Assembly: GCA_965250285.1 (NCBI GenBank) | Contig: OZ252299.1 | Location: 2,752,001-2,816,000, forward strand | Length of the DNA: 64,000 nt | Reading direction: 5' to 3' | Source: Myxococcota bacterium | GTDB lineage: Bacteria > Myxococcota_A > UBA9160 > UBA4427 | Part shown: piece by piece, positions 1 to 64,000 of the stretch | How the letters are laid out: every line of letters starts with the position of its first letter | Numbering within the stretch: the stretch's first letter is position 1 | Made by a program: the position numbers and the translations under genes | The notes under the pieces: model-generated | Database searches by the model: none | What the model was told of the DNA's origin: nothing | What the model saw: only the letters and a program-made list of their open reading frames with translations

Positions 1-19
1 TCTCGAGCCCACCGAGTGG

Positions 20-1507
20 GTGCGCAGCGCGCCGAACGTCGATCCGGTGATCCGAGGCGTCAGCTACGACTCACGCAAGGTCTCACCCGGCGACCTGTTC
101 GTCGCGCTCCGTGGCTCGACGGCCGACGGCCACGAGTACATCGATCGCGCCCTCGAGCAGGGCGCGGCCGCCGTGCTGGTCGAAGAGGCGCCGGCGGCGC
201 CGATCCTCGGCGCCTGCCCCGCCGTCGTCGTGCCCGACACACGCCAGGCATTGGCACCGATCTCGGCCCGCTTCTTCGGCGACCCCGCGAGCGAGCTCAC
301 GATGGTCGGCATCACCGGCACCAACGGCAAGACGAGCACGACCTACCTCGTCGAGTCGATCCTCGCCGCAGCCGACCATCGCGTCGGCTTGATCGGCACC
401 GTCGACATCCGCTACGCGGGCGAGCGCGTGCCCTCGGTGAATACGACGCCCGAGAGCCTCGACCTCCAGCGGACGCTGCGCAACATGCACACGGCCAACG
501 TCGAATCGGCGGTGATGGAGGTGTCGTCGCACGGGCTCGAGCTCGGCCGCGTGGCCGGCTGCCGATTTCGCGTTGCGGCCTTCACGAATCTGACCCAGGA
601 CCACCTCGACTTCCACGGCGACATGGACGCGTACTGCGCCTCGAAGGAGAAGCTGTTTCGCCAGCACGTCGTGCCCGGCGGGACGGCCGTGATCAACGTC
701 GACGATCCGTACGCCGGGCGGTTCATGGAAGCGGCGCGCGCCGCCGGCTCGCGGGTGATCCGGTGCAGTCGCGACGCCGCCACCGCGGCGGAGGTGAGGC
801 TGCTCTCGAGCGAGGTCGAGCTCACGGGCTCGCGCGCTCGCCTCGCCCTGCCGTCGGGCGAGCACACGTTCGAGCTTCCGCTGGTCGGTGACTTCAACCT
901 CGAGAACCTGATCGTGGCCTGCGGCGTGGCGGAGGCACTCGGGATCGAGCCGAGCGCCGTCGCCGCCGGCATCGCGGCCTGCCCCCAGGTGCCCGGCCGC
1001 ATGGAGGTGGTGCGCGTCGACAAGCCGGGCTCGCCGATCGTGATCGTCGACTACGCGCACACGCCCGACGCCGTCGACAAGCTGCTCGCGGCCGTGCGAC
1101 CGCTCTGCAACGGCCGCATGTTCACGGTCTTCGGCTGCGGCGGTGATCGAGACCGCGCGAAGCGCCCGCTCATGGCCGAAGCGGTGGCACGACACAGCGA
1201 CGTCGCGATCGCGACCAGCGACAACCCCCGCACCGAGGCGCCGGGGGCGATCCTCGAAGACGTGGTCGCCGGCCTTGCCTCGATGAACGAGGTCGGGCTG
1301 GGCCAGCTGGGCGCGGGCGACCGGGAGTACGCCGTCGTCGAGGACCGTCGCGCGGCCATCATCACCGCCGTGCACGCGGCACAGACCGAAGACACCGTCG
1401 TGATCGCCGGCAAGGGACACGAGGACTACCAGATCGTGGGCCGTGAGAAGCTGCCCTTCGACGACCGGGAAGAGGCGCGACGCGCGCTGGGGTTGCGCAC
1501 GTCGTGA
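20..1507 (+). CDS. murE: UDP-N-acetylmuramoyl-L-alanyl-D-glutamate--2,6-diaminopimelate ligase (probably 5'-truncated by window edge)
   Basis: YDSRKV, GTNGKTS P-loop, EVSSH, NLTQDHLDFH, DYAHTPD, SDNPR (meso-DAP-type motif), AGKGHE; frame is open back to position 2. Confidence 0.97.
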   Translation: MRSAPNVDPVIRGVSYDSRKVSPGDLFVALRGSTADGHEYIDRALEQGAAAVLVEEAPAAPILGACPAVVVPDTRQALAPISARFFGDPASELTMVGITGTNGKTSTTYLVESILAAADHRVGLIGTVDIRYAGERVPSVNTTPESLDLQRTLRNMHTANVESAVMEVSSHGLELGRVAGCRFRVAAFTNLTQDHLDFHGDMDAYCASKEKLFRQHVVPGGTAVINVDDPYAGRFMEAARAAGSRVIRCSRDAATAAEVRLLSSEVELTGSRARLALPSGEHTFELPLVGDFNLENLIVACGVAEALGIEPSAVAAGIAACPQVPGRMEVVRVDKPGSPIVIVDYAHTPDAVDKLLAAVRPLCNGRMFTVFGCGGDRDRAKRPLMAEAVARHSDVAIATSDNPRTEAPGAILEDVVAGLASMNEVGLGQLGAGDREYAVVEDRRAAIITAVHAAQTEDTVVIAGKGHEDYQIVGREKLPFDDREEARRALGLRTS

Positions 1508-1532
1508 TCGACGCACGCATGGAGAGAAGATC

Positions 1533-2945
1533 GTGAGCGAGCGCTTCGACGCACAGGACGTCGTCGCCTGGACCGACGCGAAGAGCGCGGGCGAGACGCA
1601 GGGGGTGCGCTTTCGCAGTGTCTCGATCGACACCCGCACCGTCGAAGCGGGCGCGCTCTTCGTCGCGATTCGCGGCGAGGTGCACGATGCACACGCCTTC
1701 GTCGAGCAGGCCCTCGACAAGGGCGCAGCCGGGGTGCTGGTCGAGCCGGGTCGCGTCGACGCCGAACTCGCGCGTCGAGCGCCGCTCTTCGAAACCCCCG
1801 ATACCATTGCCGCGCTCGGCCGCCTCGCCGCCGGCCATCGACGCCGCTTCGACGGCCCGCTCGTCGCCGTGACCGGCAGCAATGGCAAGACGACGACCAA
1901 GGAGCTGATCCACGCGGTGCTCTCGAGCCGCGGTGCATGCCTCAAGACCCGGGGCAATCTCAACAACGCGTTCGGCCTGCCGCTGACCCTGCTCGAGCGC
2001 GAAGAGGGCCAGTGGGCGGGCGTCGTCGAGATCGGCATGAACCATCGCCACGAGATCGCCCCCCTCGCCGCGATCGCGGCGCCCACCGTCGCGGTCATCA
2101 CGAACGTCGGCACCGCCCACATCGAGCACCTCGGCAGTCGCGAGGAGATCGCGGCCGAGAAGGGCGATCTGATGACCGGGCTCGACGCCGACGGCATCGC
2201 CGTGCTGAACGCCGACGATCATCACGTGATGTCGCAGGCGGGCCGCGCCCCTGGGCGCGTGCTGCGCTTCGGTCGAGACGCGGGGGCCGACGTATCGGCG
2301 CGAGACGTCCGCTTCGAGGCCGGCGGCGCCTTCGCCTTCGCGCTGCGCACGCCGCAGGGCGATGCCGACGTGCGCGTCACGGGTCTCTCCGAGACGACCG
2401 TGATCAACGCCCTTGCCGCCGCAGCGGCGGGGCTCGCTGCCGAGCTCTCACTCGACGAGGTGGTGCGCGGCCTCGGCGCGTTCGCCGGGGTCGCGGGACG
2501 CATGGCGCCGAAATCGGCGCCGGGCGGTGTGCATCTGATCGACGACACGTACAACGCGAATCCGCAGTCGGTGCGGGCCGCGCTCGAGAGCCTGGCGCAG
2601 CTGACGGCGGGCAGGGGGCGCGGCATCGCGGTGCTCGGGGGCATGGGCGAGCTCGGCGCGCAGTCCGACGCGCTGCACGCCGAGACCGGCCGGGCCGTCG
2701 CCGAGACCGGCACCCACGCGCTGGTCACGGTCGGCGAGCGCGCCGTGGCTCTGGCCGACGCTGCGACGGGTGCGGGGCTCGACGCGAGCCAGGTCGTACG
2801 CTGCGAGACCCATGACGAAGCCGCGGCCGCCGTACGCGGGCTGGCCGGGGCCGGCGATTGGGTGCTCGTGAAGGGCAGCCGCGCGATGCAGATGGAGCGC
2901 GTCGTGGATGCGCTCATGACGGGCGACGAAGGGGACGAAGCCTAG
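1533..2945 (+). CDS. murF: UDP-N-acetylmuramoyl-tripeptide--D-alanyl-D-alanine ligase
   Basis: SIDTR, GSNGKTTTKE, GNLNN, EIGMNH, DDTYNANP, KGSR motifs; GTG 1533 with GGAGAG upstream chosen over ORF start 1443. Confidence 0.96.
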   Translation: MSERFDAQDVVAWTDAKSAGETQGVRFRSVSIDTRTVEAGALFVAIRGEVHDAHAFVEQALDKGAAGVLVEPGRVDAELARRAPLFETPDTIAALGRLAAGHRRRFDGPLVAVTGSNGKTTTKELIHAVLSSRGACLKTRGNLNNAFGLPLTLLEREEGQWAGVVEIGMNHRHEIAPLAAIAAPTVAVITNVGTAHIEHLGSREEIAAEKGDLMTGLDADGIAVLNADDHHVMSQAGRAPGRVLRFGRDAGADVSARDVRFEAGGAFAFALRTPQGDADVRVTGLSETTVINALAAAAAGLAAELSLDEVVRGLGAFAGVAGRMAPKSAPGGVHLIDDTYNANPQSVRAALESLAQLTAGRGRGIAVLGGMGELGAQSDALHAETGRAVAETGTHALVTVGERAVALADAATGAGLDASQVVRCETHDEAAAAVRGLAGAGDWVLVKGSRAMQMERVVDALMTGDEGDEA

Positions 2946-2946
2946 A

Positions 2947-4020
2947 ATGCTCTACTGGCTGCTCTACTCGATGGTGGATCAGGTCAGCGGCTTCAACGTC
3001 GTTCGGTACATCACGTTCCGAACCGGCGCGGCCACGCTCACCGCCCTGTTCATCTCGTTCATGCTCGGCCCCTGGGTGATTCGCAAGCTGACCGCGCTGC
3101 GCGCGGGCCAGCCGATTCGCGAGATCGGCCCCGACCACCAGGCCAAGGCGGGGACGCCGACGATGGGCGGCCTGCTGATCCTGCTCTCGCTCGGCGTCTC
3201 GACGCTGCTCTGGGCCGACCTCTCGAACCGCTTCGTCTGGATCGTGCTGGGGCTCACCGCCGGCTACGGCGTGCTCGGCTTCGTCGACGACTATGCGAAG
3301 GTGCGGCAGCAGGACAGCGCCGGGATCAGCGCCCGCATGAAGCTCTTCTGGCAGATCGTGCTGGCCCTCGGCGTGGCGGTGGCGATCTACACAGCCCCGG
3401 GCTTCGACCAGGAGCTGTCGGTCCCCTTCTTCAAGGATTTCACGCCCAACATCGGCTGGCTCTACATCCCGCTCGCGACGTTCATCATCGTCGCCGCCAG
3501 CAACGGCGTGAACCTGACCGATGGCCTCGACGGCCTGGCGATCGGCCCGGTCATGATCACGGCGGGCACGTTTCTCTTTCTCGCCTACGCGGCCGGGCAC
3601 GCGACCATCGCGGACTACCTCGCCATCAAGCCGGTCCCTGGCGCGGGCCAGCTCGCCATCTTCTGCGGCGCGATGCTCGGCGGCGGCCTGGGCTTTCTCT
3701 GGTTCAACGCGTCACCGGCCGAGCTCTTCATGGGCGATGTCGGTGCGCTCGCGCTCGGAGGCGCACTCGGCGCGATCGCCGTCGTGATCCGGCAGGAGAT
3801 CCTCCTCGCCGTGGTCGGCGGGATCTTCGTCGTCGAGACGCTCTCCGTGATCATCCAGGTCGCTTCGTTCAAGCTGACCGGCAAGCGCGTGTTCCTCATG
3901 ACTCCGATCCATCACCACTTCGAACAGCTGGGATGGGCGGAGCAGAAGATCGTCGTTCGTTTCTGGATCGTGTCCGCGATCCTCGGCCTCGTGGCGCTCT
4001 CGTCACTGAAGCTGAGGTAG
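2947..4020 (+). CDS. mraY: phospho-N-acetylmuramoyl-pentapeptide transferase
   Basis: GTPTMGG, DDY, NGVNLTDGLDGLA, FMGDVGA, PIHHHFE; polytopic membrane protein. Confidence 0.98.
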   Translation: MLYWLLYSMVDQVSGFNVVRYITFRTGAATLTALFISFMLGPWVIRKLTALRAGQPIREIGPDHQAKAGTPTMGGLLILLSLGVSTLLWADLSNRFVWIVLGLTAGYGVLGFVDDYAKVRQQDSAGISARMKLFWQIVLALGVAVAIYTAPGFDQELSVPFFKDFTPNIGWLYIPLATFIIVAASNGVNLTDGLDGLAIGPVMITAGTFLFLAYAAGHATIADYLAIKPVPGAGQLAIFCGAMLGGGLGFLWFNASPAELFMGDVGALALGGALGAIAVVIRQEILLAVVGGIFVVETLSVIIQVASFKLTGKRVFLMTPIHHHFEQLGWAEQKIVVRFWIVSAILGLVALSSLKLR

Positions 4021-4058
4021 CGCGGCGCCTCCAGGATCGACCGGAGCAAGGCCGCGGG

Positions 4059-4139
4059 GCGGATGAACGCACCGCGGCGCGGTGCGCGGATGCGCACTGC
4101 ACAGCGTGGTGTACGGATGTGCACCCCGCGGTTCTCATG
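4059..4139. repeat. degenerate 27-bp tandem repeat (about 3 units) in the mraY-murD gap
   Basis: units GCGGATGAACGCACCGCGGCGCGGTGC / GCGGATGCGCACTGCACAGCGTGGTGT / ACGGATGTGCACCCCGCGGTTCTCATG start at 4059, 4086, 4113. Confidence 0.5.
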
Positions 4140-4212
4140 CGCGGAGCGCATGGGATGTTGGGTGGCCGGGCGCATCCGGATGGGTGCGTTGCGGAAGGGA
4201 GACCGGGCCGTC

Positions 4213-5571
4213 GTGACGGACTGGACCGACAAGCGGGTGCTCGTGCTCGGCCTCGGCGAGAGCGGGCGAAGCGTCGCGCGCTTCCTGGCGGAGCGCGGCG
4301 CGCAGGTGGTGGCGGCCGACGAGCGGCCGAGCGAAGCGCTCGGCGACCTCGCGTCGCTGCCCGCGTCGGTCGAGCTGCAGCCGGGCCACACGCTCCCGAG
4401 CCCGACCGAGATGGACGCATTCGACCTGGTGGTGCCGAGTCCCGGCATCCCCGTAGACAGATGGAACGACACCCACGCGAGCGTGGCTGGCGACATCGAG
4501 CTCGCGGGCCGGCACCTCCAGGTCCCCATCACCGCCGTCACCGGCACCAACGGCAAGTCGACGACCGTGGCGCTGCTCGAGGCCCTGCTGCGCGCGGCGG
4601 GCCTGCGCGCGACGGCCGGCGGCAACCTCGGGCTGCCCGCGCTCGAGCTCGTCGGCGAGCCGCTCGACGCGGTCGTTCTCGAGGTGTCGTCGTTCCAGCT
4701 CGAGAGCACGTCCACATTCGCGCCGCGGGTCGCAGCGGTGCTGAACGTGACCCCCGACCACCTCGATCGCCACGGCGATCTCGAGACCTATGCGACGACC
4801 AAGGCGAAGCTGATCGCGAGCCAGAGCGCGGACGACTTCGCGGTGCTCAACGTCGACGATCCGATCGTCGACGCCATGGCGGCCGATACGCGCGCGCAGG
4901 TCGTGCGGGTGAGCACCCGCGGCGCGCCGGCCGGTGGGCCGGGCCGACAGGCCTGGATCGACGGCGCCGTCGCGGTCTTCGCCGACGAGCAGGGTCTCAC
5001 CCGGGTGCCGCTCGACGGGCTGCGCCTCGCGGGCCGACACAACCTCGAGAACGTCGTGACCGCACTCGCGATGGCCTGGTGCCTCGGCGTCGACCTCGCG
5101 CGAGCGGCAACTGCCCTCGCCTCTTTCGGTGGCCTGCCCCATCGCTGCGAGGTGGTCGCACGGCACGACGCCGTGACCTGGGTCGACGATTCGAAGGCGA
5201 CCAACGTCGGGGCCGCCGGCCGCTCGCTGGCCGCGTTCGCAGAGCCCGTCGTCTGGATCGCCGGCGGTCGCGCCAAGGGCGCCGACCTCGCCGAGCTGGC
5301 GCCGGCGGCGAAGGCCCACGCCCGCACGGCCCTGCTGATCGGCGAAGCGGCGAGCGCGCTCGAAGTCGCCCTCGACGGCGTCGTCCCCTGCGAGTCGGTC
5401 GGCACGCTCGAGCGCGCCGTCGAACGCGCCGCCGTGCTCGCGAAGCCGGGCGACGTCGTCCTGCTGGCCCCGGCCTGCGCGAGCTTCGATCAGTTCGAGA
5501 GCTTCGAAGCGCGCGGCGACGCGTTTCGCCATCACGTCGAGCGCGTCACCGAAGGAGCCCGCGAGAGATGA
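4213..5571 (+). CDS. murD: UDP-N-acetylmuramoyl-L-alanine--D-glutamate ligase
   Basis: GLGESG, SPGIP, GTNGKSTT, EVSSFQLE, PDHLDRH, DDSKATN, LAPACASFDQF; GTG 4213 after GGAAGGGA. Confidence 0.96.
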   Translation: MTDWTDKRVLVLGLGESGRSVARFLAERGAQVVAADERPSEALGDLASLPASVELQPGHTLPSPTEMDAFDLVVPSPGIPVDRWNDTHASVAGDIELAGRHLQVPITAVTGTNGKSTTVALLEALLRAAGLRATAGGNLGLPALELVGEPLDAVVLEVSSFQLESTSTFAPRVAAVLNVTPDHLDRHGDLETYATTKAKLIASQSADDFAVLNVDDPIVDAMAADTRAQVVRVSTRGAPAGGPGRQAWIDGAVAVFADEQGLTRVPLDGLRLAGRHNLENVVTALAMAWCLGVDLARAATALASFGGLPHRCEVVARHDAVTWVDDSKATNVGAAGRSLAAFAEPVVWIAGGRAKGADLAELAPAAKAHARTALLIGEAASALEVALDGVVPCESVGTLERAVERAAVLAKPGDVVLLAPACASFDQFESFEARGDAFRHHVERVTEGARER

Positions 5572-6710
5572 GCCGAACGGCCCAGCACGACAGCCTGCCC
5601 AGTCCCGGCCACGACACCGGTGGCCTCGTGCTCGCCGCCTCGGTGCTCGCCGGCTTCGGTGTCGTGATGAGCTACAGCACGACGGCCACGATGCACCTCG
5701 ACTCGCCGATTCCGCCGCTGTTCCTCAAGCACGTCGGGGCGCTGGGACTCGGGGGACTCGCAGCCGCCGGGGCCGCCAGCGTGCCGCTGCCGGTCTGGCG
5801 CCGCTTCGCGCTGCCCTTCTGGATCGTCTGCGTCGGCTTCGTCGCGCTCACCCTGGCGGTCGGTGTGCAGGTGAATGGCGCAACGCGCTGGCTCGAGCTG
5901 CCCGGGCTCGGGCTGCGTTTTCAGCCCGTCGAGCCGCTCAAGTGCGCGACGGTCCTGCTCGTCGCATCGATCATCGCCCGCCGCGATGGCAAGGACGAGC
6001 TCTCGGTGCAGCGCATGTGCGCCGCCGGCGCGCTGACACTCGTGCCGATGGGGTTGCTCGTCGCGCAGCCCGACCTCGGCAACGCGGTGCTGATCGGGGT
6101 GATCGTCTTGCTGCTGCTGGTGGTCGCCGGCGTGCCGGTGTTGCGCCTCGTCGCGCCAGCGGTGGTCGGCGCGGTCTCGGTCGCGGTGTACGTCAGTCGA
6201 AACGAGTACGCGTGGCGACGCGTGACGGGCTTCCTCGACCCTTGGGCCAACCCGCTGGACGAGGGCTTCCAGCTCGTGCAGAGCTATGTGGCGTTCGGAC
6301 GCGGGGGCCTCTTCGGGGCCGGCCTCGGCAACTCGCATCAGAAGCTGGCCTACCTGCCCGAGGCGCACACCGACTTCATCCTCGCCCTCGTCGCTGAAGA
6401 GCTGGGCCTGGTCGGCGTTCTCGTCGTGCTCGGGGCATTCGCAGCGCTGCTGATCGGCGGCACGCGCGTCGCCAGTCGGGCAAGCGATCGCTTCACGCTG
6501 CTGCTCGCGTTCGGTCTGACGGCGCTCCTCACGGTCCCGGCGATCGTGAACGGCGCGGTGGTCATGGGCCTCGTGCCGACGAAGGGGCTCACGCTGCCCT
6601 TCCTCTCGTACGGCCGCACTTCGCTCATCACCAGCTGCTTCGCGCTCGGCCTGCTGATCTCGGCCGCGCGCCAGGCACCGCGCGAGACGAGGACCGTGAA
6701 ATGGCGCTGA
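5568..6710 (+). CDS. ftsW: SEDS family peptidoglycan glycosyltransferase FtsW
   Basis: C-terminal part of ORF 3933..6710: NGATRW, FQPVEPLK, QPDLG, YLPEAHTDFI, GLTLPFLSYG; ATGA overlap with murD stop. Confidence 0.95.
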   Translation: MSRTAQHDSLPSPGHDTGGLVLAASVLAGFGVVMSYSTTATMHLDSPIPPLFLKHVGALGLGGLAAAGAASVPLPVWRRFALPFWIVCVGFVALTLAVGVQVNGATRWLELPGLGLRFQPVEPLKCATVLLVASIIARRDGKDELSVQRMCAAGALTLVPMGLLVAQPDLGNAVLIGVIVLLLLVVAGVPVLRLVAPAVVGAVSVAVYVSRNEYAWRRVTGFLDPWANPLDEGFQLVQSYVAFGRGGLFGAGLGNSHQKLAYLPEAHTDFILALVAEELGLVGVLVVLGAFAALLIGGTRVASRASDRFTLLLAFGLTALLTVPAIVNGAVVMGLVPTKGLTLPFLSYGRTSLITSCFALGLLISAARQAPRETRTVKWR

Positions 6711-6774
6711 GCCGGGACCATCAAATCGAGGCGGCGCATGGCGCGGCGTCCGTGATCGGCAAGGAGTCGGCCCG

Positions 6775-7893
6775 ATGGCGCTGAGCTGGGTCATCGCAGG
6801 GGGCGGCACCGGCGGGCACGTCACGCCGGCGCTCGCGCTCGGCGAGGCCGCGCGGGCCGCAGGCGATCGCGTGGTCTTCATCGGCTCGGAGCGCGGCCTC
6901 GAGAGCCGACTCGTGCCCGAAGCAGGCTTCGAGCTCGTCGCCCTGCCCTCGCAGCAGGTGATGGGGCGTTCGCTGGTCGGTCGGCTGAAGGGCGTGTTCA
7001 ACATCCTCGGCCAGGTCGGCGCGGCGCGACGTGCACTGCGCGACGCCCGGGCCGACCTCGTCGTGTCGGTCGGCGGCTACGCCGCGATGCCGGCCGTGCT
7101 CGCCGCCGCGTGGACGCGCACGCCGCTCTTCCTGGTCGAGCCGAACGCCCTGCCCGGCCGGGTGAATCGTTTCTCGTCGCGCTTCGCCGCGCGCGTCTTC
7201 GTGGCCTTCGAAGAGGCGGCACGCCGGCTCTCGCGACGGCCCGACGACGAGCGGGTCGAGGTGTTGGGGATCCCCGTCCGCACGGGTCTGGTCGAGAAGT
7301 TCCAGGCGGTGCCACACCGCAAGCCCGACGTACCGCCGCTGCACCTGCTGATCTTCGGCGGCAGCCAGGGCGCCCGGCAGATCAACGAAGCGATCGTGCG
7401 ACTGCTGCCCGAACTCGCGTCGCTGCCCATCGAGATCTTCCATCAGGCCGGCGAGCTCGACTTCGACACCGTGAGTCAGGCCTACACCGACTTCGCGCGC
7501 CCGGCCGAAGTCGTGCGCTTCGAGCCCGACATGCCGAGCCGCTACGCCTGGGCCGACCTCGCCCTGTGCCGGGCCGGCGCCATGACGATCGCCGAGCTCG
7601 CGCTGGCCGCCCTGCCCTCGCTGCTCGTTCCGCTGCCGACGGCCGCCGACGATCACCAGAGCGCGAACGCGCAGGCGCTCGCAGGGACCGGCGCGGCCGT
7701 CGCCCTCGATCCCCGCCCGCTCGACGACGCGGCGTTGCTCGCCCAGTTGAAGGAGCTGTGCCACGACACCGAGCGCCTCGGCCGCATGAGCGAGGCCGCG
7801 CAGACGCAGGCGAACCCCGAGGCCGCGAGCGCGATCGTGGCGCGCTGCCGCGCCGTGCTCGGGCGAAGCACCCAGGGTCAGGAGGCGCAGTGA
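6775..7893 (+). CDS. murG: lipid II GlcNAc transferase MurG
   Basis: GGGTGGH, GGYAA, EPNALPG, GGSQGA, CRAGAMTIAEL, DHQSANA. Confidence 0.97.
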   Translation: MALSWVIAGGGTGGHVTPALALGEAARAAGDRVVFIGSERGLESRLVPEAGFELVALPSQQVMGRSLVGRLKGVFNILGQVGAARRALRDARADLVVSVGGYAAMPAVLAAAWTRTPLFLVEPNALPGRVNRFSSRFAARVFVAFEEAARRLSRRPDDERVEVLGIPVRTGLVEKFQAVPHRKPDVPPLHLLIFGGSQGARQINEAIVRLLPELASLPIEIFHQAGELDFDTVSQAYTDFARPAEVVRFEPDMPSRYAWADLALCRAGAMTIAELALAALPSLLVPLPTAADDHQSANAQALAGTGAAVALDPRPLDDAALLAQLKELCHDTERLGRMSEAAQTQANPEAASAIVARCRAVLGRSTQGQEAQ

Positions 7894-9278
7894 GACGCAT
7901 GACCTCGGCCCACTTCATCGGGATCGGCGGCGTCGGCATGGCCCCGCTCGCCGAGCTGATGCATCGACGCGGCCACACGGTCACGGGCTCCGACCTGAAG
8001 GCGGGCACGAACACGGCCCACCTGCAGGCGCTCGGCGTCGACGTGAAGATCGGCCACGACGCCGCCCACCTCGGCGCGCTCGGCAAGACCGACGTCGTCG
8101 TGCGCTCGTCGGCGATTCGCGACGACAACCCCGAGGTCGAGCGCGCACGGACGCTCGAGCTGCCGGTGGTGGGGCGCGGCGAGCTGCTGGCCGACCTGCT
8201 GGCGGGCCACGAGGCGATCGTCGTGGCGGGCACACACGGCAAGACGACGACGAGCTCGATGGTCGCCCACGTGCTCGGCGAGACGGGCCAGGATCCGACG
8301 GCGATCGTCGGCGGCCGGCTGGGCGCCAGCGAAAGCGGGCTGCGCTTCGGGCGTGACGATCTCTACGTGTGCGAGTGCGACGAGAGCGACGGTTCTTTTC
8401 TGCACTTGCGGCCGACCCTCGCCGTGCTGACCAATGTCGACCCCGAGCATCTCGACCACTACGGCTCGGTGGCCGCGCTCGAGGACGCATTCGTCCAGTT
8501 CACGGCCGGCATGCCCCTCGACGGCGTGTGCGTGGCGTGCGCCGATCACCCCCGCCTGACCGCCCTGCTCCCGCGCATCGAACGACGCCGCGTGACGTAC
8601 GGGCTCGACCGCCCCGCCGATCTCGAGGCGCACGGCCTGCGCGCCGACGGTCTGGGGATGCGCTTCTCGGTGCGCCGCGAGGGGCACGCGCTGGGCGACG
8701 TCTTCGTGCCGATGCCCGGGCGCCACAACGTCTCGAACGCGCTTGCGGCGCTGGCCATCGCCCTCGAGCGCGACGTCCCGTTCGGGCTCGCCGCCGGGGC
8801 GCTCGCGACCTACGGCGGCGTCGACCGACGCTTCTCGCTGCGCGGCGAGGCCGCCGGCGTGCAGGTGGTCGACGACTACGCGCATCATCCGGCCGAGCTC
8901 GAAGCGACCCTGGCGGCCGCCCGCGGCGTCCACCCCGGCCGCATCGTCGCCGTGTTCCAGCCGCACCGGTACACGCGCACCCGCGACGCCTTCGACGGGT
9001 TCGTCGCCGCCTTCGACGAAGCCGATCTGCTCGTCGTGACCGATATCTACGCCGCTGGCGATCCGCCGATCGACGGCATCAGCGGCGCTGCCCTCGCGCG
9101 CGAGATCGAAGCGCGCGACACCGTCGAGGTGCACCACGAATCGGGCCTCGACGACGTGCTTGCGTGGCTTCCGGCTCGACTGGTGCCCGGCGACCTCGTG
9201 CTCACACTCGGCGCGGGAGACGTCTCGGGGCTGGGGCCGAAGCTGATCGCCGCGCTGCGCGAAGGGGGGGCCGCGTGA
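7890..9278 (+). CDS. murC: UDP-N-acetylmuramate--L-alanine ligase
   Basis: HFIGIGGVGM, GTHGKTTTS, ECDESDGSF, DDYAHHP, FQPHRYTR, LGAGD; GTGA overlap with murG (ATG 7899 is an alternative). Confidence 0.96.
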   Translation: MRRMTSAHFIGIGGVGMAPLAELMHRRGHTVTGSDLKAGTNTAHLQALGVDVKIGHDAAHLGALGKTDVVVRSSAIRDDNPEVERARTLELPVVGRGELLADLLAGHEAIVVAGTHGKTTTSSMVAHVLGETGQDPTAIVGGRLGASESGLRFGRDDLYVCECDESDGSFLHLRPTLAVLTNVDPEHLDHYGSVAALEDAFVQFTAGMPLDGVCVACADHPRLTALLPRIERRRVTYGLDRPADLEAHGLRADGLGMRFSVRREGHALGDVFVPMPGRHNVSNALAALAIALERDVPFGLAAGALATYGGVDRRFSLRGEAAGVQVVDDYAHHPAELEATLAAARGVHPGRIVAVFQPHRYTRTRDAFDGFVAAFDEADLLVVTDIYAAGDPPIDGISGAALAREIEARDTVEVHHESGLDDVLAWLPARLVPGDLVLTLGAGDVSGLGPKLIAALREGGAA

Positions 9279-10204
9279 TCGCCGCGGACGTTCGCAAAGC
9301 GCTCGAAGCGCTGCACGGCGCCGACGCGCAGTTCGAGGCGCCGATGTCGCGCTGCACGTCGATGCGTGTGGGCGGCCCGGCCGACGCGCTCGTCCGCGTG
9401 CGCGACCGCGACCGCCTCGCGCAAACCCTCGCCCTCGCGCACCGCGAAGGCGTGCCGGTCTCGATCGTCGGCGGGGGCTTCAACCTCGTCGTGACAGACG
9501 CGGGCCTCGATGGCATCGCGCTTCAGCTCGGTGGGCTGCGACGACTCGAGGTCGACGACGACGGCGACGCCCCCGTGCTGCTCGCCGAAGCCGGTGTGCG
9601 CCACGCGAGCGTGACCCGCCTGTGCATCGAGCAGGGGCTCGGCGGCCTCGAGTTCGCCGCGGGCATCCCCGGCAGCGTCGGCGGCTGGCTCGCGATGAAC
9701 GCCGGCATCGGCGTGCGCGAAATGAAGGATGTGACGCTCGCGCTCGAGTGGATGAGCGGCGACGGCCAGACCGTCGAATGGACCCCGCGCGACGCCCTCG
9801 CCTTCGAGTACCGCGCGCTGCGCGGTCTGCCGGAAGGCGCGGTCATCCTGGCGGGGCGCTTCGCCGTCACCCCGACCGAGCCGGGCGCGGTCAAGCAGGC
9901 CGTCGACGAGCACATGGCCCACCGCACGCGCACCCAGCCCGTGACCTCTCCGTCGTGTGGCTCGGTCTTTCGCAACCCCGAAGGCGACTACGCCGGGCGC
10001 CTCATCGAGGCGTCGGGGCTGAAGGGCCTGCGCGTCGGCGGCGCCGAGGTCTCGACGACGCACGCCAACTTCATCGTCACCGAGCCGGGGACCCGCGCCG
10101 GGGACGTGACCGCGCTGATCGAGCAGATCCAGGCCCGGGTCGAGGCCGACTCGGGCGTACAGCTCCACCGTGAGGTCAAGGTGATCGGGAGGGGGGCATC
10201 ATGA
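9275..10204 (+). CDS. murB: UDP-N-acetylenolpyruvoylglucosamine reductase
   Basis: RVGGPAD, GGGFNLVV, GIPGSVGG..MNAG, PSCGSVFRNP, HANFIV; GTGA overlap with murC. Confidence 0.95.
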   Translation: MIAADVRKALEALHGADAQFEAPMSRCTSMRVGGPADALVRVRDRDRLAQTLALAHREGVPVSIVGGGFNLVVTDAGLDGIALQLGGLRRLEVDDDGDAPVLLAEAGVRHASVTRLCIEQGLGGLEFAAGIPGSVGGWLAMNAGIGVREMKDVTLALEWMSGDGQTVEWTPRDALAFEYRALRGLPEGAVILAGRFAVTPTEPGAVKQAVDEHMAHRTRTQPVTSPSCGSVFRNPEGDYAGRLIEASGLKGLRVGGAEVSTTHANFIVTEPGTRAGDVTALIEQIQARVEADSGVQLHREVKVIGRGAS

Positions 10205-11199
10205 ACGACGGCGGACGCACGCGTCGACCGCTGCCCGTGCAGAAGGCCCGGCGGATCCAGGCCGACAACCAGGCGCGCGGTCAGCGCGCGCGCACGCACC
10301 TCGAACGCGCACGCAAGCGCAGCCGCAGCCGACTGCAGCGCCGGGCGCGCAGCCACCGGCGCGGCCGAGGCGCCGGTGTGACGTCGACGGTGCGCCGGCG
10401 CCTGGTGCTGGCCTGTGCCTTTGCGGCGTCGACGCTGGCGGGGGCCCTCTTCGGCGGCCCGATCGTCGAGGCCGTCGGCGCGCTCGGCGACGCCGGCCCC
10501 GGTCGCATCGACACGATCGCGGTGCAGGGCAACACGCTGCTCAGCTCGCGCGACGTCGCGGCGGCAAGCGGAGTCGACCCGGGGCAGATCGGGAACTCGC
10601 TCGAGACCGAGCGCGTGGGCGAGCGCCTGCGGGCGCACCCTTGGATCGCCGAGGCGCACGTCATGCGCCTGCCGCCCGGCAAGCTGCTGATCCGCATCGA
10701 AGAGCGCGAGCCGGCCGCCCTGCTCGCTCCGGTGGGCGCCGGCCCGAGTGCCGGCTGGCGATACGTCGACGCGAGTGGAACACCGTTTGCCCATTCGAGC
10801 GAGCGTGGACCGCGCGCGCTCGACGCCGGCGCGAGCTGGCCCCGCCTGCGCGGCGGCGAGGCCCTCGAAGACGACCGGGCCCACCCCGAGCTGGCCGCGG
10901 CGCTCGCGCTCTCGCGCCATCTGCGTGCGGGGCGGCTCGACACGCTGCTCGGCGCCGAGGGCGACCTCGAGGTCCGGCTGCCCGAGCCGTCGGATCCGCG
11001 CGGCTGGGTGCTCGAGGCCGGGCCGGATCGGCCGCGGGTCATCCTCGGACACGAGCGGCTGGCCGAGCGCGTCGACCGGCTGGCCTGGCTGCTGCAGTCA
11101 CGGGTGGACGCCCTGCGCGGCACCACCGAGATCGATCTTCGCTTCGCAGACCGAGCGGTCCTGCGCAGCGGTGAGGCATCCGTTCCCGCTTCGGGGTGA
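10201..11199 (+). CDS. ftsQ: cell division protein FtsQ/DivIB
   Basis: Arg-rich cytoplasmic N-terminus, one TM, POTRA-like segment (VQGN...HPWIAEAHVMRLPPGKLLIRIEER), C-terminal IDLRF; position between murB and ftsA. Confidence 0.88.
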   Translation: MNDGGRTRRPLPVQKARRIQADNQARGQRARTHLERARKRSRSRLQRRARSHRRGRGAGVTSTVRRRLVLACAFAASTLAGALFGGPIVEAVGALGDAGPGRIDTIAVQGNTLLSSRDVAAASGVDPGQIGNSLETERVGERLRAHPWIAEAHVMRLPPGKLLIRIEEREPAALLAPVGAGPSAGWRYVDASGTPFAHSSERGPRALDAGASWPRLRGGEALEDDRAHPELAAALALSRHLRAGRLDTLLGAEGDLEVRLPEPSDPRGWVLEAGPDRPRVILGHERLAERVDRLAWLLQSRVDALRGTTEIDLRFADRAVLRSGEASVPASG

Positions 11200-11325
11200 G
11201 GCGGGACGAGTCGGCTCTCGCTTCGAAACGAGGCGGAGCACAGCGGCAGCCGAGCCCGGATGGGCGAAGCTGCCCGAACCAGGGGCGTCGGGGATCCGGC
11301 GCACCATCACCGGGGGGTGAGCAAC

Positions 11326-12567
11326 ATGAGTCGAAAGAAGGACGACCTGATCGTCGGGCTCGACATCGGGACGACCAAGATCTGTGCCGTCGTGGCAGAA
11401 CGCACCGAGAACGGCGTCGACATCGTCGGCATCGGGACGCATCCGTCGAAGGGCCTGCGCAAGGGCGTCGTCGTCGACATCGACGCGACGGTCGAGTCGA
11501 TCAAGCACGCGGTCGAAGAGGCCGAGCTGATGGCCGACTGCGAGATCACGTCGGTGTACGCCGGCGTGGCGGGCGGGCACATCCGCGCGTTCAACTCGCA
11601 CGGCGTCGTCGCGGTCAAGGATCGCGAGGTGCGCGAAGGCGACGTCAAGCGGGTCATCGATGCCGCCAAGGCGGTCGCGATCCCGATGGACCGAGAGGTG
11701 ATCCACGTGATCCCCCAGGAGTTCATCGTCGACGACCAGGACGGCATCCGCGAGCCGCTCGGCATGAGCGGTGTGCGGCTGGAGGCGCAGATCCACATCG
11801 TCACGGCCGCCGTGACCAGCGCGCAGAACATCGTGAAGTGCTGCAACAAGGCCGGGCTCAACGTGGTCGACATCGTGCTCGAGCCGCTCGCCTCGGCCCA
11901 GGCCGTGCTCGAGAGCGACGAGCGCGATCTCGGCGTCGCGATGATCGATATCGGCGGCGGCACCACCGACGTCGCGGTCTTCGCGGACGGCTCGATCAAG
12001 ATGACCGCGGTGATCGGCATCGGCGGATACCACCTGTCGAACGACATCGCCGTCGGGCTGCGCACACCCTTCGACGAAGCCGAGCGCATCAAGAAGAAGT
12101 TCGGCGTGGCGTCGGCCCGGTATCTGTCGGGCGACGACGTGATCTCGGTGCCGAGCGTCGGCGGCCGACGGCCGCGCGAGGTGTCGCGCAAGATCCTCTG
12201 CGAGGTCATCGAGCCGCGGGTCGAGGAGATCCTGTCGCTCGCGCACCAGGAGATCGAGCGCTCCGGGCTCGCCGACCGGATCCCGTCGGGCGTGGTCCTG
12301 ACCGGCGGCGCCTCGGCGCTGGCCGGCATGCACGAACTCGCCGAGGAGGTCTTCGAGGCGCCCGTGCGCCAGGGGACACCGGGACATGTCGGCGGCCTGC
12401 TCGACGTCGTCCGCAGCCCCATGTACGCGACGGGCGTCGGGCTGGTGCTGTTCGGCGTGAATCAGCAGCATGCGAGCCGCACGCGCGGGTTCCGCATTCG
12501 GGACGACTCGATCTTCGGAAGGGTCAAGCAGCGCATGCGCGACTGGTTCTACGCCGAGTTCGACTGA
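11326..12567 (+). CDS. ftsA: cell division protein FtsA
   Basis: GLDIGTTKI, GLRKGVVVDI, IDIGGGTTD, VLTGG, SPMYATGVGL, C-terminal amphipathic helix; ATG 11326 after GGGGGGTGA. Confidence 0.97.
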   Translation: MSRKKDDLIVGLDIGTTKICAVVAERTENGVDIVGIGTHPSKGLRKGVVVDIDATVESIKHAVEEAELMADCEITSVYAGVAGGHIRAFNSHGVVAVKDREVREGDVKRVIDAAKAVAIPMDREVIHVIPQEFIVDDQDGIREPLGMSGVRLEAQIHIVTAAVTSAQNIVKCCNKAGLNVVDIVLEPLASAQAVLESDERDLGVAMIDIGGGTTDVAVFADGSIKMTAVIGIGGYHLSNDIAVGLRTPFDEAERIKKKFGVASARYLSGDDVISVPSVGGRRPREVSRKILCEVIEPRVEEILSLAHQEIERSGLADRIPSGVVLTGGASALAGMHELAEEVFEAPVRQGTPGHVGGLLDVVRSPMYATGVGLVLFGVNQQHASRTRGFRIRDDSIFGRVKQRMRDWFYAEFD

Positions 12568-12702
12568 GATCGCGGCCGACGGGCCGCAGCGATGGGCGGC
12601 GGGCGACCGGCGCCGAAATTTCAATCTAGAAACGCACAAATCCAGAGGGTTCGTGTAACATTCGGCGCGACGCGAACGTCCGCCGGACCGGGGGGTGAAC
12701 GG

Positions 12703-14247
12703 ATGGCCAAGCGCGATTCCAGCCGCAATGGACGCGGCCGAAACGCCAAGAACAGTGGAAGCAACTCGAACGCCGGGAGCGGGCGCAGCCGCGCTCGCGG
12801 CAATTCGGACGACGCGCCGCCGGTGATCGAAGATCACAGCGACGACGAGGGCCTCGATCTGCTCGAGATCGGTCCCGAAGACGCCGACGACATGCTCGAG
12901 TTCGATCAGACGCCGGGACAGAAGGCGACCATCAAGGTCATCGGCGTGGGTGGAGGCGGCGGCAACGCCCTCAACACCATGATCGACGGCGGGCTCGCCG
13001 GCGTCGAGTTCATCGCCGCGAACACCGATGCACAGGCGCTCAAGCACAACCGCGCCGTGACCAAGGTGCAGCTCGGTGCCGAGGTCACCCGCGGCCTCGG
13101 CTGTGGCGCGAACCCCGACCGGGGCCGCGCGTCGGCGATGGAGGCACGCGAGCGCCTGCGCGAGCTGCTCGAAGGCTCCGACATGGTCTTCGTGACGGCC
13201 GGCATGGGCGGCGGCACGGGCACCGGCGCCGCACCGGTGGTGGCCGAGGTCGCGCGCGAGATCGGCGCGCTGACCGTGGGCGTCGTGACCAAGCCGTTCT
13301 CGTTCGAGGGCAAGGTGCGCACCAAGCACGCCGAGCGAGGGCTCGACGAGCTGCACGGCGTGGTCGATACGCTGATCACGATCCCGAACCAGCGGCTGCT
13401 CGCGCTGGCCGGCAAGAGCACCAACATGCAGGATGCCTTCGCTCTCGCGGATGCGGTCTGCCTGAACGCGGTGCGCGGCATCTCGGATCTCATCACGATC
13501 CACGGCCTGATCAACCTCGACTTCGCCGATGTCCGCACGGTGATGAACGAGGCGGGCGTGGCGCTGATGGGCACGGGCGTGGGCCGCGGCGACACGCGCG
13601 CGACCGACGCTGCCGAGGCGGCGATCTCGAGCCCGCTGCTCGAGGATCTGCGCGTCGACGGTGCGCGCGGCGTGCTGATCAACATCACGGGCAACAGCGA
13701 CATGACCCTCTTCGAGGTGAACGAGGCGTCGATGCTGATCCAGGAGGCGGCCCACGAGGATGCGAACATCATCTTCGGCGCCGTCATCGACGACGAGGTG
13801 CCCGAGGGCGAGCTGCGGGTGACCGTGATCGCCACGGGGCTCGACGACGAGCGGCAGCGTCGCACGCCGCCCGAGCGCCCGACGCGACGCCCCGACGTGC
13901 GCGACGAGCCCGAGCCGCAGCAGATCGAGATCGAGCACGTGGCACCTCAGGCCCAACAGGCCCGAGCCCGGGCACCCGAGGCCGATCTGGAGCACGTGCC
14001 GAGCCAGCTGTCGGAGGGCGGCCGGCCGGGCCGCTACGACGAGCCGCAGGCGTACGGCTCCGATCCGCAGCCCGAGCCAAGTCACGACGAGCGCGCGGCC
14101 GAGGCCATCGCGAGCGCGGGGGATGACTTCACCTCGCCCTTCGTCGAGGACCGCTACGACGAGCCGGCGTTCCTGCGCAAGCGCGCCAATCAGGGGGAGG
14201 ACGACGATCGGGAGCTGCCTGCGTTTCTCAGACGCGCGCAGGACTGA
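12703..14247 (+). CDS. ftsZ: cell division protein FtsZ
   Basis: [27 protein letters not shown] tubulin signature, NLDFADV, C-terminal PAFLR motifs; start 12703 supported by SD-like GGGGGGTGA, 12892 is the alternative. Confidence 0.97.
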
Positions 14248-14354
14248 CGAAGACGCGTCCACGACTCGGCCCGAGGCTCACCGGCCTCGGTCTCGCCGGC
14301 GGAGACGCTGGCTGGGACGCTGAGCCGAGCTCGCCTGGTTCGACCGCTCCACCC

Positions 14355-14394
14355 GACGCCGCCCTGCCCCGTGCAGGGCGGCGTCTCTCGTTTC
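14355..14394 (+). terminator. probable intrinsic terminator ending the dcw transcript
   Basis: perfect 13-bp stem GACGCCGCCCTGC / GCAGGGCGGCGTC, 5-nt loop, followed by TCTCGTTTC (weak U-tract). Confidence 0.6.
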
Positions 14395-14410
14395 AGCCCA
14401 GCCTGCGGCG

Positions 14411-14438
14411 TTGACAAACGCCCCCGTTGAGTGAGATT
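14411..14438 (+). promoter_or_regulatory. sigma-70-type promoter of the enoyl-CoA hydratase gene (probably leaderless)
   Basis: TTGACA at 14411, GAGATT at 14433, ATG 8 nt later, no SD. Confidence 0.5.
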
Positions 14439-14446
14439 CGGCCGCC

Positions 14447-15268
14447 ATGACGCACCCGAACCCCGACGCGCTGATTCTCGAGTCCCATGAGGACGGGATC
14501 ACCACCCTCACCTTCAACGACCCCGACCATCTCAACGCGATGACCCGTGCGATGGGCGAGGCGTTCGCCGACTGCATCGCGGGGCTGGTGCAACGCGACG
14601 ACCTGCGCGCGGTGGTGCTGACCGGGGCGGGACGTGCGTTCTCGGCCGGTGGCGACTTTCAGATGCTCAATGATCTCGCGGCCGACGGCCGGGCGCGCCC
14701 CGGCCTCGCGCGACGCCCGATCCGCGACACGATGAACAGCTTCTACAAGCTCTTCTTGAGCGTCCGGCAGCTGCCGTGCCCGACGCTCGCGGCGCTCAAC
14801 GGCCCGGCCATCGGCGCCGGCTTCTGCGTCTCGCTGGCCTGTGACATCCGGGTCGTGGCCGAAGACGCCAAGCTCGGGCTGAACTTCACGAAGCTCGGCG
14901 TCCATCCCGGCATGGCGGCGACCTGGACCCTGCCCCGGCTCGTCGGGCCGGCGCTGGCGGCCGAGCTGCTCTACACGAGCCGCCTGATTCGCGGGGAGGA
15001 GGCCGCGAAGATGGGCCTCGCGAACCGCGCTGTCCCGCGCGAGCAGGTCCTGGACGTGACGCGGGGCATCGCCGCCGAGATCGCGGCCTGCGCCCCGATC
15101 GCCGTCGCGGCCACGAAGCGATCGCTCGGCCGCAGCCACGACGCGACGATGGAGGACCAGCTCGCGTTCGAGGCGAGCGAGCAGGCCATCACGTTCGAGA
15201 GCGAGGACGTGCACGAGGGCCTGGCGGCGGTCCAGGCTCGACGCGACCCGACCTTCGAGGGTCGCTAG
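14447..15268 (+). CDS. enoyl-CoA hydratase/isomerase (crotonase) family protein
   Basis: LNAM, LTGAGRAFSAGGD, LNGPAIGAG, ACDIR, LPRLVG. Confidence 0.93.
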   Translation: MTHPNPDALILESHEDGITTLTFNDPDHLNAMTRAMGEAFADCIAGLVQRDDLRAVVLTGAGRAFSAGGDFQMLNDLAADGRARPGLARRPIRDTMNSFYKLFLSVRQLPCPTLAALNGPAIGAGFCVSLACDIRVVAEDAKLGLNFTKLGVHPGMAATWTLPRLVGPALAAELLYTSRLIRGEEAAKMGLANRAVPREQVLDVTRGIAAEIAACAPIAVAATKRSLGRSHDATMEDQLAFEASEQAITFESEDVHEGLAAVQARRDPTFEGR

Positions 15269-15593
15269 CCCGTCGTCCACGTGCGGCTCGCATGTGTCGA
15301 ACGCAGGCGCTTGCATGCACTGCAACGAATGTGACTCGATCGGTTCGCGCCCACGCGCAAGCGTCGGTCACCGAAGTCGTCGGCACACGGATTCGTCGGA
15401 TCTCGAATACGCCCGCGACGACATATGTCCAAGGCGCCATGCGTTTCGACTCGATCATCGCTCGGCCGATCACTTTCCAGTTGCATTGGATGATTCACCT
15501 GACACTTCGATCAGCGCGCGACCAATAGAGTCCGACGCATCGATGAACGATGCGCGAGACGGCCGGACCGGGTCGTCACGAGGGGACTCCACG

Positions 15594-16391
15594 TTGCGCC
15601 ATTCGATCGCCACCGCTGCTCTCGCCTGCTTCTTCTTCCTGTCGCCCAGCGCTTCGGCCGCCATCATCGTCGGTACCACCGACAACTTCTCGTCGAGCTC
15701 GAACGACCCGGATGTCTACGTTCTCGATGATGCGGGCGGCTTCGAGTCTTACTTCTTCTCGCCCTTTCGCATCGGCGATCTCACATGGTCGGCCCGAGAG
15801 TCGCTGTTGGTCGGGCACGAAAGCACGGGCACGATCGCCGAAGTCGATACGACGGGCGGATTGATCAACTTGTTCTACACGCCGGCGGACGGCATCAGCG
15901 GGCTCGCACAAGGCTCGGACGGCCGGCTGTACGTCTCGGAAGACAACTCGAACCGGCTCTTCACCCTCGACCAGGCTGGCAACGTCGAAGACATCACGTT
16001 CATGCCGACGACGATCACCGCGCTCGACATCACGCTGGACGGCGAGCTCGTATTCGTCCGTTCAACCGGCACGTCGTCCTTCGATCCGAAGGAGGTCGTC
16101 TTCTGGGATCCCGACCTGGGCGAGATCAGCAGCTTCAGCATCGACCTTCGATACACATTCGGCATCGCGGTTCAGGACGAGACGATCATGGTCATCGGCG
16201 GCTCGTCGAGTTCATCCAGCGCCACCCAGTTGATCAACACCTACTCGATGGACGGGACGGTGCTCGGGAGCGTGAACGGTCCTCGCAATGCACGCACGAT
16301 CACGGCCCATACGCCCGAACCGGGGACGGCGCTTCTCATCGGCGCGGGCCTGGTCGGCCTCGGCCTTCGCGGCCGCCGAAGCGGCGCCTGA
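15594..16391 (+). CDS. PEP-CTERM sorting-domain surface protein, Ser/Thr-rich, probable beta-propeller-like body
   Basis: signal peptide ending ASA-A; C-terminal TPEPGTALLIGAGLVGLGLRGRR; TTG 15594 after GAGGGG (ATG 15543 is an alternative). Confidence 0.85.
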   Translation: MRHSIATAALACFFFLSPSASAAIIVGTTDNFSSSSNDPDVYVLDDAGGFESYFFSPFRIGDLTWSARESLLVGHESTGTIAEVDTTGGLINLFYTPADGISGLAQGSDGRLYVSEDNSNRLFTLDQAGNVEDITFMPTTITALDITLDGELVFVRSTGTSSFDPKEVVFWDPDLGEISSFSIDLRYTFGIAVQDETIMVIGGSSSSSSATQLINTYSMDGTVLGSVNGPRNARTITAHTPEPGTALLIGAGLVGLGLRGRRSGA

Positions 16392-16454
16392 CCGACCCCC
16401 GCGCCGATCGGTCGCGGCGATCCATTGGGCAGCGGCTGCCCCGGCCCCGGGCGG

Positions 16455-16590
16455 GCCGGGGCAGCCCGACCCCTCCCCGATTCGCCCGAGGCCGGGGCAG
16501 CCCGACACCTGCCCGATCCGCCCGAAGCCAGGGCGGCCCGACCGCTCCCCGATCCGCCCGAGGCTGGGGCAGTCCGACGCCGCGCCGATC
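16455..16590. repeat. 36-bp tandem repeat, about 3.8 units
   Basis: units at 16455, 16491, 16527, 16563 with consensus GCCGGGGCAGCCCGAC.CCT.CCCGATCCGCCCGAG; no spacers. Confidence 0.85.
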
Positions 16591-17123
16591 ACATCATCGG
16601 CGGCGCCGCGGCGATCCGAAGCGCAGCACTCGGGGGTGTTCGTTGCAGACCTCGGAGCCAGGGGCGCCCGCCGAGCCACCTCCGAACGGGCCTGCCAGAA
16701 CTGTGACGCACACTACGCACCGGCCGCTTGGACCTGCCGAATCAGTCCGGGTCGGAGGCGGCTCGAGAGATTTCCGCGGCATCCCCCTTGCCCGACGGGG
16801 GGGACGGCCGCTACAACGAAGTCGAACAGCCCCCCGAACAACCGCCTCGAGCGTCGCGTGCGTGACCCGCGCCGCGGTCGAGGCTCGATCTGGCGAAACG
16901 CGACGAAAGTCGCGGGTCGACCGCCGATTTCGGCAGTCGCCCGTCCGACTTCGTCGCCGATCGTCGGCGAACCGAGGGGCGATCGAACGCATCGACAGAC
17001 CAGGTCCCGCGACGCGTGCCCGAACCTCGTATTGGCGAGCCGGATTCAGCCACAGCGTCGCGCCGGACTAAAGTGCCAGCCGATTCGTTCGAAAGAAGGA
17101 AGGTGGACCGCGCGACCCGCCGG

Positions 17124-17309
17124 ATGAACTCGGGCGCGCAGGATCCAGAGAAATCGTGGGGGGAGGAGCCCAGCGCGGCTCCCGACATGCTGGGACCGGA
17201 AACGGTTCGGGGGGATCGAAAGTTGACACGCGCACTGCGAAGCCATCAGCTCTGGCTCTCGCTCACGTATGTGGGCCTGCTCGTTCTGATGGCGCGCGCC
17301 TACCTGTAG
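17124..17309 (+). CDS. small hypothetical protein with C-terminal hydrophobic helix
   Basis: purine-rich GAAGGAAGG upstream; ends LWLSLTYVGLLVLMARAYL; start could be GTG 17103. Confidence 0.4.
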   Translation: MNSGAQDPEKSWGEEPSAAPDMLGPETVRGDRKLTRALRSHQLWLSLTYVGLLVLMARAYL

Positions 17310-17483
17310 GCGCCGAGGCACCGGCCGCACACGCTCGATGAGCATCCAGCGTGGCGCGGCGGCAGCGGCGGGCATCGACCTGCCGATGCAGCGACGCCGG
17401 CGAGCCCGAAGGCCGCCGGCGTCGGAGCGGCCCTTCGAGGACCGCAGGGCCCGGGCGAGTCGCCGCGGGCCTCGGCCGCACGA

Positions 17484-17927
17484 TCAGGCCGGCAGCGCCT
17501 CGACGAGGCCCTGAATTTCACCCGCATTGAAGAAGTACGAGATCTCGAGACGCGCCGTCTCGGGGGCGTCGCTCCCGTGCGATGCGTTCTGCTCGATGTC
17601 GGTGCCGAAGTCGCCCCGGATCGAGCCCTCGGGCGCCTCATTCGAGTTGGTCGGGCCCATCAGGTCACGCCAACGCTTGATCGCGCCCTCGCCCTCGAGA
17701 ACCATCGCGACGATCGGGCCCGAGGTCATGAATTTCACGAGCTCGCCGAAGAACGGGCGCTCCTTGTGGACCGCGTAGAAGCCCTGCGCCATCTCGGCGT
17801 CGAGGTGCATGCGCTTCATCGCGACGATGTCGAGGCCGCTCTCTTCGATGCGGCTGATGATCTTGCCGGCCACCTTCTTGGCGACGGCGTCGGGCTTGAT
17901 GATGGCGAAGGTCCGTTCCACGGCCAT
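17484..17927 (-). CDS. ndk: nucleoside diphosphate kinase
   Basis: [42 protein letters not shown] 8 nt upstream of ATG 17927. Confidence 0.97.
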
Positions 17928-18168
17928 GGCCATGACTCCTCTCTCGATGGCTGAGCCCGGCTCATCCAGTAGCCGGGGCGTTCCTCGGGCAGCCCGGCGA
18001 GCCGGCCGCTGCGTCGAATCGGTGGTTGTGGGTGCGCCGCAGCCGCTCTCGGGGCGCGCGGCGGCCGGAAAGTAGCGGATCGGCGGGGTCCCGCCGCGCG
18101 AATCCGGCCGGGATACGGCGCCCTTTCGCTGCACCCCGCGGTTCGGGTCACGCGCGAGCGAATGGGGT

Positions 18169-19146
18169 TCAGACCTCGAGGACCAGCTTCCCGAAGTGGG
18201 TGCTCGCCTTCATGATCCGGTGCGCCTCGGGCGCGTCGGCGAGGGGGAGCACGCGGTCGATCACCGGCTGGATCCGCCCGGCGGCGAGGTCTTCGCCGAA
18301 GCGGGCCTCGAAGGCATCGACGAGCGCTGCCTTCTCTTCGGCCGGGCGCGCACGCAGGGTCGAGCCGATCACCTGCAGCCGCTTCGTCAGCAGCAGCCCG
18401 AGCGGCATCTCGGCCTTGGCGCCGCCCATCAGGCCGATGATCACGAGCCGACCACCGACCGCGAGCGCCGCGAGATTGCCGGCGAGATACGGCCCCCCGA
18501 TGCTGTCGAGCACGACGTCGACGCCGCGCCCCTCGGTCGCCTTCTGCGCTTCGGCCGTGAAGTCGCCGTCGCGGTAGTTCACCGCGAGGTCGGCGCCGAG
18601 ATCGAGACAGCGCTGGCACTTCTCGTCGCTGCCCGCGGTCACGATCACCCGGGCCCCCGCCGCCTTGGCCATCTGGATCGCCGCGGTGCCGATGCCACTG
18701 CCGCCACCGTGCACGAGGAGCGTGCCGCCGGCTTCGAGCCCGCCCAGCTGGAACACGTTGAGGAAGACGGTGAGCAGCACCTCGGGCAGGCCAGCGGCGT
18801 GAACGAGATCGACACCGTCCGGGACCGTCATCAGGCTGCCGGCGTCGACGACGACCTGCTCGGCGTATCCGCCGCCGGCGAGCAGCGCCATCCCCCGGTC
18901 GCCGACGGAGACACCAGACACACCCGCGCCGACTTCGGCCACCGTTCCCGCGCACTCGAGGCCCAGGACTTCGGAGGCGCCGGGCGGCGGCGGATACAGA
19001 CCCTGCCGTTGAAGGAGATCGGCCCGGTTGACCCCGGCGGCCGCGACGGCGATGCGCACCTGGCCCGGGCCGAGAATGGGGGCTTCGGCGTCGCCGAGGC
19101 GCATGCACGACTCGTCGCCCGGTTCATCGATGAGAATGGCCTTCAT
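18169..19146 (-). CDS. NAD(P)H-quinone oxidoreductase, PIG3/zeta-crystallin MDR family
   Basis: [52 protein letters not shown]. Confidence 0.93.
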
Positions 19147-19288
19147 GGCCGCGGAACCTAGCAGGCCGAGGCCGCGACAGGGCTGCGAAACGCAGAGGCC
19201 CCGCCCGCCCCATCAGCGCGTGGTGCGCGATGGGGTGAGCGGGGCCGGTATTCGCGGCTCGCTCGGAGCGAGGGCTCGGTCGACCCCC

Positions 19289-20470
19289 CTACGAGAGATC
19301 GGCGCGCGAGTAGTCGAGCAGACCGCGCGCGATGATCAGGCGCTGGATCTCGCCCGTGCCCTCGTAGATGTCGGTGATGCGGCAATCGCGCGCCCACTTC
19401 TCGAGCAGGTGGTCGCGGCTGATGCCCATCGGGCCGAGCAGGTCGATGCAGCCCTGGGTCACCTCACGCACGGTGTTGCCCGCGTGCGCCTTGCACACCG
19501 ACGACTCCATGTTGTTCGGCTGGCCCTGCCCCGCGAGCCACACACACTGCAGGGTCACGATCTTGCTCGCCTCGTACTGGGCCTCGAGCTCGATGAAGCG
19601 CTCGACCGCCGCCGGCTGCGTGCCCGCACCCGCCGTGTAGTCGATCTCGAAGCCAGCGGCCTCGAGCTGCTCGCGCGTGAAGTCGAGGGCCGCCTCGACG
19701 ACGCCGAGACCCATGGCCGCCGTCATCGGGCGGGTCATGTTGAAGGTCTTCATGACGCCGCGGAAGCCGCCCGAGCCCTTCCCCTTCGGAATCGTCTCAT
19801 CGCCACCCAGCAGGTTCTCGCGCGGGATGCGGCAGTCGTTGAACACGTAGGCCGCCGTGTCGTCCGCGCGGATGCCGAGCTTCTTCTCCTTGCCGGGCAC
19901 CTCGAAGCCGGGTGCGCCCTTCTCGATGAGGAAGCTCTTGATCCCGGCGCGGCCCGCGTCGAGGTCGAGCGACGCCCAGCACACGACGCCGTCGGCGCGG
20001 ATGCCGGTCGTGACGAAGATCTTCTCGCCGTTCAGCACCCACTCGTTCGTCTCTTCGTCGAGCACCGCCGTGGTCTGCACTCGCGACGGATCCGAGCCGC
20101 AACCGGGCTCGGTGATCGCCATGGAGAGCACGAGGTGGCCCCACTTCTCCTTCTGCTCCTCGGTCCCGGCGGCGGCGAGGGCCGCGTTGCCGAGGCCACC
20201 TCCGGTGCGGTTCTTGAGGCGCACCGCGTAGTCGCCCCAGTACGAGGCGATGGTGTTGAGGGTCATCATCACGGGGCCGGTGGTGTCGGTCGCGATGTCG
20301 ACCTCGGGCACCGGCGGCGGCACGAAGTCAGCGGCCTCGGGCAGCTCGTCGGGGGCCTGCTCCGACTCGTGCTCGTCGTAGTAGCGCGCGTACTTGCGCA
20401 CGATGCGGCCCTCGGCGTAGGTCTTCTCCAGCGCCGCCTTGTCTCGTTCGGTCAGTCGAAAATCGATCAT
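19289..20470 (-). CDS. acyl-CoA dehydrogenase (FadE23-like, catalytic-type subunit)
   Basis: MAITEPGCGSD, LNGEKIFVT, KLGIRADDTA, EKWARD..ITDIYEGT; start MIDFRLT after AAGGAA. Confidence 0.92.
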   Translation of the reverse strand: MIDFRLTERDKAALEKTYAEGRIVRKYARYYDEHESEQAPDELPEAADFVPPPVPEVDIATDTTGPVMMTLNTIASYWGDYAVRLKNRTGGGLGNAALAAAGTEEQKEKWGHLVLSMAITEPGCGSDPSRVQTTAVLDEETNEWVLNGEKIFVTTGIRADGVVCWASLDLDAGRAGIKSFLIEKGAPGFEVPGKEKKLGIRADDTAAYVFNDCRIPRENLLGGDETIPKGKGSGGFRGVMKTFNMTRPMTAAMGLGVVEAALDFTREQLEAAGFEIDYTAGAGTQPAAVERFIELEAQYEASKIVTLQCVWLAGQGQPNNMESSVCKAHAGNTVREVTQGCIDLLGPMGISRDHLLEKWARDCRITDIYEGTGEIQRLIIARGLLDYSRADLS

Positions 20471-20530
20471 GTCGTGTCGTTCCTTCGGTCGCGTGCGCGT
20501 CGGCACGCGTGCGTGTGTGAGGGTCGGGGC

Positions 20531-21625
20531 CTAGAGGCCGAGGGCGCCTTCGAGCACCGACAGAGTCTTGGCGTGGCGGAACCACATCTCGACCGGGTAC
20601 TCGCGGATGTAGCCGTGACCGCCGAAGACCTGGATGCCGTTGTCGGCGATCCACGAGGCGTGCTTCGCCACGTAGGTCTTCGCGAGTCGCGCCTCGCGGA
20701 CCGCGGGCTGACCGTGCTCGAGCAGGCTGGCCGCCTGCCAGGTGAGGTACCGCATGCTCTCGACCGCGATGTGCATGTCGGACAGGCGGAAGGCGATCGA
20801 CTGCTTCTTCGCGATCGGCTCGTCGAAGGCCACGCGCTCCTTCGTGTAGGGCACGCAGAACTCGAGCACCGCCCGCGAGAGGCCAACCTGCACGGCGCAG
20901 AGGGCCGCCCGGCTGTTGCTGATGATCGCGGCGACGTCGGCGCCGTTCTCACCACCGAGGCGATCTCCGGCCGCGACCTCGACTCGCTCGAGCTCGATCG
21001 TCACGGTCGACAGGGCGCGCAGACCCATGTTGTTCTCGCGCTCGCCGATGTTCAGGCCGGGTGCGTCCTTCGCCACGATGAAGGCGTCGAGATCGTCGCC
21101 GTTGCGCGCCGTCACGAGGAAGTGACTCGCGGTGTCGCCCATGACGACGAAGCTCTTCGAGCCCGAGAGCACGAAGCCGTCGCCCTTGGGCTCGGCGATC
21201 GTGCGGGGGCGGAAGGGATCCGACAGCGGGCCCGGCTCGATGATGGCCACGGATGCGGCGTGGTACTTCTCGGTGCAGAACAGCGGCAGGTACTGCTTCT
21301 TCTGCTCCTCGGTGCCGTGATCGACGATGGCGTTCGCGAACTGGCTCGGTGCAACGGCCGCGATGGCCAGCGCCGGGTCGCCGTGGGCGAGCTCCTCGAG
21401 CAGGATCGCGTTGGTCACCGGGGAGCGCTCCTCGCCAGCGCCGCCGTAGGCCTCGGGAATCTGGGTCGACGTGAGGCCGAGATCCCAGCAGCCCTGCAGG
21501 AAGTCGGCGGGGATCTCACTCTTCTCGTCGCAGTCGCGCCCGATCGAGCGCAGCTGGTCAGCCGCGAACTCGCGCATGGTGTCGCGCACGAGCTCCTGGT
21601 CTTCAGTCATGCCAAAGGAAATCAC
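20531..21625 (-). CDS. acyl-CoA dehydrogenase (FadE24-like, C-terminally short partner)
   Basis: MISFGMTEDQ, ERVAFDEPIAKKQ, QVFGGHGYIREYPVEMWFR; ends shortly after LEG. Confidence 0.9.
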   Translation of the reverse strand: MISFGMTEDQELVRDTMREFAADQLRSIGRDCDEKSEIPADFLQGCWDLGLTSTQIPEAYGGAGEERSPVTNAILLEELAHGDPALAIAAVAPSQFANAIVDHGTEEQKKQYLPLFCTEKYHAASVAIIEPGPLSDPFRPRTIAEPKGDGFVLSGSKSFVVMGDTASHFLVTARNGDDLDAFIVAKDAPGLNIGERENNMGLRALSTVTIELERVEVAAGDRLGGENGADVAAIISNSRAALCAVQVGLSRAVLEFCVPYTKERVAFDEPIAKKQSIAFRLSDMHIAVESMRYLTWQAASLLEHGQPAVREARLAKTYVAKHASWIADNGIQVFGGHGYIREYPVEMWFRHAKTLSVLEGALGL

Positions 21626-21693
21626 GGGTGGTTCTCCTCGTTCGTCCGGCCCGGGACAGGTGCCGGCGCTGGGGCTTCGAAATCAATTCGAGA

Positions 21694-22431
21694 TCAAGGG
21701 GACGATTCGTCCGTCGAGTCGTCGCGAGCGATCTGGTGGAAGTACTCGTGCATCGCGGGGGCCGATCCATCCTTGGTCAGCAGGCCGCGCTTGTGCATGT
21801 CGCGGGCGTCGGCGAGGCCGAGGGCCACGGCGCACCACACCTTGGCGTCGGCCGTGTACCGCACGTCGGCGTTGGTCGCGAAATCGGGGTGAACCTCGCA
21901 GTGCCCGTTCTCGATGGCGACGGTCCAGACGCCGCCGCCCTCCCCCGTCAACCGGATCTCGAACGTGACGGCGTCGTCCGCCTTCTCGTCACGGAGCAGG
22001 AAGGGCAAGGATTCGAGGATCGACTGCGGCGAGGTCTCGGTGAAGGTGTTCGCGTCGACCTCGAGATCGCGCAGGCCGTCGCGCACCCACCACCGCGCGA
22101 TCGACGAGATGATCGGCTCGAGGGATCGCCCGCGTTCGGTGACCGAGTAGAGCGACCGCGTGCCCTGCTGCACCTGCTCGACGAAGCCGTCGCTGGTGAG
22201 CTGGCGAAGTCGGCTCGAGAGCACGCGGGGGGCGATGCCCGTGCGCTGGCGCAGCTCCTGGAAGCCGCGCGGTGCGATCAGCAGCTGGCGCACGAGCACC
22301 AGCGTCCAGCGATCGCCGATCACCTCGAGCGCCCGCGCGACCGGATCGAAGATCTTGGCCGGCTCGGGGATCTCGCGGCGGCGGGGGGCGGCCGCTTCGG
22401 CGCCCTGGGTCGTGGATTCCACATCGGTCAC
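21694..22431 (-). CDS. HxlR/DUF24 winged-helix regulator with C-terminal SCP2 lipid-binding-like domain
   Basis: PVARALEVIGDRWTLVLVRQLL, GIAPRVLSSRLRQL, YSVTERGRSL; C-terminal FEIRLTGEGGGVWTVAIENG typical of SCP2. Confidence 0.87.
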   Translation of the reverse strand: MTDVESTTQGAEAAAPRRREIPEPAKIFDPVARALEVIGDRWTLVLVRQLLIAPRGFQELRQRTGIAPRVLSSRLRQLTSDGFVEQVQQGTRSLYSVTERGRSLEPIISSIARWWVRDGLRDLEVDANTFTETSPQSILESLPFLLRDEKADDAVTFEIRLTGEGGGVWTVAIENGHCEVHPDFATNADVRYTADAKVWCAVALGLADARDMHKRGLLTKDGSAPAMHEYFHQIARDDSTDESSP

Positions 22432-22436
22432 GAAGA

Positions 22437-22455
22437 CAGTATCTAACAGATACTG
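22437..22455. promoter_or_regulatory. palindromic operator, probable HxlR autoregulatory site
   Basis: CAGTATCT-AAC-AGATACTG perfect 8-bp inverted repeat 5 nt upstream of the regulator start codon. Confidence 0.7.
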
Positions 22456-22603
22456 ATCTGGAGATCAAACCCGCACCCCCGGGCTATCCTCGACGACACT
22501 GCACGCGCTTTCCCCAGGGTATGCCTCACGCGGCGCCCCGGCCGGAGTGCGCCGCCATCGGCTCGGCATCCCCAGGGACCGAGCGCGCTACGATGCGGCC
22601 GTC

Positions 22604-23004
22604 GGAGGTGGACGGGAGATCGCCGGCGGGCAGGCATCGCCCGCGGGAGGAAAGTCCGGGCTCCACAGGGCAGGGAAGTCGGTAACACCGACCCGGGGCG
22701 ACCCGAGGGAAAGCGCAACAGAAATCACACCGCCTAAGCGGGGGGCGACCCTCGCCGGCAAGGGTGAAATCGTGGGGTAAGAGCCCACGCGCGACAGCCG
22801 GGTGACCGGCGGCGAGGCAAGCCCTTCCCGGAGCAAGCTCGAATAGGGGTGCGGTCGAGAGCGGCCCGCTCGAGGGATCACGGTCCCCGGCACCCGGGTG
22901 AGAGCGCTCGAGCGGCGCGGCAACGCGTCGCCTAGACGAATGATCTTCGCTCGCTCGTCCTCTCGAGGGCGGGCGAGGACAGAACCCGGCTTACAGTCCA
23001 CATC
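22604..23004 (+). ncRNA. rnpB: RNase P RNA, bacterial type A
   Basis: GAGGAAAGTCCGGGCTC near 5' end, GAAAGCGCAACAGAAA, GGGTGAAA..GGGGTAAGAGC, ACAGAACCCGGCTTA near 3' end; GTGGAC/GTCCAC P1 pairing; TACGAT -10 at 22589. Confidence 0.97.
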
Positions 23005-23020
23005 GAAGCCTCGCTTCGAT
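23002..23020 (+). terminator. hairpin immediately 3' of rnpB
   Basis: ATCGAAGC-CTC-GCTTCGAT 8-bp stem; no U-tract, so could be a processing/stabilising stem instead. Confidence 0.35.
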
Positions 23021-23116
23021 CCCCTGGGAAGAAGCTTCGGCCACGCCCGGGGCGCTCCGACGCTCTCGCGCCCTACCCGCGCGAGGCCCGGGGGCACCGA
23101 GACGCGCGGCGCCGCG

Positions 23117-24178
23117 CTACGCGAGGTCGACGCGCATGCAGATCAAGCGGTCGCGCCGCGCGCGCGGATAGCCATCCCACTTGGCCGTGGGGATCTCGTC
23201 TCCGGCGACCCGCCGAAACCCCGCGCGCTCGAAGAACGCCGCCACGCGGTCGCTCGTCGTGCAAGCGAACACGTAGCCGTAGCCTGCTTCGCGCGCGCGC
23301 CGCACGGCGAACGACACGATCTGCTGGCCGATGCCCTCGCCGAGATAGCGCGTCACGGTGTAGAGCGACGCAATCTCGGCGGCCGATGCTTCGGCGTGGG
23401 GCAAGAGCGACCCCACGCCCGCGAGATCGCGCCCCTCGACGAAGACGCCGATGCCGCCCGACAGCACGCGATCGAGCCCCGCTTCGTCGCGCTCGACGAG
23501 GTATCCCTCGGCCACACCGCGCGAAATCAGATCGCCCGCCGCGTCGAAGTCGTCGACCGAAAGCGCCCGCACCTCGACGTAGCGCTCGCGCGTGAACAGC
23601 GTGCCCGACCCCGCGTACGTGAACAGCTCGTCGTCGAGACCGGCGGCGCTGCAGAGGTTGATCGACGGGATCCCGCCCTCGAGCATCGACTCGATCTCGG
23701 CGAGGAGCCCGACGTCGGCCGGCGAGCCGGTGCCGACCTGGCGGTGACGCCGCAGCTCCTTGCGGTCGATGAACGAGATCGGAGCACCGACCTCGTCGCG
23801 CAGCCCGCCTTCGTCGCGCAGCCAGACCAGCTTCGTCAGCCCGAGCCGCAGCGCGGCGCTCTTGACCGCCGACTCGAATGCACCGCCCCCGAGCGCGAGC
23901 CCGGCCGCGCCGTCGATGCCGAGCTGGCGCCAGAGCTGCGCGGGCCAGGCGTCGACGTCGGCGGCGTCGAGGCTCGAGAGCCCGAGGCGACCGGCCGGAT
24001 CGGCGTCGGGCGACATCAGGATCACCCGCGTGCCGTTCTTGCGCAGGGCCTCGAAGACCGCGCCGAGCGGCGTGACCTCGAGCGTGCCCGCCGGCGCCAA
24101 CGCGAAGCCGAGGGTGCGACCGCGGAACTCGCTCAGATAGAAGCCGCGCTCGGTGATCGGAGAGGTCGGGACCGACAT
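23117..24178 (-). CDS. ArgA-like amino-acid N-acetyltransferase (degenerate amino-acid-kinase domain + C-terminal GNAT)
   Basis: ELFTYAGSGTLF linker as in N-acetylglutamate synthases, AEIASLYT, GEGIGQQIV acetyl-CoA motif, FFERAGF. Confidence 0.75.
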   Translation of the reverse strand: MSVPTSPITERGFYLSEFRGRTLGFALAPAGTLEVTPLGAVFEALRKNGTRVILMSPDADPAGRLGLSSLDAADVDAWPAQLWRQLGIDGAAGLALGGGAFESAVKSAALRLGLTKLVWLRDEGGLRDEVGAPISFIDRKELRRHRQVGTGSPADVGLLAEIESMLEGGIPSINLCSAAGLDDELFTYAGSGTLFTRERYVEVRALSVDDFDAAGDLISRGVAEGYLVERDEAGLDRVLSGGIGVFVEGRDLAGVGSLLPHAEASAAEIASLYTVTRYLGEGIGQQIVSFAVRRAREAGYGYVFACTTSDRVAAFFERAGFRRVAGDEIPTAKWDGYPRARRDRLICMRVDLA

Positions 24179-24365
24179 GCGCAGGAGTTTTGCGTATCGC
24201 GCGCCCGCTCGACATGCGTGTGCGGGCCGGTGCCATCGCGATCCACCCCGCCCGTGCGTCCGCGACGCGACGGTGGCCGGGCCGCATCGAGCGGCCCGGG
24301 GTGGCCGGCTCCCGGCCGTTCGAACCGGTTGGGGGCGAGCGGGGGAACCTGTATCGTGCGCGCGC

Positions 24366-26144
24366 ATGGACTGGCAGATCGGGCTCACCCTCGCCGTGGT
24401 GGTCGCGGCGCTGGTCTTGATGATTCGCGAGGTCGCCGCACCCGACATGGTGCTGATGGCGGCCGTGATCGGTCTGGGCCTCGCCGGCGTACTCACGCCG
24501 CGCGAGGTCTTCTCGGGCTTCGCGAACCCGGTCGTCGCCGTCGTCGGCGCCCTCTTCATCCTCTCGGCCGCGATGCGCGAGACCGGCGCCCTCGACATGA
24601 CGACGGGCCGGCTGCTCGCCGGCGCGAAGGACATGCCGGGTGGATTGATCCGCATCTCGGCGCCCGTCGCGGTGCTGTCCGCCTTCCTCAACAATGCGCC
24701 GATCGTCGCGATGATGACGCCGACGGTCATCGACTGGGCGAAGCGCCACCGCCTGTCGCCGAGCCGCTTCCTGATCCCGCTGAGCTACGCCTCGATCCTC
24801 GGCAGCCTCAACACGATCATCGGCACCAGCGTGATCCTGACCGTGGCGGGCCTCGTGAACGACGCGCAGATGCAGCCGCTCGGCTTCTTCGAGCTGCTGC
24901 CGGTGGCCGCACCGATCACGCTGGTCGGCCTCGTCTATCTCGTGCTGGTCGCGTGGCGCCGCATTCCCGACCGCATCGATCCGGCCCAGGCCCTGGGGCA
25001 GCACCGCCGCGAATACACGACGACGATGCGGGTGATGCCCGAATCATCGCTGGTCGGTTCGACGATCGAGGAGGCCGGGCTGCGCAACCTGCCCGGGCTC
25101 TTCGTGATCGAGGTCGACCGCGGAGCGCGCGTGATCACGCCGGTGACGCCCGATCAGGGGATCCTCGCCGGCGACGAGCTCGTGTTCGCCGGCGTCGTCG
25201 AGACGATCGTCGATCTGCAGCGCATCCGTGGCCTCGAACCAGTGCCCCACGAAGAAGAGGACGAAGCGGCGAGCGAGCAGAAGCCCGGCCATCGGCTCGT
25301 CGAGGCGGTCGTCTCCGAGTCGTCGCCCCTCGTGGGTCGCAGCGTGCGCGACCTCGGTTTTCGCTCGGCGTACGACGCGGCCGTCGTCGCCGTGCATCGC
25401 AACGCCGAGCGGGTGCGCGGGAAGATCGGCGAGATCGTCTTGCGGCCGGGCGACATGCTGCTGATGCAGGCCGCCCCCGACTTCGCGCACACCCAGCGCA
25501 ACAGCGCCGATTTCACGCTCGTGAGCGAGCTGCCCGAGAGCGAGCGCCCCCGCCACGATCGCGCGTGGGTCGCGCTCGGGGTCCTCGCGGCGATGGTCGT
25601 CTCGGTCGCGACGGGCCTCGTTCCGATCTCGATCGCCGCATTCGTCGCGGTCGGCGCCCTGCTCGTCACGCGCTGCATCACCGGCAGCCAGGCCCGGCGA
25701 TCGGTCCGCTGGCCGATCCTGATCGTGATCGCCGCGGGCCTCGGCCTGGCGACGGCCATGCAGAAGACGGGCGCCGCGGCCATGATCGCGAACCTGCTCG
25801 TCAGCTCGGTGCGCGAGCTCGGACCGATGGGCGTCCTCGCCGTGGTGTATCTGCTCTGCGTGGTCATGGCCGAGACGCTCCAGCACAACGCCGCGGTCGC
25901 GATCATGTTCCCGATCGCCGTTGCCGCAGCCGAGCAGCTCGGCGTCGACGCGCGCCCCTTCGTCATCACGACGGCGATCGGCTCGGCCTGCGCGTTCGCC
26001 TCGCCCGTCTCGTACCAGACCCACCTCATCGTCTACGGCGCCGGCGGCTACCGGTTCGGCGACTTCGTCCGCGTCGGTCTCCCGCTCGATCTCATCTGTG
26101 GCGTGCTTGCGGTCACACTGATCCCCCGAATCTGGCCGTTCTGA
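24366..26144 (+). CDS. SLC13/DASS family permease with two TrkA-C (RCK_C) domains
   Basis: SAFLNNAPIVAM, LIPLSYASILG..TIIGTS, soluble central TrkA-C repeats, FASPVSYQTH..YGAGGYRFGDF. Confidence 0.92.
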   Translation: MDWQIGLTLAVVVAALVLMIREVAAPDMVLMAAVIGLGLAGVLTPREVFSGFANPVVAVVGALFILSAAMRETGALDMTTGRLLAGAKDMPGGLIRISAPVAVLSAFLNNAPIVAMMTPTVIDWAKRHRLSPSRFLIPLSYASILGSLNTIIGTSVILTVAGLVNDAQMQPLGFFELLPVAAPITLVGLVYLVLVAWRRIPDRIDPAQALGQHRREYTTTMRVMPESSLVGSTIEEAGLRNLPGLFVIEVDRGARVITPVTPDQGILAGDELVFAGVVETIVDLQRIRGLEPVPHEEEDEAASEQKPGHRLVEAVVSESSPLVGRSVRDLGFRSAYDAAVVAVHRNAERVRGKIGEIVLRPGDMLLMQAAPDFAHTQRNSADFTLVSELPESERPRHDRAWVALGVLAAMVVSVATGLVPISIAAFVAVGALLVTRCITGSQARRSVRWPILIVIAAGLGLATAMQKTGAAAMIANLLVSSVRELGPMGVLAVVYLLCVVMAETLQHNAAVAIMFPIAVAAAEQLGVDARPFVITTAIGSACAFASPVSYQTHLIVYGAGGYRFGDFVRVGLPLDLICGVLAVTLIPRIWPF

Positions 26145-26284
26145 CCCCGAGGCCCGCACCCCGGGCCCTCGCCGCCGCCCGCGCGAGCGGCGGCGCCCGC
26201 AGATTGCCTGTCACTTTCAGCTCCGCCACACCACTCAATGGGGCGGGCGAAGAGAACCGGCCCCCTGCGGGGTCATCGGTCGCG

Positions 26285-26344
26285 GCGGGAGAAGCCGCGG
26301 GAGGAGCCGCGGGAGGGGCCGCGGGAGGGGCCGCGGGAGGGGCG
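26285..26344. repeat. 12-bp tandem repeat GCGGGAGGGGCC x5
   Basis: units GCGGGAGAAGCC, GCGGGAGGAGCC, GCGGGAGGGGCC x2, GCGGGAGGGGCG. Confidence 0.9.
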
Positions 26345-27081
26345 ATCAGGCGCTTTTCTCCCGCGCAAATTGGGTTGTTTTCGCCACGTTTGACTTCTGA
26401 TTGGACCTGCGCAAGCCGATATCGCCATGAAAACCGCACGCGCGTGACCCGAATCTGGCCACCGCGTGTCACGCGAGGGAGTGAAGAACATCTCAGGTGC
26501 GTCTGGTGTCTTCAGCAGCAAGCAATTCGGGCCCGCCCCCCTGGCCCGTGCGAGGAGGGATCGCTGGTCTTCAGGCGAGATTGGGGGACCGGGTGGGCGG
26601 ATTGCCCCGCTGCCCGATCCACTCAGGGCGCAGAAATGCAAAAAGGGACTGGTCAAAAGCCCGAGAACCCATCAAAATCGGGCCGCTCGACCTCCCCCCT
26701 GCGCCCACGAAGTGGAACGTCATCGTCCCCGCCGAACTCCCGACTGCATCGCGGTCGGATTCGGTGAACATCGAGTCTGCACCTGACCAGCGCAACCTTT
26801 CTCGCGTGGCAGGTAGTTCAGGCACCGGTTGCGTGTCGAGTTGGCGGGACGATGCATCAGTCGAATCGGGCGACGCCTGATTCGGCGACCCATTCGGGTG
26901 GCGCCGCGAACCAGTCACCCGAGAGCAGGAACGAACGAATGAAAGCACGACGGTCGACACCGCGGGGGCGCGGTGAAGATCGTCGAAACTGGACCCCCCC
27001 GGGCGGTATCCGACGAGTCACCGGCACGTTGGCTGCCGGCATCACGGGCGGAATTGCACCAGGGGCCCACGAGGTACATCA

Positions 27082-28464
27082 GTGACGACTGAGAAGAACC
27101 AGGCAGTCTCGAAGGAAGGCACCGCGCGCACGGCCACCGGAGCGACTCCGGTCGTGGCGGCGGAGGAGCTGGATCCCGGCCGCGAGCGCCGGCCGCTCGA
27201 GTCTTACTTCCAGGAGATCGGCGGCACCCGCACGCTCAAGCGTGAGGAAGAGGTGATCCTCGCCAAGGATCTCGAGGCAGCGACCGCTCGCCTGCGCGAC
27301 TCGCTCTATGCGATCCCCGTGTGCGCCAAGCACGTGGTCGGTCGATGGGACGCGCTGCGCGCGCTCTCGCACACCGGCGCGAAGCTCTCCGAATCGGCGG
27401 GCGACGAAGAGACCGGCGAGATCGCGGCGCGCGTCGAGCGCGCGGTGAAAAAGCTGCGCGCGCTGCTCGACGAGCGCGAGAAGAAGTTCGACAAGGCCGG
27501 CGAAGAGTACGGTCCGGCGCTCGAGAAGCTCGACGCGAAGATCGCGAAGGAGATGCACGGGGCCCAGCTCTCGCTGGCCGTGCTCGTCGAGCTGCGCGAG
27601 AAGGCGCTGGTCACGGCGAACGAGATCAAGCGCACCCGCAAGCGCACCCGACGGCTCTCCGAGCTCGAGGTCGACGCGGGCGTGCGCAAGGAGCGCATGG
27701 CAGAGCTCTCCGCATCGGTCGACGACGCCCACGAGATGATGACGACGGTCAAGAACCGCTTCATCGAGCACAACCTGAAGCTCGTGGTCGCGATCGCGAA
27801 GGACTACCGGAACCTCGGTCTGTCCTTCCCCGACCTGATTCAGGAGGGCAACCTGGGCCTGATCCGCGCGGTGGAGAAGTTCGACCATCGGCGTGGCTTC
27901 AAGTTCTCGACGTACGCGGTCTGGTGGATTCGCCAGGCGCTGGTGCGCGCGATCCAGAACCACTCGCGCACGATCCGGCTGCCCTCGCACGTGCACGATC
28001 GGCTGCAGCGCAGCCAGCGCGTGCGCGCCGAGCTGACCGGCAAGCTGGGCCGCGAGCCCACGCCGGGTGAGCTGGCGCCGGCGCTCGGCACCGATACCGA
28101 CTCGCTCGAGGCCCTCGATCGACTGTCGCGCGAGGCGATCTCGCTCGAGAGCAACGTCGCGGGCACCGAGAAGCGGCTCGAGGATTTCGTGCCCGACCAG
28201 ATGGCGGTGCAGCCCGATGGCGGCATCGACGACGACCGCATGCGGTCGGGCGTCGGGCACCTGATCGGGACGCTCACGCCGCGCGAGCAGCTGATCCTTC
28301 GGCTTCGCTATGGCCTGGCCGGCGAAGAGGAGCACACGCTCGAGCAGATCGGCCAGAGCCTCGGTCTCTCGCGCGAGCGCGTGCGACAGCTCGAGGCCCG
28401 GGCGCTGAAGAAGCTGCGCGAGACGCAGCCGGCCCAGCGGCTCCACCCGATCCTCGAGCCCTGA
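27082..28464 (+). CDS. RNA polymerase sigma-70 family factor, RpoD/RpoS group, lacking region 1.1
   Basis: region 1.2 ([20 protein letters not shown]), region 2 ([42 protein letters not shown]), region 4 ([16 protein letters not shown]). Confidence 0.94.
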
Positions 28465-28496
28465 GGTCGGCGCCGGCCGGATCGCCCAAGAGAACG

Positions 28497-28536
28497 ACGG
28501 GCCCGGAGCAGCGATGCTCCGGGCCCGTTTCGTTTT
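28497..28536 (+). terminator. intrinsic terminator between convergent sigma and uppP genes
   Basis: perfect 14-bp stem ACGGGCCCGGAGCA / TGCTCCGGGCCCGT, GCGA loop, TTCGTTTT tail. Confidence 0.85.
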
Positions 28537-28590
28537 CGGAGCCGACCTCACCGGCCGAAGGGTCCGCGGGACGGGCGCACGGCCGAGCGG

Positions 28591-29379
28591 TCAGCGCGCC
28601 TGCAGCGCCCACCACATGAAGAGGCCACCCACCGCCCACGCGTAGTAGGCGAAGACGTGGAAGACCTGGCGCTCGAGCATGCGCACGAAGAGCCAGATGG
28701 CGGCGATCCCCGAGACGAGCGCCGCGGCTCCCCCGATCGCCATCTGGCCGAGCATCTGGCTGCTCGCACCGGCCGCGTCGGGCAGCATGAGCACCGACGC
28801 GCCCGCGATCGCAATCACGCCGAGCAGAAACGAGAACTCGGCGGCCGCCGCGGGGGCCAGACCGAGGGCCAGCGCGATCGCCACGGTGGTGCCGCTGCGC
28901 GAGATGCCGGGCAGGATCGCGAAGGCCTGGGCGCAACCGATTGCGAGCGCCATCGCGAACGTGGGCGTCTGCCCGCTCGCCCGGCCGGTGGTCCACTTCG
29001 TCGTGAGCAGCAGCGACCCCGTGATCAGCAGACAGAGCGCGACGAGCACCGGGTTGCCGAAGGCGCTCTCGACGGCGTCCTTCGCGGTGAGCCCGACCAG
29101 AACGGCCGGCACCGTGCCGACGGCGAGCTTCGCGCCATACACCAGGGCCTCGGCATTGCCGCGCAGCGCGCCGCTGATCAGGGCCCCGATCCGGCGCCGG
29201 TAGAAGATCACGATCGCGACCAGCGTCGCCGCGTGCACGGCGATCTCGAAGAGCAGGCCGCCCTCCCCGTGCACGCCCAGCACCGCCTGGATCATCGCCA
29301 GGTGGCCGCTGCTCGATACAGGGAAGAACTCGGTCAGGCCCTGCACGATCCCGAGCAGGAACGCCTCGCCGTCGTTCAC
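28591..29379 (-). CDS. uppP: undecaprenyl-diphosphate phosphatase (BacA family)
   Basis: LGIVQGLTEFFPVSSSGHL, PGISRSG, AAEFSFLL. Confidence 0.96.
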   Translation of the reverse strand: MNDGEAFLLGIVQGLTEFFPVSSSGHLAMIQAVLGVHGEGGLLFEIAVHAATLVAIVIFYRRRIGALISGALRGNAEALVYGAKLAVGTVPAVLVGLTAKDAVESAFGNPVLVALCLLITGSLLLTTKWTTGRASGQTPTFAMALAIGCAQAFAILPGISRSGTTVAIALALGLAPAAAAEFSFLLGVIAIAGASVLMLPDAAGASSQMLGQMAIGGAAALVSGIAAIWLFVRMLERQVFHVFAYYAWAVGGLFMWWALQAR

Positions 29380-32300
29380 GCGCCCGGCTCCCGCATCTGA
29401 ACGGCGGCGCTGGCCGCGGCGCCGACGGGCTCAGCCGAGGCCGGATCGGCGGCTTCACGCCCGGCGCCTCGAAGGCGCTCGAGCATGATGTACGTGGACG
29501 GAACGATGAAGAACGTGAGCGCCGTCGAGAAGAGCATCCCGCCGATCACCGCGACGCCGAGGCCCTGGCGCGTCGCGCCGCCGGCGCCCGAGCCCATCGC
29601 GATGGGCAAGATGCCGACCATCGTCGCGAACGCGGTCATCAGGATCGGCCGGAATCGCGTGCGCGACGCCTCGAGCGTCGCCTCGACGAGCGGCAGCCCG
29701 CGTTCGCGCAGCTGGTTCGCGAACTCGACGATGAGGATCGAGTTCTTCGTCACCAGACCGACGAGCATCACGATGCCGATCTTGCTGAACAGATTGAGCG
29801 AGATGTCGAACGCTTCCAGCGCCACGAGCGCCCCGGTGAACGACAGGAAGACCGCGACGAGGATCGCGATCGGGTAGACGAAGCTCTCGAACTGAGCCGC
29901 GAGTACCAGGAACACGATCAGGATCGCGAGCAGATAAGCGAAGATGAGCGCCGAGCCCGACTCGAAGAACTTCTCGGCCTCGCCCGAGAACTGCACCCGG
30001 TAGCCGCCGGTCGGGGGCAGATGGCTCGACGCGATGTCGTACATCCGCGCGAGGCCGTAGCCCTGGTCGTAGCCCTTCGCGAGATCGGCCGTGATCTTGA
30101 CCGAACGGCGCCGATCGAAGTGCTGGATCGCCCGGGGCGACGTCGCCATGCGCGTGTCGACCACGGCGTTCAGCGGGATCAGCCCGCCTCGTCCACGCAC
30201 GAAGAGGTACTCGAGGCTGGTCGGATTGTCGCGGTGATGCGCCTCGAGCTGGGCCATGACGTTGTACGTCTCGCCGCCCTTCTTGAACTTCGAGACGTCG
30301 AGCCCGCCGAGCAGGATCTGCATGGTCGTGGCGATGTCGCGCACCGACATACCGAGATCGTTGGCGCGCTCGCGGTCGATCGCGACCTCGAGCTGGGGCT
30401 TGTTGAGGAACAGATCCACACGGATCGACTCGAAGATGCCGGTGGTCTCGGCCTCGCGCTCGACCTCGTCGGCGATGCGCGCGAGCTCGGCCAGGTCGTC
30501 GCCCTGCACCACCAGCTCGATGGGCGACGAGCTGAACCCGCGCATCGGGCTCGGTGAAATCGCGTACGCCTTGATGCCCGGGATCCCCTTGAGCGGATTC
30601 ATCAGCGATTGCTGAATGTCCTCCTGCGAGCGCGCGCGCTCGTCGGGCATCGAGAGCTGCGTTAACACGATGCCCTCGTTGACGATGCCCGGGGTGCCAA
30701 TGCCGAGCGCCACCACGCCGAGGACACCCGACGCCTCGTCGACCCGCTCCATGACCGCATTCTCGGCCTGCTGCTGGTAGCGGTCCATGTACTCGACCGT
30801 GCTGCCCTCGGGCGCCTGGGTCCAGACGAGCAGGAAGGCACGGTCACCGTCGGGCATCAGCTCTTCGTCGGCCTGGGTGTAGAGGAACCCCCCGAAACCG
30901 ACCCAGGCGAGGCCGAGCGCCACGGCCGTCAACGCAAGGCCCGGATGTCGCAGCACCGGCGCGAGCACGCGCGCATAGGCCGCGGTGGCCGCCTCGAGAG
31001 CCCGCCCGAAGGCACGCTTCACGCGCCCTTCGGCGGTGCGCTGGCGCAACACGCGCGCGCACAGCATCGGCGCGAGCGTGATCGCGACGAAGCCCGAGAT
31101 CAGGATCGCCGTCGCCACGGTCACGGCGAACTCTCTGAACAGCTGCCCGGTCATGTCCTGCATGAACGTGAGCGGCAGGAAGACCGCGACGGCCGAGATC
31201 GTGGCGGCGATGACCGCGAACGCGATCTCGTCCATGCCGCGGCGTGCCGCCTCCATGGGCGGCGTGCCCATCTCGACCCAGCGCGTGATGTTCTCGAGCA
31301 CCACGATCGCGTCGTCGACGACCAGTCCGATGGCGAGCGTCACGCCCATGAGCGTCAACGTGTTGATGGTGAAGCCGAAGAAGTAGAGCACCGCGAACGT
31401 ACCGATGATCGAAACCGGGATCGCGATGGCCGGCACGATCGTCGCCCGCGCGCTGCGCAGGAACACGTAGATCACGAACACGACGAGGATCGCCGCCTCG
31501 AGGATCGTGCTGCGCACGTCCTTGATCGACTCTTCGATGAAGCGCGAGCTGTCGATCGCGACTTCGAAGACGAGGCCCCCATCGAGCTCCTCGGCGATGC
31601 GCTCGGCTTCGGCCTTCACACCCCGCGCGACGGTCAGCACGTTCGCCTTGGACTGCTTGACGATGCCGAGGCCGATCGCCGGCTGGCCGTTGAAGCGCAC
31701 GATCTTGCGCTCACTCTCCGGCCCCGCCTCGATGCGCGCCACGTCGCCGAGACGCACCGGCTTGCCGTCGATGTTGGCGATGAGCAGGCTCTCGTACTCT
31801 TCGGGGGTCGAGAGCTCGCCCAGGCTCTTCACCGTGAACTCGGTGTCGGCGCTCTCGACGCGGCCCGACGGGATGTCGACGTTGCCCCGCTGCAGCGCAT
31901 CGACGACCTCGGCGATCGAGAGGTTCTGCGCCCCCAGGCGGTAGTTGTCGATCCACACGCGCATCGAGTAGCGGCGTTCGCCGCCCACCATCACGGCCGC
32001 GACGCCGGGCACCTTGGCGATGCGATCGACGATCCGCGTCTCGGCGATCTGCGTCAGACTGACCTGGTCGTAGCCCTCGCCGTAGAGCGCCAGCCACATC
32101 ACGGTGCCGGCATCGCTGTCGTTCTTCGCGACGACCGGCGGATCGATCTCACTCGGCAGCAGCTTGACGGCGCGCGACACCCGATCGCGCACGTCATTGG
32201 CAGCGGCCTCGATGTCGACCGCCAGATCGAACTCGACGTTGATGGTCGAGACCTGTTCGCGACTCGAAGACTGCAGGTGCTTGACGCCCGCGATGCCGTT

Positions 32301-32513
32301 CAGGCCCTCTTCGAGGGGCTGGGTCACCGACGTCTCGACGACCTCGGCCGCCGCGCCGGGATACACCGTGGTGACCGACACGATCGGGGCGTCGACGTCG
32401 GGCAGCTCGCGGTTCGGAAGCAGCGGCAGTGCGATCAGCCCGAAGAGCACGATGATGAGCGACATCACCGCGGTCAGCACCGGTCGCTCGATGCAGATCT
32501 GGGACAGCCTCAT
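29376..32513 (-). CDS. RND efflux permease, AcrB/AcrD/AcrF family
   Basis: 1045 aa, ERPV N-terminus, GLVVDDAIVVLENI, LAAQFES, GLVTKNSILIVEFA, RFRPILMT. Confidence 0.96.
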   Translation of the reverse strand: MRLSQICIERPVLTAVMSLIIVLFGLIALPLLPNRELPDVDAPIVSVTTVYPGAAAEVVETSVTQPLEEGLNGIAGVKHLQSSSREQVSTINVEFDLAVDIEAAANDVRDRVSRAVKLLPSEIDPPVVAKNDSDAGTVMWLALYGEGYDQVSLTQIAETRIVDRIAKVPGVAAVMVGGERRYSMRVWIDNYRLGAQNLSIAEVVDALQRGNVDIPSGRVESADTEFTVKSLGELSTPEEYESLLIANIDGKPVRLGDVARIEAGPESERKIVRFNGQPAIGLGIVKQSKANVLTVARGVKAEAERIAEELDGGLVFEVAIDSSRFIEESIKDVRSTILEAAILVVFVIYVFLRSARATIVPAIAIPVSIIGTFAVLYFFGFTINTLTLMGVTLAIGLVVDDAIVVLENITRWVEMGTPPMEAARRGMDEIAFAVIAATISAVAVFLPLTFMQDMTGQLFREFAVTVATAILISGFVAITLAPMLCARVLRQRTAEGRVKRAFGRALEAATAAYARVLAPVLRHPGLALTAVALGLAWVGFGGFLYTQADEELMPDGDRAFLLVWTQAPEGSTVEYMDRYQQQAENAVMERVDEASGVLGVVALGIGTPGIVNEGIVLTQLSMPDERARSQEDIQQSLMNPLKGIPGIKAYAISPSPMRGFSSSPIELVVQGDDLAELARIADEVEREAETTGIFESIRVDLFLNKPQLEVAIDRERANDLGMSVRDIATTMQILLGGLDVSKFKKGGETYNVMAQLEAHHRDNPTSLEYLFVRGRGGLIPLNAVVDTRMATSPRAIQHFDRRRSVKITADLAKGYDQGYGLARMYDIASSHLPPTGGYRVQFSGEAEKFFESGSALIFAYLLAILIVFLVLAAQFESFVYPIAILVAVFLSFTGALVALEAFDISLNLFSKIGIVMLVGLVTKNSILIVEFANQLRERGLPLVEATLEASRTRFRPILMTAFATMVGILPIAMGSGAGGATRQGLGVAVIGGMLFSTALTFFIVPSTYIMLERLRGAGREAADPASAEPVGAAASAAVQMREPGA

Positions 32514-32580
32514 CGCGCCATCCCCCGCGTCGCGCGGGACCGCGGAGCGAGACGCACGGCGCCGGCCCGTCGCGGGCGCA

Positions 32581-33783
32581 TCAACTGTCCGCCCTCTCGG
32601 ACCCCTCTTCGATGCCCTCGCGCATCGCTTCTTCGCGCTGGGCCATCGGCTCGGCCGCCTGCAGCTTCTGCCCGGCCATCACCTTGTGCACGCCGGCTGC
32701 GACCACCTGGTCGCCGCTGCGCAGCCCCGAGGTGATCTCGACGATGCCTTCCTTCCGCAACCCGATCGACACCGGCACCTTCTCGGCGAGACCCCCCTCG
32801 CCCATGCGCCACACGTAGGTGCCGTTGCGGTCGTACACCATCGCCGCCTCGGGCACGGTGATCGCTTCGGGCTTGATCGCGAGGACGACATCGACGTTGG
32901 CGAACATGCCGGGCTTGAGCCGGTGGTCTTCGTTGGGCAGCCGCGCTTTCAGTATCAGTCGCCGCGTGGCCGGATCGATGGTGGGCGAGATGTAGAAGAC
33001 CTCACCCTCGAAGCGCTCGCCCGGATACGCGACGACGCGCACGAAGATCGTCGCACCGACCTGGGCGATGCTCGCGCCCTGTTCGGTGGTCGTGAACAGC
33101 ACCTCGACCTCGTCGATCGCCGCGATGTCGGCGAGCCGCATTTCAGGCTCGACCCAGGCGCCCGGCCCGATGTCGGTATCGCCCATGACCCCATCGAAGG
33201 GGGCGCGGATGCGCGTGCGCGCCAGCTGCACCCGCGCGAGATCGACGCTCGCCCGCGCCTGGTCGAGACCCGCACGCGCCTCGGCGCGGCGCGCCACCGA
33301 CGAGATGTCCTCGCTGGTGAGCCGCTGGGTGCGATCGAAGATGTCCTGAGCGAGCGCCATGCGGGCCTGCGCCTCGCGCAGCCGCGCCTTCTGCTCGGCG
33401 TTTCGGAGCACGAAGAGGACGTCGTCCTTCTCGACGGGCTTGCCCTCTTCGAACTCGATCGATTCGACGACGCCCATGATCTCGGGCGAGATCGTCACCA
33501 GGTACTTCGCGTTCACCTGGCCGGTGAGGGCGACCTCCCAGCGCAGCTCGTTCGGCACCACCTCGTAGAGCTCGACGGTGACCGCCGGCGGCCCCGAAGC
33601 CGAGACGTCGGCGTCGGTCGCAGTCATCGAATCGCAGCCGAGCCCGAGCCCGATCGCGACCCAGGCCGTGGCCAGGGCGAGCAGACGAACGGACGGCGCG
33701 ACCACGGCGAGGCGGCGGGGAGCGTGAGTGGATCCCGGAAGCGACTCGGAGGACGCGCTCTCGGAGGAGGTTCCGAAGCGCAT
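32581..33783 (-). CDS. RND efflux periplasmic adaptor (MFP) subunit, probable lipoprotein
   Basis: LGLGC lipobox-like, IRAPFDGV, ISPTIDPATR, LKPGMFA, GLRSGDQVV. Confidence 0.92.
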   Translation of the reverse strand: MRFGTSSESASSESLPGSTHAPRRLAVVAPSVRLLALATAWVAIGLGLGCDSMTATDADVSASGPPAVTVELYEVVPNELRWEVALTGQVNAKYLVTISPEIMGVVESIEFEEGKPVEKDDVLFVLRNAEQKARLREAQARMALAQDIFDRTQRLTSEDISSVARRAEARAGLDQARASVDLARVQLARTRIRAPFDGVMGDTDIGPGAWVEPEMRLADIAAIDEVEVLFTTTEQGASIAQVGATIFVRVVAYPGERFEGEVFYISPTIDPATRRLILKARLPNEDHRLKPGMFANVDVVLAIKPEAITVPEAAMVYDRNGTYVWRMGEGGLAEKVPVSIGLRKEGIVEITSGLRSGDQVVAAGVHKVMAGQKLQAAEPMAQREEAMREGIEEGSERADS

Positions 33784-33975
33784 GGCCAGAGGTTACCGAA
33801 AGTGCCCGGTTTCCGGTAGCTTGCGCACCCGCCGCGCGGCCCGGGGCCGAGCGGCGGGCGCCCGGCCTCGGCCCGTTCGCAGCACAGACGGCACCCCTCT
33901 GGTCGTGGACGGCCGCCGGGCCGGAACGCCGCTGAGCGCCCGCGTCCCCCTCCCCGCTGACAGAGAGCACCCGCC

Positions 33976-34593
33976 TTGGAAATCGCCTGCCTCGACCTCG
34001 AGGGCGTCCTGATCCCCGAAGTCTGGATCAACGTCGCCGAACGCACCGGCATCGACGCCCTGCGCGCGACCACCCGCGACATCCCCGACTACGACGAGCT
34101 GATGACGATGCGGCTCGGCATTCTGCGCGAGCACAAACTCGGCATTCGCGACATCCAGGCGGTGATCGACACGATGGATCCCCTGCCCGGCGCCGCCGAG
34201 ATGCTCGAGTGGCTGCGCGAGCGGTTCCAGGTCGTGATTCTCTCGGACACCTTCTACGAGTTCGGCGAGCCCTTCATGCGCAAGCTCGGCTGGCCGACGC
34301 TGCTCTGTCACAAGCTCGACATCGACGCCGACGGCATGGTCGCGAACTACCTGCTGCGCCAGCCCGACCCGAAGCGGCAGTCGGTCAAGGCGCTTCACTC
34401 GCTCAAGTACCGCTGTATCGCGACCGGTGATTCGTACAACGACACGACGATGCTCAGCGAGGCCGACGCGGGCATTCTCTTCTGCCCGCCGCAGAACGTG
34501 ATCGACGAGTTCCCGCAGTTTCCCGTGGCCACGAGCTACGACGAGCTGCGCGTCGAATTCGCTCGTGCATCGGAGCGCGACCTCAGCGTCTGA
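33976..34593 (+). CDS. thrH: phosphoserine phosphatase / homoserine phosphotransferase (HAD family)
   Basis: [47 protein letters not shown] start. Confidence 0.93.
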
Positions 34594-34609
34594 CCGCGCG
34601 TGCGGCGCG

Positions 34610-35323
34610 TCAGAACATCACCGTCCAGTCGGGCAGCCAACCGACCGCCCAGACCTCGAGCCGCTTGTCGATGCCCGTGAGCACGAGCAGGCCGAGCAGC
34701 GCGAGGGTCGCGCCGAGCAGCGGCTTCGCTCGGTGGGCGCCCTGCATGAGGCCCGGTCGCGCGCGCTGCAGCACCCGTCGCGAGAGCGTCGCAGCGAGCA
34801 ACAGGACAGCGGCGGTTCCGAGGCCGTACGCGAGCATGGTCACGAACGCGAGACCGAGCTCCTGGCCGACCGACGCGAGCGCGATCGCCGCACCCAGCGT
34901 CGGGCCGACGCACGGCAGCCAGACGAAACCCAGCCCGAAGCCGACCGCGAACGGGCCCGCCCCCTGAAGCCGACGGTCGGGCGCGAACGGCAGCGCCGCG
35001 ATCCACTGTGAGCCGCGCGCGGCCACCGCATCGGTGAGTCGAGGCACGAGCAGCACACCACCCACGAGCACCAGCAGGCCGGCCATCGCAAAGCGCAGCA
35101 GCTCGGGATCGAGGCCCGTGCTCACCAGGGCCCAGCTCACGAGCGTACCGGCCACGGCGAACGACGTGGCGAGTCCAGCGGCGAGCCCGAGCGGCCCGGC
35201 GCGGCCGGTGTCCTCGGTGGCGCTCGACATGACGACGGGCACCAGCGGCCACACGCAGGGCGACAACACGCCGAGCGCACCCGCCCCCGCTGCCAGCGGG
35301 ATCGACAACAGGTCGAGGCTCAT
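34610..35323 (-). CDS. cytochrome c biogenesis CcdA / DsbD transmembrane family protein
   Basis: LSPCVWP and WLPCVGPTLG redox-Cys motifs, multiple TMs. Confidence 0.9.
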   Translation of the reverse strand: MSLDLLSIPLAAGAGALGVLSPCVWPLVPVVMSSATEDTGRAGPLGLAAGLATSFAVAGTLVSWALVSTGLDPELLRFAMAGLLVLVGGVLLVPRLTDAVAARGSQWIAALPFAPDRRLQGAGPFAVGFGLGFVWLPCVGPTLGAAIALASVGQELGLAFVTMLAYGLGTAAVLLLAATLSRRVLQRARPGLMQGAHRAKPLLGATLALLGLLVLTGIDKRLEVWAVGWLPDWTVMF

Positions 35324-35402
35324 CGCGGTGCCCCCGAACCGACCGAGAGCGCCTCGAAGCGCGTGAATGCGCCGACGAATGCGTTCGAGCCGACGTCGAC
35401 GT

Positions 35403-35813
35403 TCACGCCCGGGCGGCCTCGTCGATGGCGGCGAAGAGCACCTTCTCGCGGGTCTCCCCAACCGAGAACCAGACGCGGTCGTCGCCCTTGAAGAGCAGCA
35501 GGGTCGACTGGCGCGGCGCGCCGAAGAAGCGCACCCACTTCTTCTGGTCGTCGTAGTCGATGCTCAACACGTGCAGATCGACGTCGGGATGCGCCTTGCG
35601 GTAGCGCGAGATCAGCGCGGCCTGCTTGGCGCAGGTCGGGCACCAGGGTGCCGCGACGTCGACGAGCACCAGCGCGTCTTCGGCCTGGAGGGCCTCGAAG
35701 CGCGCCTCGGTGAAGGGCTCCCCGGCGTAGTCGCCGGCGAGCCCGGTCGAGGCGGTGAGCGCGAGGGCCCACAGCAGAATGGGTAGGAAGACGAAGGTTC
35801 GATTGCGATGCAT
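35403..35813 (-). CDS. exported thioredoxin family protein
   Basis: signal peptide, WCPTC active site, adjacent to ccdA. Confidence 0.88.
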   Translation of the reverse strand: MHRNRTFVFLPILLWALALTASTGLAGDYAGEPFTEARFEALQAEDALVLVDVAAPWCPTCAKQAALISRYRKAHPDVDLHVLSIDYDDQKKWVRFFGAPRQSTLLLFKGDDRVWFSVGETREKVLFAAIDEAARA

Positions 35814-35912
35814 GGCGGCACACTCCCGTAGATGATCCCCTCCACCTACGGGGCAACGCACGCCCGGTTACGCCCAATCGTCCGATCCGGCCGGGCGCCC
35901 CGCCCGGCCGGT

Positions 35913-36335
35913 TCACATCACCGACTGCACCGACTGATAGACGAGCACGGAGCTCGCCGTGAGCAGACAGACGAGCGTCGCGAGCGTGCCGGCAATGCGC
36001 CCGGGGCTCCGCCCGGTCGACTGCCAGAGCCCGATGCCGTGGGCCACGCGACCCATGACCAGCGTGATGCCCAGACCGTTGACGAGCGCCGGCGGCGCCC
36101 CGTTCATCTCGATCAGAGCCATCAGCAAGAGCAAGAGCGGCACGTACTCCATGTTGTTGCCGTGCGCGCGCACCACCTTGACGACCGCTTCCTCGGCCTG
36201 GTCGCCCTCGCCCGTACCGATCAGCACCCCCGTCTGGGCGCGCGTGACGCCGACGCGGAGCGTCAGCACGAGCGCCCAGAGCCCGCTCAGGCCGGCGTAG
36301 AGGAGCGTCAGGGTCGGTGCGTGAATCGCTTCCAT
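35913..36335 (-). CDS. MAPEG family membrane protein
   Basis: RAHGNNMEYVP, GRVAHGIG, four hydrophobic segments; GGAGAG RBS. Confidence 0.88.
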   Translation of the reverse strand: MEAIHAPTLTLLYAGLSGLWALVLTLRVGVTRAQTGVLIGTGEGDQAEEAVVKVVRAHGNNMEYVPLLLLLMALIEMNGAPPALVNGLGITLVMGRVAHGIGLWQSTGRSPGRIAGTLATLVCLLTASSVLVYQSVQSVM

Positions 36336-36402
36336 GTCGATCTCTCCAATCGGGCCGGAAGTCGACGGGAGAGGCCGGGCCCGGCCGCCTCGCCCCGCGT
36401 TC

Positions 36403-37443
36403 TCATGCGTCTGCCTCGGTGAGTCTCCGCATGAGCCGTTGCTTGAACGCTGAATCGACGCGGCCGCAGTAGCGAATGCGCGACGCATGTCGATCGCGCG
36501 CGGGACGGGCTTCGAGACGGGGCGCCCCTTCGCCATCGACGATGCGCACATCGGCCGCCCGACAGTCGAAGGCGTGCGGCTCGACGACCAACCCGACCGC
36601 GAGCGCATCGAAGGGCGAGAACCCGGCCTGCCAGAGCCCGAGCTGCCAGGCGGCGAGCCAGCGACGGGATCGATCACCGAGCCATCTCGAAGCCGCGGAG
36701 CCGTGGCGTAGATGCGCGAGGTCACCGCCGCCGAGCGTGACCTGCCGCCCGAGCTCGAAAGGCGCGAGCACCAGCGGCACGCCCGCCTCGATCACCCGGG
36801 CGAACGCGTCCGGATCGCGCTCGAAGTTGAGGTCGGCGAAGGCGAAGGGCAGCCACCGATTGGGTCGCAGCCGACGCCCCTCGCGCCGGCCCGCTACGGC
36901 CACGACCCGTTCGATGCGCGATGCGAGGTCGGGGCGATGTCGGAGCAACGAAGCGACGGTCGTGAGCGGTCCCAGTGCGACGATCGTCAGGCGCTCGCGT
37001 TCGAGGGCTCGCGCGAGCGAGCGCTCGGCGTCACTGGGCGCCGTGCAGCCGGCGCCACTGGCCCCGAGCGGCGCCGCCGCACCGAGGGCCACCGGCCGAG
37101 CTCCCCCGACGAGCTCGAGCACGCGGCGGGCCGCCTTCGCCGCCTCGACGCGATCGACGTTGCCATAGGTCGCGCTGATGCCGCGCACTTCGAGCTCGGG
37201 CGACCGCAACGCCTGGACCAACGCAATGCAGTCGTCCACGTCGTGGAGGCCACGCGCGGTGCAGCCCGCATCGACCTCGATCCAGACCGCGGTGCGGGGC
37301 GCCGCCGCCGGCCGACGCGCCGCCGGCTTCGCCTCGGGTGCGAAGGCCGCGATCGGCCAAGCTGCGAGCAGACCCGCGAAGCCCACCCCCAGCGCCAGCG
37401 ACGCCCTCATCCAGCTCGCCCGTCGTCGATTTCGTCCTTGCAT
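36403..37443 (-). CDS. nucleoside hydrolase (IU-NH) family protein with N-terminal signal-like peptide
   Basis: DVDD..AL, ISATYGN, ALGPLT, DLNFERDPDA, PFDALAV; start 37443 or 37410. Confidence 0.8.
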   Translation of the reverse strand: MQGRNRRRASWMRASLALGVGFAGLLAAWPIAAFAPEAKPAARRPAAAPRTAVWIEVDAGCTARGLHDVDDCIALVQALRSPELEVRGISATYGNVDRVEAAKAARRVLELVGGARPVALGAAAPLGASGAGCTAPSDAERSLARALERERLTIVALGPLTTVASLLRHRPDLASRIERVVAVAGRREGRRLRPNRWLPFAFADLNFERDPDAFARVIEAGVPLVLAPFELGRQVTLGGGDLAHLRHGSAASRWLGDRSRRWLAAWQLGLWQAGFSPFDALAVGLVVEPHAFDCRAADVRIVDGEGAPRLEARPARDRHASRIRYCGRVDSAFKQRLMRRLTEADA

Positions 37444-37472
37444 GGCCCGCAAGGTATGCGGATGATCAATGC

Positions 37473-37486
37473 ATCGAAATTCGATA
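37473..37486. promoter_or_regulatory. LysR-type T-N11-A box
   Basis: ATCGAA-A-TTCGAT dyad containing T37474-N11-A37486 in the AT-rich divergent spacer. Confidence 0.6.
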
Positions 37487-37509
37487 ATTTGCAATATCGT
37501 GGTGCATCA

Positions 37510-38463
37510 GTGCACCAATTACTCGCCTCACTCGATTCGGAGCCTCTCATCGATCCCGACGACCACTGGGACGACCTGCGCTTCTTCGTCGCCCTCGCGC
37601 GGGCGGGCACGGTGCGCGGCGCTGCCACCCGTCTCGCCGTGAATCACTCGACCGTCTCGCGCCGGATCGCGCGGCTCGAAGAGCGCCTGGGCATCGCGCT
37701 CGTCGAGCGGCTGCCCAGTGGCGTCGCGCTCACGCCCGATGGCGAAGAGGTGCTCCGGGTCGGCGCCGACGTGAGCGACACCCTCGACGCGCTCAACCTG
37801 CGTCTTGGCGGGCGCGATCACGCACTCGAAGGGGAGCTCTGCGTGACGCTGCCGCCTCTGATCTCGTCGAGCGTGCTGATGGACGAGCTCGCGCGCTTCT
37901 CCGAGCGGCACCCGGGCATCCGCCTCGAGCTGATGCTCAGCTACGAAGTGCTGAGTCTGGCGCGCCGCGAGGCCGACGTGGCGCTTCGGATCGCGCAGAC
38001 ACCGCCGCCCGACGGCCTCGTCGGCCGAAAGCTGATCACCTACGCACGAGCCGACTACGCGACGCCCGCGTATCTCGCCGCGCACGACCCCGCCGTGGCC
38101 CCCGAAGACTGCCGCTGGATCGGCTGGAACGAGAAGGCCCTGCACCCCGATTGGGTGCGCGCATCGGATCACCCCGACGTGGCGGTCTGGCATCGCATGG
38201 ACGATGCCGCCTCACAGGTCGCAGCCGCGAAGGCCGGGCTCGGCATCGCTTCACTGCCCTGCTTCCTCTGCGACCCCGAGCCAGCGCTCGTGCGCGTGCC
38301 GCCCGGACGCGTGGTGCCCGCGTACGACCTGTGGTTGCTGACGCATGCCGACATCCGCCAGAAGGCGCGGGTGCGCGCGTTCATCGACTTCATGGGGGAG
38401 GCGTTCGAGCGACACCGGGATCTGTTCGAGGGGCGTCGGCCCGATGCCCCACCGGTGCCGTGA
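37510..38463 (+). CDS. LysR family transcriptional regulator
   Basis: WDDLRFFVALARAGTVRGAA..VNHSTVSRRIARLE, READVALR, GLGIASLPCF; start provisional. Confidence 0.92.
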   Translation: MHQLLASLDSEPLIDPDDHWDDLRFFVALARAGTVRGAATRLAVNHSTVSRRIARLEERLGIALVERLPSGVALTPDGEEVLRVGADVSDTLDALNLRLGGRDHALEGELCVTLPPLISSSVLMDELARFSERHPGIRLELMLSYEVLSLARREADVALRIAQTPPPDGLVGRKLITYARADYATPAYLAAHDPAVAPEDCRWIGWNEKALHPDWVRASDHPDVAVWHRMDDAASQVAAAKAGLGIASLPCFLCDPEPALVRVPPGRVVPAYDLWLLTHADIRQKARVRAFIDFMGEAFERHRDLFEGRRPDAPPVP

Positions 38464-38476
38464 CCCGGGGCGTGCC

Positions 38477-39346
38477 TCAGGCCCAGGAGGCCCGCATCTC
38501 TCGCGTGCCCTCGGCCTTGAACATCGCGTGGCCCGGCGGCTGATACGTGAAGATCATCGCCCGACGCTTGCGGTCGCTCAGGTTGGGCTGCGAGCCGTGC
38601 ACGGTATGCGAGTCGAAGAAGACGAGCGTGCCAGCGGGCACCTCGAAGGCGCGCTGCGCGCTCTCGTCGAAGGTCGCGGGGTCGGTGAAGAGCGCACCGA
38701 GTTCGGTGTCGTCCTTCAGGCCCGGCAGAAAACCCTGCCTGTGGCTGCCGGGCACCAGCCGAAAGCAGCCATTCTCGGCGTTCGCGTCGTCGAGCACGAC
38801 CATGACGTTCGGCAGCCGATCGCAGTGCGCGCAGGCATGGCCCCAGTAGGGCGAATCCTGATGCCAGCGAAAGCGTGAGCCCTCGCGCGGGCGTTTGAGA
38901 TTCAGCTTGTCGGTCCAGACGGCGCAGCCATCCTCGCCGATCAGGCCACAGACCGGGTCGACGATGCGCGCGTCTTCGATCAGCGCGTCGAAGACCGGGT
39001 CGCGAAAGTGAAAGGGCTCGATCACGCGGATCGTCGTGCTGCCGGGACGATGCTCGTACTGCACGGTCGACGCGCCGGCCTCGACGTAGCGATTGCCGTC
39101 GATCGAGTAGTCATCGAGCGGCGCCCGGGCATCGGCCTCGGCCTTCTCGACGACGCGCTCGGCCGCGGCCCGCAGCGTCTCGAGCTCAGCCTCGGGAATC
39201 ACGGCCTCGCGCACGCAGTACCCCTGCTCGCGGTACTGGCTCAGCTCGGCGTCGGTGATGGCGTGGGCGCGCGCTTCGCTCAAGGCGGTCGACCTCGTCG
39301 GTGGCGATGGGCGGTGGAGTTTCGGGTCAAGCCCTGCGCGGGTCAA
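38477..39346 (-). CDS. phytanoyl-CoA dioxygenase (PhyH) family Fe(II)/2OG oxygenase
   Basis: WHQD, LDDANAENGC..VPGSH, HGSQPN...RR; start uncertain. Confidence 0.9.
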   Translation of the reverse strand: MTRAGLDPKLHRPSPPTRSTALSEARAHAITDAELSQYREQGYCVREAVIPEAELETLRAAAERVVEKAEADARAPLDDYSIDGNRYVEAGASTVQYEHRPGSTTIRVIEPFHFRDPVFDALIEDARIVDPVCGLIGEDGCAVWTDKLNLKRPREGSRFRWHQDSPYWGHACAHCDRLPNVMVVLDDANAENGCFRLVPGSHRQGFLPGLKDDTELGALFTDPATFDESAQRAFEVPAGTLVFFDSHTVHGSQPNLSDRKRRAMIFTYQPPGHAMFKAEGTREMRASWA

Positions 39347-39385
39347 CCGGGCGAAACCCGGCCGCCCGGAGGCGCCCCGGCCCCC

Positions 39386-41194
<1,809 letters not shown>

Positions 41195-41482
41195 GGGCTC
41201 GATGGCTCTCTATGCGGGCGGCGCGTGGGCGTTCGGACGGGCGGCCGGTGCGAAGCGACCGGGGCAAGATGCACGGATCGTGCGCGGATCCGTCCGCTGG
41301 GGCGCGTCGTGTTCACGCGATGAGGGGGCTGTGGGATGACGCCGGGCGGCCCGGCGCGGCGCAGCTTAGCTCGACTCGGTCGCAATGGCGAAACCTCGAA
41401 CTGCAGCGCACCGCGAGCGACTCGCGCGCGCCAACCAGCCGACCGAAGCGGCGCGCACGCGGTCGTGCAGCGGCGCGGTCCG

Positions 41483-42127
41483 TCAGCCCGCGTCGGCGTG
41501 GGGCAGCCAGATCTCGATCCGCGACCCGGTCATCGCCGTCTGGGCCCGCAGCTCGCCCGCGACGGCTTCGGTCATGTGGCTCGCAATGGCACAGAGCAGC
41601 GTCCGACCCCGCAGCGGCTCGCTTCGCCAATCGGCGAGCCCGGGATCGGCCGGACCGTCGTCTTCGATCACGAACGCACCCTGACGCTCTCGCTGATCGA
41701 TGTGGACGCGAACGCGACCGCTGGGTCGGACCTGCTCGACGGCGAGGTGAACGAAGCTCGAGACCAACGCCTGGGCGGCATTGCGATCGACGCGAAGCCG
41801 CTGCTCCGCCCCGCTGCGCACGAGCTCGATCGACACGCCCGGCAGCATCAACGTCTCGAGCCCGTGCTCGACGACCGCGAGCGCGTCGCCGGGATCGAGG
41901 CCGTCGCCCGGCGGAGGGGGTGCGCCGTCCTCGACGGGGCGCACGAGGCTCAGCAGCGCCGATACGCGCGCCCCGAGCACGTCGATCTCCGAGCGCGCGG
42001 CCACGAGGTCGCGCGGGCTCATCTCCTGATCGAGCAGATGCGTCTGCAGGCGGATCGCGCCGACCAGGTTTCCCATCTCGTGACACAGTGCGAACAGCAG
42101 GGCGTGGTCTTCCCGGCCCTGGGTCAT
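41483..42127 (-). CDS. sensor-less histidine-kinase-like protein (DHp + degenerate ATPase domain)
   Basis: H-box [12 protein letters not shown] at N-terminus, IEDDGP G1-like box, no N-box Asn and no GxGL G2 box. Confidence 0.65.
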
Positions 42128-42176
42128 GTCGGGTCTCCCGATGCTCGCCGCAGCGCCGTTATACTACGCGCCGCCC

Positions 42177-42578
42177 ATGTCTGATGCATCCACTCACCGA
42201 CTCTCGAAGGCCAGCGAGAAGCTGCATCTCGCCGACTACGCCCGGCACATCTTTCTCTGCGTCGGCGGCGACTGCGCGCCCAGCGAGGCGCAGGAGGAGG
42301 CCTGGGCCTTCCTCAAGCGGCGCCTGAAGGAGCTCGAGCTCGTCGACGTCGACGGCGCGATCTTCAGATCGAAGGCGGCGTGCCTCCGCGTCTGCACCGA
42401 AGGACCGATCGCCGTGGTGTACCCCGAAGGCACATGGTACCGGGCGTGTACGACCGAGAACCTCGAGCGCATCATCCAGGAACACCTCATCGGCGGCCGT
42501 CCGGTCGAAGATCTCGCGTTTGCGCGCAACGGCATGTTCGACGCGCCGGGCGGACGACCCGAACCGGACGGATCGTGA
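42177..42578 (+). CDS. thioredoxin-like [2Fe-2S] ferredoxin
   Basis: [11 protein letters not shown]...[21 protein letters not shown]...[18 protein letters not shown] at 42160. Confidence 0.9.
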
Positions 42579-43396
42579 GAGAGGCCGCCCTCTTCGGCTG
42601 CGACCACACCGAGCTCGGCGCCCTCGCCGCGGTGGCCGAGGGACCGGCGGCCATCACGATCTGCCGCGGCGGCGCCGCCAAGACCTACTCGTACGCCGAT
42701 CCCAACGAGGACGCGGCCCTCTTCGTCGTGACCGAGCATGCGGTGTTGCTGGCGGTCGCCGACGGGCACGATGGCCACCAGGGTGCCCGCGCGGCGATCG
42801 AGACCCTGCGCGACACGTGCGCGCGCGACTGGTGCGGCGCATCGGGACCGGCCAACGCGATCGAGTGGCAACGCGCGGCCGCGCGCGCGGTCGCGCACGC
42901 GAATCACGCCGTACTCGCCGAAGCAGGAGCGCGCGGCACGCCTCCGGCGCCGACCACCCTCGCCTTCGCGCTCTGGCGCCGCGCAGCGGCTCAGGTCCAC
43001 GGCGCATCGGTGGGCGATAGCCACGTCTTCTTCTCGGGCGCGACCGAGACGCTCGACCTCGAACGCAACGTCACGCGCGCCGAGAAGCGCGGTCGGTTTC
43101 TCGGCCGCGGTGCGATCGAGGACGCGGACGCCGCCGGGATGACGACGTGCGAGACGACGCCGGCTGCCGATGTGCTGGCCCTGGTGCTCGCGACCGACGG
43201 CCTCTCGGAGCGCGGCATCGGCGTCGAAGACCCGCCGACCGAGGTCCACCGAGCGCGTGAGCATGCCTGGGCCGCCGACGACGAGATCCGGCCGCTCGCC
43301 ATCGCCAAGGCGGTGAGCGCGGTGGCGCTCGGTGCGCACCGTCGGCAACGCGCGGGCGACAACATCGCCTGCGCCGTCGCGCTGATCGGCGACTAG
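42575..43396 (+). CDS. PP2C/PPM-type Ser/Thr phosphatase family protein
   Basis: [32 protein letters not shown] overlap with ferredoxin stop. Confidence 0.82.
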
Positions 43397-43476
43397 CGGG
43401 CGCCGCGCGTCTGCACTTCGCTTGCGCCCGCGCCGGCACTCGACCTGCGCGTGTGGCTCGGCGCGCAGCGACCCCG

Positions 43477-44616
43477 CTACGTGACGAGACCTGCGACCCG
43501 CTCCCCGATCGCGAGCGCAGCCGTCAGGCCGGGCGACTCGATTCCGATGCACTGAACGAGGCCCGGTCGGCCGCGCTCGCTCTCTTCTCGCACGACGAAG
43601 TCCATGAAGCGCCCGGCCTCGCGCGCCCGCTTCGGGCGCAGCCCGGCAAACGCGGGCGTGAGGGCGCCATCGGGCAGCGCCGGCCAATACCGACGCACGG
43701 CGGCCTCGAACGCCGGGCCCTTGGCCGGGTCGACGTCGAATCGCGGCGACTCGACCCACTCGGAGTCGGGGCCGAAGCGCACGCCGCCCGCGAGATCGAC
43801 GGTCGCATGCACGCCCAGCCCGGCGCCGGCCGGCACGGGATACACGAGGGCGTCGATCGGCCAGCGCACCGAGGGCGCGAGCGAGAAGTAGTCGCCCTTG
43901 AAGAGATGGTGGCGATGCTCGAGCCCGTCGATGTCGAGACCCGCGCGCTGCGAGATCTCGTCGCTCTCGATGCCCGCTGCGTTCACCACGATTTCCGCGT
44001 CGATGGTCTCGGGGGAGCTGCCGGGGTCGGCGCCGGCCGCCGGCGCGGTGTGCACGCGGTGGAGCGCCCCGGTCCATTCGATCGCCTCGACCCCGCGCGC
44101 GAATGCGATGCCGCCGCCGAGCGACTCGAGCTCGCTCTGGAGATTGCGGGTCAACGCGTGTGCGTCGACGATGCCGGTCTCGGACGAATGCAGCGTCGAC
44201 ACGGCCAGAAGCTCGGGCGCCTCGGTGCGCAGCGCGGCACCCGACCGTGGCTCGAGCCCTTCGACGCCGTTTGCCTCGCCGCGGGCGAGGATCGACTCGA
44301 GCACGGCCTCTTCTTCGGGCTGAGTGGCGACGATCCACTTGCCGAGCTTGCGGTGCGGGATCGATTGCGCGACGCATCGCTCGTAGAGCAGGCGCCGGCC
44401 ACGCACGCAGAGCTCGGCCTTCAGGCTGCCCGGCTCATAGTAGAGACCGGCGTGGATCACCTCGCTGTTTCGACTGGTGAGCCCCCGGCCGACGTCGACG
44501 TCGCGCTCGATCACGATCACGTCGCGACCCGCGCGCGCGAGCGCGGCGGCGCATGCGAGCCCGACGACGCCCGCACCGATCACGACGGCCGAAGTCTCCG
44601 AACCGGCTGCCGGCAT
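43477..44616 (-). CDS. FAD-dependent oxidoreductase, L-2-hydroxyglutarate oxidase (LhgO)-like
   Basis: IGAGVVGLA, TSRNSEVIHAGLYY, GIESPGLTAALAI. Confidence 0.88.
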   Translation of the reverse strand: MPAAGSETSAVVIGAGVVGLACAAALARAGRDVIVIERDVDVGRGLTSRNSEVIHAGLYYEPGSLKAELCVRGRRLLYERCVAQSIPHRKLGKWIVATQPEEEAVLESILARGEANGVEGLEPRSGAALRTEAPELLAVSTLHSSETGIVDAHALTRNLQSELESLGGGIAFARGVEAIEWTGALHRVHTAPAAGADPGSSPETIDAEIVVNAAGIESDEISQRAGLDIDGLEHRHHLFKGDYFSLAPSVRWPIDALVYPVPAGAGLGVHATVDLAGGVRFGPDSEWVESPRFDVDPAKGPAFEAAVRRYWPALPDGALTPAFAGLRPKRAREAGRFMDFVVREESERGRPGLVQCIGIESPGLTAALAIGERVAGLVT

Positions 44617-44654
44617 GGGCGCCTCCCGTCGCGCGAGGGTGTCGACCGGGCCGG

Positions 44655-45617
44655 TTAGAGCTTCTCGCCGAAGGCCTGCTCGAGTCGCGCAGAGATCTCA
44701 TCGGCAGAGAGCTCGATCGACTGAGGCCCCGCGTGCGCCACCTTGAGCGAACCCATCAGGCTCCCGAGGCGCGCGCCGCGCTCGATCGACCAGCCGTGCG
44801 CCAGGCCGTGGAGCACGCCCGAGCGGTAGGCGTCGCCGCAACCGGTCGGATCGACCACCGCGTCGGGCTTCACGGTCGGCACCTCGGTGTGATCCGCCTC
44901 GAGCTCGAGACCGAGATCGCGCCCGCCCCTTCGGACGACCGAGCCCTCGGCGCCCTTCGTGATGATCAGCGCGCCGACGCGCTCGGCGACGGCCTCTTCA
45001 TCGAGCCCCGTCTTGTCGGCGGTCATCGACCACTCGTAGTCGTTGACGACGTAGACGGCGGCGCCGTCGAGCAGCTCGAGCAGCTCGTCGCCGTCGAACA
45101 TCGGCAGGCCCTGCCCGGGGTCGACGACCGTCAGCGCGCCGCGTGCCTTCAGGTCGCGTGCGTAGTCCTGCATCGCCTGCTTGCCATTCGGCGCGACGAT
45201 GCCGACCGAGAAGGTGTCCTCCACGCCGGCGATCGTCGCTTCGTGTGCGCGCTCCATGGCGCCCGGGTGGAACGACGTCAGCTGGTTGTTGTCGAGGTCG
45301 GTGGTGATGAAACACTGCGCGGTATACGCGTCGTCGAGGGTCAGCAGGTGGTCGCGGCGCAAGCCGTGGCGATCCATCCACCCGGCATAGGGGCCGAGGT
45401 CGCTGCCGACGCTCGCGAGCAGGGTCGGATCGTCGCCGAGCTTTCGCAGGTTGAAGGCGATGTTCGCGCCGGTGCCGCCGTACTGCTTCTGCATGCTGGG
45501 CACGAAGAACGCGACGTTCAGGATGTGCACCTGGTCGGGCAGGATGTGGTTCTTGAAACGATCCTCGAAGACCATGATGTGGTCGATGGCGACGGATCCG
45601 GTGACGAGAATCGACAT
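44655..45617 (-). CDS. PfkB family carbohydrate/nucleoside kinase (adenosine kinase-like)
   Basis: GSVAIDHIM, GGTGANIA, DPGQ, NDYE, VDPTGCGDAYRSG. Confidence 0.88.
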   Translation of the reverse strand: MSILVTGSVAIDHIMVFEDRFKNHILPDQVHILNVAFFVPSMQKQYGGTGANIAFNLRKLGDDPTLLASVGSDLGPYAGWMDRHGLRRDHLLTLDDAYTAQCFITTDLDNNQLTSFHPGAMERAHEATIAGVEDTFSVGIVAPNGKQAMQDYARDLKARGALTVVDPGQGLPMFDGDELLELLDGAAVYVVNDYEWSMTADKTGLDEEAVAERVGALIITKGAEGSVVRRGGRDLGLELEADHTEVPTVKPDAVVDPTGCGDAYRSGVLHGLAHGWSIERGARLGSLMGSLKVAHAGPQSIELSADEISARLEQAFGEKL

Positions 45618-45832
45618 GCGTGGGCCTCTTCGCTGGTGCGCCGCGATGCTGCGCTCGGTGGATTCGGGGTGACTGCGCGGCGCGGGTGCGTGTGGTCACG
45701 GCACGCGTGGCCGCGCGCTCGCTGCGCCGGCCGCGCAGTCTCGCACGGGCACCCGCGCCGTCAATGGCCGAGACGGCGCGAAAGCGGGCACTCGGCACAG
45801 GATGCGCGCGTCTTGCTGCTAGACTGCGCGCC

Positions 45833-46696
45833 ATGTCCATCGGCGATCTCTACGGCCAGGGCGACCCGGTCATCAGCTTCGAGTTCTTCCCACCGAAGAC
45901 CGACGCCGGCTTTCGCAGCCTCTTTCGCTCCATCGAAGAGCTCAAGCAGCTCGGCCCGGGCTTCGTGTCGGTCACGATGGGCGCGGGCGGCTCGACGCGC
46001 GCGAAGACCGTCGACCTGGTGATCGAGATCCAGCGTGAGATCGGCCTGCGTGGCATGGCGCACCTGCCGTGCCTCGGCTTTCGGCCGCGCGATGTCACGG
46101 GGGTGCTCGAGTCGCTCGAGACCGGCGGCGTGCACAACGTGCTCGCGCTGCGCGGTGACCCGCCGAAGGATCTCGAGGGCTTCGAACACCCGAGCGACGG
46201 CTTCGATCACGCCAACGAGCTGGTCGCCTTCGCGAAGGCCCACGGAGGCTTCAGCATCGGCGCGGCGTGCTACCCCGAGACCCACCCCGAGGCCGAGAGC
46301 GCCGAGGCCGACCTCGCACACCTCGTGCGCAAGGTCGAAGCCGGCGCCGACTTCCTCATCACCCAGCTCTTCTTCGACAACACGCGCTACTTCGACTTCG
46401 TCGAACGCGCCCGGGCGGCGGGCATCGCGGTACCGATCGTGCCGGGCATCATGCCGATCCTCTCCGCCGCGGGGATCCGCCGCATGCTGGCGCTCGGGGG
46501 GGGCACCCTGCCCGGCGAGCTCGAGGCGGCGCTCGCCGACGTCGAGGGCGACGATGCCGCCACGGCCGAGCTCGGCGTGCGCTGGGCGACCGACCAGTGC
46601 CGCGAGCTGCTGTCGCGCGGCGTGCCGGGCATTCATCTCTACACGCTCAACAAGTCCGACGCGACCCGGCGCATCTTCAAGACCCTGACTCGATGA
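45833..46696 (+). CDS. metF: 5,10-methylenetetrahydrofolate reductase
   Basis: SFEFFPPK, FVSVT.GAGGS, LALRGDPP, YPETHP, ITQLFFD, HLYTLN. Confidence 0.95.
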   Translation: MSIGDLYGQGDPVISFEFFPPKTDAGFRSLFRSIEELKQLGPGFVSVTMGAGGSTRAKTVDLVIEIQREIGLRGMAHLPCLGFRPRDVTGVLESLETGGVHNVLALRGDPPKDLEGFEHPSDGFDHANELVAFAKAHGGFSIGAACYPETHPEAESAEADLAHLVRKVEAGADFLITQLFFDNTRYFDFVERARAAGIAVPIVPGIMPILSAAGIRRMLALGGGTLPGELEAALADVEGDDAATAELGVRWATDQCRELLSRGVPGIHLYTLNKSDATRRIFKTLTR

Positions 46697-46733
46697 GCGC
46701 GGTGCTCTCGCTCTGGATCGCGGTGTGGCTGCC

Positions 46734-47381
46734 ATGAGCGCGCCTCGCGCCCTCAAGGTCGCGGTGCTGCTCTCGGGCAGCGGCACGAGCCTCGAGAATC
46801 TGTTCGAGCACATCGATCGCGAGGCGCTGCCGGCCGAGATCGCGGTGGTGCTGTCGTCGAAGACCGATGCGTTCGGTCTCGAGCGCGCGCGTCGACGCGG
46901 CGTGCCGGCCGTGGCGGTGCCGCGCAAGCAGCACCCCGACGTCGACGACTTCAACGATGCGCTCCACGCCGAGCTCGCCCCCTACGACGTCGACCTCGTG
47001 GCTCTGCTCGGGTTCCTCTCTCCCTTTCAGCTGCGCGGCCGCTACGAAGGGCGTGTGCTGAACGTGCATCCGGCGTTGATCCCGTCGTTCGCCGGCCAGG
47101 GCTTCTACGGCGCACGCGTGCACCGCGCGGTGCTCGAGGCGGGGGTCAAGCTGTCGGGCGCGACCGTGCACTTCGTCGACGAGCACTACGACGAGGGGCC
47201 GATCATCTGCCAGGAGGCCGTCCCCGTGCTCGAAGACGACACGGCCGACACGCTCGCCGAGCGGGTCGTGGCCGCCGAGCGCCGGCTGGTGCCCCAGGCG
47301 ATCCGCTGGATCGCCGAGGGTCGGGTGACGATCGACGGCCGCCGGACCCGCATCGCGCCCGGGCGCGACGAGGGCGCCTAG
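46734..47381 (+). CDS. purN: phosphoribosylglycinamide formyltransferase
   Basis: LLSGSGTSL, NVHPALIPSF, GATVHFVDEHYDEGPII. Confidence 0.95.
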   Translation: MSAPRALKVAVLLSGSGTSLENLFEHIDREALPAEIAVVLSSKTDAFGLERARRRGVPAVAVPRKQHPDVDDFNDALHAELAPYDVDLVALLGFLSPFQLRGRYEGRVLNVHPALIPSFAGQGFYGARVHRAVLEAGVKLSGATVHFVDEHYDEGPIICQEAVPVLEDDTADTLAERVVAAERRLVPQAIRWIAEGRVTIDGRRTRIAPGRDEGA

Positions 47382-47399
47382 ACCGTCTACAGAAAGCGC

Positions 47400-47428
47400 T
47401 TGACGAGGGGCGAAGAAAAGACGAAAGT
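47400..47428 (+). promoter_or_regulatory. imuA promoter with embedded conserved 18-bp element
   Basis: TTGACG-17nt-GAAAGT-6nt-ATG; GGCGAAGAAAAGACGAAA at 47409-47426, matching the dnaE2 promoter. Confidence 0.7.
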
Positions 47429-47434
47429 CGATTC

Positions 47435-48484
47435 ATGCCCCCCGAGCCGCTCGAATCTTCGAGGGCGCGAGGGGCCGGTCCCCCCGTCTCGCGGGGCCCG
47501 TACGCTCGCGTACGCGCACCGCGCTCCATGCGCCCGAATTCGGGCGAAGTCGCCTCGATCTGGGCGAGCCAGGCCACCCCGTCGGCTCCCGAGCCCGAGA
47601 CGTCCCGGTCGGCACCGCATCGGCCCGAGCCCGCGCGCTCGACCGAGTCGTTGCCCGAAGAGCCGGTCGAGCACTCGGTCCAGGGAAGACCGGCCCGACT
47701 CGAGGCCCTGCTCACCGACCTCGGTCCCCGAGTTCGCAGAGGGGTCGAGCCTCGCCGATCGCCCGATCGGCTTCATCCGACCGGCCTCGTCGCTCTCGAC
47801 GAGTTGCTGCGCGGCGGCTTTCCGTCGGGTGCCATCACCGAGCTGTCGGGACCGGCATCGTCGGGTCGCACCGCCATCGCGCTGGCGTTGCTGGCCGAGA
47901 CCACCGAGGCCCACTGCGAGCTCGCCGCGCTCGTCGATGCGGCCGACGCCTTCGATCCCCCCTCGGCCGAGGCCGCAGGGGTCGATCTCGACCGGCTGCT
48001 CTGGGCCCGGCCCCGAGGCCCGCTCGAGGCCCTTCGCTGCGTCGAGCGCCTGATGGAGACGGGCGGGATCCCGCTCGTGCTGCTCGATCTCTCGCCCGGC
48101 TCTCCCGCCCTGGCGCACGCCTCGACGGCCAAGCCTGCGCCCTCGCTTCGCGCCGGCAGCCCGCCGCGCTCGGGGCAGCGGCGACGCAGCAAGGGACCAC
48201 GCCACCCGGCGCACACCCGCCCTGCCCTGCATCACTGGATCCGCCTGGCGCGACTCGCCGACGCCACGGGCACGGCGCTCGTCGTGCTCTCGCGCGAGCG
48301 CTGGACGGGCACCCAGGCCGCCGTCGCGCTCGAGGTGCGCGGTCTGCGAACCGAGACCGAGACGCCCTTCGATCCGATCGCCGGATGCATCGAGACCCGC
48401 GTCGCGCTGGTCCGCGCCCGCGGTCACGCACCCGACACCCCCATCTCACTCCGACTCGAGAGCGACCCCGCAGCCGACCCCTGA
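47435..48484 (+). CDS. imuA: ImuA-like RecA-fold mutasome accessory protein
   Basis: TGLVALDELLRGGFPSGAITELSGPASSGRT (degenerate Walker A), VDAADAFDP, GVDLDRLLW; directly upstream of imuB; start provisional. Confidence 0.8.
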   Translation: MPPEPLESSRARGAGPPVSRGPYARVRAPRSMRPNSGEVASIWASQATPSAPEPETSRSAPHRPEPARSTESLPEEPVEHSVQGRPARLEALLTDLGPRVRRGVEPRRSPDRLHPTGLVALDELLRGGFPSGAITELSGPASSGRTAIALALLAETTEAHCELAALVDAADAFDPPSAEAAGVDLDRLLWARPRGPLEALRCVERLMETGGIPLVLLDLSPGSPALAHASTAKPAPSLRAGSPPRSGQRRRSKGPRHPAHTRPALHHWIRLARLADATGTALVVLSRERWTGTQAAVALEVRGLRTETETPFDPIAGCIETRVALVRARGHAPDTPISLRLESDPAADP

Positions 48485-48543
48485 AGTCGACTCCGCTCCT
48501 TCCCCACCCCATCCCCCGCCCACCGGGCAGCCCCGAGCCCGCC

Positions 48544-50109
48544 ATGCCCCGTCTCCCCCCTCGCATCGCCTGCCTGCTCGTCCCCGATCTGCCGTTGCGG
48601 GCAGAGCTGCGCGCACACCCCGAGCTCGTCGGCGCCCCGCTCGTCATCGCCTCGAGCCGAGGTGCTCGGGCCGAAGTCATCGCTGCGTCGAGCGAGGCGC
48701 GCGCCCTCGGCGTCCGGCTGTGGAGCGGGCTGGCCCAGGCCCGATCGGTGGCGCCCGACGTCGTGGTGCGTGTCGCCTCACCCGCCCTCGAAACCGCGGC
48801 GCGCGAGGCCCTGCTCGATGCGGCGCTCTCATGCTCGCCCCGGGCCGAGCTCGCCCCCGTCGGCGCGGGCTTCTTCGTCGCCGAGGGCGCGGTGTTCGTC
48901 GACGCGCGCGGCACCGGTCGGCTCTTCGAGAGCGAGACGGGCTTCGCATCGGCGCTCGCCGCGCGGGCCGATGCGCTCGGACTGCCCGGCGTCGTCGGCA
49001 TCACGGGCCATCGCACCCTCTCGCTGCTCGTCGCGCGTCGACTCGCGAGAGATGCGAGCCCGCGCACGAAGAACGCCCACGAAGACGGGGCGATTCAGGT
49101 GCTGCACAGCGGACGCGAGTCGGCGTGGCTCGCGCCGCTGCCCGTCGATCTGCTCGACCCCGACGACCGGGTGGCCCAGGCGCTCACGCGCTTCGGTGTG
49201 CGGACCGTGCGCGATCTGTTGCGACTGCCCCGAAGCGGGCTCAATCGGCGACTCGGCCGGGAGGTCGAGACGCTCGTGCGCCGGGCGCGCGGTGAAGAGG
49301 CCGATCTGCCCCTGCCCGAGCCTACCCGCCGACTCGCCCAGGAGGCGATCGACCTCGAAGGCGCAGTGCACCGGCTCGAGCCCCTCGGCTTCGTGTTGCG
49401 CGGCCTCATCTCTCGGCTCTGCGAACGCCTGGCGGTGCGCGGCCTCGCCTGCGACCGGCTCGAGATCGAGCTCGGCCTCGAAGGCGGTGCGCGCGACGTT
49501 CGACACGTGACGAGCGCCGCGCCGACCCTCGACGTGCGCGTCTGGCTGCGGCTCACGATGCTCGCGTTCGAAGAGCATCCGCCCGAGGCGCCCGTCGAGC
49601 GGGTGCAGGTCGGCAGCGAGGGCCAGCCCCTGCCCCGGGATCAGCTCGATCTCTTTCGACCGGTCGGCCCCGATCCGACGACGCTCGATCGCACGCTCTC
49701 CGAGCTCGAAGCGATCTGCGGCGAAGGCCGGGTCGGCGCGCCGGTCGTGGCCGACACCCACCACCCGGCGGCGTTCGGCGTACGTCCCTTCGGCCCGCGT
49801 CCAGCGGGCGATGCGCGCAGCGGGCCGGGCGAGCAGCGCAAGGCGCGCCTCGCCGTGCGCGCGCTGCGTCCGCCGGTGGGCGCCGACGTCCGCATCGAGC
49901 GCGGCGAGCCCACCCATGTCCGCAGCGCCCTCGCCCAGGGGCACATCCTGAGCTGTGCCGGCCCCTGGCGTACGACGGGCAACTGGTGGAACGAGTCGAC
50001 CCGCTTTGCCGTAGATCACTACGACGTGTGCATCGAAGACGGCACCGTCGCCCGGCTCTGCTTCGACTGGGTGCGTCGGCGCTGGATGATCGATGGCGTG
50101 TACGACTGA
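48544..50109 (+). CDS. imuB: ImuB, inactive Y-family polymerase-like scaffold
   Basis: Y-family-like layout without catalytic acidic motifs, QLDLF clamp motif, C-terminal GPWR..GNWW...W.IDGVYD. Confidence 0.85.
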   Translation: MPRLPPRIACLLVPDLPLRAELRAHPELVGAPLVIASSRGARAEVIAASSEARALGVRLWSGLAQARSVAPDVVVRVASPALETAAREALLDAALSCSPRAELAPVGAGFFVAEGAVFVDARGTGRLFESETGFASALAARADALGLPGVVGITGHRTLSLLVARRLARDASPRTKNAHEDGAIQVLHSGRESAWLAPLPVDLLDPDDRVAQALTRFGVRTVRDLLRLPRSGLNRRLGREVETLVRRARGEEADLPLPEPTRRLAQEAIDLEGAVHRLEPLGFVLRGLISRLCERLAVRGLACDRLEIELGLEGGARDVRHVTSAAPTLDVRVWLRLTMLAFEEHPPEAPVERVQVGSEGQPLPRDQLDLFRPVGPDPTTLDRTLSELEAICGEGRVGAPVVADTHHPAAFGVRPFGPRPAGDARSGPGEQRKARLAVRALRPPVGADVRIERGEPTHVRSALAQGHILSCAGPWRTTGNWWNESTRFAVDHYDVCIEDGTVARLCFDWVRRRWMIDGVYD

Positions 50110-50614
50110 GGCCGACCCGGGGCCTTCGAAGAGAAGCGTGCTCGCCCTATCTGATTGCGACGCGCCAGATCGCAACCTGCCTGGTTTCACTACGCAAACC
50201 GAAGCGCACCCGCTCGGCTCACCGCTTCTGAGCCACGAAGACATCCCGCACGGCTTCGGGGTCGAGACAGTGAGACTGCACCGATCTGCCCGGGCGGGCC
50301 GCACGCCGCGCGTGCGTGGCCGTGCACGCCGGTCGCGGGCTGCACCCCCCAAGCCGCATCGGCACCGCGTGTCGTCCCCCTCGAAATTCATCGGTACGCA
50401 GCGGGATGGAGGGCGAACCGTCGCGAGCGGGGTAGACTCGACGCCGCGCGACGAGGGGGGATCCAGTCGCGGAACCGTGAACGACACGCTTGCCCCGCAC
50501 CGGTCCCGACCCGGATCACGCGCGGACGCCGCGAGCCCAACGCACCGCGATCCCGAGACACTCGACCCACACGCGCAGCCGTACGCGAAGAAACGACTGG
50601 AGGACGCCTCCCCG

Positions 50615-51211
50615 ATGAGCTCGCCGAATTTCCTGCCGCGGCCCGACCACCGCCTCGCCTTCTTCAAGGGCTTTCTCGACAGGCCCAAGGAGGTCGGATC
50701 GATCATCCCGAGCTCGCGCTTCATGGAGCGCCGCATCGTGAAGACGCTCGATCTCTCGGAGGCGAAGCTGGTCGTCGAGCTGGGCCCGGGCACCGGCGGC
50801 ACGACCAAGGCGGTGCTGCGCGCGCTGGCCCCCGACGCGAAGCTGCTCGCCATCGAGATCAACCGCCACTTCGTCGACCTGCTCTCGCGCCACGACGACC
50901 CGCGCCTGCTCGTGCACGAGGGCAGCGCCGCCGAAATTCCGGCGATCCTCGGCGAGCACGGGCTCGAGAAGCCCGACGTGATCTTCTCGGGCATTCCGTT
51001 CTCGACGATGCCGCGCAGCCTCGGGAAGGCGATCCTGTCGTCGGCCCGCGACGCGCTCGCCCCGGGCGGCCGCTTCGTCGCCTATCAGTTCCGCGACCGG
51101 GTGCATACGCTCGGCGTCGAGGTGTTCGGCCGCGCCAACCGACAGATCGAGCTGCTCAACGTGCCACCGATGCGCGTGTGGCGCTGGGACGTCGGCACCC
51201 CCGAGCGCTGA
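50615..51211 (+). CDS. class I SAM-dependent methyltransferase, PmtA-like phospholipid N-methyltransferase
   Basis: VGSIIPSSRF, VVELGPGTG, IFSGIPF, FVAYQF, NVPP; GTG 50477 is a possible earlier start. Confidence 0.8.
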   Translation: MSSPNFLPRPDHRLAFFKGFLDRPKEVGSIIPSSRFMERRIVKTLDLSEAKLVVELGPGTGGTTKAVLRALAPDAKLLAIEINRHFVDLLSRHDDPRLLVHEGSAAEIPAILGEHGLEKPDVIFSGIPFSTMPRSLGKAILSSARDALAPGGRFVAYQFRDRVHTLGVEVFGRANRQIELLNVPPMRVWRWDVGTPER

Positions 51212-51221
51212 CGCGCTCGCC

Positions 51222-51962
51222 TCAGCGCACGGCGCGCACCACCAGCGACACCGCCGACAGCGCGAGCACCCAGAGCACGATCTTCTCGAAGCGACGCTGA
51301 TCGAAGCGGGCGCGCAGGCGCTCGCCGAGCGGGACCGCGGCGAGGACGAGCGGGATCGCGGCGACGCCGATCCACAGCCGGGGACCGACGACCCGCCCCT
51401 CGACGGCGAGCGCCGCGAGCTGCGCGGCGCTCGCGACGAAGAACACGACACTGACCGCGAACACGAACGCACCCGCCGTCAGCCGGTACGCGTGCAGCCA
51501 CGCGGCGACCGGTGGCCCGCAGATGCCCACCGCGCCCTGCATCACGCCCGCGAAGAGGCCGACCGGCACTGCGCCGATGCGCGTCAGCTCGGGCGACAGC
51601 GAGCCTTCGGGTCGCAGCACGGCGTACGCGACGTAGGCGACGACGGTGCCAGCCAGCGCGAGGAGCAGCCAGAACTCGTCGACCGTCAGCAGCAGCTGCG
51701 TGCCGAAGAACGCCCCGATCACCCCGGCGACGGCGAGCGTCGGCAGGTCGCGGGTGAGCGGGGCCTCGAAGCGAACACGCCAGGCGAGCACGAGGTTCAT
51801 CAGCGTGTTGGGGAGCGCCACCACGATGGCCGCGTCCTCGACCGTGGCGAAGAGCGAGATCACCGGGATCGCGACCAGCGGAAAGCCCATCCCGGTCACG
51901 GCCTTCACCGCGACGCCGATGGCCATGGCGATGACACACACGACGATTTCGAAGCCGCTCAT
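51222..51962 (-). CDS. sulfite exporter TauE/SafE family membrane protein
   Basis: VKAVTGMGFPLVAIP, G..QGAVGICGPP, hydrophobic throughout. Confidence 0.82.
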   Translation of the reverse strand: MSGFEIVVCVIAMAIGVAVKAVTGMGFPLVAIPVISLFATVEDAAIVVALPNTLMNLVLAWRVRFEAPLTRDLPTLAVAGVIGAFFGTQLLLTVDEFWLLLALAGTVVAYVAYAVLRPEGSLSPELTRIGAVPVGLFAGVMQGAVGICGPPVAAWLHAYRLTAGAFVFAVSVVFFVASAAQLAALAVEGRVVGPRLWIGVAAIPLVLAAVPLGERLRARFDQRRFEKIVLWVLALSAVSLVVRAVR

Positions 51963-51970
51963 CAGGTCGC

Positions 51971-53347
51971 TCAGTCTGCCTCGTCGTCGCGCACCCCGCC
52001 GCGACCGGGTGCCGATCGCGGGCGGCGCGCCGAGGCGGTCGCCCCCGCGCCCTCCGCGTCGTCTTCGAACGTGTCGCCGTGCTTGTGCTGCATCGACAGC
52101 CCGGCGCGCACCGCGTCGCCCTGACTCGCGCGCACGATGGCGCGGCGGCCGAACCGATCGACCACCGCATCGAGCGCCTCGTTCAGCCTCGCGCGGCGCG
52201 CCTGCTCGGGCGAAGGCCCGAAGAGCCCGAGCTGCGCGCGGTCGCTCGGCGCAAGACCGGTGACCCCCACACCGATCAGCCGCACGGGCTCGGGCAGCCG
52301 CTCGGCCCGCAGCAGCGCATGGGCGGCCTGCGCGATGACCTCGCCATCCCGGGTCGGCTCGTCGAGCGTCGTCCGGCGCGTGTGCAGCGGGTAGCCACGC
52401 GGCCCGGGGCGCCGCCGTGTCGCGAGCCGCCACTTGAGCACCACCGTGCGCGCGACGAGCCCCGAGCGCCGCAGTCGCCGAGCCACGCTCTCGGCATGGG
52501 TGAGGATCGTCGCTTCGAGCAGCTCTCGGTCGGCGACGTCGCGCTCGAACGTGTTCTCCTCGCTGATCGACTTGGCGGCGCGCTCCGACTCGACCGACGC
52601 GTTCGCATCGGTCGCCTCCTCACCGCGCGCCATGCGGCGCAGACGGTGCGCGTCGTCGCCGAACGCCGCCTCGAGCAGCTCGCGGGGTGCGTCGGCGAGC
52701 TGTCCAATCGTCTCGAAGCCCCGGTCGCGGATCCTTCGTTCGGCGACCGGCCCGACGCCCCACAGCTTGCGCACCGGCAGCGGCGCCAGGAAGTCGCGGA
52801 CCGCCTCGGGCTCGATGACGAGCAGGCCGTCGGGCTTCGCCAGGGCGCTCGCGATCTTGGCCACGCGCTTCACCGGCGCGACGCCCACCGACACAGCGAG
52901 GCCGGTCTCCTCGCGCACCTGTGCCCGCAGCCGGGCCGCGACGTCGGCGGGGGCACCGAGGAGTCGCTCGGTGCCGGTCCAATCGAGGAACGCCTCGTCG
53001 AGCGACAGACCTTCGACGCGGGGCGAGAACGTGCGGAAGACGTCGAAGATGCGCTTCGACTCGCGCGCGTAGAGGGCCATGTTGCCGGGCACGAACACGA
53101 GGTCGGGGCAGAGGCGCTTCGCCTCGATCGAGGGCATCGCCGAGTGCACGCCAAAGACGCGCGCTTCGTAGCTCGCCGCCGACACCACGCCACGCGGGCC
53201 ACCGCCGCCGACGGCGATCGGGCGCCCGCGCAGCTCGGGGTGATCACGCTGCTCGACCGAGGCGTAGAACGCATCCATGTCGGCGTGCGCGATACAGCGC
53301 ACGGGCGAAGGAGCCGACGTGGAGGCGGGGCGATCCGGCGGGGGCAT
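51971..53347 (-). CDS. dinB: DNA polymerase IV
   Basis: HADMDAFYASVE, SAASYEARVFGV, LSLDEAF, AKIAS..KPDG, LWGVG, VRLIGV, QLGLF clamp motif. Confidence 0.95.
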   Translation of the reverse strand: MPPPDRPASTSAPSPVRCIAHADMDAFYASVEQRDHPELRGRPIAVGGGGPRGVVSAASYEARVFGVHSAMPSIEAKRLCPDLVFVPGNMALYARESKRIFDVFRTFSPRVEGLSLDEAFLDWTGTERLLGAPADVAARLRAQVREETGLAVSVGVAPVKRVAKIASALAKPDGLLVIEPEAVRDFLAPLPVRKLWGVGPVAERRIRDRGFETIGQLADAPRELLEAAFGDDAHRLRRMARGEEATDANASVESERAAKSISEENTFERDVADRELLEATILTHAESVARRLRRSGLVARTVVLKWRLATRRRPGPRGYPLHTRRTTLDEPTRDGEVIAQAAHALLRAERLPEPVRLIGVGVTGLAPSDRAQLGLFGPSPEQARRARLNEALDAVVDRFGRRAIVRASQGDAVRAGLSMQHKHGDTFEDDAEGAGATASARRPRSAPGRGGVRDDEAD

Positions 53348-53367
53348 GCAGGGGACCTCGTTGGGCG

Positions 53368-53405
53368 ACGATACCCTTGAGAAGAGGCGAACAAAAGACG
53401 AAAAT
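53368..53405. promoter_or_regulatory. divergent dinB/dnaE2 promoter region with conserved 18-bp element
   Basis: TTGAGA(53377)-17nt-GAAAAT(53400)-6nt-ATG for dnaE2; GGCGAACAAAAGACGAAA at 53386-53403; TATCGT -10 candidate on minus strand at 53368-53373 for dinB. Confidence 0.7.
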
Positions 53406-53411
53406 GGCGGA

Positions 53412-56400
53412 ATGCCCCCCGACCGCCCCCCGCGCCACCATGCCGCCCCCGACGACTACATCGAGCTGCGGGCGCGCAGCGCGTTCTCGTTTCTCGAAGG
53501 CAGCGCCCAGCCCGAAGACCTCGCCGAGCGCGCCGCCGAGCTGGGCTACCCGGCGCTGGCGCTCGCCGATCGCCACGGCGTCTCGGGCGCGCCGCGTTTT
53601 CACAAGGCGACCCGGGCAGCGGGCGTCCGCGGCCTCGTCGGCGCCGAGCTCTCGGTGGCGCGCCCGGGTGGACCGAGCGACGACCTGCTGCTGCTCGTCG
53701 AATCGCCGGCGGGCTGGCGGCGACTGTGTCGACTGATCACGGCGGGCCAGGCGGGCCGGCCGAAGGGCGAGTGTCAGGTCGACTGGCGCGACGTCGCCGA
53801 GCATGCGGGCGACTGGACCGTACTGGTGCACGGCGATGCGCGGCTGCGCCCCGAGCTCTTCGACCGCCTGCGCGAGACCTTCGGCGACCCGCGCGATGCC
53901 CGGGGCGATGCCCGCGAGCGCGTGTGGGTCGACGTGTCGCGACCGCTCGATCGCCGGGCCGAGCGCCACATGCGCCGCGCGGCCGACCTGGCCAGCGCGC
54001 ATGGCGTGCCGATCGTGGCCACGGGGGACGTGCGCTGCGCCCGGCCCGAGGGTCGACCGCTGCTCGACGCACTGACCTGCCTCTACCACAAGACCACGCT
54101 CGACCGGGCCGGTCGACGGCTGCTGCCCAACGGTGAGCACTACCTGCTCGCGCGCGAGTCGATGGCCGAGCGCTTCGCCGATCATCCCGAGTGGGTGCGC
54201 GCCACCCGGGCGATCGCCGAGCGCTGCGGCTTCACCCTCGAGAACCTCGGCTACCGGTTCCCCGAGTTTCCCCTCGCTCCGGGCGAGACCCAGCAGGGGC
54301 GGCTCGAGGCGCTGACCTGGCAGGGCGCGCGGGAGCGCTACGGCACCCCGCTGCCCGCCCGGGTCAGGCAGCAGATCGAGCACGAGCTGACGGTGATCGG
54401 CCGACTCGAGCTCGCCGGCTACTTCTTGATCGTCCACGACATCGCGCTCTTCGCAAAGCAGTCGAAGATTCTCTGCCAAGGTCGCGGTTCAGCAGCGAAT
54501 AGCGCCGTCTGTTACTCGCTCGGGATCACCGCGGTCGACCCGATCGGCATGGAGCTGCTCTTCGAGCGATTCCTCTCGGATGAGCGCGGTGAGTGGCCCG
54601 ACATCGATCTCGACCTGCCCTCGGGCGATCAGCGCGAGCGGGTGATCCAGTACGTCTTCAAGAAGTACGCGACCGGGGGCTCGGCGATGACCGCCAATGT
54701 CATCACCTACCGCCTGAAGATGGCCCTGCGCGAGATGGGCAAGGTGGTGGGGCTCGACGCCGACACCCTCGACCGGCTCTCGAAGACGGTCGGGCGCCTC
54801 GAGGCCGAGGACACCGTGGGCCAGATTCGCGAGCGCATGCGCGGGGTGGGGCTCGACGATGCGGCGCCAAGGGTGAAGCAACTTCTCGACCTCATCCTGC
54901 AAGTGCAAGGATTGCCTCGCCATCTTGGTCAACACTCGGGGGGCGTGGTCATCGCGGCCGGGCGCCTCGACGAGGTCGTGCCCATCGAGCCGGCGAGCAT
55001 GGACGACCGCCGCATCGTGCAGTGGGACAAGGACGACTGCGCCGATCTCGGCATCATCAAGATCGACCTGCTCGGGCTCGGCATGCTGCAGGCCCTCGAA
55101 GAGACGATCCCCCTGGTGCGACGGCACGAGGGCGTGGCCCTCGACCTCGCGAAGCTGCCCCCCGACGACCCGGCGACCTACGACATGATCTGCGACGCCG
55201 ACACGGTCGGGGTGTTCCAGATCGAGAGCCGGGCCCAGATGGCCACCCTGCCCCGCATGAAGCCGCGGCACTTCTACGACCTGGTGGTCGAGATCGCGAT
55301 CATCCGACCCGGCCCGATCGTGGGCCAGATGGTGCACCCCTATCTCAATCGCCGGGCCGGGCGCGAGCCGGTCGAAGTGCCCCACGAGAGCCTGCGGCCG
55401 ATCCTCGCTCGCACACTCGGGGTGCCGATCTTTCAGGAGCAGCTGCTGCGGGTGGCCATGACCGCAGCGGGCTTCACCGGCGGCGAGGCCGAAGAGCTGC
55501 GCCGGGCCATGGGCTTCAAACGCTCGATCGAGCGGATGGAGGCGATCGAGGCCCGGCTGCGCGCCGGCATGACGCGCAACGGCCTCGAGCCCGGGGCCCA
55601 GGACGAGGTCGTCCGGCACATCACGTCGTTCGCGCTCTACGGGTTCCCCGAGTCGCACTCGGCCTCGTTCGCCCTGATCGCCTATGCCTCCTGCTACCTC
55701 AAGCGTCATCACCCGGCGGCCTTCCTCGTCGGCCTGCTGAACGCCTGGCCGATGGGCTTCTACAACCCGGCCACCCTCGTGCAGGACGCCCAGCGGCACG
55801 GGGTCGAGGTGCGACCGATCGACGTCACCCGCTCGACCTGGGGGTCGAGCCTCGAGCCGGGCCACCCGGCCGCGGCACCGCGGCCGATGCGGCACGGCCC
55901 GGCCCACGCCGGGCGACCCGCCGCCCGCATCGGGCTGCGCTTCGTGCACGGTCTGCGCGAAGAGACGGCCCTGCGCCTCGAGCACGAGCGGCGCGCGCGC
56001 CCCTTCGGCGATCTCTCCGATCTCGTGAAGCGCGTCGGCTTCGTCGGCGACGAGCTCGACGCGTTGGCCGAGGCGGGCGCCCTGGCGAGCCTGCCCGGCG
56101 CCTCGAACGAGCGCCGGGCCGCGCTCTGGCAGGTGGCGGGGATCGAGCGCGACACCCGGTCGCTCTTCGCGGGGCAGACCGCCGCCGATCACGGCCGCGC
56201 CGAGGAGGCGGGCCTTGCCCCGATGGACGCGATCGAGACGACGCTCGCCGACTATCGGCGCTCGGGGCTGACGACCGGCCCCCAGCTTCTCGCGCACTTC
56301 CGGGCCGAGCTGCGCGAGCGCGGGATCCTCGCCGCAGCCGACCTGCGCCACGTGCCGAACGGGCGCTGGGTGCGTACGGCGGGACACGTCATCGTGCGGC

Positions 56401-56639
56401 AGCGGCCGGGCTCGGCGAAGGGTTTCGTCTTTCTCACCCTCGAGGACGAGACGGGGCTCAGCAACGCCGTGGTGACGCCCCCCGTCTTCGACCGCTTCCG
56501 CGTGCCGATGCACGCGCATGCGCTGCTCGAGGTCGCGGGCCCGATCCAGAACGTCGACAACGTGATCCATGTGCGGCTCACCGAGCTCAAGCCCCTCGAG
56601 CTGCACGCCTCGATGCCGGCATCGCGCAGCTACCGCTGA
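53412..56639 (+). CDS. dnaE2: error-prone C-family DNA polymerase DnaE2 (ImuC)
   Basis: SAFSFLEG PHP start, GRGSAANSAVCY, WPDIDLD, PRHLGQHSGG, VFQIESRAQM, YGFPESHSASF, WPMGFY, short C-terminus ending SRSYR (SRDFH-type tail). Confidence 0.95.
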   Translation: MPPDRPPRHHAAPDDYIELRARSAFSFLEGSAQPEDLAERAAELGYPALALADRHGVSGAPRFHKATRAAGVRGLVGAELSVARPGGPSDDLLLLVESPAGWRRLCRLITAGQAGRPKGECQVDWRDVAEHAGDWTVLVHGDARLRPELFDRLRETFGDPRDARGDARERVWVDVSRPLDRRAERHMRRAADLASAHGVPIVATGDVRCARPEGRPLLDALTCLYHKTTLDRAGRRLLPNGEHYLLARESMAERFADHPEWVRATRAIAERCGFTLENLGYRFPEFPLAPGETQQGRLEALTWQGARERYGTPLPARVRQQIEHELTVIGRLELAGYFLIVHDIALFAKQSKILCQGRGSAANSAVCYSLGITAVDPIGMELLFERFLSDERGEWPDIDLDLPSGDQRERVIQYVFKKYATGGSAMTANVITYRLKMALREMGKVVGLDADTLDRLSKTVGRLEAEDTVGQIRERMRGVGLDDAAPRVKQLLDLILQVQGLPRHLGQHSGGVVIAAGRLDEVVPIEPASMDDRRIVQWDKDDCADLGIIKIDLLGLGMLQALEETIPLVRRHEGVALDLAKLPPDDPATYDMICDADTVGVFQIESRAQMATLPRMKPRHFYDLVVEIAIIRPGPIVGQMVHPYLNRRAGREPVEVPHESLRPILARTLGVPIFQEQLLRVAMTAAGFTGGEAEELRRAMGFKRSIERMEAIEARLRAGMTRNGLEPGAQDEVVRHITSFALYGFPESHSASFALIAYASCYLKRHHPAAFLVGLLNAWPMGFYNPATLVQDAQRHGVEVRPIDVTRSTWGSSLEPGHPAAAPRPMRHGPAHAGRPAARIGLRFVHGLREETALRLEHERRARPFGDLSDLVKRVGFVGDELDALAEAGALASLPGASNERRAALWQVAGIERDTRSLFAGQTAADHGRAEEAGLAPMDAIETTLADYRRSGLTTGPQLLAHFRAELRERGILAAADLRHVPNGRWVRTAGHVIVRQRPGSAKGFVFLTLEDETGLSNAVVTPPVFDRFRVPMHAHALLEVAGPIQNVDNVIHVRLTELKPLELHASMPASRSYR

Positions 56640-56845
56640 CGATCCCGACCGATGCGATCGCGACGCGTGTGATGAGCCAAAGGCGGCAGCGAGCCGAGGC
56701 CGCCGCGCCGGCTCCGACCGACGTGTGCATCGATCGCACAGGCGTCGGCTTCGATGCGTCACCCAACCGTGCATGCGGGTCACTTGCATGCAGAAAATCG
56801 CGCGTACTCATGCGCAAACGATTCCATTCGAAGAGCGGGCCAGAT

Positions 56846-57955
56846 ATGTTCCCGCTCGCCGACCCCAGCCCCGGAGCAATCCCCCCCTTGCCCCGCACTG
56901 CCCACGCCCAAACGGCCGTCCGCGGCCCGCTCGACGCGCTCTCGGATCGCGAGCTGCTCGCTCTGCGGCTCTGCGATCTCGACGTGTCGCTCGAAGGCAG
57001 CTGGGTCGCGGATCTGATCGATCAGGTGCTCGGCGAGCTGGCCGCCACGGGCCTGCGCCTTCGGCCGCACTTCTGGCTGTCGGAGGAGTGGTTCTCGCCC
57101 GACGCGGTGCCCGGCGTCGCCGTGCCCTTCTACCTGGCGCACCCGCGGCTCGTGCGGCTCGAGCGCAGACAGATGCTCGAAGCCGAGGGCGCGACGCGAG
57201 AGAGCTGTCTCAAGCTGCTGCGCCATGAGGTCGGTCACGCCGTGCAGCACGCCTACCGTCTGCATCGGCGCCCGAGCTGGCGCGCGAAGTTCGGCTCCTC
57301 GTCGACGCCGTACCCCGACTTCTATCGGCCCGACCCGACCAGCCGCCAGCACGTGCTGCACCTCGACTACTGGTACGCCCAGGCCCACCCCGACGAGGAC
57401 TTCGCCGAGACCTTCGCCGTGTGGCTCACGCCGGGCTCGCGCTGGCGGCAGGCCTACCGGGGCTGGGCGGCGCTCGAGAAGCTCGAATACGTCGACGAGC
57501 TCGTCCGCACCCTCGAAGGGGTCGCGCCGCCGGTGCGCAGCCGCGCGCGGCCCGAGCACCTGCCCCGGCTGCGGCGCACGCTCGCCGACTACTACGCCGA
57601 GAAGCGCGAACGCTTCGAGGGCAATGGCGACGAGGTCTGGGACGAAGACCTGATGCGGCTCTTCAGCAAGCCGGAGGGCTCTGCGAAGGGCATGGCTGCG
57701 GACCGGCCGCGGGGTGAGTCGGCGGCGGCGTTCCTGCACCGGGCGCGGGGGCGCGTGCGCCGCCGAGTGGCCCGCTGCACCGCCCGGCACGAGTACGCCA
57801 TCGATCTGGTGCTGCGCGAGATGACGGCGCGCTGCCGCGAGCTGGGGCTGCGCGCGACGGCGCCCGCCGATCAGCTCGAGCGCGACCTCGCGATCCTGGT
57901 CGCCGCGCGCGGCGCCGAGTACGTCTCGTGGCGACGGGAGTGGCACGCGCTCTAG
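56846..57955 (+). CDS. putative zinc-binding metallopeptidase
   Basis: HEVGH (HExxH) followed by YAQAHPDEDFAETFAVW; start provisional. Confidence 0.78.
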   Translation: MFPLADPSPGAIPPLPRTAHAQTAVRGPLDALSDRELLALRLCDLDVSLEGSWVADLIDQVLGELAATGLRLRPHFWLSEEWFSPDAVPGVAVPFYLAHPRLVRLERRQMLEAEGATRESCLKLLRHEVGHAVQHAYRLHRRPSWRAKFGSSSTPYPDFYRPDPTSRQHVLHLDYWYAQAHPDEDFAETFAVWLTPGSRWRQAYRGWAALEKLEYVDELVRTLEGVAPPVRSRARPEHLPRLRRTLADYYAEKRERFEGNGDEVWDEDLMRLFSKPEGSAKGMAADRPRGESAAAFLHRARGRVRRRVARCTARHEYAIDLVLREMTARCRELGLRATAPADQLERDLAILVAARGAEYVSWRREWHAL

Positions 57956-58044
57956 AGCGCCATGCGCGGGCTCGCTTCACTCGGCCGGGCCCGGGCTGCC
58001 CGCCGGGGAGCGCGGACCGCCGCACTTCGCCACCATCCCACATC

Positions 58045-59049
58045 ATGAAGAAGCGGCGCGTCCTCGTCCTCACCCACGAAGACCTGGTGGTGCCCGACTC
58101 GCGCCAGGGCCTGACCGACCAGCAGAAGCACGAGATCAAGTGCGAGTGGGACGTCGTGACGACGCTGCGCGCCGGCGGCCACGACGTGCGCCAGCTCGGC
58201 GTCAGCCACGATCTGCTTCCGATCCGGCACACCGTCGAAGACTGGCGCCCCCACGTGGTCTTCAACCTGCTCGAGGAGTTTCAGGAAGAGGCGATCTACG
58301 ACCACAACGTCGTCGCCTACCTGCAGCTGCTGAAAGCGGCCTACACGGGCTGCGGCCCGCGCGGCCTCGTGCTCACCCGCGACAAGTCGCTCGCGAAGAA
58401 GCTCGTCGCCTACCACCGGGTGCGGGTGCCGCGCTTCTTCGTCGCGCGTCGGGGGCGCAAGCTGCGGGCGGTGAAGGGCCTGCGCGCCCCGCTGATCGTG
58501 AAGAGCCTGGTCGAGGAGGCCTCGACGGCCATCGCCCAGGCATCGGTGGTGCACACCGAGGAGAAGCTCGCTGAACGCGTCCGCTTCGTGCACGAGCACG
58601 TCGAGACCGACGCGATCGTCGAAGAATTCATCGAGGGGCGGGAGATCTACGTCGCCGTGCTGGGCAACGAGCGGCTCCAGGTGCTGCCGCCTCAGGAGCT
58701 GGTCATCGGCGACCTCGGCGAAGGAGAGCGGCTGATCGCCACCGAGAAGGTCAAACACGACCCGGCCTACCAGAAGAAGCGCAAGATCCGGCTTCGGCCC
58801 GCCAAGCTCGAGCCCGATCAGCTGCGCACGCTCGAGCGCACCTCGCGGCGGGTGTACAAGACGCTCGAGCTGCGAGGCTACGCGCGGATCGACTTTCGGC
58901 TCTCGCCCGAAGGCGAGTTCTACTTTCTCGAAGCCAATCCGAACCCCGAGCTGGCCAAGGGCGAAGAGGTCGCGAGCGCCGCCAAACAGGTGGGCCTCGA
59001 GTATCCCGATCTGCTCGAGAAGATCCTCCGGCTCGGGATGCGCACCTGA
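58045..59049 (+). CDS. ATP-grasp ligase, D-Ala-D-Ala ligase-like but atypical
   Basis: VVFNLLE, YTGCG...DKSLAK, PLIVKS, EEFIEGRE, GYARIDFR, FLEANPNP. Confidence 0.85.
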   Translation: MKKRRVLVLTHEDLVVPDSRQGLTDQQKHEIKCEWDVVTTLRAGGHDVRQLGVSHDLLPIRHTVEDWRPHVVFNLLEEFQEEAIYDHNVVAYLQLLKAAYTGCGPRGLVLTRDKSLAKKLVAYHRVRVPRFFVARRGRKLRAVKGLRAPLIVKSLVEEASTAIAQASVVHTEEKLAERVRFVHEHVETDAIVEEFIEGREIYVAVLGNERLQVLPPQELVIGDLGEGERLIATEKVKHDPAYQKKRKIRLRPAKLEPDQLRTLERTSRRVYKTLELRGYARIDFRLSPEGEFYFLEANPNPELAKGEEVASAAKQVGLEYPDLLEKILRLGMRT

Positions 59050-59072
59050 CGCCCCGCGCCGTCGCTCTCGGA

Positions 59073-59843
59073 TCAGGCCTCGGCGGTGGCGAGGCCGGAT
59101 CGCAGACGCGCGAGGTACCAGGTCGGGGGAAAGAAGCTCAACACCAGCGCGACCAGACCGCACAGCGCGGCGATGCCCATCACGGCGCGCAGCGGGCCGA
59201 GCATCGCGCTCTGCACTTCGAGCGCGTCGATCTGCCCCACCTGATCGGCGAGCAGGATCGGCAGCACGATGCGCAGCACCAGCGCCGTCGCGGGGAGCGC
59301 GGCGAAGGCCGCCGTCCACACGCCCCAGAGCGCGAATCGATTCGCGACGACCGGGTCGGCGAGGCCCAGGCCGACGCGACGTCGCATGCGGCGCCAGTAG
59401 CCGATCGACTCGGCGCAGGCCCAGATCGTCGGCACCACCCGCATGAAGTTGGTGGCGATGATCGCGACCGAGTCTTCGGTGTGCGCCGCGCCCGTGGCGA
59501 GCGAGAAGGCCGTCGTCGCCACCTGAAGCCCGACCAGCGCCACCGCGAGGGCCCGAACGGTCGGCGAGTCGGCGTGAAAGACGCGCCAGACGAAGATCGT
59601 GAGGCTGACCGAAGCGGCGAAGAGGCCGAGGTGGCCGACCACGTTCATCGCCTGACCGACCGAGGCCCCGTCGGCGACCAGCGTCGCCCCCGAGATCCGC
59701 AGCGGCATGCCCCAGGCGATGAAAAGGAAGTAGAGCCCCGCCCAGCGCTCGGGGCCGGCGGCTTCGCCGCGCGACTGCAGCAGCAGGCGCACCGAGGGCG
59801 CGATCAGCAGGACGAACATCAAAATCGGGACAACGAACTTCAT
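59073..59843 (-). CDS. hypothetical polytopic (about 7 TM) membrane protein
   Basis: about seven hydrophobic segments, GGAGG RBS, no recognised catalytic motif. Confidence 0.7.
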   Translation of the reverse strand: MKFVVPILMFVLLIAPSVRLLLQSRGEAAGPERWAGLYFLFIAWGMPLRISGATLVADGASVGQAMNVVGHLGLFAASVSLTIFVWRVFHADSPTVRALAVALVGLQVATTAFSLATGAAHTEDSVAIIATNFMRVVPTIWACAESIGYWRRMRRRVGLGLADPVVANRFALWGVWTAAFAALPATALVLRIVLPILLADQVGQIDALEVQSAMLGPLRAVMGIAALCGLVALVLSFFPPTWYLARLRSGLATAEA

Positions 59844-60146
59844 GGGGGCCTCCGTTCGTTGTCATCGGATGAGCCAGGGCGCGCTTGATCGGGCGTTTCC
59901 CTGACACGTCGATGCACCGCCCGCGGCGCCCTGGGTGCCCCCGAGGCGGCGAACCCGACGACCCCGCCCGCCCGAGGCGGCCGAATTGCGCTCGCATGGC
60001 AGGTCTTGCGCTGGCAATGCGACCGCCCGTCACGCAGGAACGCATCGAGGGCACCTACTGCAAGCGAGCCCGCCGCGCCGCAGCGGCCCGGTATACTGCA
60101 CGGTCGGCCGGGTCACACGCGCCGGTCGTGAGCGAGAGAGGCCCCC

Positions 60147-61343
60147 GTGAACGCGAGACAACTCGTCCAGACCACCTGGCGACGCCGGGACTGGCTCTTC
60201 CGCAGGATCAACCTGCGCAAGCTGTGGAACCTCGTGCGCGCGTCGCTCGCATTCGGGCTCAAGCGCGAGACGATGGGCGCGATGCCGGCCGTGGTGAAGA
60301 TCGACATCAACCCGGTGTGCAATCTCTCATGCACGATGTGCATCCACGCCGACCAGACCGGTGCGCCGCAGATCGCCAACCAGCGCTTCTCGCCGCAGCA
60401 GAACATGACGGTCGAGCAGTACTCGAAGATCATCGACCAGCTGAAGGGGCACGCCGTCTCGGTGAGCCTCTACACCTGGGGTGACCCGATCGTCCACCCC
60501 GACCTCACGACGATGTGTCGCATCGGCGCCGACGCAGGCCTGCAGACCCACATCAGCACGAACTTCAGCCGCAAGCTCAGCGACGACGAAGTGCACGAGA
60601 TCGTCGACTCGGGCCTCTCGCACCTGACGGTCTGCGTCGACGGCCTGACCCAGGAGCTCTACGAGCGCACCCGCGTCGGCGGCCGCATCGACTGGGTGCT
60701 CGACAACCTGCGGCGCTTGACCGACTACCGGCGCGAGAAGGGGGCCGAGCTGCCGCTGGTCGAGGTGCAGTTCATCAAGTTCCAGCACAACGTCCACGAA
60801 GAGGACGCGGCGCGGAAGCTCTGCGACGAGATGGGGGTCAACCAGTTCAGCACGTTCTGGGGCGCGCTCCACAACCTCGCCGACGTCATGCCCGAGAACG
60901 TCGAGACCTTCGGGCCGAAGCCGGACGCGGCCCTGCCCGGCTGCTTCTGGCCCCACTACTCGATGGTGATCAAGTACAACGGCGACGTGATCCCCTGCTG
61001 CGAGCACCGCGGCGCGGCCCAGCACGACCCCGGCGCCGACCAGCGCACCCTCGGCAACGTCTTCGAGACCAGCGTGCGCGAGGTGTGGAACAGCCCGGCC
61101 TACCAGGCGACGCGGCGGCTCGTGAACAACCCGACCGGCGCCGACGACGATCCCGACACCAAGGACAACTACTGTCGCGACTGCTTCGTCATCTACGACA
61201 CGAACATCAACGAGCGGCGGCGCTGGGCGAACGAGCACAGCTACGAGGACATCTTCGACAAAGAGCTCGGCAAGCGCCCCCAGCGCAAGCCCGGTGAAGT
61301 GATCGGCCTGCCCTCGACGGACGCACCCCGGCTGTCCAAGTAG
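60147..61343 (+). CDS. radical SAM protein with SPASM/twitch domain
   Basis: CNLSCTMC (CxxxCxxC), WGDP, C..P.....I..NGDVIPCC, LGNVFE, YCRDC; TATACT at 60092. Confidence 0.92.
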   Translation: MNARQLVQTTWRRRDWLFRRINLRKLWNLVRASLAFGLKRETMGAMPAVVKIDINPVCNLSCTMCIHADQTGAPQIANQRFSPQQNMTVEQYSKIIDQLKGHAVSVSLYTWGDPIVHPDLTTMCRIGADAGLQTHISTNFSRKLSDDEVHEIVDSGLSHLTVCVDGLTQELYERTRVGGRIDWVLDNLRRLTDYRREKGAELPLVEVQFIKFQHNVHEEDAARKLCDEMGVNQFSTFWGALHNLADVMPENVETFGPKPDAALPGCFWPHYSMVIKYNGDVIPCCEHRGAAQHDPGADQRTLGNVFETSVREVWNSPAYQATRRLVNNPTGADDDPDTKDNYCRDCFVIYDTNINERRRWANEHSYEDIFDKELGKRPQRKPGEVIGLPSTDAPRLSK

Positions 61344-61390
61344 CCGCGACCCGCTCGAACGAGCAACGCGCGTCGATGCCGCCCCGCCGC

Positions 61391-63622
61391 TCAGTCGCGC
61401 GGGCGATCGACGAAGATCGGCGACGACCAGGCCCGCTGAGCGTAGAGATCGAGGCACGCACCGGTGTCGGAGCACGGCTCGCTCTCGATGCACGCACCGG
61501 TCTCGTCCCACTGACAGCGCAGCGGCCGTCCGTTCACGGTGGGCGTCTCCTCTTCGAACACGCGGGCGTAGTAGACGGCGTCTCGACCGAGCGTCGGATA
61601 CTCGTCGTCGCTGAACACCGCCTCGCAGCCCGCCGGATCGGGCGGGCACTCGAACGAGCGCCACGGGTCGTCGACGAGCGTCGCGATGTCTTCGCTCGGG
61701 TCGAGCTGTGGACGGATGCGCACGATGTCGATGTGAGTGAGGACGCGGCGCCGATCGGTCGGCCGGTAGCACTCGCCGGCGCAGAGTGCGGCCGTGCGCT
61801 CGGCGCCGAGCGCGTCGAGCGTCGCGTCGGGGCAGCCTTCGGCCTGCTCGAGCGAGCCGACGGCCCGCACGCGGAACGTGGGTGCGGTCGCGCGCTCGAC
61901 CGCCGACCCCATCGGCCAGGTCGCCTCGCCATCGACGAGATCGAACCAGAGCAGGATGCGAGGACCGCTGGTGCCATACACCTCTCGGCGCTCCATCGCC
62001 TGCCAGATCGCATCGCGGTCGCGCTGATCGGCGTGCACGGCCATCAGCCCACCCGTGTAGAGGAACGAGCGCGTGCGCTCGCTCTCGTAGAGCTGCAGGC
62101 CCGTCAGCAGCTCGCGCGCCTCGTCGATCGATCTCGATTCGGCCGCGGGCGGCTCGGGCTCGGCCGTGAGGAACGACGCCACCACGCCGCCTCCTTCCGG
62201 CCGGACCCGCGGCGGCGACTCGGACAGCTCGCGCAGCTCTTTGTAGCCCGTGCCAGGTCGCGCGCTGTGAATGTCGGAAGCCGCCATGAAGCCGAAGCGA
62301 AACCGGCGCGGCGAATCACCGCCGTTGCCATCGTCGGGGACCGGGTTCTCCCGCGAGAGCGCGACGATGTACTGGGCCGATCCGCCCGGCCGATATGCGA
62401 AGGCCGGCTGACCGCAGTCTCGACACTGGCCGGCATCGAGCAGGGCCTTCGCCGACACGCCGGGGACGGTCACGTGCGGTGACACCCCGGCCGCGGCGGC
62501 GTGCGCGCGCGCGGTGGCCGCGCGCGCGGCGCAGTCGCCCGCCGCGCCGCCCGCCTCGAGGCATCGCGCCTCGACGATGTCGCCCATGTGCCAGCACACC
62601 GGCAGGTAGTCGGCGGTCGGCTCGGGACACGTCGGCTCAGCGTCGGCCCCGAGCTCGACCGCGCGCCACGGCCGGTAGACCTCGCCGTCGCCGTGCCCCG
62701 AGTAGACCTCGAGCAGGGTCTGCCGTGCGGGATCGTGATCGGCGCCCTCGAGCTGCTTCGCCCAGGTCGAGCCCGGCGGCGTGTAGATGCCCCAGGTCGT
62801 GCCGTGCGGGATCACGACCGCTTCGTGCCCCCAATCATCGAGCTTCTCGAAGAGTCGGGCCGGGGTCTCGGCGATCTCGCGACAGTCGTTCGGCAGCTCG
62901 CGCACGGGCGCATCGGCACAGACGTCCATCTCGGCGAGCGCGGTCCAGCGCGCAGCCAGGTCACGAAAGCGGGGGTCGGTCGCCGCCAGCGCCCCGCGCA
63001 CGAGCGTCGGCGGCGGGTTCGTCGCCGTGCCACCGCGCGACGCCGCGACTGGTCGCGACGGGATCTGCGCATCGTCGGTGTGGCGCAGCACGACGTTCTT
63101 GTGGCCGTAGTGCGTCTCGGGGGTCAGCCCCGCCTGGGTCCACTCCCAGCCGAGGTACGAGACGAGGTCGGGGTCGGCCGGGTCGCCGGCGACGTCGTTG
63201 CACTGGCGGATCGCGTCGATCGTGTTGCGCCAATCGGTCTCGGTGACGTTGGCCGCGTGGTCGTTGATCGACCAGAAGTCGAGCGCGGCACAGTGTCTCG
63301 CGAAGTCGCACGCATCGGCCGGGGGCGCGGCGCCGCTGCCCCCGAGCAGCGGCAGGTTCAGCATGAAGGCGTCGAACGAGATGGTGGTGTGTGCGTGCAG
63401 GTCACCGAACAGGATCTGCTTCGCGGGCGTCGCCCCGGTGATCTCGACCACGGCCTCGGCCTGGGCGACCGCACTCGCGTCGACCGCGGCGGCCGGGCGG
63501 GGGGTCGCGGCCGGCGCCAGCACCTCGCTGTCGAAGTGACCGCCGGCGCCACGGCCGAGTGCCCAGAGCGTGGCCAGGATCGCGACCCCGACCAGGCCGC
63601 CGAGCATGATCCAACGTCGCAT
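61391..63622 (-). CDS. DUF3604 family PHP-like metal-binding exported protein
   Basis: N-terminal TM/signal, FGDLHAHT, LDFWSINDH, GWEWT, EVYSGHG, REVYGTSGPRI, RAWSSPIF. Confidence 0.85.
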   Translation of the reverse strand: MRRWIMLGGLVGVAILATLWALGRGAGGHFDSEVLAPAATPRPAAAVDASAVAQAEAVVEITGATPAKQILFGDLHAHTTISFDAFMLNLPLLGGSGAAPPADACDFARHCAALDFWSINDHAANVTETDWRNTIDAIRQCNDVAGDPADPDLVSYLGWEWTQAGLTPETHYGHKNVVLRHTDDAQIPSRPVAASRGGTATNPPPTLVRGALAATDPRFRDLAARWTALAEMDVCADAPVRELPNDCREIAETPARLFEKLDDWGHEAVVIPHGTTWGIYTPPGSTWAKQLEGADHDPARQTLLEVYSGHGDGEVYRPWRAVELGADAEPTCPEPTADYLPVCWHMGDIVEARCLEAGGAAGDCAARAATARAHAAAAGVSPHVTVPGVSAKALLDAGQCRDCGQPAFAYRPGGSAQYIVALSRENPVPDDGNGGDSPRRFRFGFMAASDIHSARPGTGYKELRELSESPPRVRPEGGGVVASFLTAEPEPPAAESRSIDEARELLTGLQLYESERTRSFLYTGGLMAVHADQRDRDAIWQAMERREVYGTSGPRILLWFDLVDGEATWPMGSAVERATAPTFRVRAVGSLEQAEGCPDATLDALGAERTAALCAGECYRPTDRRRVLTHIDIVRIRPQLDPSEDIATLVDDPWRSFECPPDPAGCEAVFSDDEYPTLGRDAVYYARVFEEETPTVNGRPLRCQWDETGACIESEPCSDTGACLDLYAQRAWSSPIFVDRPRD

Positions 63623-63656
63623 GCGCCCTCCCCTGTCGCGTTCAGCCGTCTGCGGT

Positions 63657-63701
63657 CTGTCTCGGTTATCTCAGCTGTCGCGGCTGTCTCAGCTGTCGAA
63701 G
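63657..63701. repeat. degenerate 9-bp tandem repeat x5 overlapping the SDR stop codon
   Basis: CTGTCTCGG / TTATCTCAG / CTGTCGCGG / CTGTCTCAG / CTGTCGAAG. Confidence 0.65.
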
Positions 63702-64000
63702 TTGATCCCGAGACTCGTCGCCTTCCAGGCTTCGAGCGACTCGAGACCTGCGCGCAGCTTCTCGTCGTAGGCCTTGAACACGTCGTGACCGAGGACCAGC
63801 CGAAGCGGCGGGTCGTCGAGACCGGCGAGCATGACCACCACGTCGGCGACCTTGCGCGGATCGCCCGGGAACTTGTCGCCGGCGAGCTTGATCAGCGCTT
63901 TGCGTTGCCCCACCGTGTCGGCGTACGCATCGATGGGTGTCGACGACTCTTCCATCGATCGCACCGACCAGTCGGTGCGCACCGCGCCTGGCTCGATGGC
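63689..64000 (-). CDS. short-chain dehydrogenase/reductase, C-terminal part (5' end outside window)
   Basis: AIEPGAVRTDW...PGDPRKVA...PPLRLVLGHD typical of classical SDR C-termini. Confidence 0.8.
   Translation of the reverse strand, partial: AIEPGAVRTDWSVRSMEESSTPIDAYADTVGQRKALIKLAGDKFPGDPRKVADVVVMLAGLDDPPLRLVLGHDVFKAYDEKLRAGLESLEAWKATSLGINFDS

Follow-up and report, generated by a model that had tools for sequence, protein, structure and literature searches.

The window, that is the whole stretch of 64,000 nucleotides analysed, carries the genes of a translesion synthesis system in two separate units. The first is composed of imuA (47435..48484, plus strand) and imuB (48544..50109, plus strand), both named from domain and position: ImuA is RecA-like, its match to the ImuA model (E 1e-12) lying under the cut-off, and ImuB has the IMS/Y-family fold. 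The start codon of imuB was chosen by us, and no DMDAFY motif is found within its first 52 residues. Towards dinB follows a lipid N-methyltransferase-like gene (50615..51211, plus strand; PmtA/OlsG-like, under cut-offs), and on the minus strand are found a TauE/SafE-family membrane protein gene (51222..51962), downstream of dinB, and dinB itself (51971..53347), whose product, DNA polymerase IV, passes the Pol IV cut-offs. Neither the methyltransferase-like gene nor the membrane protein gene has a copy of the box described below. The second unit is dnaE2 (53412..56639, plus strand), for an error-prone Pol III alpha paralogue passing the NCBIfam error-prone polymerase cut-off; dinB shares the intergenic site of dnaE2.

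The promoters of imuA and dnaE2

Two 18-bp elements, identical at 17 of 18 positions, lie at the same offset before imuA (47409-47426) and dnaE2 (53386-53403), as the initial annotation had claimed. At imuA the putative direct-repeat operator (47409..47428, plus strand; core CGAA-N7-CGAA at 47411-47425) follows the -35 hexamer TTGACG (47400..47405, plus strand) predicted for imuA-imuB from sequence, and reaches with its second half-site into the predicted -10 GAAAGT (47423-47428), which is separated by 6 nt from the ATG at 47435. The arrangement at dnaE2 comprises a -35 hexamer TTGAGA (53377..53382, plus strand), likewise predicted from sequence, and the operator (53386..53405, plus strand; core at 53388-53402), overlapping the predicted -10 GAAAAT (53400-53405), again with 6 nt before the ATG at 53412. 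The promoter elements that the two sites overlap are of sigma-70-like type. Both starts are predicted to be leaderless, 6 nt past the -10, and both genes have their first codons (ATG CCC CC) in common. When the whole window was searched at up to 3 mismatches the element gave 2 matches, none besides these sites; shuffled windows gave a mean of 0.04, and none of 100 shuffles reached 2. The flanks of the two sites are dissimilar (22/60 and 24/60 identical). In relatives, at least 5/6 positions match TTGACA at a spacer of 16-18 in 23 of the 29 imuA promoters scored, and the last bases of the element form a -10 hexamer GAAA[A/G]T in 21/29 at each of the two genes.

The dnaE2 site had also been proposed to overlap the expected -35 of the divergent dinB. 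If TATCGT (53368..53373, minus strand), a candidate -10 shared with genome G001 of the same genus, is the one used, the site does cover that position, but the match to a -35 is poor; the promoter scan listed no minus-strand promoter at the dinB side of the site. A box within 300 nt of dinB is present in only 3 of 29 relatives, and each of these boxes belongs to a dnaE2 transcribed directly away from dinB; dinB was rejected as a conserved third unit of the regulon, and the suggested co-control of three polymerase-related units is not supported as a conserved design. In this genome dinB may be affected simply by lying next to the dnaE2 site.

Sites at lexA and other genes in the genome and its relatives

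The genome encodes one lexA (C1:174230-174844; a single gene with PF01726 and PF00717). Its product is intact, with the Ala89-Gly90 cleavage site, Ser125 and Lys163, all present in 30/30 LexAs, and helix 3 reads VATVHKH (SVATVHKH with the preceding residue). Two boxes lie upstream of this lexA, as in an autoregulated gene, a further one before a radical-SAM splB-like gene and a degenerate copy before the pgpA-cinA-recA operon. A scan upstream of repair genes had been suggested as a check, and while lexA (twice) and, in degenerate form, recA conform to it, uvrA and ssb do not: no box was found in the 500 nt before the three uvrA, uvrB, ssb and recN of this genome, some of which may be operon-internal. 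Seven sites reach at least 25 bits, compared to none in the reversed genome; four of them are at lexA, imuA, dnaE2 and the splB-like gene. Two strong sites adjoin non-repair genes (C1:3117766 and C1:5822481), the former being weaker in the same-genus genome (19.1 bits). The site at lhr has 9.4 bits. Membership of ruvC was rejected, its 16.5-bit site being present in this genome only (0/29 relatives). Counted by itself over the whole genome, the core shows no enrichment (554 occurrences at spacer 7, about 470-590 at most other spacers), and such counts are uninformative. Across the class, pattern counts, taken without gene assignment, exceed the reversed control in most, not all, of 61 genomes.

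Among relatives, which are non-independent samples, the exact core precedes lexA in 27/29, dnaE2 in 28/29 and imuA in 29/29, against a background of 0.02 per 300 nt elsewhere in their loci, and all of 14 further, held-out lexA promoters carry it. Spacer length is rigid, 7 in 27-29 of 29 and 6 or 8 in 0-2 of 30. Held-out splB-like genes have the exact core in 17/25 and a site of at least 16 bits in 19/25, the 6/25 with no site including one locus (L314) entered as a miss with a faulty upstream window. For the recA operon, also held out, a site of at least 18.5 bits is present in 15 of 20 and absent in 4, and 14 of the 15 sites are upstream of pgpA/cinA, directly before a TTG-initial hexamer. 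In different families of the order the imuA and dnaE2 sites persist, with varying spacers. The opposite orientation and other offsets are seen at lexA, at the recA operon and before the splB-like gene, and this variation among promoters fits a repressor site and not a sigma element.

The predicted regulon is small and comprises lexA, imuAB, dnaE2, the recA operon, the splB-like gene and, next to tRNA-Lys, an orphan promoter at C1:2111979-2112040. The shared, same-strand ORF at the orphan promoter ends antisense to another gene, which from its motifs we take to be an endonuclease/phosphatase; Rfam matches there overlap the tRNA only, and the alignment has no conserved transcript body.

The box across phyla and in comparison to described LexA boxes

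The initial annotation envisaged the site of a lineage-specific regulator. This is not borne out, as 27/29 Nitrospinota and 16/30 Acidobacteriota also have the exact core upstream of lexA; other Myxococcota have it in 1/30. Sites of at least 16 bits precede lexA in 28/30 members of this order, 26/29 Nitrospinota and 21/24 of the Acidobacteriota that have Thr in helix 3, in distinction to 0/30 other Myxococcota and 1/5 acidobacterial LexAs with N-A or N-G in that helix; in the promoters of the latter the repeats begin with TG instead of CG. As judged by sequence, box and LexA recognition helix (helix 3) vary together across three phyla. In the LexA tree the five LexAs with N-A or N-G group together with weak support (85/81), so this co-variation may be a single event. 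The LexA of this class nests among acidobacterial LexAs, in a clade with 5 acidobacterial rows (100/97), and one clade joining it to that of other Myxococcota is rejected (p-AU 1.65e-8).

An SOS-type direct repeat with one-turn spacing, unlike the boxes of E. coli, Gram-positives, M. xanthus and alphaproteobacteria, had been proposed at the outset, and promoter counts bear this out. The alphaproteobacterial box, given as GTTC-N7-GTTC in the cited parts of three sources (PMC9578287 Table 1, PMC12700426, PMC3323433), is also a direct repeat with an 11-bp period and has the GAA core in common. Its half-site, however, is GAAC as opposed to CGAA(A) here, with C after the second CGAA in 0/104 sites, and GAAC-N7-GAAC occurs in 0/30 lexA, 1/30 dnaE2 and 0/30 imuA promoters (1/90 in all); helix 3 is KSGIHRL in one alphaproteobacterial LexA compared to VATVHKH here. 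The Gram-positive box, CGAAC-N4-GTTCG in the table cited (PMC9578287 Table 1), has a half-site which also starts with CGAA, and Bacillus LexA shares T-V-H-x-H in helix 3, but that box is palindromic and GAAC-N4-GTTC is present in 0/90 promoters.

Myxococcus xanthus counts as the same phylum in the genome collection. Its box is CTRHAMRYBYGTTCAGS, and direct LexA repression is described, in the part of the source cited, only at recA2, lexA and pafB-pafC-cyaA (PMC9705874); imuAB and dnaE2 are separate units as here and do not appear in that list of direct targets. Other Myxococcota have the helix STNGVNDHL, with GTTCAG before lexA in 26/30, while in this group the GTTCAG core is found in 0/30 lexA, 1/30 dnaE2 and 1/30 imuA promoters.

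Among the direct-repeat LexA motifs reported in the cited part of PMC7739468 are that of Balneolaeota, TTACACATATTTTWTACATA, and one of Patescibacteria. The Balneolaeota system, as outlined there, resembles the present one in its direct repeat and small regulon (lexA, recA, translesion polymerases and a radical-SAM protein); its letters differ (TACA) and are nearer to the variant of those acidobacterial LexAs whose helix 3 has N-A. If the Patescibacteria motif has the same letters as ours, the box has already been published for another group. That motif was reportedly linked to Acidobacteria LexA by Sanchez-Osuna, Barbe and Erill in 2017. The LexA box of Acidobacterium capsulatum is said to be GTTC-N7-GTTC (Mazon et al., in 2006), a direct repeat with an 11-bp period as here. 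In 30 acidobacterial lexA promoters, A. capsulatum not being identified among them, GTTC-N7-GTTC occurred in 0 and TTCG-N7-TTCG in 16, so the phylum-wide core looks one base off that motif. CGAA-N7-CGAA was not found as a LexA motif in the literature searched, the two likeliest matches (Acidobacterium 2006 and Patescibacteria 2017) falling outside the comparison.

LexA as the putative regulator

The repeat of CGAA half-sites 11 bp apart is very probably the operator of the single LexA, which would silence the split imuA-imuB and dnaE2 promoters until damage occurs. LexA or another damage regulator had been suggested at first; the box at lexA itself and its tracking of helix 3 point to LexA as the likely binder.

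It is quite improbable that another damage regulator, WYL-domain like PafBC/DriD or XRE like DdiA of M. xanthus, binds the box and also controls lexA. This genome does carry two WYL genes, and in M. xanthus, where LexA itself directly represses so few genes in the account cited above, DdiA activates dnaE2, by a direct or an indirect route, according to the cited part of PMC12288472. However, a site over the -10 or the spacer in either orientation is ill-suited to an activator, and the box follows helix 3 of LexA across three phyla. For activators of the WYL type (PafBC/DriD), sites would be expected at a fixed place and in one orientation with respect to the promoter, while here both orientations, several offsets and -10 overlap are found; the two WYL genes, with approximate gene starts, have no box.

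Even less probable is a promoter part read by an alternative sigma factor, with no operator. The fixed place at imuA and dnaE2, where the last bases make the -10 hexamer, would suit it, but the -35 is TTGAC-like, and at the promoters of lexA, the recA operon and the splB-like gene the element is turned round and displaced. A recent duplication of a local promoter, or chance A-rich sequence, to which the shared offsets and first codons and the unenriched bare core might be attributed, is the least credible explanation, as it is contradicted by the dissimilar flanks, the conservation of both sites across families of the order, the counts at lexA, dnaE2 and imuA in relatives and the recurrence of the box at unlinked SOS genes.

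With LexA as the regulator, a dimer would occupy both half-sites on one helix face, one DNA-binding domain being turned about the flexible linker. RNA polymerase would be blocked by LexA over the spacer and the -10 at imuA, dnaE2 and the splB-like gene, while LexA would cover the spacer at lexA and the DNA immediately before the -35 at pgpA-cinA-recA, where the frequent presence of one weak half-site would permit basal RecA. On damage, RecA filaments would induce LexA self-cleavage and joint release of these promoters, and the separate halves of the ImuA-ImuB-DnaE2 mutasome would be produced together, probably on leaderless mRNAs.

A broader reading, which we put forward tentatively and regard as somewhat less probable than its opposite, takes CGAA-N7-CGAA as one widespread, under-described LexA operator family of this Myxococcota class, Nitrospinota and much of Acidobacteriota, the Gram-positive half-site made into a direct repeat. 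The lexA of this class would have been taken from Acidobacteriota, the split mutasome rewired under LexA on leaderless promoters with an operator-built -10, the helix-3 variants (A-T with CG, N-A with TG) would represent a recognition code, and an SOS RNA or small protein would be made from the orphan promoter next to tRNA-Lys, which is conserved.

The proposed switch is of a familiar kind and reveals no new kind of regulation. With the motif, DNA-damage regulons may be read in Nitrospinota and throughout an uncultured class, likely UBA9160/Vahlivitia. In contrast to the model myxobacterium, imuAB and dnaE2 are predicted to be under direct LexA control. With natural variant pairs to hand, the recognition of a direct repeat by a LexA dimer of two-fold symmetry, and the residues that determine its base preference, become testable.

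The elements at imuA and dnaE2

The elements at the imuA promoter (window 47409-47426) and at the dnaE2 promoter (window 53386-53403) are identical at 17 of 18 positions and are the only matches within the window, where 0.04 are expected, which bears out the near-identical copies at matching promoter positions described in the initial annotation. Both have a TTGA-initial hexamer upstream, fill the 17-base spacer and end in the -10 position, with an ATG 6 bases on. The genes at the two elements are imuA, imuB, the divergent dinB and dnaE2, the names of imuA and imuB being based on domains and position. A recent local duplication of one promoter, which would yield the same likeness, is unlikely in view of the flanks, which are 22/60 and 24/60 identical. 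Elsewhere the window carries a class A RNase P RNA (22604-23009) and, directly after dnaE2, a Peptidase_Mx-family gene and then a D-Ala-D-Ala-ligase-like ATP-grasp gene (56801-59049).

The consensus of the relatives' sites is approximately (A)GGCGAAAAnAAGRCGAAART, in which the half-site RCGAAART recurs with an 11-bp period. In the imuA and dnaE2 promoters the -10 hexamer is made up of the final bases of the second half-site (GAAA[A/G]T in 21/29 promoters of each gene). Exactly 6 nt separate this hexamer from an in-frame start codon in 20/29 imuA and 18/29 dnaE2 promoters, both sets including the source genome. Given this distance leaderless mRNAs are predicted, and from their sequences both genes look leaderless across the order. 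Many of these ORFs open with ATG/GTG CCC CC (Met-Pro-Pro; window 47423-47437 and 53400-53414, and loci L036-L094 of the genomes searched). In the lexA promoter the box has the opposite orientation and occupies the spacer immediately 3' of TTGACT; a second box often lies downstream of it. Such varying orientation and offset among promoters would fit a repressor.

Sites in the source genome and its relatives

The source genome is a single 6.25-Mb contig with a G+C of 68.6%; UBA6930 and UBA4427 have been assigned to the class Vahlivitia, formerly UBA9160 (preprint 10.64898/2026.07.10.737566), which is likely to be the class name of the organism. Sites were scored with a matrix built from 104 sites in relatives, own-genome sites excluded. 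Seven sites reach at least 25 bits, versus none in the reversed genome, and are found at a splB-like radical-SAM gene, dnaE2, imuA, lexA and three other places. Among the promoters at which the initial annotation had proposed to look for the motif, that of the single lexA gene carries two copies of CGAA-N7-CGAA, one per strand, and pgpA-cinA-recA has a degenerate 18.6-bit site, while no site is present in the 500 nt upstream of ssb or the three uvrA genes. The same stretch before uvrB and recN has none either. A 16.5-bit site precedes ruvC. Of roughly 400 upstream regions drawn at random, none reaches 16 bits.

The uvrA paralogues above the family cut-off, all lacking the box, lie at G000:C1:5683215-5685971, 4877842-4880601 and 2053217-2055901 of the source genome, which also encodes two WYL-domain regulators (C1:1019803-1021017 and 3347989-3348813); a second, LexA-independent damage pathway for the uvr genes via WYL regulators is possible. 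Strong matches at C1:3117766 (33.8 bits; degraded in the same-genus genome G001) and C1:5822481 (28.1 bits) have AurF-like/HupE-like genes and a DUF4136 gene as neighbours and are regarded as chance or recently gained sites. A multi-box promoter at C1:2111979-2112040 (L352, L397) points away from tRNA-Lys(UUU), and 10/14 such loci, own included, have a box of at least 20 bits within 450 nt of this tRNA. Downstream, no conserved same-strand ORF and no Rfam RNA were found, and the promoter is a candidate for driving, under SOS control, a small RNA, a small protein or an antisense transcript.

Each conservation search covered 41 genomes, from which the best 30 loci were taken. The exact core was found upstream of lexA in 27/29, dnaE2 in 28/29 and imuA in 29/29 relatives, against a background of 0.02 per 300 nt elsewhere in these loci; spacers of 6 or 8 instead of 7 occurred in 0-2 of 30. 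As the relatives share ancestry, these counts are non-independent trials. Further lexA promoters had the core in 14/14 cases, four of which belong to another order of the class. For the splB-like gene the core was present in 17/25 and a site of at least 16 bits in 19/25. The recA operon had a site of at least 18.5 bits in 15 of 20 relatives, sampled out of 40 mostly for their long upstream contigs; 14 of the 15 lie upstream of pgpA/cinA, directly 5' of a TTG-initial hexamer, and nine have one imperfect half-site. The inclusion of dinB as a co-controlled unit in the initial annotation did not hold, a site lying within 300 nt in 3/29, each time that of the abutting dnaE2, and ruvC was rejected as a conserved member (0/29 relatives). 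In several relatives a small gene, receiver-like (response-regulator) as judged by eye, is divergent from dnaE2 and either replaces dinB or sits ahead of it (L037-L064). The lexA gene was matched as two pieces in L007 (G007:C108), G023:C16 and L149, which may reflect a frameshift or an assembly error.

LexA types and boxes in other groups

Other Myxococcota (best 30 of 147 Pfam matches) have the LexA recognition helix STNGVNDHL, with GTTCAG, which is also part of the M. xanthus box (PMC9705874), upstream of lexA in 26/30 and CGAA-N7-CGAA in 1/30. The core precedes lexA in 27/29 Nitrospinota, the phylum of a Nitrospinaceae-titled genome, and in 16/30 Acidobacteriota, the phylum of an Acidobacteriaceae-titled genome (best 30 of 70 matches, the unpublished genome G201 counted as a miss). 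With G201 excluded, a site of at least 16 bits accompanies 21/24 acidobacterial LexAs that carry Thr in helix 3 versus 1/5 of those with N-A or N-G, in whose promoters TGAA- or TGTA-type repeats of the same period replace CGAA (L215, L217, L221, L222, L225). As these five form one weakly supported group, the co-variation may be a single event; two of them have an E. coli-like SPNAA helix. In Nitrospinota (L243-L255) a C before the distal CGAA is more frequent with Gln in place of Lys44 (7/12 best sites versus 1/15 with Lys44), the Gln LexAs being one clade.

In a midpoint-rooted tree of 75 rows (12/30 own-order, 29 acidobacterial, 10/29 Nitrospinota and 14/30 other Myxococcota rows) the LexA of the order is nested among acidobacterial LexAs (support 100/97), and the AU test rejects its union with other Myxococcota in one clade (p-AU 1.65e-8). 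Owing to this rooting, the tree does not point to a donor.

Direct-repeat LexA operators are already known as a type, of which this box is very likely a new member: Alphaproteobacteria have GTTC-N7-GTTC (PMC9578287, PMC3323433, PMC12700426, PMC8565304), Balneolaeota also have direct repeats, and several independent origins are described, with work on Verrucomicrobia, Patescibacteria and Acidobacterium cited (PMC7739468). No paper stating CGAA-N7-CGAA as a LexA motif was found, the motif papers on these last three groups standing outside the comparison; the box is new for the organism's class and, as far as searched, for Nitrospinota.

Predicted control by LexA

On sequence evidence the box is real and conserved and is very likely a LexA operator. 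In established SOS biology LexA over a promoter shuts out RNA polymerase until RecA-stimulated self-cleavage (PMC9578287), and LexA on this box would do likewise; 30/30 LexAs retain both the site of cleavage and the catalytic residues. Binding to a direct repeat would need one DNA-binding domain reoriented, and the E. coli LexA linker is reported to pose no hindrance to movement of these domains (PMC3159453). In M. xanthus, dnaE2 is described as dependent on DdiA (PMC12288472), whereas in the class of the source organism LexA control is predicted. The separated halves of the mutasome would thus be induced jointly, with the recA operon under weaker control.
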